Source: an uncultured virus (IMG/VR IMGVR_UViG_3300035126_001036)
Lineage: Duplodnaviria; Heunggongvirae; Uroviricota; Caudoviricetes
IMG/VR virus record: IMGVR_UViG_3300035126_001036
Span: 118,810-138,809 of that record
Strand: one strand, 5' to 3'
Length of the DNA stretch: 20,000 nucleotides
Made by a program: the position numbers and the translations under genes. Under the pieces are notes generated by a model, which saw only the letters and a program-made list of their open reading frames with translations, had not been told where the DNA came from and did no database searches. Shown piece after piece: positions 1 through 20,000 of this stretch (position 1 is its first letter; every line of letters begins with the position of its first letter).

Positions 1-2
1 AA

Positions 3-200
3 TACTTCCGAGAAATCACTGATGACGATATAAGAAAAAGATTATTTAAAGAAAATGAAGAGCGTGAAGAAGATGACAGTATTTTACCAATAGGTTTTAT
101 AGAAACCGGAATAGAGCCCGAGACCTTTGTTGAAAAAGATTTACTCTGGAATGTAGTTTCTCCGGATGAACTTGTTTCTTTGTGGGATTATAGTTATTAA
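3..200 (+). CDS. gp17: Terminase large subunit, C-terminal end (partial, runs off the left edge)
   Basis: Hand translation from nt 3: YFREITDDDIRKRLFKENEEREEDDSILPIGFIETG...WDYSY* (TAA 198-200). Resembles the cyanomyophage gp17 C-terminus and lies directly upstream of gp18, as in T4-like synteny. Confidence 0.8.
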   Translation, partial: YFREITDDDIRKRLFKENEEREEDDSILPIGFIETGIEPETFVEKDLLWNVVSPDELVSLWDYSY

Positions 201-212
201 GCTCTCCTTTTT

Positions 213-220
213 TCTAAATA
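213..220 (+). promoter_or_regulatory. T4-type late promoter (TCTAAATA)
   Basis: Variant of the gp55-dependent TATAAATA box, 30 nt upstream of the gp18 ATG; GGGAG SD-like motif at 241-245. Confidence 0.75.
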
Positions 221-250
221 ATTAATAGCAAGTATATAAAGGGAGTACAA

Positions 251-2431
251 ATGGCTACACCTCAATTATCTCCTGGGGTTCTAATTAGGGAAGTTGATCT
301 CACAGTAGGTCGTGTTGACAATATTTTAGATAATATTGGCGCTATTGCTGGACCTTTTCCAATTGGTCCTGTCGAAGAAGCAGTAGACATCACCACAGAA
401 CAGGAACTTATCAACGTTTTTGGTAAACCAAAAAATGAAGACTCTCAATATGAATATTGGATTTCAGCATCCTCTTATCTATCTTATGGCGGTATTCTTA
501 AAGTAGCCAGAGTTGATGACGACAATCTGGTTACTGCGAATGCAATTCGCAATGCTGCTGGTGTTTCTACTGCCGGAGAACCGACTCTAAAAATCAAAAA
601 CTTTGATGATTATGAACTAAATTATGATGATGATCTGGCCAACTACGTCTTTGCTGCCAAGACTCCTGGTACTTGGGCAAATGGCCTAAAAGTTTGTGTG
701 ATTGATGACAAAGCTGACCAAATTCTGACTGTAAACTCTTCTACCAGATCTGCCGCATCAGTTGGTTTTGGTGTAACAGTTGCTCTTACTAATCAGGTCA
801 TTGCCGGAGCCGGGTCAACTAGCCTCTTTAATGGCCACCTGAAGGGTATTATTACCGGAGTTGGGGCTTCCACTCTTGACGTAAAAATCACCTCGGTTGT
901 TGCCTCTGGTACTACTGTAGATATCCCAGTAACTTATCAGCAAAGAAATCAGGCGGCTTCTATTCTGGCTGGCAATACCATTTCAGTTGTAAACAGCTCA
1001 GGTTCTGCTACCACTACTCATACTCTTGCTGCTAGTTCAGTAAAAGACTGGTATGATGAGCAATTCCTTGAGCTGGATAATAGCCGAATTCTATGGAGTT
1101 CTATTGCTCCTAAACCAACCACTACTCAGTTTGCCCTAGAGCGTAGTGCCAAAAATGATTCCATTCATGTTGCCATTGTTGACGATAGCGGTAGCGTAAC
1201 CGGAATTCAAGGTAATCTGATAGAGAAGCATCTGTTCCTCTCCAAGGCATCTGATGCAATTTCTGCAGTAAATCCTGCGCAGAAGAATTTCTGGAAGATT
1301 TACATCGCCCAGTTCTCCAATTATGTTTATGCTGGCGATAACCCTTCAGACAATTCTAATCCAAATGAAGTAGTAGTACAAACTGGATTTGCCTCTGGTT
1401 TTACTGGTCTTTCCACTTCACAGGGTCAATGGAATCTTCCTGCCCAAGACAAGACCTTCAGTGCCCTAGGAAACGTTACTTACAATCTCTCTGGTGGTAA
1501 GAACTACACACCAACTGATGGCTACACCGCAACTCTGGGTGGTCTTGTTAGTGCATATCGCCTCTTCTCTAACCGAGATGAAATTGAGGTTGATTATCTA
1601 ATTATGGGTCCTGGTCTTGGTAATAAATTTGAATCACAGGCAAAGGCCCAAGAACTGATTTCAATTGCGAATAATCGTAAGGATTGTATTGCAGTGATTT
1701 CTCCTCATCGGGGCGATGTAGTAGACATCAGTGACTCAAATCAGCAAACCGATGAGATTATTGAGTTCTTCTCCCCATTGAGTTCTTCTTCCTATGCTGT
1801 TTTTGATAGCGGTTATAAGTACACCTTTGATCGTTTCAATAACAAGTTCCGTTACATTCCTTGCAATGCTGACGTTGCAGGTCTAATGGTAAGAACCGCG
1901 ATTGAACTTTATCCTTGGTTCTCTCCTGCTGGTCAGCAAAGAGGTATCCTAAACAATGCTATCAAACTGGCCTACAATCCAAACAAGGCCCAGAGAGATC
2001 GTTTGTATCCTCTACGGATCAATTCCATTGTAAACCAGCCTGGTATCGGGGCTCTTCTGTTTGGTGACAGAACTGCTCTTGGATTTGCCTCAGCATTTGA
2101 TCGTATCAATGTCAGAAAGCTATTCCTTACTGTTGAACAGGCTCTTGAAAGAACTGCTCAGGCTCAACTCTTTGAGCTGAATGATGCCATTACCAGAGCA
2201 AACTTTATCAACATTGTTGAGCCCTATCTAAGGGATGTTCAGGCAAAACGAGGTCTGATTGATTTCCGGGTGATCTGTGACGAAACTAATAACACTCCAG
2301 ATGCTATTGATAATAAGGAATTTAGAGCAGACATTTTCCTAAAGCCCACCAAGTCTATCAACTATGTAACTCTTACATTCGTTGCTACTAGAACTGGGGT
2401 TAGCTTTGAAGAAGTGACTGGACGAGTTTAA
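251..2431 (+). CDS. gp18: Contractile tail sheath protein
   Basis: 726 aa; N-terminal LSPGVLIREVDLT, PWFSPAGQQRG, FDRINVRKLF, C-terminal KPTKSINYVTLTFVATRTGVSFEEV typical of T4-like sheaths. Confidence 0.97.
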   Translation: MATPQLSPGVLIREVDLTVGRVDNILDNIGAIAGPFPIGPVEEAVDITTEQELINVFGKPKNEDSQYEYWISASSYLSYGGILKVARVDDDNLVTANAIRNAAGVSTAGEPTLKIKNFDDYELNYDDDLANYVFAAKTPGTWANGLKVCVIDDKADQILTVNSSTRSAASVGFGVTVALTNQVIAGAGSTSLFNGHLKGIITGVGASTLDVKITSVVASGTTVDIPVTYQQRNQAASILAGNTISVVNSSGSATTTHTLAASSVKDWYDEQFLELDNSRILWSSIAPKPTTTQFALERSAKNDSIHVAIVDDSGSVTGIQGNLIEKHLFLSKASDAISAVNPAQKNFWKIYIAQFSNYVYAGDNPSDNSNPNEVVVQTGFASGFTGLSTSQGQWNLPAQDKTFSALGNVTYNLSGGKNYTPTDGYTATLGGLVSAYRLFSNRDEIEVDYLIMGPGLGNKFESQAKAQELISIANNRKDCIAVISPHRGDVVDISDSNQQTDEIIEFFSPLSSSSYAVFDSGYKYTFDRFNNKFRYIPCNADVAGLMVRTAIELYPWFSPAGQQRGILNNAIKLAYNPNKAQRDRLYPLRINSIVNQPGIGALLFGDRTALGFASAFDRINVRKLFLTVEQALERTAQAQLFELNDAITRANFINIVEPYLRDVQAKRGLIDFRVICDETNNTPDAIDNKEFRADIFLKPTKSINYVTLTFVATRTGVSFEEVTGRV

Positions 2432-2466
2432 TTATAAACCCATTAACTTAAGGAGGATTTTCTAAA

Positions 2467-3087
2467 ATGTCTACTTTACGCACAATCAACGGTTTTAAAT
2501 CAGCCCTAAAAGGTGGTGGTGCTCGCCCTAATCTGTTTGAGGTTGAAATTCCAAGTTTTCCAAATTCCCTTAGTGGTATTTGGGGAACAGAGGAAAAAAC
2601 ATCCTTCAAATTTCTTTGTGATGCAACCTCCATGCCAGCATCAAATATTGATCCAATCAATATTCCTTTCAGGGGTCGTATTATGAAAGTGGCCGGAGAC
2701 CGTACTATTGATATCTGGTCAGTAACCGTAATCAACGATGAGGACTTCAGGCTCCGTTCTGCATTTGAACTCTGGGCTAATCTAATCAACAAACTTGAAA
2801 ATGCAACTGGCGCTACTTCACCAAATGCTTATATGGTTGATGCCTTGGTCCATCAACTTGGTCGGGGTTCTACTAGTTTTTCTGATACTGCTAGTACTGC
2901 CCAAAATAATAGTTCTCTTACTCCACTAAGAACCTATAAAATGTATGATATTTGGCCTTCCAATGTATCAGCAATTGATCTATCTTATGGAACCAACAAT
3001 GAAATCGAGCGGTTTACTGTCGATTTCCAAGTAAACTGGTGGGAAGCCGGTAGTCCAGCAGATCAGGCAAACAGGCCAATTAAGTAA
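2467..3087 (+). CDS. gp19: Tail tube protein
   Basis: 206 aa; GGGARPNLFEV, IPFRGRIMKVAGDRT, WSVTVINDEDF, IERFTVDFQV motifs; AGGAGG SD at 2451-2456; follows gp18. Confidence 0.96.
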   Translation: MSTLRTINGFKSALKGGGARPNLFEVEIPSFPNSLSGIWGTEEKTSFKFLCDATSMPASNIDPINIPFRGRIMKVAGDRTIDIWSVTVINDEDFRLRSAFELWANLINKLENATGATSPNAYMVDALVHQLGRGSTSFSDTASTAQNNSSLTPLRTYKMYDIWPSNVSAIDLSYGTNNEIERFTVDFQVNWWEAGSPADQANRPIK

Positions 3088-3088
3088 C

Positions 3089-3095
3089 CTAAATA
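3089..3095 (+). promoter_or_regulatory. T4-type late promoter (CTAAATA)
   Basis: In the gp19-gp20 intergenic gap. Confidence 0.7.
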
Positions 3096-3117
3096 GGGTG
3101 ATCTTAAAATTTAAATT

Positions 3118-4797
3118 ATGGCAAAGTTATTTGGTTTCTCAATTAATGATCGCACCGAATTAACCCCAAGTACAATCTCCCCCGTTCCTCAAAATGCCGA
3201 GGACGGGGCAGATTATTATCTAACGTCTGGGTTTTTTGGCTCTTATGTTGATATTGAGGGTGTTTATAGAAACGAATTTGAATTAATCAAACGTTATCGA
3301 GAAATGGCACTTCACCCAGAGGTGGACGAGGCCATTGAAGATATTGTAAATGAGGCAATTGTTTCTGATACTTATGACAGTCCGGTTCAGATTGAATTGT
3401 CTAATCTAAATGCTAGTGATGGTATTAAGACAAAAATCAGAGAGGAATTTAAACACGTTCTAAAACTTCTTGATTTTGATAAAAAATGTCACGAGATTTA
3501 TAGAAATTGGTATGTTGATGGTAGACTTTATTACCATAAGGTTATTGATCTTAAAAAACCAGAACTAGGAATTCAAGAACTTCGGTATATTGACAGCCTG
3601 AAGATGAGGTATATCCGAAAGGCCAAGCAAGATAAGAGTAATAATAGAATTCTTCAACACGATCCTAGAAATAGTGATCCAATGACTTATAAGTTCCCCG
3701 AAATGGAGGAATATTTTCTTTATAGTCCAAGACCATCTTATCCAAATTCTGGAACCAATATTTCTTCAGCAAGAAATGATAATGATGGTGAAATTAAACT
3801 AGCCAAAGATAGTGTAACTTTTTGTACTTCTGGTCTGATTGATCGCAATAAAAATATTACTCTTTCTTATCTCAATAAGGCAATTAAATCTCTTAATCAA
3901 CTTAGAATGATTGAGGATAGTATTGTAATTTATCGAATGGTTAGAGGGACCGAGAGAAGAATTTTCTATATTGATGTGGGTAATATGCCCAAAGTCAAGG
4001 CCGAGCAGTATCTCAGAGAAACAATGATGAGATACCGAAATAAGATGAATTATAATATTGAAACCGGAGAAGTTTCAAACGACAGAAGATTCCAGAGTCT
4101 TATGGATGATTATTGGCTTCCAAGACGAGAAGGTGGAAGAGGAACTGAGGTAACTACTCTCCCTGGATCACAGAATCTTGGAGAACTAACTGACCTTAAT
4201 TATTTCCAGAGAAAACTTTATAAGTCATTGAATGTTCCGTCCTCAAGAATTGATGGTGAAAGTGGTTTTAACCTAGGTAGGTCTTCAGAAATTCTCAGAG
4301 ACGAAGTTAAGTTTTCAAAGTTTGTGGGGAGACTTAGAAAACGATTCTCTAGGTTGTTTGTGGACCTTCTAAGAACTCAATTGATTCTTAAGAATATTAT
4401 TACTCCAGAAGATTGGGCCGAGATGAGTGAGCATATTCAATTTGATTTCCTTTATGATAATCATTTTGCAGAACTCAAAGAATCTGAGCTTCTCACCGAA
4501 AGACTGAATATGGTCTCAATGGCCGAGCCTTATATTGGAAGATTTTATTCCCAGGATTATGTTAGAAGGAAAGTTCTTAGACAGACTGATGAAGAAATTG
4601 TTGAACAAGATGCTCTGATTCAAAAGGAAATTGAGACCGGAGTTATCCCAGATCCTTCTATTCCTATTGATCCAGAAACCGGGCAGCCTCTCGCAGAACC
4701 ACCACCAGAGGAAATTGAAGGTGATATGGGTAAGGTTCCAACAGAACCAGAAGTCAAAACAAAGGCAGTAGAAATGCCAAAAGGTGGCGACATCTAA
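3118..4797 (+). CDS. gp20: Portal vertex protein
   Basis: 559 aa; MAKLFGFSI, YREMALHPEVD, RNWYVDGR, ERRIFYIDVGN, DYWLPRREGGRGTE, SEILRDEVKFSKFV motifs. Confidence 0.98.
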   Translation: MAKLFGFSINDRTELTPSTISPVPQNAEDGADYYLTSGFFGSYVDIEGVYRNEFELIKRYREMALHPEVDEAIEDIVNEAIVSDTYDSPVQIELSNLNASDGIKTKIREEFKHVLKLLDFDKKCHEIYRNWYVDGRLYYHKVIDLKKPELGIQELRYIDSLKMRYIRKAKQDKSNNRILQHDPRNSDPMTYKFPEMEEYFLYSPRPSYPNSGTNISSARNDNDGEIKLAKDSVTFCTSGLIDRNKNITLSYLNKAIKSLNQLRMIEDSIVIYRMVRGTERRIFYIDVGNMPKVKAEQYLRETMMRYRNKMNYNIETGEVSNDRRFQSLMDDYWLPRREGGRGTEVTTLPGSQNLGELTDLNYFQRKLYKSLNVPSSRIDGESGFNLGRSSEILRDEVKFSKFVGRLRKRFSRLFVDLLRTQLILKNIITPEDWAEMSEHIQFDFLYDNHFAELKESELLTERLNMVSMAEPYIGRFYSQDYVRRKVLRQTDEEIVEQDALIQKEIETGVIPDPSIPIDPETGQPLAEPPPEEIEGDMGKVPTEPEVKTKAVEMPKGGDI

Positions 4798-4800
4798 ATA
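4794..4800 (+). promoter_or_regulatory. T4-type late promoter (CTAAATA) overlapping the gp20 stop codon
   Basis: CTAAATA contains the gp20 TAA (4795-4797); 23 nt upstream of the next ATG. Confidence 0.7.
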
Positions 4801-4823
4801 GTAGCAGTTCATTATAAACAACC

Positions 4824-4973
4824 ATGGAAGAACTAATTAATGCCATTATTGAGGATGAATCTCCTTCTGCTATCAGCGATGCAATCAAAAATATTCTTTC
4901 TGTCAAGGCAGTAGAAAAAATTGATGAATACCGGCCAGAAGTTGCTGCTAGTATGTTTAACGTAAATGAGTGA
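4824..4973 (+). CDS. Small conserved protein downstream of the portal (gp67-like prohead core position); not in the ORF track
   Basis: Hand translation, 49 aa: MEELINAIIEDESPSAISDAIKNILSVKAVEKIDEYRPEVAASMFNVNE*. Resembles the small acidic cyanophage protein that follows g20; has its own late promoter. Confidence 0.8.
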   Translation: MEELINAIIEDESPSAISDAIKNILSVKAVEKIDEYRPEVAASMFNVNE

Positions 4974-5625
4974 TCTTTCAGATTTCTTTAAACTAGTATC
5001 TGAAGAAAAAAGAAAGGCCAAGGAGGAATTGGATGAATTAATATCCAATTCCTTTGAAGAATCTTTTGTTAAACCCCTAATCGAACAGAAATCTAGACCA
5101 AAAAAGAAGAAAAAAGAAGAGACATCTTTTGGTCAACCAACTCTCATTCAAAAATCCCTGGGGCTTCTTGCGGAACCAATTAAAACAAATAATTCTGATC
5201 CGTTAACTCCTCTTAATCAAAACTTTCTTACTCTAGAAGAATTCCAAAAGCACTATAAGATCTTTATTGATCGGGTTCAACAACAGCTCTCTACCCTAGG
5301 TGGAGGTGGTGAAACTAATCTGACTTTTATGGATGTTCCAATGACATCCGTAACTTCTTCTTTTTATCAAATAGTTCCACAAGACTATTATATTGGAGTA
5401 AATTTCTCAGGTGCAGTAACAATTGTACTTCCTAAAGCCGAAAGAGAGGGGAAGATTTTTGTTGTAAAGGACGAGTTAGGAGAAGCATCCAAAGGAACCA
5501 ATCGATACATCACTATTTTACCATCAAGTTCAGATTTAATTGATGGAAGAGATCGGGCAATTCTTGCTTATAATTTTGGATCTCTTACCTTCATTTGGAG
5601 AAATAATTCTTGGAGAGTCATCTAA
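4966..5625 (+). CDS. Putative virion structural protein with a fibre/decoration-like C-terminal module
   Basis: 219 aa; DPLTPLNQNF...QQLSTLGGGGE segment resembling cyanophage virion proteins, then a beta-rich DYYIGVN...TIVLP...GKIFVVKDE...IDG module ending in WRVI. Confidence 0.55.
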   Translation: MSDLSDFFKLVSEEKRKAKEELDELISNSFEESFVKPLIEQKSRPKKKKKEETSFGQPTLIQKSLGLLAEPIKTNNSDPLTPLNQNFLTLEEFQKHYKIFIDRVQQQLSTLGGGGETNLTFMDVPMTSVTSSFYQIVPQDYYIGVNFSGAVTIVLPKAEREGKIFVVKDELGEASKGTNRYITILPSSSDLIDGRDRAILAYNFGSLTFIWRNNSWRVI

Positions 5626-6882
5626 ATGTCACACCTTTATGAACCATATAAACCTCAAGATGATGCTTTTGGTAGGGCAAGAGTTTCTGAGCCATTTACC
5701 CTAGGTGATTATAAACATCTTTATTCAATTGATCCAGATTTTATTGATGTTTATTCTGGAATCGGCGCCACATTGACTTTTAACGTCAACCAGGCAGCCG
5801 CGAATCTTCAATCTGGTATTTCTACTAATGGTTATACAATTCATCAGACAAAAAGATATCATCATTATATGCCAGGTAAATCTCAATTGATTTACTCCTC
5901 TTTTAACTTTGGACAACCTCAACAAAATGTAATCAAGAGGACCGGTTATTTTGATGATAGGGACGGAATTTATTTTGAACAGGATCAAAATGGAAATCTT
6001 AATTTTGTAATTCGTTCTTTTGTTAATGCCGGTATTGGTAATTCGGAAAGAAGAATTCCACAATCTCAATGGAACAAAGATCAACTTGATGGAAGTGGCG
6101 TCTCTGGATTTGATTTAGACATTACAAAAACTCAACTTTTCTTTACCGATTTTGAATGGCTTGGTGTTGGTAGAGTTCGTTGTGGATTTAGTCTTGATGG
6201 TAAGAATATTGTTGCACATGAATTTTATAATTCTAATAATGTTGATACCGTTTACATGTCAAATCCCAATCTCCCAGTAAGATGTGAAATTAGAAACACT
6301 GGAACTCAAGTTGGTGCTGGGGGGTCTTTTATCCAAATTTGCTCTACTGTGATGAGTGAGGGTGGTTATACAGAGGCTGGAAGAGAATTTTCTCATGCAA
6401 CTTCTTTAAGATCTGTTGGTGTTGGATCAACAGTTCCTGTTCTGGCAATTAAACTTAAAAATTCTTTTAAAGGTTATCCAAATAGAGCTACGGTAAAATT
6501 AGAGGATATTTCAGTTTTTAGTGTTGGATCAAATATAAAGTATGAGGTAGTAAAAATTAATAGTGCCGTGGGTTTGAGTACAACCGGGACCTGGATTTCT
6601 GAACACCCCGAATCTGTTGTTGAATACAACCAAACTGCAACCGGAGTTGGAACAACTCTATTTGAGGATTTTATGAGTGGATATGCTTCTGGTGACAGTC
6701 AAAATGTAAATAAACCAGCCGCAACTTTTTCTAACATTCAATCTGGCCCCACATCAAAGAAAAATTTCTTGTCTCAGAATTATAATTCAACCAATTCTGA
6801 GATTTTTTCTGTAATAGTTACCAATATTGGTTCTAATTCAACAAATGTTGGTGTTTCTTTGAGGTGGAAAGAGATTTATTGA
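5626..6882 (+). CDS. Putative virion structural protein (DAFGR-x-RVS family)
   Basis: 418 aa; DAFGRARVSEPFTL, QTKRYHHYMPGKSQL, DFEWLGVGRVRCGF, YMSNPNLPVRCEI motifs recalled from a widespread phage hypothetical family; coupled to the previous gene by TAAATG. Confidence 0.6.
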   Translation: MSHLYEPYKPQDDAFGRARVSEPFTLGDYKHLYSIDPDFIDVYSGIGATLTFNVNQAAANLQSGISTNGYTIHQTKRYHHYMPGKSQLIYSSFNFGQPQQNVIKRTGYFDDRDGIYFEQDQNGNLNFVIRSFVNAGIGNSERRIPQSQWNKDQLDGSGVSGFDLDITKTQLFFTDFEWLGVGRVRCGFSLDGKNIVAHEFYNSNNVDTVYMSNPNLPVRCEIRNTGTQVGAGGSFIQICSTVMSEGGYTEAGREFSHATSLRSVGVGSTVPVLAIKLKNSFKGYPNRATVKLEDISVFSVGSNIKYEVVKINSAVGLSTTGTWISEHPESVVEYNQTATGVGTTLFEDFMSGYASGDSQNVNKPAATFSNIQSGPTSKKNFLSQNYNSTNSEIFSVIVTNIGSNSTNVGVSLRWKEIY

Positions 6883-6902
6883 CTAAATAGTTTTAATAAA
6901 TA
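6883..6902 (+). promoter_or_regulatory. Tandem late promoter boxes (CTAAATA 6883-6889; ATAAATA 6896-6902)
   Basis: Intergenic, upstream of ORF 6924 and the GC-rich island. Confidence 0.7.
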
Positions 6903-6923
6903 ACTAAAGAAACCCCGTTAAAA

Positions 6924-7259
6924 ATGTCGCTTCTTGATAAAAAATCCTCAGTAAAATTAAATTCTGGACAACTTGTTCAGGGAGTTGCTGTAGTTGATAG
7001 TGACGGAAATCAAGTTACTTCATTTGGGGGTAGTGGAGGTGGTTCTACAACTGTCGGGGTAGTAACAGTTTCTAATACCGTTTCTAATCCAGTTCCGGTT
7101 ATTTCTGGACTAAATATTCCAAACCACAATAGAGTATCCCTTGCATATTCGGGATCTAATTTAGTTGGTGTTGCATACAGTTTTAATAATGTCGGTGTTG
7201 CTACTTTAACTCTTTCTTATGATGGGAGTAATAACCTTATTTCGGTCGTTAGGAGTTGA
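6924..7259 (+). CDS. Small beta-rich putative virion/fibre-associated protein
   Basis: 111 aa; C-terminal IPNHNRVSLAYSGSNL...VATLTLSYDGSNNLISVVRS resembles small proteins found next to phage fibre genes; backbone-like AT-rich DNA. Confidence 0.6.
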   Translation: MSLLDKKSSVKLNSGQLVQGVAVVDSDGNQVTSFGGSGGGSTTVGVVTVSNTVSNPVPVISGLNIPNHNRVSLAYSGSNLVGVAYSFNNVGVATLTLSYDGSNNLISVVRS

Positions 7260-7264
7260 TTTTT

Positions 7265-8323
7265 ATGCAATATAAGTTCAACCCATTTACTGGAACCCTG
7301 GATGCGGCTGGCGGCGGCAACCCTGCTGGAAACAGTGGCGACATTCAGCTAAACCTGGATGGCGCCTTCGGTGCTGTTTCCGGTTTTCGCTGGATCACTG
7401 GTGAATTGCAGGTTCCGGGTGACATCAAACTTGATGACGGCGGCGGCTTCACTACAACAATTCAGTGTGTAACGCCGACCAGGAACAACACCATCTCATT
7501 CCCTGATCAGACGGGGACTGTGGCCTTGGTGGGCGGCTCTACTGGGCAGCTTGTCTACAACCTGAATGGTTCGTATCAAGGCGTCAGCACGATGACGTTT
7601 GATGGCACGTCAGTTACTCTGGCTGGCCGTTTGATCAACAGCTATACAAGTCTGGCTAGTGCTCCAGCCAAACATTTCACCGGCTCGTGGTTCACGGGCG
7701 GCACCAGCACAACCACCAAGCCGCACTTCCTGATCGAGCCTGCGGGCACTACGTCTACCGCCTGGAGCGCGTCTGGCACAGGCCTGGGGGTGAATGCGCC
7801 GAGCGGGTTTGCGGGGAACCTGCTGGACCTGCAGATGAATGGAGTAACTACTGTCTATGCCACCGCCGCTGGTTTGCTGGGCGCTACTACTGCAAACATT
7901 GGATCTACTATTATAAGCAGTACTGGCGTTACGCTAGTAAATACCAGAAACATAACCTTTACAGGAAGTCTTGTCGGCACAGTCAACTGGGGCGATCTTT
8001 TTATTGCTCGTGACGCCGCTAACACCCTCGCCCAACGCAACGACGCCAACGCCCAGACCAGCCGCATCTACAACACCTTCACCAGCGCCACAAACTTCGA
8101 GCGGGCAAAAATCGAATGGGCCAGCAACATCCTGCGCATCGGCACCGAGAAAGGCTCCGCAGGCGGCACAGCCCGCGACATGGAGCTACAGACCGATGGC
8201 ACAACACGAATCACGGTGAAGGCTAACGGGGCCATCCTGTTCTCAGGTATTCCCACCTCTAACCCGAACGTCGCGGGCCAGTTGTGGAACGACGGCGGAA
8301 CCCTGAAAATCTCCGCCGGTTAA
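7265..8323 (+). CDS. Fibre-like protein, chimeric (AT-rich start fused to a GC-rich body)
   Basis: Likely start ATG 7265 (352 aa). N-terminal YKFNPFTGTLD motif; G/T/S/A-rich; ISFPDQTGTVAL shaft-like motif; C-terminal IPTSNPNVAGQLWNDGGTLKIS motif typical of phage fibre proteins. Confidence 0.65.
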   Translation: MQYKFNPFTGTLDAAGGGNPAGNSGDIQLNLDGAFGAVSGFRWITGELQVPGDIKLDDGGGFTTTIQCVTPTRNNTISFPDQTGTVALVGGSTGQLVYNLNGSYQGVSTMTFDGTSVTLAGRLINSYTSLASAPAKHFTGSWFTGGTSTTTKPHFLIEPAGTTSTAWSASGTGLGVNAPSGFAGNLLDLQMNGVTTVYATAAGLLGATTANIGSTIISSTGVTLVNTRNITFTGSLVGTVNWGDLFIARDAANTLAQRNDANAQTSRIYNTFTSATNFERAKIEWASNILRIGTEKGSAGGTARDMELQTDGTTRITVKANGAILFSGIPTSNPNVAGQLWNDGGTLKISAG

Positions 8324-8328
8324 TCACC

Positions 8329-8913
8329 ATGCCCCTTTCCTCTCTCACGATCACCCTCACCGACACCCGCCTAATTGATGGCTGGGTAGAGGCCGCCAAT
8401 CGTAACGGCACCACGCCTGAGCAGCTTGCGCTGGAGTTTCTACAGCATCAAGGCCGAGTCTATGCCGACCTGAATCGCATCGGGTTGATCACCAGCTCTG
8501 GATTCATTCGCCGGTTCTCAGCCGCTGAGTACGGAGCGATTCTTGCCGCTGCCGAGCAGTCCCCGCATGTGGCCGCCCTGGTAGATGAGCTGACCAACTC
8601 TCCCACAGTGGCGCTTGACGACCCCCGCCTTGAGCCTGGCCTGCAGGCATTGGCAGCCGCTGGCCTGATCGCTGCCGAACGCATCCCGGTGATTTTGGCG
8701 TATGCGCGTCCTGAGCCCGGAGGCCAGCGCCCTACCAATCCGCAGCGGTTTGACGTGTTCACAGCCCCAGACGGTAGCCAGTGGATGTGGGATCAGCCCC
8801 GCGCCGCTGACGGCGCCTACGCCCAGGACGACCCTGCCACCGAGGCCGTGGAATCGGCTATGCGCTGGGTGCGCGTCACAGAGGACGACGAAGATGGAGG
8901 TGGCGACGGATGA
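8329..8913 (+). CDS. Putative fibre assembly chaperone-like protein with an extra C-terminal module
   Basis: Likely start ATG 8329, 5 nt after the fibre stop (194 aa). Helical FIRRFSAAEYGAI...VALDDPRLEPGLQALAAAGLIAAERIPVIL resembles small proteins encoded downstream of fibres; acidic tail QPRAADGAYAQDDPATEAVE. Confidence 0.45.
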   Translation: MPLSSLTITLTDTRLIDGWVEAANRNGTTPEQLALEFLQHQGRVYADLNRIGLITSSGFIRRFSAAEYGAILAAAEQSPHVAALVDELTNSPTVALDDPRLEPGLQALAAAGLIAAERIPVILAYARPEPGGQRPTNPQRFDVFTAPDGSQWMWDQPRAADGAYAQDDPATEAVESAMRWVRVTEDDEDGGGDG

Positions 8914-9680
8914 CGTTGATATGGCGCCCAGGCTACATAACAACATTTGCCGATCCTGATGTTCAGTCGTATTTGACAAGGGTAGAGGAGGCCGATAATC
9001 AGAGATTGGAATACCCCGTAGCGGTGGCGATTGATGAGTTTATTAGGGGCTGCAAGGCTGATGGGATCTGGAACGCGATCAAAGCCTCCTGCATCATGGC
9101 CGGCGCCCGCACACTGGCCGGTGCGTTGGTGCCGCTGGTGGGTACTGCGCCGACGAACTTTAACTTTGTGGCGGGGGATTACAACCGGAAGACGGGGCTG
9201 GTGGGGAATGGGAGCAATAAGTATTTGGATAGCAATAGGAATAATAATGCGGATCCGCAGGATAGTAAACATGTTGCTGCCTATGTCGTTTCAATTGGCA
9301 GCGGTGGTGGGCGACCGTTTGTTGCGACATCAGCCGGAACAGGTCGGACATTTATCAATGATCTCGTTCAAGTTACGGTAAACAGATCGGCATTCAACGT
9401 TGCTACTGCCGTTGTTGCCCCGTGCCTTGCCGGGGCGTCTCGCAATTCATCTGCAACATTTGACCTTCGGAGAAACAACCAAACTGTTTCTTTTACAGGG
9501 GTAACTTCGGAAACCCCATTGAACCAAAATCTTTTCGTATACAGGCGCCAAGGAGCAACTATCACTGAATACTCGGACGCCCGCATCTCATTCTACAGCA
9601 TAGGCGAATCCCTGGACCTCGCCCTGCTCGACGCCCGCATCACCACCCTAATCAACAGATTCGCAGTCGTAATACCATGA
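8910..9680 (+). CDS. Cassette paralog 1, putative receptor-binding/lectin-like virion protein
   Basis: 256 aa; GGAGG SD at 8896-8900, ATGA overlap; conserved GCKADGIWxAIKASCI..GARTL.GALVPLV and YSIGESLDL.LLDAR blocks shared with the next two genes. Function inferred. Confidence 0.7.
   Translation: MTLIWRPGYITTFADPDVQSYLTRVEEADNQRLEYPVAVAIDEFIRGCKADGIWNAIKASCIMAGARTLAGALVPLVGTAPTNFNFVAGDYNRKTGLVGNGSNKYLDSNRNNNADPQDSKHVAAYVVSIGSGGGRPFVATSAGTGRTFINDLVQVTVNRSAFNVATAVVAPCLAGASRNSSATFDLRRNNQTVSFTGVTSETPLNQNLFVYRRQGATITEYSDARISFYSIGESLDLALLDARITTLINRFAVVIP
9075..9172 (+). repeat. Upstream conserved arm, copy 1 (direct repeat of 9860-9957)
   Basis: 98-nt alignment to 9860-9957 with only two mismatches (C/T at 9104 and 9158), both synonymous. 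Confidence 0.95.
9576..9680 (+). repeat. Downstream conserved arm, copy 1 (homologous to 10367-10471 and 11217-11321)
   Basis: Shared GGCGAATCCCTRGACCTCG...CTCGACGCCCGC...CCATGA core in all three paralogs. Confidence 0.9.
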
Positions 9681-10471
9681 GCCCAATTTACACTCCAGGA
9701 AAGTTAATACTTCGCCGGACGTATATTGGCCTGGACGACCCTGACGCTGCGGCATACATCACAGCGGTCGAGATTGCAGATGGCCAGCCCTTGGAGATTG
9801 GGGTTCAGGTGGCAATTCATTCGTTTGTAAAAGGCTGCAAGGCGGATGGCATCTGGCCAGCGATCAAAGCCTCCTGCATCATGGCCGGTGCCCGCACACT
9901 GGCCGGTGCGTTGGTGCCGCTGGTGGGTACTGCGCCGACGAATTTTAACTTTGTGGCTGGTGATTACAACAGAAAGACGGGGCTTGTGGGGAATGGGACG
10001 ACGAAGTATCTGGACAGCGGCAGGAATAACAACGCTGATCCGCAAGATAGCAAGCATCTGGCAGTATTCAAATCAAGCAACGCAGGCAAGCTGGGGGGCC
10101 TCTTAGGCACTGCGTTGAACGCAAATGGTACATCATGGATTTTTGAAGGTTTTAGTGGAGGCAACGATACCTATCGAGTCAATACAAACCCTTCAATCAT
10201 ACTCTCCCTAGGATCTTATCCTGACACGGGATTTATAGGCATTAACCGTTCGTCGTCGAGTAACTCAACGCGAAGGTATTCAGGGGCAACAATCTCTGAT
10301 GCCAGCACCTCTCAAGCGCCATTAGCCGCAAATGCTCTGGTGTTTAGTGCCGCAGGCCAGCCAACCGACGCCCGCCTCGCCTACTACTCCATCGGCGAAT
10401 CCCTAGACCTCGCCCTCCTCGACGCCCGCGTGACCGCCCTGATCAACACGTTCGGAGCTGTTATCCCATGA
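9677..10471 (+). CDS. Cassette paralog 2, putative receptor-binding/lectin-like virion protein
   Basis: 264 aa; ATGA overlap with paralog 1; same conserved blocks, divergent central region. Confidence 0.7.
   Translation: MSPIYTPGKLILRRTYIGLDDPDAAAYITAVEIADGQPLEIGVQVAIHSFVKGCKADGIWPAIKASCIMAGARTLAGALVPLVGTAPTNFNFVAGDYNRKTGLVGNGTTKYLDSGRNNNADPQDSKHLAVFKSSNAGKLGGLLGTALNANGTSWIFEGFSGGNDTYRVNTNPSIILSLGSYPDTGFIGINRSSSSNSTRRYSGATISDASTSQAPLAANALVFSAAGQPTDARLAYYSIGESLDLALLDARVTALINTFGAVIP
9860..9957 (+). repeat. Upstream conserved arm, copy 2
   Basis: 96/98 identical to 9075-9172; 9845-9880 is also identical (36 nt) to 10668-10703 in paralog 3. Confidence 0.95.
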
Positions 10472-10521
10472 AACACCCATTTTCCACTGCCACTACGAAG
10501 TGCGCGGAGGTGTTGCTATGA
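10468..10521 (+). CDS. 17-codon mini-ORF linking paralogs 2 and 3
   Basis: MKHPFSTATTKCAEVLL*; starts in the ATGA at the paralog 2 stop and ends in the ATGA at the paralog 3 start. Confidence 0.35.
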   Translation: MKHPFSTATTKCAEVLL

Positions 10522-11321
10522 GCTGGATTATTACGTCGTCGTTCTATGGCTACATCGCGGATGTTGATGCTAGGGACTACTTGGCAAGGGTTCACAACGC
10601 AGAAGGCCAAACACTGGAACCTGCTGTGGCTCTTGCCATCGAGGCGTTTGTGGTGGGCTGTAAGGCTGATGGCATCTGGCCAGCGATCAAAGCCTCCTGC
10701 ATCCTTGCCGGTGCCCGCACGCTGAACGGTGCGCTGGTGCCGCTGGTAAAACAGGCGGCAGACGGTACTCCTCAGAGGCTTGGGACAGAAGGAGGCTGGA
10801 ACTATCTCCGAAAAACTGGCTTAAAGGCAAATGGGACTGACAACAGAATTGACTCTGGTCGAAATAACAGCACCGATCTGCGGAATAATAGTCACAATGC
10901 TGTGTACATAACGGAAGCGCAAACACTAAATGCTTCGATAATGGGAGCCGACTCTACCGGCTTGGGGGCGAACAATCTAGGATGGTTTAACTCTTCTGGA
11001 GTCGCGTTGTTCGCTCGGAATAGATCAACCGCTATTCAAAATCAAATTGCAGGGTCCACAAGCTCAGCGCCGATCAATTTATTCGGTACAAGCCGGAATA
11101 GTGCTACAGGCTATACTGTAAGGGCATCAGGCATTGGTTACCCGCTTACGCATACATCAGCAACCCCTTCACCTGGAAAGGTGTATGTGTTTGCCCGTGA
11201 GAATGCTGGATCCAGCGACCCACGCCTCGCCTTCTACAGCATAGGCGAATCCCTAGACCTCGTCCTACTCGACGCCCGCGTCACCACCCTAGTCAATGCG
11301 TTCGGAGCTGTTATCCCATGA
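10518..11321 (+). CDS. Cassette paralog 3, putative receptor-binding/lectin-like virion protein
   Basis: True start likely ATG 10518 (MSWIIT..., 267 aa), preceded by GGAGGT SD at 10506-10511; same conserved arms. Confidence 0.7.
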   Translation: MSWIITSSFYGYIADVDARDYLARVHNAEGQTLEPAVALAIEAFVVGCKADGIWPAIKASCILAGARTLNGALVPLVKQAADGTPQRLGTEGGWNYLRKTGLKANGTDNRIDSGRNNSTDLRNNSHNAVYITEAQTLNASIMGADSTGLGANNLGWFNSSGVALFARNRSTAIQNQIAGSTSSAPINLFGTSRNSATGYTVRASGIGYPLTHTSATPSPGKVYVFARENAGSSDPRLAFYSIGESLDLVLLDARVTTLVNAFGAVIP

Positions 11322-11398
11322 CCTGGACTGATGTTGCGATGATGGCCGCAATGATGCTCCCGGCCAGCGTTGCCGTCGCAGTGCTACTGGAGCCCTGA
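11318..11398 (+). CDS. Tiny hydrophobic peptide (single TM-like helix)
   Basis: Hand translation, 26 aa: MTWTDVAMMAAMMLPASVAVAVLLEP*; ATGA overlap with paralog 3. Confidence 0.45.
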   Translation: MTWTDVAMMAAMMLPASVAVAVLLEP

Positions 11399-11401
11399 CC
11401 C

Positions 11402-11545
11402 ATGCCCCACTTAATCCGCTTCACCGCCGCCGTTACACTGGTGGCCGGCCTGCTGGGCTGGCTGCTGAGTGCCGTGCCCCTACCGCTGGCGCTGGGCGTC
11501 GCGGTCGTCTGCGCTTGGCTGGTGTTTGACCTGGTGCAGCCGTAG
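11402..11545 (+). CDS. Small two-TM membrane protein
   Basis: Hand translation, 47 aa: MPHLIRFTAAVTLVAGLLGWLLSAVPLPLALGVAVVCAWLVFDLVQP*; two hydrophobic stretches split by PLP; island-like codon usage. Confidence 0.6.
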   Translation: MPHLIRFTAAVTLVAGLLGWLLSAVPLPLALGVAVVCAWLVFDLVQP

Positions 11546-11617
11546 GGGGCTGAGCTACAGCCCTGCGGCCATACTCATGAATATGGCGCTGGTTGAAATG
11601 CCTGAATTATAAACGAC

Positions 11618-11638
11618 AGGACCCTAAGGGGCCTTTTT
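11618..11638 (+). terminator. Possible intrinsic terminator at the end of the island
   Basis: AGGACCC-TAA-GGGGCCT (one mismatch) followed by TTTT; two more short hairpins just upstream (GGGCTG/CAGCCC 11547-11563; GCCATA/TATGGC 11568-11587). Confidence 0.45.
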
Positions 11639-11652
11639 AATGTCTATTTTTT

Positions 11653-11659
11653 CTAAATA
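11653..11659 (+). promoter_or_regulatory. T4-type late promoter (CTAAATA)
   Basis: Directly after the island, upstream of ORF 11682 and gp21. Confidence 0.75.
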
Positions 11660-11681
11660 GGTTTATACCCTAAATGAAATC

Positions 11682-12248
11682 ATGGCTGCATTCAAAATAG
11701 TACAAGAAGTGAATTCACTTATTTTACCCCTGAGCGGTGTACAAACTAGTAATCCCATTTCTCTAAAAAGTGGATATTTAAGAATCAGGGCCGAATCTGA
11801 TTGTTATCTTGAAGTTGGATATACACCAGTCGGTATTAATACAATATCTAGTCTTTGGATTGATAGGGCCGAAACCTTAGTCCTTAAAGAAAACATAGCA
11901 TCACAAAGAGTGGTAGGTGTTATTACTGGAACTAATACACTAATCGACTTTCCACAAGGAACTGGTTCTCCAGTAGAGGTCAATGATTATGTGAGCCTTT
12001 CTGGGATTCAACCAGTTGGAATTAATACTAATTATGCAAGAGTATCAAATATTTATACATCATCCGGTGTTGGTGGTTATTATTCTACTCGTATTGCATT
12101 GGACTGGAATACATCTTCTGTCACTGGAGTCATAACGGCTACTGATTCTGCAGAAATTAGGAAAGCCGTTAAGGTATCGGCTCTTGATGGTGGTTTTGGC
12201 CCCAACAAAGTTCATATTACAGAAATTCAAATCGCATCAGAGGCATAA
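11682..12248 (+). CDS. Conserved cyanophage protein upstream of gp21 (putative virion structural protein)
   Basis: 188 aa; SNPISLKSGYLRI, TLIDFPQGTGSP, VHITEIQI resemble the cyanomyophage gene normally found between g20 and g21; AT-rich backbone codon usage. Confidence 0.65.
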   Translation: MAAFKIVQEVNSLILPLSGVQTSNPISLKSGYLRIRAESDCYLEVGYTPVGINTISSLWIDRAETLVLKENIASQRVVGVITGTNTLIDFPQGTGSPVEVNDYVSLSGIQPVGINTNYARVSNIYTSSGVGGYYSTRIALDWNTSSVTGVITATDSAEIRKAVKVSALDGGFGPNKVHITEIQIASEA

Positions 12249-12250
12249 AA

Positions 12251-12901
12251 ATGAAACTAATCATCGAAGAAGCAGAATCAGTAAAATACATTACCGAAGA
12301 AATTAACGGTAAAAAGGCTCTTTGTATTGAAGGAAATTTTCTTATGGCCAATGAGCCAAATAGAAATAATCGAGTATATCCAATGAAAATTCTTAGAGAT
12401 GCAGTGAATACCTATACTAAGAATTTTATTGAATCAAAAAGATCTCTAGGTGAACTTAATCATAATTCCATTCCAGGAGTAGATCTAACAAAAGTATCTC
12501 ATATGATTACCTCTCTTAAAGAGAATGGTAATTATTTTTATGGTAAGGCCCGAATTCTAAACACCCCAATGGGTAAAATTGCCCAGGGTCTGATTGATGA
12601 GGGGGTAGTTCTTGGAGTCAGTTCACGGGCTCTGGGTAGTGTTAAACAAACTAACGAAGGATATTCCGTAGTTGGTCCGGATCTTGTTATTAATTGTGTG
12701 GACATTGTTCATGATCCTTCTGTTGGTGCTGCCGCATTTGTCAATGGCATTTATGAAGGAAAAGAATGGATTTATGACTCCGCAAAGCAAGAATATGTCG
12801 CAATGAATATTAAAAACAAGATTGAACGTGACGTAGTAAGCAAAAGATTGAGTGAAGAGCGTATGATTATGCATTTTGAGAACTACTTGAACATGCTCTG
12901 A
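12251..12901 (+). CDS. gp21: Prohead core protease
   Basis: 216 aa; MKLIIEE, NRNNRVYP, LGELNH, TPMGKIA, LGVSSRALGS, DIVHDPS, FVNGIYEGKEW. Confidence 0.95.
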   Translation: MKLIIEEAESVKYITEEINGKKALCIEGNFLMANEPNRNNRVYPMKILRDAVNTYTKNFIESKRSLGELNHNSIPGVDLTKVSHMITSLKENGNYFYGKARILNTPMGKIAQGLIDEGVVLGVSSRALGSVKQTNEGYSVVGPDLVINCVDIVHDPSVGAAAFVNGIYEGKEWIYDSAKQEYVAMNIKNKIERDVVSKRLSEERMIMHFENYLNML

Positions 12902-12903
12902 TG

Positions 12904-12955
12904 CTAAATAACTCTATTAAAGTGTCAACTTTTCTAAATAATAATAGATTAAATA
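12904..12955 (+). promoter_or_regulatory. Cluster of late promoter boxes (CTAAATA 12904-12910 and 12934-12940; TTAAATA 12949-12955)
   Basis: Intergenic, upstream of gp22-gp23; AAGGAG SD at 12964-12969. Confidence 0.75.
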
Positions 12956-12978
12956 CAACTGTTAAGGAGACTTTTTAA

Positions 12979-14145
12979 ATGGCTCGCAAGCAACAACTAG
13001 ATGAAATGGAAGCAAAGAATCCCCAGTCTAAGACTGCGGTGAATGCAAATGCCAAGCCAGGCGATCCAATGCCCAAACTCACCACTGGTATTCCTGATGG
13101 TCAAACAGGCAGCTGGGAAGATCTTGGTGGCCCAACTCCAGAAAATGCCAAGCCTGATGACGACAGCGCAAAACTCAAGGATCCCGCTTCAAACATTAAG
13201 CGAGTTGCCGAGATTATTCGCGGTCGTAAAGGTTCACAAGAAGGTGATGTGGCAATGTCAAAAATGTCTCTTCCTGAAGAGGATGAGCATGACGAAGAGG
13301 ATCTCGTAACTGAGGAATCATGCGAAGATGATGAAGAAAAAGATGAAGATGAAGAAAAGCATGATAAGAAAAAGAAAAAAGAAGATGACGAAGATGAAGA
13401 TGAAATGAAAGAAGACTTCGACATTGATAAAGATGTCGAGGCTCTTGTAGGTGGCGAAGATCTTTCCGAAGAATTCAAAGAAAAGGCCAAGACCATCTTT
13501 GAAGCCGCACTTCGTTCTAAAGTCTCCGAGATCAAAGAATCTCTAGAAGAGAGCTATACCCAGGCTCTTCAAGAAGAAGTTCAGGCTATTGCCGAAGAAC
13601 TACAGGAACGTGCTGATTCCTACCTAGAATATGTTGCAGACGAGTGGATGCATGAGAATCAGCTAGTAATCACTCGCGGAATCAAGGAAGAACTCACCGA
13701 GTCATTCCTTGTCAATCTCAAGAATCTTTTTGAGCAACATTATGTGTCCATGCCTGATGAGAAATATGATGTTCTTGAGAACATGGTGACTAAACTAGAT
13801 GAAATGGAAGATAAACTCAACGAGCAAATTGAGAAAAATATTCAACTTAGCAAGCGTCTCTGTGAGGCTGTTGCTGATGGAATCTTTGATGATGTTGCTG
13901 AGGGCCTAGCCGAAACTCAGAAAGAAAAGCTCGCTTCACTTGCCGAAAGTGTTGAGTTTGAAGGTGAAGATCTTTATCGTGAAAAACTAGAGACTCTACG
14001 GGAATCTTATTTCCCCGCGAATTATGTCTCTCCAATCGCTCACTCTGAAGTACTAACCGAAGATACCGAATTTGTTGCACCTGAGTCTTACTCAAATTCA
14101 ATGGATCGTTATCTCAGAATGGCTTCAATGATAGCTAAAAATTGA
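12979..14145 (+). CDS. gp22: Prohead core scaffolding protein
   Basis: 388 aa, acidic coiled-coil; EDLGGPTPEN, LSEEFKEKAKTIFEAA, YLEYVADEW, KLETLRESYF. Confidence 0.95.
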   Translation: MARKQQLDEMEAKNPQSKTAVNANAKPGDPMPKLTTGIPDGQTGSWEDLGGPTPENAKPDDDSAKLKDPASNIKRVAEIIRGRKGSQEGDVAMSKMSLPEEDEHDEEDLVTEESCEDDEEKDEDEEKHDKKKKKEDDEDEDEMKEDFDIDKDVEALVGGEDLSEEFKEKAKTIFEAALRSKVSEIKESLEESYTQALQEEVQAIAEELQERADSYLEYVADEWMHENQLVITRGIKEELTESFLVNLKNLFEQHYVSMPDEKYDVLENMVTKLDEMEDKLNEQIEKNIQLSKRLCEAVADGIFDDVAEGLAETQKEKLASLAESVEFEGEDLYREKLETLRESYFPANYVSPIAHSEVLTEDTEFVAPESYSNSMDRYLRMASMIAKN

Positions 14146-14199
14146 TTTCAATATTTAAATCAAACCCAAACTTTTAAACTCTAAAGAGGTAAACGCAAA

Positions 14200-15609
14200 A
14201 TGCTTCAACTTAACGAAAGCCAATTGCAGGAAAAGTGGGCTCCGCTTCTGAACTTTGACGGCCTTGATCCCATCAAGGATGCTCATCGCAGAAAGATCAC
14301 CGCTATCCTGCTAGAAAACGCCGAACATGATCTTCGGGAAACCAATTCTTTCAACAATGGACTTCTTCTAGAAAGTCCTACTATTGCTAATGCCCCTGGT
14401 GCATCTGGTGGTTTTAGCGGCTCAGCCGATGCTGCTGGTCCAGTAGCCGGTTTTGACCCAATTCTAATCAGCATGATTCGTCGTGCTATGCCTAATCTTG
14501 TGGCCTATGATCTGGCTGGTGTACAGCCCATGACTGGTCCTACTGGTCTAATCTTCGCCATGCGCTCTCGCTATGAAGGCCAAAGTGGTGATGAGACCTT
14601 CTTCGATGAAGTAGACACCTCATTCTCTGCTCAAAACAGTGGTCGTAGCCTGACTGCCGGTATCACCTCTGCCATCTCTGGTATGGGTACTACTGCTGGT
14701 CAACTTGGCACCAATCCTGGTCTACTTAACCCAACCGGTTCAGCCAATCAGGCTGCATATAACCTAGGTCAGGGTATGGTAACCGGTGATGCTGAGAATC
14801 TTGGCAATGGTGATAATAATCAGTTCAACGAAATGAGCTTCTCGATTGAGAAAGTTCTTGTTGAGGCTAAGAGCCGCGCTCTCCGGGCTCAGTACACTCT
14901 AGAAATGGCCCAGGATCTCAAGGCGATTCATGGTCTTTCTGCCGAAGCCGAGCTGGCTAACATTCTGTCTACCGAAATTCTTGCCGAAATTAACCGCGAG
15001 GTTATTCGTACCATTTATAAGGTAGCCGAACAAGGTGCAGCCGTAAACACTTCTACTCCTGGTATTTTTGACCTTGATATTGACTCCAACGGTCGTTGGT
15101 CAGTTGAGAAGTTTAAGGGTCTAATCTTCCAGATTGAGCGTGATGCAAACGCTATCGCCCAGCGTACTCGTAGAGGGAAGGGTAACGTAATCATGTGCTC
15201 TGCTGACGTAGCCTCCGCGCTAACCATGGCTGGTGTACTTGATTATACTCCTGCTCTAAATGCTAACCTAAACGTAGACGATACTGGCAATACTTTTGCT
15301 GGCGTTCTTATGGGTAAGTACCGTGTATACATTGATCCTTATTCTGCCAACGTAAGTGCTAATCAGTATTATGTTGTTGGTTACAAGGGTTCTTCACCTT
15401 ATGATGCGGGGATTTTCTATGCTCCATATTTGCCATTGCAAATGGTTCGTGCTGTAGATCCTAAGACTTTCCAGCCTGCTATCGGATTTAAGACTCGTTA
15501 TGGCATGGTCGCAAACCCCTTCGCTGAGGGCTTGGATCAAGGCCTGGGCCGTCTGAAAATCAATAGCAACCGCTATTATCGTAGAGTTTCCATCCGAAAC
15601 TTATCTTAA
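14200..15609 (+). CDS. gp23: Major capsid protein
   Basis: 469 aa; EKWAPLL, AGVQPMTGPTGLIFAMRSRY, AQDLKAIHGL, GRWSVEKFKGL, GFKTRYG. Probable gp21 cleavage after LLE58 (inferred from the T4 L/I-x-E rule). Confidence 0.99.
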   Translation: MLQLNESQLQEKWAPLLNFDGLDPIKDAHRRKITAILLENAEHDLRETNSFNNGLLLESPTIANAPGASGGFSGSADAAGPVAGFDPILISMIRRAMPNLVAYDLAGVQPMTGPTGLIFAMRSRYEGQSGDETFFDEVDTSFSAQNSGRSLTAGITSAISGMGTTAGQLGTNPGLLNPTGSANQAAYNLGQGMVTGDAENLGNGDNNQFNEMSFSIEKVLVEAKSRALRAQYTLEMAQDLKAIHGLSAEAELANILSTEILAEINREVIRTIYKVAEQGAAVNTSTPGIFDLDIDSNGRWSVEKFKGLIFQIERDANAIAQRTRRGKGNVIMCSADVASALTMAGVLDYTPALNANLNVDDTGNTFAGVLMGKYRVYIDPYSANVSANQYYVVGYKGSSPYDAGIFYAPYLPLQMVRAVDPKTFQPAIGFKTRYGMVANPFAEGLDQGLGRLKINSNRYYRRVSIRNLS

Positions 15610-15641
15610 TATCTAAAACCTTAGCTAAAACTAGCCAATAT

Positions 15642-15667
15642 AAAGAGGTGGGAAACCACCTCTTTTT
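15642..15667 (+). terminator. Rho-independent terminator after gp23
   Basis: AAAGAGGTGG-GAAA-CCACCTCTTT perfect 10-bp stem with a GNRA loop and T-run. Confidence 0.9.
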
Positions 15668-15683
15668 CATTTGCAATAAAATT

Positions 15684-15889
15684 ATGACTAAAGTTTTTAC
15701 AAAAGAAACGAGCAGAAGAAGCAAGCAGTAAATGTTGGCTTATTATTGCTCCAGATGGAACTGAAGAAATTATTGTAAATCTTTCAAAGTATTGTAGAGA
15801 ACGAGAATTAAATAATAGTTCTATGAGATTAGTTGCTTATGGTAAACAGGACGATTATAAAGGCTATAGAGTAAAAAAAACTAGACTAA
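15684..15889 (+). pseudogene. Frameshifted remnant of a homing-endonuclease-type DNA-binding domain (NUMOD/IENR-like)
   Basis: Frame from 15688 reads QKKRAEEASSKCWLIIAPDGTEEIIVNLSKYCRERELNNSSMRLVAYGKQDDYKGYRVKK, like the C-terminal modules of phage HNH/GIY-YIG endonucleases. ATG 15684 and the natural-looking stop (KKLD-TAA 15887-15889) are each out of frame by one base. Confidence 0.6.
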
Positions 15890-17385
15890 TTTATAGGGCC
15901 GAAAGGTCCCAACCCATAAGTAAGACTCCCACAGTCCCAAATTTTCTCAAATCCCATTTCTCTGGCCTTCTCATACTCTGAACAATCATACGCCCCTATC
16001 AATTTCTTTTGAAACTTCATTCGATTGTGCCGCTCTAAACAATTCTTATCGACATAAAAATAAGAAGGCCCATTAACATGAATTAAATTGAAACCGTTTT
16101 TCTTATAAACATCACCATTAGAAATTCTTCGATCAGCATAACTTACAATAGAACCACCATAAGAATCAATAAAATTCTTCAACATCTTAGAAAATCCACC
16201 AACAACAGTAATTCCACCGAGACAGGCAAACCTAGAAAGTTCCCACTGATAATTTCGATTAAATCTAGAATTACAAAAAGTCATTACACAAACTAGTTTA
16301 TTCTCATAAAAAAGACCCAGTTTAATTTTACTTTTGTCTTCTCTTTGAATATGATTTTGGTTTAAAAAAGAATTCTTTAATGAAACGTCGATTTCGTTAA
16401 CAATACATTTTCGTGCATAAAGTCTCTTATTTAGACCCAATTTACTTTTGATAATATTTTGAACGATTTCTTTTTTAAATTTCCACTCATCACTATAAAA
16501 CTGTAATAGTTGTATTCCATTTTTACTACACTCTATTGTTTTCTGTAAATGATAAGAAGGACCTTTAATTAAACATTCTTTTTCTTCCCAAGGACGATAA
16601 AGATGAGAGTATAACCCATTATACTCAATTGCCAGATTATCTTCAGGTAAATAAAGATCTAATTCTTTCCCATTAAGAACAGAACGATTAGATTGTTGAA
16701 TTTCTTTATTGTAGATTGTTTTCAACCAATTATAAATCTCATTTTCTTCTTTACTAATCTTTTTGATTTTTCTTTCATAAGAATTTGAACTTCTGGTTTC
16801 AATTCCATGAACCTGCATCCATCTAGAAACGGTTCCTTTTGTGGTATTTAATTGTTCGGCAACTTCTTCTACTTTAAGACCCGAACTATAAAGAGCAGAT
16901 AGTTCTTCCTTGGACTGAAGAATTCGATTGGCATTTAGATTTCTTTGTCTTGCGTCAAAAAGATTATCTAGGCCATATTCTTTAAGTTTGTTTCGGATCG
17001 TGACCGGACTTGTTTTTAGATCACTTGCAATCTGGTCTACTGATTTTTGAGCAACAATTCTTTCATTATATAGAGTCTCTTTTGTAATGATTGGAGATTT
17101 TACTTTTAAAGAGTGGTCATTATTATAAAATCTTCTAAATCCTTGTTCTGGATAGGTATAGTTAAGGTTGGCTGCTAGGCCACAACCACATTCACATAAA
17201 GGAACTTTTTTGATGTCATTCAGAACAACATAGGCTCGGTGCTTGTTTTGAATCTTTTCATAATGTTTATCCATAAAGAAAGTTTGATTTCTTAATTCAG
17301 AAACAAATTCTTTGTTCTTTACAAGCGACGCAAAGAGACTTTTATCACTCCATGAGGCTTTAACCAATTCTTTGAAATTGTCCAT
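15886..17385 (-). CDS. Hef-like putative homing endonuclease: Cys cluster, HTH repeats, Vsr/DUF559-like nuclease and Mom-like GNAT domain
   Basis: 499 aa; CECGCG; two HTH-like segments (SVDQIASDLKTSPVTIRNKL; KVEEVAEQLNTTKGTVSRWM); ELDLYLPEDNLAIEYNGLYSH nuclease motif; C-terminal YARKC...FLNQNHIQ...WELSRFA...VVGGFSKM...IVSYADRR...GDVYKKNGF...KIWDCG. Confidence 0.75.
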   Translation of the reverse strand: MDNFKELVKASWSDKSLFASLVKNKEFVSELRNQTFFMDKHYEKIQNKHRAYVVLNDIKKVPLCECGCGLAANLNYTYPEQGFRRFYNNDHSLKVKSPIITKETLYNERIVAQKSVDQIASDLKTSPVTIRNKLKEYGLDNLFDARQRNLNANRILQSKEELSALYSSGLKVEEVAEQLNTTKGTVSRWMQVHGIETRSSNSYERKIKKISKEENEIYNWLKTIYNKEIQQSNRSVLNGKELDLYLPEDNLAIEYNGLYSHLYRPWEEKECLIKGPSYHLQKTIECSKNGIQLLQFYSDEWKFKKEIVQNIIKSKLGLNKRLYARKCIVNEIDVSLKNSFLNQNHIQREDKSKIKLGLFYENKLVCVMTFCNSRFNRNYQWELSRFACLGGITVVGGFSKMLKNFIDSYGGSIVSYADRRISNGDVYKKNGFNLIHVNGPSYFYVDKNCLERHNRMKFQKKLIGAYDCSEYEKAREMGFEKIWDCGSLTYGLGPFGPIN

Positions 17386-17390
17386 AAATA
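17384..17390 (+). promoter_or_regulatory. T4-type late promoter (ATAAATA) for gp3, overlapping the antisense gene start codon
   Basis: CATAAATA: CAT (17383-17385) is the minus-strand ATG; the box lies 18 nt upstream of the gp3 ATG. Confidence 0.65.
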
Positions 17391-17408
17391 GTTAAAAGAG
17401 TTTATGAA

Positions 17409-17981
17409 ATGCCTGAATTTCCTTATTTGAAGCCAGATAGACAAATAGAGAACCGAAATTTTCTTCAGCCCACTCAGTTCTTATTTACTCTATCAAGAAC
17501 TCCCAAAGTTTCTTTTTATTCTAACAGAGCAAACATCCCCTCAATGAATTTGGGAATTGCGGATTTCCCCACTCCCTTCAGAGACCTACAAGAACCTGGG
17601 GACAAGATTACCTTTGAGGACTTGAATCTTCAGTTCTTGGTGGATGAAAATCTAGAAAATTATTTAGAGATTCATAAGTGGATTAAAGGTCTTGGATACC
17701 CAGAAGATCTTCATCAAATTTATGATTTACAAAGAGACAATGTAGAAAGTGGTTATGGAAGTATCAATCCAGGGCTAGGAATTTATTCGGACGGTACTCT
17801 TCAGGTACTAAATAGCAGTCAGAGACCTAATTTCTTGGTGAAGTATTTTAATCTCTTCCCCTATGGTCTCACCACTTTGCTGTTTGATGCCACTCTGACT
17901 GCTTCCGATCCATTTACAGCAGAAGTTAAATTCAAGTATTCACACTACATTATTACTGATAATAAAGGAAACCCCCTATGA
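17409..17981 (+). CDS. gp3: Tail completion / sheath stabiliser protein
   Basis: 190 aa; IENRNFLQPTQFLF, ANIPSMNLG, PGDKITFEDLNLQFLVDENLENYLEIHKW, YSDGTLQVLNS; g23-g3-uvsY-uvsW synteny of cyanomyophages. Confidence 0.9.
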   Translation: MPEFPYLKPDRQIENRNFLQPTQFLFTLSRTPKVSFYSNRANIPSMNLGIADFPTPFRDLQEPGDKITFEDLNLQFLVDENLENYLEIHKWIKGLGYPEDLHQIYDLQRDNVESGYGSINPGLGIYSDGTLQVLNSSQRPNFLVKYFNLFPYGLTTLLFDATLTASDPFTAEVKFKYSHYIITDNKGNPL

Positions 17982-18403
17982 ACATAAATGAAATTGAAGA
18001 AATGTGGAAAATTGATTCTCAAATTGATCCGGATAATCTTCATGAAGAGGCCCTGAGAATTCCACAGTTACATGGTAGGTATCATGAAATGCAGAATAAG
18101 ACGTATATAAAAAAGAAACTCAAAGAGTCTGAATATAATAATCTATATGCAGAAAAGACTCATTATTACTTGGGGAAGTCCGATCCTCATGTCTACATAG
18201 AAAAACCTCTTGGTCATCGAATTATAAAGGCAGATCTTCCGATCTACTTAAACTCAGACGAAGAGCTAGTCAAACTTAAGACTCAGGTTGAATACTTGGG
18301 TTTTGTGATGTCTTACCTAACAGACATTTTGAAAATGATTCATAATCGATCATTTCAAATTCGTGATTCAATTGAATGGAGTAAATTTATCGCAGGACAG
18401 TAA
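17978..18403 (+). CDS. uvsY: Recombination mediator UvsY
   Basis: 141 aa; MWKIDSQIDPDNLHEEALRIPQLH, YLNSDEEL, IHNRSFQIRDSIEWSKFIAG. Confidence 0.92.
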   Translation: MNINEIEEMWKIDSQIDPDNLHEEALRIPQLHGRYHEMQNKTYIKKKLKESEYNNLYAEKTHYYLGKSDPHVYIEKPLGHRIIKADLPIYLNSDEELVKLKTQVEYLGFVMSYLTDILKMIHNRSFQIRDSIEWSKFIAGQ

Positions 18404-19870
18404 ATGTCAGACGTAATTATTGAAAAGAAAAATGAGGTCTATAATCGCCTCATTTGCGAACCGCATGTTCTATACGAATTGGCTCCCTATTTTACCTTTG
18501 AGGTTCCGGGGGCCAAGTTTTCCCCGGCATATAAAAGAGGTGGTTGGAATGGCCAGATTAGTCTTTTGTCCAAGACCAATGGAGAAATCTATTGTGGTTT
18601 AATTGATAAGATTATTGAAAAAATTAAGGCTTATGGCTATTCTTATGAATTTAAAAATAGTAAGTTCTTTGGCTGTCCTTTTGAGGTTAATGAACAAATC
18701 ACCAAAGAAGGTGTGGCCGAGTTTGTTAAGGCCCTAGGAAAAAAATCAGGTCTGGATCCTTATGATTATCAGATTGGAACTGTTTATGAATGTTTAAGAT
18801 ACAATAGAAAAACAATTGTTTCGGCTACTTCTTCTGGTAAATCTTTTATGATTTACTGTATCGCAAGATATTACTTGATGAAGGGTTTGAGAATTCTTTG
18901 TGTATTTCCTACCACATCACTGATACATCAGATGTATAATGACTGGATTGAGTATGGATATGATTCCGAATCAAACATTCATATGATTTATGCTGGGCAA
19001 AATCATAAGACAGATAAATCAGTAACCTACAGTACTTGGCAGGGGATTTACGAGAATCCAAAGTCCTTTTATGATAATTATGACGTTATCATGGTTGATG
19101 AATGTCACGGAGTAAAGTCCAAGAGTCTCATCAATATTATGAAAAACTGCCATGAGATCAAATACCGTTTTGGTTTTACTGGTACTCTCAGTAACAATGA
19201 TGATGGAAAAGCCTGTAATGAATTGACAATTACTGGTCTATTTGGTCCCCCTTATCGGGCCATTAATACCAAAGAATTGATTGAAAAGGGTAGAGCCGCA
19301 AAATTAGATATTAAGTGTTTGGTATTAAAGCACAAAGAACAAAAGTTTGCGAATTATGAAGAAGAAGTTCAGTTTCTGATTACTAGTGAGAAGAGAAATA
19401 ATTACTTAAAAAATCTTGCATTGAATTTAAAAGGAAACACTCTTTTGATTTTCTCAAGAGTAGAGACTCATGGGGAAGTTCTTTACAATTTAATTAAGAA
19501 TGCCGCAGATGATAAAAGAAAGATATTCTTTGTTCATGGTGGAGTAGAGGCAAAAGAAAGAGAAGAAGTTCGCGGTATTGTAGAGAGAGAAAATAATGCG
19601 ATTATTGTTGCATCTTATGGAGTTTTTAGCACCGGAATTTCAATTAAGAATCTTAACAACATCATCTTTGGATTTCCAAGTAAAGGAAAGATTAGAGTAT
19701 TGCAAACAATTGGTCGAGGATTAAGAAAGTCAAAAACCAAAGATAAATGTATTCTTTATGATATTGCGGATGATTGTGGGAAGAATTATACTTTAAACCA
19801 CTTTATAGAAAGAGTGAAATTATACAATGAAGAAGAGTTTGAGTATGATATTTATAATATTACTCTATGA
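18404..19870 (+). CDS. uvsW: SF2 DNA helicase UvsW
   Basis: 488 aa; FTFEVPGAKF, Walker A ATSSGKS, DECH box, FGFTGTL, ASYGVFSTGISIKNL, QTIGRGLR. Confidence 0.96.
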   Translation: MSDVIIEKKNEVYNRLICEPHVLYELAPYFTFEVPGAKFSPAYKRGGWNGQISLLSKTNGEIYCGLIDKIIEKIKAYGYSYEFKNSKFFGCPFEVNEQITKEGVAEFVKALGKKSGLDPYDYQIGTVYECLRYNRKTIVSATSSGKSFMIYCIARYYLMKGLRILCVFPTTSLIHQMYNDWIEYGYDSESNIHMIYAGQNHKTDKSVTYSTWQGIYENPKSFYDNYDVIMVDECHGVKSKSLINIMKNCHEIKYRFGFTGTLSNNDDGKACNELTITGLFGPPYRAINTKELIEKGRAAKLDIKCLVLKHKEQKFANYEEEVQFLITSEKRNNYLKNLALNLKGNTLLIFSRVETHGEVLYNLIKNAADDKRKIFFVHGGVEAKEREEVRGIVERENNAIIVASYGVFSTGISIKNLNNIIFGFPSKGKIRVLQTIGRGLRKSKTKDKCILYDIADDCGKNYTLNHFIERVKLYNEEEFEYDIYNITL

Positions 19871-19999
19871 ATACCACTCCTCGGCTTCTTTTTTTGTCAT
19901 AAAGAAATGAATTCCTGAAGTACAATCAACCCTAATGTCGTCATTAAAGGCATCGGCATAAACAACTTCTCCTTCTTTATATTCTAATTTCTTTTCAGT
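19865..19999 (-). CDS. 3' end of a DUF5758-like protein (often pentapeptide-repeat associated), partial
   Basis: Minus-strand hand translation: TEKKLEYKEGEVVYADAFNDDIRVDCTSGIHFFMTKKEAEEWYS*; the C-x-x-GIHFF-x-T-x-x-EA motif is characteristic; overlaps the uvsW stop convergently. Confidence 0.7.
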   Translation of the reverse strand, partial: TEKKLEYKEGEVVYADAFNDDIRVDCTSGIHFFMTKKEAEEWYS

Positions 20000-20000
20000 A

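Follow-up and report, generated by a model that had tools for sequence, protein, structure and literature searches.

In the tail-fibre genes of T-even phages, adhesin specificity is swapped when conserved motifs on either side of hypervariable segments recombine; we know of no description, for these adhesins, of a mirrored G/C asymmetry written into the synonymous sites of the flanks. Recombination is also guided by oriented signals of the Chi type and by the GT-rich preferred pairing sequences of RecA-family proteins, RecA and Rad51 both preferring GT-rich DNA. Alteromonas phages carry a host-recognition tail-fibre module common to distant phage families (summarised in PMC10579305). The vls cassettes of Borrelia combine high GC with a strong GC skew in an AT-rich genome, a composition thought to serve gene conversion; their coding-strand skew is even over whole cassettes, at about 0.52, in a system of silent donors and one expression site (summarised in PMC11499132). 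At human meiotic breaks, the mutation asymmetry of the resected flanks is opposite in sign on the two sides and is attributed to 3' single-stranded tails, C and A being lost on the exposed strand; this is a de novo mutation spectrum extending over about 2 kb in a eukaryote (summarised in PMC7615360).

The DNA analysed here, a 20,000-nt stretch referred to as the window, belongs to a T4-like cyanomyovirus of 37% GC and corresponds to its structural block. A profile search of the window placed T4-like genes on both sides of an island of 55-65% GC, which is foreign-looking and encodes a module for host recognition, made up of a fibre gene, an accessory gene and three tandem paralogs (P1, P2 and P3) of a putative lectin-fold protein. 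The variable genes all have one layout: a conserved arm, an AT-rich unalignable core and a second conserved arm. The fibre-like gene, which has no Pfam match and belongs to phrog_18251 (function unknown), has homologues that precede paralog arrays in many related loci; the paralog family likewise has no Pfam match. The features are listed below, with G3, C3 and GC3 denoting composition at third codon positions.

7256..8323, + strand: fibre-like gene (ORF), 355 aa, first gene of the GC-rich island
7736..7855, + strand: fibre 5' arm, G3-rich patch, codons 161-200; third positions in the window G 18, C 10
7856..8005, + strand: fibre variable core, codons 201-250; aa conservation 0.09-0.28 and GC3 0.28-0.49 in 35 representatives
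8006..8155, + strand: fibre 3' arm, C3-rich and G3-poor, codons 251-300 with the peak at 251-280; third positions C 35, G 6
8284..8913, + strand: orf209, GC-rich and without a variable core, an internal control; GC3 0.68, no flip, z = 0.24; phrog_25252, function unknown
8910..9680, + strand: paralog 1 (P1), 256 aa, phrog_17104 family, from ORF and PHROG match
about 9120-9239, + strand: P1 5' arm; G3-C3 of +5 to +10 per 20 codons
about 9540-9677, + strand: P1 3' arm; G3-C3 of -9 to -12 per 20 codons
9677..10471, + strand: paralog 2 (P2), 264 aa, reference for the family alignment
9887..10051, + strand: P2 5' arm, codons 71-125; family G3 0.43-0.49 and C3 0.13-0.15 at codons 71-90 and 101-110
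10052..10366, + strand: P2 variable core, codons 126-230; median pairwise nt identity 0.37, GC3 about 0.37
10367..10468, + strand: P2 3' arm, codons 231-264; family C3 0.84/0.60/0.57, G3 0.01-0.13
10485..10520, + strand: inter-cassette linker, with the CACTGCCACTA motif, GGAGGT and then the ATG of the MSWIIT start, from the sequence and visible in the alignment
10500..11321, + strand: paralog 3 (P3) (ORF), 273 aa as listed, with a likely start at ATG 10518 (MSWIIT...)
about 10710-10799, + strand: P3 5' arm, weak; G3-C3 of +5/+6
about 11190-11318, + strand: P3 3' arm; G3-C3 of -10 to -15

The locus resembles the T-even adhesins in its conserved flanks, unalignable variable segments, mosaic genes, T4-type phage and role in host recognition, the breakpoints here lying in the flanks. 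Unlike those adhesins, it is a tandem array of small, separate genes for putative lectin-fold proteins, a module common to myo-, sipho- and podoviruses (paralog homologues are present in S-CBWM1, KBS-S-2A, S-CBS4, S-SRP02 and S-CRM01). Movement of a tail-fibre module between unrelated phage families is likewise a feature of the Alteromonas phages; that work concerns module sharing and chaperone caps, and its abstract describes no strand-composition signature (PMC10579305).

The distinctive feature of the locus is a flip from G-rich to C-rich composition that resides largely in synonymous codon choice. All eight 60-nt G and C counts of the original prediction were reproduced exactly, and these eight windows are hand-picked extremes (the standard deviation of the 60-nt G-C difference is 5.9 over the whole window and 7.4 within the GC-rich island, and values run from -23 to +20). 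Taken alone, such raw counts are unexceptional because similar G3/C3 patches are frequent in GC-rich phage ORFs: among 180 other ORFs of related loci, scanned in 20-codon windows, G3-C3 was at least +8 in 61 and -10 or lower in 91, both patch types occurring in 32, of which only 18 had G before C. The flip was tested by permuting synonymous codons within each gene, with the cumulative G3-C3 peak as the statistic. It persists after this amino-acid control (z = 4.08 for the fibre gene, 5.21 for P1, 3.0 for P2 and 2.68 for P3), in agreement with the claim that the skew is partly synonymous. None of 13 other genes in the window was significant in the same permutation, and among the 121 ORFs of the 138.8-kb genome a G-then-C flip with z of at least 3 occurred only in the fibre gene, P1 and P2; three AT-rich genes had a weak flip in the opposite direction. 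Unrelated GC-rich genes do not share the flip: a z of at least 3, in either direction, was reached by 0 of 91 + strand ORFs of related loci with GC3 of at least 0.45 outside the cassette families, compared with 47 of 87 paralog-family ORFs.

The C-rich side is nearly all third-position (in P2, for example, +3, -4 and -18 per 20 codons), as is about half of the G-rich side. The codon lists given earlier for P1 proved right (upstream GAT 4 and GAC 0, AAT 6 and AAC 3, GGG 4; downstream GAC 3 and GAT 0, CGC 3), and the G-rich side of P3 is as weak as had been claimed (third positions G 15, C 16). Because their arms are homologous (72-85% nt identity), the three paralogs constitute one observation and not three; the fibre gene is an observation independent of them.

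The flip is kept across diverged homologues, comprising 82 representatives of the paralog family (less than 80% aa identity) and 35 of the fibre family, the representatives within each family being phylogenetically non-independent. It recurs with the same polarity in three more cassette families located after these arrays in related phages, one of which (family C) matches Laminin_G_3 (E = 1.5e-15), so that the recurrence first proposed for two unrelated families now extends to five. Families B and D are related (same PHROG), which leaves about four independent families. The further claim that every variable core is so flanked draws on few independent families, and the 5' G patch is weak in two of them. 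With arms defined by rule, a definition that failed for family B, the C side is robust and the N side partly so: the 5' G patch is weak in family D (26 vs 14 of 45), and the whole fibre block 141-195 is neutral (18 vs 17 of 35). The same skew pattern is found across phages with GC3 of 0.35-0.70.

At fourfold sites, the 5' arms have G at 0.29-0.55 and C at 0.12-0.19, and the 3' arms C at 0.42-0.63 and G at 0.08-0.11; the second-ranked base is T in the 5' arm and, on the + strand, A in the 3' arm. Since the twofold sites agree, the pattern is a G enrichment of one strand and not a general rise in GC3 or a single set of optimal codons. R-ending sites favour G in 5' arms (0.53-0.80) and A over G in 3' arms (G fraction 0.16-0.35 vs 0.37-0.45 in cores, and below the core level in all five families); Y-ending sites favour C over T in 3' arms (T 0.12-0.32) and are not enriched in C in 5' arms (T 0.52-0.62 vs 0.57-0.61 in cores). 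The cores are AT-rich, and the GC3 of the arms exceeds theirs. In the fibre family, codons 181-200 of the 5' arm have G3 of 0.45/0.35 and C3 of 0.15/0.22, where the default C3 of the gene is about 0.45, with G 0.55 and C 0.12 at fourfold sites; codons 251-280 of the 3' arm have C3 of 0.49-0.72 and G3 of 0.04-0.13, C exceeding G in 31 of 33 representatives. The 5' arm of the paralog family favours ACG (47, with ACC 1), CCG (66, CCC 1) and GGG (55, GGC 9), and relative to other conserved parts of the same genes C falls from 0.28 to 0.13, G rises from 0.29 to 0.46 and T moves from 0.28 to 0.26. Exact codons are kept in its 3' arm (CGC 73/81, TAC 77/82, GGC 70/82, GAA 77 vs GAG 4), and C exceeds G in all 82 representatives. 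Conserved parts of the modules favour C3 over G3 in any case (fibre default C 0.40, G 0.27), so that the 3' arm amplifies this default, and what stands out as truly unusual is the 5' G patch.

The skew coincides with recombination breakpoints, as the original prediction had anticipated: mosaics break at arm borders, and one conversion tract lies within an arm. Median pairwise nt identity is 0.72-0.73 in arms and 0.37 in the core, aa conservation is 0.8-0.9 and 0.2-0.4 respectively, and the pairwise identities of adjoining segments hardly correlate (Spearman 0.09 between N2 and core, 0.04 between core and C). L014 and L054 share arms at 90-95% and 87% around a core at 45%, while P1 of the window and L054 share a core at 96% with N1 at 70% and the C arm at 79%; L026/L047 and L030/L005 are further mosaic pairs, and breakpoints fall near codons 50-60, 125-130 and 230-240. 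In L011 and L012 the N domain and core are identical and the C arm is 86% identical. P2 of the window and its L002 orthologue differ at one core codon and at nine C-arm codons, eight of which match the upstream paralog of L002 itself, pointing to a conversion tract that copied the arm of the neighbouring paralog. Judging from these alignments, the arms are sites of homologous recombination and gene conversion, and the cores, and at times whole arms, are swapped between phages and between neighbouring paralogs.

The predicted geometry holds as a description: on both sides, G is enriched on the strand that runs 3'-ward into the core, which is the + strand 5' of the core and the - strand 3' of it. 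This arrangement matches the polarity of the resected tails reported at meiotic breaks (PMC7615360). The human hotspots likewise have opposite strand asymmetry on either side of a centre, seen here in five families; unlike them, the present case is a standing synonymous-site composition, over 60-165 nt of phage genes, with G gained and little gain of T. Like vls (PMC11499132), the locus has high-GC skewed cassettes within an AT-rich genome, exchanged by segmental gene conversion; unlike vls, the skew has opposite signs on the two sides of each core, every copy is an intact gene, and few canonical G4 motifs occur (4/82 and 13/82). A vls-like locus does not fit: GC is raised, but the sign of the skew changes within each gene, and in place of promoterless silent cassettes and one expression site, P1, P2 and P3 are all complete ORFs with their own starts (for P3, its own GGAGGT and ATG). 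The arms are G/T-rich, as are Chi and the pairing sequences of RecA, and the activity of Chi depends on its orientation relative to a DNA end. Unlike Chi, no motif is common to the four flank sets: a shared Chi-like motif was rejected, no 6- or 7-mer being frequent in all of them, and the octamer scored, that of E. coli (GCTGGTGG), may not be the Chi of the cyanobacterial host. This octamer occurs in 32/82 paralog 5' arms and, on the other strand, in 0/82 paralog 3' arms, with 0/35 in fibre 5' arms and 1/35 in fibre 3' arms; three of its four + strand copies in this genome lie within the arms of P1 and P2. Its presence in the paralog arms is explained by P-L-V-G codons.

We interpret the mirrored skew, tentatively and at slightly less than an even chance, as a recombination-linked strand asymmetry that is either selected or produced by biased conversion; the pattern probably marks how the variable segments are exchanged by recombination. 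The polarity of the exchange intermediate is one that we infer from composition alone: provided that the intermediate begins, or is held up, at the heterologous core, the G-rich strand would form its 3' tail or the end that invades or primes. The arms may be under selection to yield G(T)-rich invading strands; or conversion may be strand-biased, for instance if G/G and C/C mismatches were repaired unequally in a heteroduplex of fixed polarity. C/C mismatches are poorly repaired, and we propose that such a bias would exchange G for C with opposite sign on each side, and that frequent conversion would leave the arms GC3-rich and the non-recombining cores AT3-rich. A simple mismatch-repair model worked by hand predicted the opposite sign under one common assumption, and the direction of the skew is not derivable from mismatch repair without knowledge of the pathway. 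Given the periodicity of a tandem array, the gene junctions (C-rich, then G-rich) are an equally good candidate for the centre of the pattern; the core-centred reading is favoured only by the fibre gene, in which both patches lie in one gene about 50 codons apart. In a bolder and unlikely form of the recombination reading, the arms would be evolved landing pads whose synonymous sites encode strand polarity, keeping the 3' invading or priming strand G(T)-rich and C-poor, so that cassettes would be exchanged efficiently and directionally among myo-, sipho- and podoviruses. If that were true, host-range cassettes exchanged by recombination could in general be recognised from sequence alone by their mirrored third-position G/C skew, which would also read out the polarity of the exchanging intermediate.

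The skew follows the coding strand and the conserved blocks of the proteins, as would be expected if recombination were incidental and selection acted on RNA or translation. G-ending codons before the core and G-free, C/A-ending codons after it would then adjust how fast translation runs, how the putative lectin domain folds during synthesis, how accessible the mRNA is or how the next cassette is coupled. In four families no more than 30-40 codons separate the 3' arms from the stop, and a conserved linker carrying a strong GGAGGT and the next start comes immediately downstream; the paralog G patch overlies a low-confidence linker of the structural model (residues 70-84), and G-free C/A-rich RNA cannot self-fold. 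However, the fibre 3' arm lies 75 codons before the gene end with no nearby junction, and junction RNA structure was rejected because RNAalifold, applied to the C arm plus junction, gave a consensus of 0 pairs in 35 sequences. Nor is there one optimal-codon set, as the arms of the same gene use GCG and GCC, GGG and GGC, ACG and ACC, or AGG/CGG and CGC respectively, and the pattern stays constant over the above range of phage GC3; we judge this explanation improbable. It is quite improbable, too, that the skew is without cause, each arm deriving from one recent ancestor skewed by chance and exchange keeping the arms young and similar. Conversion does homogenise arms, and raw G3/C3 patches are common in GC-rich ORFs. 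The derived bases are those of ordinary substitution spectra (A > T >> C at G-consensus sites, T > A >> G at C-consensus sites), and the rarity of C at the former is also expected from neutral decay of an ancestral G. Such an inheritance is nevertheless hard to reconcile with the same polarity in about four independent families whose arms have no common sequence, with the absence of the amino-acid-controlled flip from the 91 other GC-rich ORFs, with the depletion of G below core level at R-ending sites of all 3' arms, or with the saturation of other conserved codons at fourfold sites (codon 31: GTA 22, GTG 22, GTT 19, GTC 16), which the arm sites do not share.

A mutational footprint was also proposed, in which repeated single-stranded exposure of 3' tails deaminates C, and more slowly A, leaving the exposed strand G/T-rich, as in the mitochondrial heavy strand. 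The opposite-sign asymmetry of the two sides stands, and in the 3' arm the strand presumed to be exposed is depleted of C and A and enriched in G; at human hotspots, resected strands bear a mirrored C>N and A>N asymmetry (PMC7615360). Plain C-to-T change is weakened by the composition of the 5' arms, which gain G and not T relative to the conserved default (in the fibre family T goes from 0.22 to 0.15, and the paralogs show no rise), by T at their Y-ending twofold sites being no higher than in cores, and by an arm GC3 above that of the core, the reverse of net deamination. C-to-G is moreover not known as a usual signature of bacterial ssDNA, and the patches are only 60-165 nt long; we regard a deamination footprint as very unlikely. 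Loose pairing of the arms, as RNA or ssDNA, to loop out the core is extremely unlikely. The compositions are complementary (G/T-rich and C/A-rich), and the mean arm duplex energy of -67.7 kcal/mol is somewhat below that of control segment pairs (-57 to -62), but no inverted repeat was found between the arms, and shuffled sequences with the composition kept at each codon position reach the same energy (mean z = 0.1, with 0/40 sequences below -2), so this part of the original prediction is not supported.

Other candidate elements were rejected. A diversity-generating retroelement would entail a reverse transcriptase and a template/variable repeat pair; there is no RVT_1 match in the window or in the 138.8-kb record (estimated to be 56% complete), the cores differ by indels and are unalignable, and no such repeat pair was found. 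For site-specific inversion of the shufflon type, only four weak inverted pairs occur (24-28 nt, 71-79% complementary), none bracketing a core. Overlapping ORFs were rejected as the cause of the skew.

The predicted model of P2 (pLDDT 75.9) consists of a helical hairpin, a beta-sandwich and a C-terminal helix. Its top PDB match is the tailspike of cyanopodophage Pan3, at a TM of only 0.38, followed by ConA-like lectin folds; across the Pan3 tailspike and ConA-like, CBM40 and LamG domains the match probability is 1.0, with TM of only 0.31-0.49. The linker motif CACTGCCACTA is present at 25 distinct sites, spread over 25 of the 97 loci, and at 0 on the opposite strand; in 22 of the 25, ATGAGYTGG follows within 70 nt.

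The structural block (sheath, tube, portal, prohead protease, scaffold, gp23, UvsY and UvsW) of a T4-like cyanomyovirus makes up the window; the genome record measures 138.8 kb at 37% GC. Within this block lies a GC-rich island with a fibre-like gene and three tandem paralogs (P1-P3):

~7300-11600, all genes on the + strand: GC island, 55-65% GC
7256-8323, + strand: fibre-like gene, in the island
8284-8913, + strand: orf209, in the island
8910-9680, + strand: P1, tandem paralog
9677-10471, + strand: P2, tandem paralog
10500-11321, + strand: P3, tandem paralog
11318-11398: small hydrophobic ORF, 26 aa, in GC-rich DNA directly after P3, overlapping the P3 stop
11402-11545: small hydrophobic ORF, 47 aa, in GC-rich DNA past P3

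The island genes have no Pfam matches, P1-P3 are assigned to phrog_17104 (function unknown), and a megablast search with the island as query against isolated phages returned two short matches only, both in arms, the conserved 5' (N side) and 3' (C side) segments that enclose the variable core of each cassette gene. Virion structural genes border the island on one side (portal at 3118-4797, more structural ORFs up to 7259) and DUF7243/gp21 on the other. Because the same module is present in high-GC phages (flanking ORFs with a third-position GC content, GC3, of 0.7-0.9) as well as in this 37% GC genome, it appears to be mobile between phages of very different composition. The two small hydrophobic ORFs are possibly membrane peptides of the module.

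A viral-contig scan yielded 409 relatives of P2, and 77 loci provided 130 homologous ORFs, from which 82 representatives of less than 80% amino-acid identity were taken for the paralog family. Homologues occur in S-CBWM1, KBS-S-2A, S-CBS4, S-SRP02 and S-CRM01, cyanophages of three morphotypes. The predicted structure of P2 (pLDDT 75.9) comprises a helical hairpin, a beta-sandwich and a C-terminal helix; among solved structures it matches a cyanopodophage tailspike chain best and ConA-like lectin domains next, at TM-scores of only 0.31-0.49. Other cassette genes lie 3' of the paralog arrays in related loci (L009, L019, L021, L035 and others). Their 230-290 aa products fall into three or more additional families, of which family C matches Laminin_G_3 and families B and D both match phrog_10356. 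In locus L046, a glycine-rich ORF lies on the downstream side of the paralog array.

The G/C skew around the cores is real, specific and conserved. All eight hand counts behind the original prediction, which placed a G-rich patch before and a C-rich patch after each core, were reproduced exactly, but these windows were picked as extremes, and GC-rich phage ORFs often have raw patches this large, so the raw counts prove little by themselves. As a control, synonymous codons were permuted within each gene, keeping the protein and the gene's codon usage, with the cumulative G3-C3 peak (third-position G and C) as statistic. The flip from a G3-rich 5' arm to a C3-rich 3' arm survives this permutation (z = 4.08 for the fibre gene, 5.21 for P1, 3.0 for P2 and 2.68 for P3), so that the skew is indeed partly written in synonymous codons, as had been proposed; the codon endings listed upstream and downstream in P1 were likewise correct on recount. 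None of the 13 other window genes is significant in the same test, and across the 121 ORFs of the whole genome a strong G-then-C flip is found in these cassette genes only, with a weak opposite flip in three AT-rich genes. Nor is the flip equally common in other GC-rich phage genes, the finding that was to count against the prediction: of 91 + strand ORFs with GC3 of at least 0.45 that lie in related loci and belong to no cassette family, none reaches z >= 3 in either direction with amino acids controlled. That value is reached by 47/87 ORFs of the paralog family, 5/9 of family C and 10/43 of the fibre family. The C-rich side is nearly all third-position, the G-rich side about half.

In the codon alignment of the 82 paralog representatives, numbered on P2, G3 is 0.43-0.49 and C3 0.13-0.15 at codons 71-90 and 101-110, GC3 is about 0.37 in the core, and at codons 231-260 C3 is 0.84, 0.60 and 0.57 with G3 at 0.01-0.13. 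Individual sites of the 5' arm carry ACG 47 times and ACC once, CCG 66 times and CCC once, or GGG 55 times and GGC nine times; those of the 3' arm carry CGC (73/81), TAC (77/82), GGC (70/82) or GAA (77, vs four GAG). Conserved codons outside the arms are saturated, as at codon 31 (GTA 22, GTG 22, GTT 19, GTC 16). The fibre family (35 representatives) has a default C3 of about 0.45, shifts to G3 of 0.45/0.35 in the 20 codons preceding the core, and stands at C3 0.49-0.72 and G3 0.04-0.13 over the 30 codons past it. The original prediction had noted recurrence in two unrelated families; at fourfold sites all five share the same polarity.

Third-position composition by segment across the five families (Y, pyrimidine-ending and R, purine-ending twofold sites)
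5' arm: fourfold G 0.29-0.55, C 0.12-0.19; T at Y sites 0.52-0.62; G at R sites 0.53-0.80
Core: fourfold G 0.15-0.18, C 0.19-0.24; T at Y sites 0.57-0.61; G at R sites 0.37-0.45
3' arm: fourfold G 0.08-0.11, C 0.42-0.63; T at Y sites 0.12-0.32; G at R sites 0.16-0.35

The twofold sites, which were not used to spot the pattern, are concordant with the fourfold sites: 3' arms favour C at Y and A at R, with G under the core level, and 5' arms favour G at R with no enrichment of C at Y. These preferences indicate that G enrichment is confined to one strand in each arm.

Arm borders were set partly by eye. When arms were set blindly as the 30 codons on either side of the least conserved run, they were misplaced in family C and in the paralogs, owing to moderately conserved islands in their central regions; a nearest-conserved-block rule worked for the paralogs, C and D but not for B, and in the fibre family it located no 3' block. 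The C side is robust to rule-based placement, C exceeding G in 82/82 paralog, 46/49 C, 36/45 D, 31/33 fibre and 19/23 B representatives. The N side is strong in the paralogs (80/82) and C (40/49), local in the fibre family (27/35 over the last 30 codons, 18 vs 17 over the whole block), weak in D (26 vs 14) and ambiguous in B. Since C3 above G3 is the default of these modules, the G patch is the real anomaly. The arms of P1-P3 are homologous to each other, so the three paralogs count as one case; with B and D related to each other, the polarity has the support of about four independent families.

Across gene pairs of the paralog family, identities of neighbouring segments are nearly uncorrelated (Spearman 0.09 for N2-core, 0.04 for core-C). 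Clear mosaics are found, such as L014 vs L054 (arms 90-95% and 87%, core 45%) and the window's P1 vs L054 (core 96%, first 65 codons 70%, C arm 79%), with breakpoints near codons 50-60, 125-130 and 230-240. Between P2 and its orthologue in L002, one core codon and nine C-arm codons differ, and eight of these nine are those of L002's own upstream paralog, which, to judge from the sequences, is a conversion tract. Skew and breakpoints thus coincide at the arms, a check that had been proposed with the skew; as read from these alignments, the mosaics and the tract establish exchange at the arms and link the skewed arms to recombination zones.

Several other explanations of the skew were put to the test and were discarded or weakened. 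Loose pairing of the G-rich and C-rich arms that would loop out the core, as once suggested, is contradicted by the lack of inverted repeats and by an RNAduplex z of 0.1 against codon-position-preserving shuffles (40 of 82 representatives). Conserved RNA structure in the C arm and junction amounted to 0 pairs (35 of 82 representatives), and promoter and terminator scans gave no signal beyond shuffles. Canonical G-quadruplex motifs are rare (4/82 and 13/82), although the 5' arms are enriched in G-runs, with 4.1 per arm. Overlapping genes fare no better, as every alternative frame is interrupted by stops in most representatives (stop-free in at best 29/82 for the 5' arm and 32/82 for the 3' arm). 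Two long antisense ORFs do lie exactly over G-rich arms, in the frame whose codons overlap fully:

8817-9272, - strand: 151 aa, over the P1 G-rich arm
9704-10057, - strand: 117 aa, over the P2 G-rich arm

Being unconserved in the family (stop-free 29/82), they are by-products of the avoidance of TTA, CTA and TCA codons. No shared Chi-like motif was found across the flank sets. The genome has four + strand copies of GCTGGTGG, and three of them sit in the P1 and P2 5' arms:

9134, 9197 and 9919 (genome 127943, 128006 and 128728), + strand: GCTGGTGG, P-L-V-G codons

The octamer is present in 32/82 paralog 5' arms and, one of 35 fibre 3' arms apart, absent from the other flank sets. A diversity-generating retroelement was rejected, no reverse transcriptase being found in the 138.8-kb record, and the local extent of the flip (20-55 codons), together with its recurrence in unrelated families, makes mosaic donors with different codon usage unlikely.

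We infer that the cause of the polarity is a strand asymmetry tied to recombination, the reading that remains. On each side, as the original prediction had it, the G-rich strand is the one whose 3' end points toward the core, which would be the orientation that 3' tails or invading ends have. The deamination footprint proposed along with this geometry is weakened, plain deamination fitting poorly with 5' arms that gain G and not T and with arms richer in GC3 than cores. The asymmetry could instead arise by selection for G(T)-rich invading strands or by strand-biased conversion, both of which lean on background biochemistry. It is possible that the skew is centred on gene junctions rather than cores, as the periodicity of the arrays would allow, and the fibre gene alone argues for the cores. 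One study describes the same strand polarity at resected meiotic breaks, with a mutation asymmetry whose sign differs between the two sides (PMC7615360). High GC and strong skew, shared with the present cassettes, are a hallmark of Borrelia vls conversion cassettes, although the vls skew is one-signed (PMC11499132). A full-text literature search of a limited collection found no such signature described in phage genes.

Phage host range evolves largely via exchange of receptor-binding segments, and why certain flanks are favourable for crossover is, to our knowledge, poorly understood. Here a strong, family-wide synonymous-site constraint of defined strand polarity coincides exactly with the breakpoints of mosaics and with conversion tracts. 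Should selection or conversion drive the asymmetry, it would offer a sequence-only route to exchangeable cassettes and their borders in metagenomes, make the polarity of the recombination intermediate readable in uncultured phages, and suggest testable design rules for arms; if it is translational instead, it represents unusually sharp position-specific codon choice.

Whole-gene cassettes may have a further signal in common, in the linker between P2 and P3:

10485-10520: linker, CACTGCCACTA, then GGAGGT, then ATGAGCTGG (M-S-W), alignment A2

Of the 97 loci (L001-L097), 25 contain the linker motif, with 25 distinct occurrences in all; 22 of these are followed by an M-S-W start within 70 nt, and the other strand has none in the 97 loci. 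Because P3 and the genes of families B, C and D, which are unrelated, all start MSW(I/V)IT, the linker may act as a crossover or expression signal that whole-gene cassettes share. Outside the island, between gp23 and the uvsY side, lies an AT-rich gene of 499 aa (15886-17385, - strand) with weak helix-turn-helix matches, a weak Mom-family match and a mild third-position C-then-G drift (z = 3.4); it may have been inserted as a mobile or regulatory gene.

Follow-up and report, generated by a model that had tools for sequence, protein, structure and literature searches.

Three adjacent paralogous genes, termed here g1, g2 and g3, form a tandem array in the window (the whole 20,000-nucleotide stretch of viral DNA that was analysed), and the conserved parts of these and related genes act as homology arms around hypervariable cores. 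The encoded proteins are, in our assessment, likely to be ConA/LamG-type modules whose cores are traded by homologous recombination and which serve as virion-borne or fibre-associated units of host-surface recognition. The receptor "switching" that a first-pass annotation had proposed for this array is an evolutionary exchange of cassettes at the level of the population, as opposed to a switch programmed into a single phage.

Genomic Setting of the Array

The source is an AT-rich, T4-like myovirus of the Synechococcus type from lake metagenomes. A GC-rich island (7265..11545, plus strand, as all features given below) lies inside this backbone, with a G+C content per 500 nt of 0.53-0.63 compared with 0.33-0.44 in the flanks. 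It is located in the structural gene block between the portal and the prohead protease, and phage B3, the isolate with the nearest backbone, has a "tail fiber protein" in the corresponding portal-protease slot. Lake-metagenome contigs diverge from the window before 7265 and behind 11541, and two loci, L009 and L012, are 99.5-99.7% identical to it left of the island and mosaic within the island. Judged from the predicted fold and the gene context, the island appears to constitute a host-recognition module.

The first gene of the module (7265..8323) has a PHROG match to phrog_18251; its start at ATG 7265 agrees with that of the L009 orthologue, the ORF list having TTG 7256. Relatives share the conserved N-terminal ~100 aa and have exchanged the C-terminal part: in the comparison with L009, identity is 92-100% as far as ~7500, and the sequences are unrelated from ~7550 onward. 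KBS-S-2A, S-CBS4 and S-SRP02 have homologues in the equivalent position ahead of family genes. The second gene (8284..8913, likely start ATG 8329; PHROG match phrog_25252) is a divergent member of a family of small ORFs with an acidic Gly-rich tail, which precedes arrays in other phages. Its relation to this family is weak (E 4e-5 to KBS-S-2A 00049), and the 134-aa counterpart in L009 and L010 reaches 74% to S-CBS4 gp055 and 70% to S-SRP02 p005. The stop of the second gene overlaps the start of g1 (ATGA, 8910-8913). Two small hydrophobic ORFs (11318-11398, 26 aa; 11402-11545, 47 aa) close the module, the first with a start that overlaps the stop of g3 (again ATGA), and they recur at 81-90% nucleotide identity behind the last family gene in the loci L009, L010, L019, L047 and L073. 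A scan for promoters and terminators has returned no more sites than shuffled sequences.

Three Coupled Paralogues of One Family

The genes g1 (8910..9680, 256 aa), g2 (9677..10471, 264 aa) and g3 (10518..11321, 267 aa, with ATG 10518 as the most likely start) occupy positions 1 to 3 of the array and are translationally coupled genes for stand-alone modules of ~260 aa. Each of them spans positions 1-264 of the 264 in the profile of PHROG 17104, a phage protein family without known function (phrog_17104; E 1.6e-84 over residues 1-255, 6.9e-85 over 1-264 and 1.8e-72 over 1-267, respectively), and they are real paralogues, with protein identities to g1 of 57% (g2) and 45% (g3). Pfam has given no family for g1-g3 at E<=0.01 and none common to 47 family members even at E<=1, PF13385 occurring only on some longer relatives; a profile search of PDB sequences (A3, E<=10) has likewise given no match. 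The family is large, with >6785 profile matches after clustering at 90% and 4481 clusters at a 50% identity threshold, and its genes come in arrays of one to three or fused as two to three modules.

The layout of each gene begins with a leader of ~50 codons that is specific to its position, followed by an N-half that is conserved throughout the family, a hypervariable core that forms one sharply bounded segment of 86-111 aa, and a conserved C-end. In g1, the leader covers 8910-9041, the N-arm 9042-9275, the core ~9276-9566 and the C-arm 9567-9680; in g2, whose N-terminal peptide is longer, as is typical of position 2, the corresponding parts are 9677-9826, 9827-10060, 10061-10357 and 10358-10471. 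In g3, the N-arm core lies at 10650-10757, the hypervariable core at ~10899-11207 and the C-arm at 11208-11321.

Arms and Cores Differ in Conservation, Composition and Selection

The near-identity of the arms that was noted at first pass has been reproduced (96/98 for 9075-9172 versus 9860-9957, and 36/36 for 9845-9880 versus 10668-10703), as have the underlying G+C counts (22/60 at 9481-9540 and 23/60 at 10141-10200, against 44/60 at 9091-9150). From these counts the cores had been judged much more AT-rich, which is true of third codon positions, where GC3 is 0.39-0.43 in the centres and 0.68-0.81 in the arm cores and C-arms, whereas in overall G+C the difference is smaller (0.49 versus 0.56-0.65). 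The contrast of GC3-rich arms and AT-rich cores is present in 105/105 members. A repeat search has found the arms as direct repeats: three copies of 191 nt at 8949, 9734 and 10557, a pair at 9023-9277 and 9808-10062 (85%), and a 116-nt 3' arm at 9565-9680, 10356-10471 and 11206-11321 (75-79%).

When the paralogues are aligned by codon, the N-arm core (9042-9149 in g1) shows 79-91% nucleotide identity with a dS of 0.22-0.36 and the C-arm 76-82% with a dS of 0.32-0.60; the first ~45 codons (52%) and the centre (33-41%; 22-26% of amino acids) are saturated in dS. This bears out the identity at synonymous sites asserted by the first-pass annotation, which does not extend beyond the arms. In the arm segment that follows the N-arm core, g1 and g2 are 90% identical in protein and have nevertheless a dS of 1.48, so that selection at the protein level is insufficient on its own to explain the synonymous conservation. 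The N-arm cores of the paralogues also have a pS of 0.19-0.29, lower than the 5th percentile of 0.39 found for 400 pairs drawn at random from the family. Family-wide, the arms are 70-77% identical in protein, and those of any two members are ~70% identical in DNA. The cores have a dN/dS of 0.35-1.87 against 0.04-0.27 in the N-arm, with the higher value in the core in 10 of the 11 pairs for which both are defined. Their diversity is high: 106 members fall into 91 core clusters (>=50% aa), and similar cores never occur together in an array (at most 46% of nucleotides are identical among 53 non-redundant within-source pairs).

Cores Are Exchanged between Conserved Arms

The proposed exchange of cores has been borne out by the comparison with related loci. 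L009 and L012 have flanks of 99.5-99.7% identity and arms and junctions of 83-100%, with unrelated cores, and the same combination of 83-100% identical arms and junctions with unrelated cores is found in L010, which has a different myovirus backbone. The hypervariable core of g1 (9276..9566) is unrelated to the first-position cores of these three loci (L009_1, L012_1 and L010_1; 30-50% in sliding windows) and is 96-100% identical in nucleotides (dS 0.014-0.021) in L047_1 and L073_1, single-copy family genes on contigs of 64% GC, where it stands behind unrelated leaders. Thus g1 is a recombinant, in which the leader (first 50 codons) and the C-end are L009_1/L012_1-like and HMM positions 53-228 are L047_1/L073_1-like, with donor-like sequences found within the data set. 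L009_2 carries the g2 core at 99-100% identity and L010_2 an unrelated one, the leader of g3 is identical to that of L010_3 (93/93) with unrelated cores, and slot 3 of L009 holds an Lcl_C-domain protein in place of g3.

Congruent arm and core trees, which had been named in advance as evidence against exchange, have been rejected by AU tests (leader versus core, p 7e-9 and 6e-6). Unrelated cores occur in 115 of the 121 leader-sharing pairs, which are not independent of each other and come from loci that were retrieved by means of two peptide patterns of the arms and then ranked by how closely they resemble g2, which makes arm conservation partly a matter of construction. In these 115 pairs, the limits of similarity lie at fixed places: similarity is lost at HMM 110-129 in 103/115 and regained at HMM 230-239 in 101/115. 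Among 13 core-sharing pairs, the core dS is lower than the N-arm dS in 11, and leaders or arms are unrelated in four. Contigs (not reads) of four lake metagenome runs leave the window exactly at arm borders, namely behind 9161, 9998, 10057 and 10746 and before 10384, 10713 and 11223.

As regards exchange of the paralogues with each other, one direct trace has been found. At HMM 62-94, g1 carries a segment of position-2 type, which matches g2 at 96/99 and other position-2 genes at 91-94/99, compared with 83-88/99 for the positional orthologues of g1. Median arm identities are no higher within genomes (0.70-0.73) than between them (0.69-0.72), and intra-array conversion is accordingly occasional and not a standing process; general concerted evolution inside arrays has been rejected on the same comparison. 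Three candidate joints of unequal crossover (9787->10634, with 23 other letters and a side of 27; 9787->9047; and 10057->9577, running backward) have not been counted, since related genes of other phages explain them equally well and the first has a short side.

The first-pass annotation had further preferred recombination to a diversity-generating retroelement (DGR) or an invertase, and this preference stands up. No RVT_1 match is present in the 138.8-kb record (56% complete), and the cores do not behave as DGR targets: they are unalignable and of unequal lengths, the only repeats being the arms. Between 8000 and 12500 there are no inverted repeats of consequence (three inverted pairs are weak, at 71-88%, or irrelevant), and no recombinase lies near the array; the sole resolvase-domain gene in the record is an IS607-like TnpA beside TnpB, ~96 kb away.

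Predicted Fold and Putative Function

The AF2 model of g2 (pLDDT 92.5, pTM 0.89) consists of two N-terminal helices, a ConA/LamG-type sandwich and one C-terminal helix, the sandwich being a two-sheet jelly roll that superposes on solved ConA-like domains. The nearest structures are non-catalytic sugar-binding domains (AbnA domain 4, CBM40, the PilC lectin and the toxin HcN). In the model, the hypervariable core corresponds to roughly seven of the fourteen sandwich strands and the C-end to the last strand and the helix. Within BFVD, the whole-length fold is found alone and also at the end of long proteins with the names collagen-repeat, Ig-like or YapH. Family modules that are ~50-55% identical to g2 (BLASTP) moreover form the ends of the prepilin-type proteins P0128, P0224 and P0238. 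The succession of a phrog_18251 gene, a small ORF and one to three family genes adjoins annotated tail-fibre genes in S-CBS4, S-SRP02, S-CBWM1 and KBS-S-2A, isolates of different morphotypes. Together with Pan3 gp15, a protein of a solved tailspike that is discussed below, the fold, the gene context and the fused fibre and pilin forms point to a role in host-surface recognition.

Whole cores are replaced by ordinary homologous recombination between co-infecting phages of differing backbones and G+C content, occasionally also between the paralogues themselves, and the unit made of the C-arm of one gene plus the leader of the next remains in place; a dedicated enzyme takes no part in this. The modules would be virion-borne or fibre-associated units that recognise the host surface, probably its glycans. 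Their core would set the specificity, and the helices with the conserved half would anchor the module on the particle or on a neighbouring module; the three different cores would confer three specificities on one phage. A point against this reading is that both genes upstream of g1 can be replaced with its leader still 96-100% identical, so that the leader does not co-vary with the obvious candidate partners.

A bolder extension, which we offer tentatively, regards the arms as a shared "docking standard", the GC3 contrast as a footprint of traffic, and the split genes as encoding a chain that is joined head to tail. Lectin cores in their thousands could pass, without a recombinase, between myo-, sipho- and podoviruses whose hosts are freshwater and estuarine picocyanobacteria, and could enter even the type IV pilins of bacteria. 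Only in the arms would crossovers and biased gene conversion take place, and the drift of the cores would be accompanied by weak or positive selection. As in proteins with two or three fused modules, each C-helix would meet the leader helices of the module behind it, and the head-to-tail modules would form a recognition chain of three specificities. A two-module prediction (pLDDT 91.8, pTM 0.75), the output of which comes without an interface measure, shows a helix-to-helix junction and is no more than compatible with a defined arrangement between modules.

Alternative Explanations

A ConA-like fold may also be catalytic, and the modules could be glycan-cleaving enzymes (depolymerase-type hydrolases or lyases), in which the cores would still be swapped by recombination and would shape the substrate groove, the conserved blocks being catalytic motifs instead of mere homology arms or scaffold. 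A nearby cluster in the protein atlas, with PF09206 on 58% of its members (score 0.92), the invariant Tyr, Arg, His, Glu and Asp in the arms, and the 70-77% protein identity of the arms across the family would fit this. We consider it rather unlikely, as the top structural matches are sugar-binding domains without catalysis, the 47 members searched have no glycoside hydrolase or lyase match in Pfam even at E<=1, and identity to enzymes is 7-10% with no catalytic residue alignable; the modules also end pilins and fibre-like proteins, the usual place of adhesive domains.

Gene context bears on a further, less probable explanation, by which the proteins would be non-virion factors that act in or on the infected cell (lectin-like exclusion, anti-defence or envelope modification) and have diversified against variable molecules of the host or of rival phages. 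The module lies inside the structural block, in a portal-protease slot that holds a tail-fibre gene in the nearest isolate, and adjoins annotated tail-fibre genes in four isolates, which differ in morphotype; fibre-like and pilin proteins end in this fold too, and its structural analogue Pan3 gp15 belongs to a solved tailspike. These placements speak against the explanation; in its favour are the two small hydrophobic ORFs, which travel with the array behind it, and an island composition alien to that of the backbone, a frequent trait of accessory cargo.

That the modules are assembly chaperones of the upstream protein, co-varying with their client like many tail-fibre chaperones encoded downstream, appears very improbable, although they lie directly downstream of a gene with a variable C-terminus and are translationally coupled. 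Cores and upstream gene do not co-vary, as L009 and L010 have their upstream genes in common (the 134-aa ORF is 99% identical) and different cores at the g2 position, and a single client would not need three different copies. To our knowledge, known fibre chaperones are unlike a 260-aa lectin sandwich with a core dN/dS up to 1.9.

Finally, an origin without cassette exchange (arms alike by purifying selection and codon bias, and cores diverged in place, by DGR-like hypermutation or by an invertase or shufflon) could draw on the ~70% DNA identity of any two arms, the chance codon identity raised by a high arm GC3 and the presence of a resolvase-domain gene, and is next to untenable given flanks of 99.5% identity around unalignable cores of unequal length, one core at 96-100% identity behind unrelated leaders, the rejection of a single tree by AU tests, core dS below arm dS in 11/13 core-sharing pairs, arms that are direct and not inverted repeats, and a record without an RVT_1 match whose only resolvase is the distant (~96 kb) IS607-like TnpA with its TnpB.

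Relation to Known Systems and Significance

The module exchange that we favour has its closest precedent in T-even gp38 and gp37, for which hypervariable segments between conserved glycine-rich motifs are described (Trojet et al., 2011; PMC3157838). In the terms of that account, gp38 and the present family have in common a small host-specificity protein (a putative one in the present family) encoded beside the fibre gene, an alternation of conserved motifs with hyperplastic sequence, and a large library of interchangeable binding segments common to related phages. A hypervariable segment bounded by conserved motifs where recombination occurs is likewise found in g1-g3, which are not gp38 members: they have no GRM-like repeats of the gp38 type, no gp38 match in Pfam or PHROG and no sequence relation to gp38. 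They differ from it also by their ConA/LamG sandwich, by one core of ~100 aa, about half of the domain, instead of four short loops, by their arrangement in arrays of one to three genes or two to three fused modules, and by an exchange between backbones that differ in both morphotype and G+C content; their receptor binding is putative.

A second likeness is to gp15 of the tailspike of Pan3 (PDB 9vyh, chains of 270 aa). In this freshwater cyanopodophage, the gene of the ~270-aa protein immediately follows that of the fibre/spike. The structure of this tailspike has reportedly been described by Hou et al. in Structure, 2026. Gp15 is present in a single copy in Pan3 and has no detectable sequence similarity to the family (hhalign probability 0.1%), and as it ranks 10th among many generic ConA-like folds, the likeness may reflect the shared fold only. 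Lectin modules are also known on type IV pilins, as in Streptococcus sanguinis PilC (PDB 7oa7/7oa8), where they are fused to bacterial surface filaments, whereas g1-g3 are free-standing phage genes. Programmed diversification of tail fibres is achieved by the DGR of Bordetella phage BPP-1 (Mtd), the Gin/Cin invertible segments of Mu and P1 and the Rci shufflon, which likely share with the array the aim of altering a distal host-recognition surface with the scaffold kept. In contrast to these, the array is free of a reverse transcriptase, template repeat, adenine-specific pattern, inverted repeats and adjacent recombinase; whole segments of unequal length are replaced, and the variants are stable alleles common to several genomes.

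The swapping principle has been known from T-even gp38 for decades. New are the family and its fold, a cassette that is single and large, the arrangement of the modules in tandem or in fused form, and how widely the cores are exchanged; among the listings and abstracts searched, with few subscription journals covered, no paper on PHROG 17104, the tandem array or the core exchange was found. Of all properties of environmental phages, host range can be predicted least. Here, a very large unnamed family has a putative specificity-determining part that can be delimited to the codon and an exchange that is readable from metagenomes, which offers a marker for following receptor turnover in lake cyanophage populations and a natural design for core swaps between fixed arms by which cyanophage host range could be probed. 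One module family would, moreover, serve both phage tails, as its fold and context suggest, and bacterial pili.

Genomic setting of the array

The window forms the final 20 kb of a 138.8-kb IMG/VR record, which is 56% complete, and its backbone genes have been named by Pfam and PHROGs as T4-type sheath (251-2431), T4-type tube and portal (portal 3118-4797), prohead protease (12251-12901), and scaffold and major capsid protein (capsid 14200-15609), with UvsY and UvsW also in the window. The major capsid protein shares 88% identity with its counterparts in the Synechococcus phages B3 and B23 (Kyanoviridae), and the DNA of the window has also been found in 24 lake/freshwater metagenome runs. The stretch that separates the protease from the structural genes on the portal side has a G+C content of 53-63%, compared with 33-44% in the backbone. 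A 499-aa homing-endonuclease-like gene (15886-17385, minus strand; phrog_3339, E 3e-95; 29-33% G+C) is encoded on the opposite strand, in the interval from the capsid gene to a further tube-like gene, and phage B3 has a similar-sized ORF (493 aa) on the same strand and in the same place.

The GC-rich island opens with a phrog_18251 gene (7265-8323), followed by a phrog_25252 gene (8284/8329-8913), the paralogues g1 (8910-9680), g2 (9677-10471) and g3 (10518-11321), and two small hydrophobic ORFs of 26 and 47 aa (11318-11545); ATGA start/stop overlaps with the preceding gene occur at 8910, 9677 and 11318. The two genes that precede the array have a mosaic structure of their own. Over its first ∼100 codons, the phrog_18251 gene shows 92-100% identity to its counterparts in the related loci L009, L010 and L012, and in place of its C-terminal part and the next ORF, L009 (232 aa + 134 aa) and L010 (224 aa + 134 aa) carry a shorter, unrelated pair, in which the acidic GGGDG tail adjoining the g1 start is the sole part retained. 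The small hydrophobic ORFs accompany the last family gene at 81-90% nucleotide identity in L009, L010, L019, L047 and L073.

All three paralogues are full-length members of PHROG 17104, a family of unknown function for which a Pfam search matched no Pfam family. The family profile is matched at E ≤ 0.001 by 6785 of 8000 scored candidates, and the number of matching 50%-identity clusters is 4481 (E ≤ 1e-3), 2417 (E ≤ 1e-10) or 1448 (E ≤ 1e-30). An hmmsearch of the window, 77 IMG/VR loci and 4 isolate loci (82 sources) has found 145 members: 35 sources hold a single copy, 31 hold two and 16 hold three, and these copy numbers are minimum values, as many of the contigs are short. The leader marks the array position: across arrays, position-2 genes begin at positions 1-3 of the family profile (HMM), position-1 and position-3 genes at HMM 9-20, and leader identity is 90-100% between orthologous positions and ∼55% across different ones. 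Therefore, the unit conserved across genomes is the C-arm of gene n together with the leader of gene n+1.

Conserved arms and variable cores

Every figure of the first-pass annotation on the near-identical arms and on base composition has been reproduced exactly, and a repeat search has returned the arms of g1-g3 as direct-repeat families. In codon alignments of the three genes, nucleotide identity amounts to 79-91% in the central part of the N-arm (N-arm core, dS 0.22-0.36) and 76-82% in the C-arm (dS 0.32-0.60), and dS is saturated in both the leader (first ∼45 codons, ∼52% identity) and the hypervariable centre (33-41%). The arm segment after the N-arm core is 90% identical between g1 and g2 at the protein level, yet its dS is 1.48; the synonymous identity of the N-arm core is thus not a by-product of protein conservation, as had been proposed from the sequence alone. 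Its pS among the paralogues (0.19-0.29, with a 5th percentile of 0.39 among 400 random family pairs) is exceptional within the family. In the arrays of L038 and L039, the paralogues share 97-100% identity in their N-arm cores and have unrelated centres, a stronger case than the window for either recent arm homogenisation or duplication followed by core replacement.

The hypervariable cores, 86-111 aa in length, fall into 91 clusters at ≥50% amino-acid identity among 106 members, and no array among those compared holds two similar cores. Their dN/dS is 0.35-1.87, the counts being small where the ratio exceeds 1, and that of the N-arm 0.04-0.27. The arms exceed the core in GC3 in 105/105 members with full arms and core (L001-L084 and the window), with a median difference of 0.24 (medians 0.56-0.66 in the arms, 0.38 in the core), independently of the contig G+C (range 0.46-0.64). 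Biased gene conversion in the arms and drift of weakly constrained cores are candidate causes.

Exchange of cores between arms

Core exchange by recombination between the arms, as the first-pass annotation had suggested, is well supported, and three kinds of comparison agree: mosaic sister contigs, family-wide pair counts and a chimeric g1. The sister contigs L009 and L012 are 99.5% (window 3164-7570) and 99.7% (2955-7849) identical to the window, respectively; inside the island, both are mosaic. In L009, 7550-8850 is unrelated, 8896-9150 (g1 leader and N-arm) is 89-99% identical, 9196-9522 (g1 core) is again unrelated, and 9572-10419 (g1 C-arm and the whole g2) returns to 90-100%. Its g3 position is occupied by a gene for a 218-aa protein with a Pfam Lcl_C match (E 5e-5, under the gathering score), and Lcl_C (PF07603) has been found on 116 of the 120 listed relatives of this protein. 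The third slot of L009 holds an Lcl_C-type protein instead of a LamG-type module, so that two unrelated domain types share one slot. Aligned to the window (10469-11345 vs L009:6795-7588), the Lcl_C protein keeps just the first six residues (MSW[IL]IT) of the array slot. In locus L010, the sheath belongs to another family, and similarity to the T4-like genes is absent; it retains all four array junctions at 83-100%, and three of three cores are unrelated. Contigs from four further lake runs, aligned at ≥90%, likewise diverge from the window at arm borders.

After removal of copies at least 98.5% identical, 109 members have been compared. Any two share ∼70% DNA identity in the arms, and their centres are no more alike than expected by chance (median 0.37), regardless of whether the two come from one genome or from different ones. 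Leaders at least 90% identical have been observed in 121 pairs from different sources, and cores are unrelated in 115 of these; similarity drops out at HMM 110-129 in 103 and returns at HMM 230-239 in 101 of the 115. Among the 13 core-sharing pairs, core dS is lower than N-arm dS in 11 (e.g., 0.19 vs 1.17 and 0.29 vs 1.83), and leaders or arms are unrelated in four.

The g1 of the window is itself a chimera. It is 96-100% identical to the first-position genes L009_1 and L012_1 at HMM 9-52, 88-100% identical to L047_1 and L073_1 at HMM 53-228 (core 96-100%, dS 0.014-0.021), and resembles L009_1 and L012_1 again at HMM 229-264; L047 and L073 are 64%-G+C contigs with one family gene each. Leader and core phylogenies are in conflict, as judged from trees and AU tests on 26 hand-chosen rows with groups named after the identities had been seen: in the leader tree, g1 joins its positional orthologues (support 93.8) and a grouping with L047_1 and L073_1 is rejected (p-AU 7e-9), and in the tree of HMM 60-228 the reverse holds (support 100, rejection at p-AU 6e-6).

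Exchange of the paralogues with each other, likewise part of the first-pass annotation, has been traced to one tract. At HMM 62-94, g1 matches g2 at 96/99 sites, other position-2 genes at 91-94/99 and position-1 orthologues at 83-88/99, its leader and HMM 51-61 grouping with position 1, which indicates that a short tract was converted by an arm of position-2 type. A general habit of such conversion is not seen, since arm identity within genomes is not above that between genomes.

Diversification by a DGR or an invertase, which had already been disfavoured, finds no footing: an RVT_1 search of the record gave no match, the arms are direct repeats, and the sole resolvase-domain ORF (197 aa) lies ∼96 kb from the array beside a 495-aa TnpB-like ORF, with which it forms an IS607-type pair in this T4-like cyanophage. 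This serine-recombinase TnpA (Resolvase, E 2.8e-19) overlaps the TnpB-like ORF (∼22061-23735 of G000 C1; 1336-3010 of locus L085).

Fold and putative function

The alignment-based AF2 model of g2 (pLDDT 92.5, pTM 0.89) is a fourteen-strand sandwich preceded by two N-terminal helices and followed by one C-terminal helix, and the solved structures resembling it are sugar-binding domains of ConA/LamG type plus some enzymes sharing the fold. In BFVD, the whole-length fold has been found both stand-alone and as the C-terminal part of long proteins annotated as collagen-repeat, Ig-like or YapH. The 121 longer relatives examined comprise 85 two-module, 4 three-module and 32 one-module proteins, with nearly always C-terminal modules. 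Two- and three-module forms are in-frame fusions, whose internal modules are devoid of the 8-17-residue N-terminal peptide seen in split genes, and in the predicted fold of a two-module protein (pLDDT 91.8, pTM 0.75) the C-helix of the first module continues, with hardly any linker, into the first helix of the second. The module also occurs C-terminally on proteins of 1000-1290 aa, and the NCBI record name of one relative points to a Nanopelagicaceae metagenome bin.

A receptor function of the modules is plausible from gene context, the B3 slot, prepilin ends and Pan3 gp15. The gene order of phrog_18251, a small ORF ending in an acidic Gly-rich stretch, and family genes is also present in KBS-S-2A, S-CBS4 and S-SRP02 (Autographiviridae according to its record). 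In S-CBWM1, which has a family gene as well, a search for a phrog_18251 homologue found none, and gp86 of this phage shows no relationship to the small ORFs. Family genes of these isolates include S-CBS4 gp056/057, KBS-S-2A 00050/00051, S-SRP02 p008 and S-CBWM1 gp87. Annotated tail-fibre genes are located near the family genes in S-CBS4, S-SRP02 and S-CBWM1, a 'tail fiber protein' occupies the slot of the island in phage B3, and prepilin-type (PF07963) proteins terminate in family modules. Pan3 gp15, deposited as 'tailspike gp15' and encoded directly 3' of the tailspike gp14, matches the g2 model nearly end to end without sequence relation to the family. The N-arm shows 77% protein identity family-wide with invariant polar residues, which would allow for a conserved partner site or for catalysis and counts against a purely passive scaffold.

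The array follows the logic of T-even gp38, in which crossovers take place in conserved motifs and specificity segments are drawn from a common library (PMC3157838). It differs from gp38 in family and fold, in its single ∼100-aa cassette spanning half a domain, in its tandem or fused genes, and in traffic across backbones. The exchange principle is known from gp38; new here are the family, the fold, the single large cassette, the tandem/fused architecture and the cross-backbone traffic.
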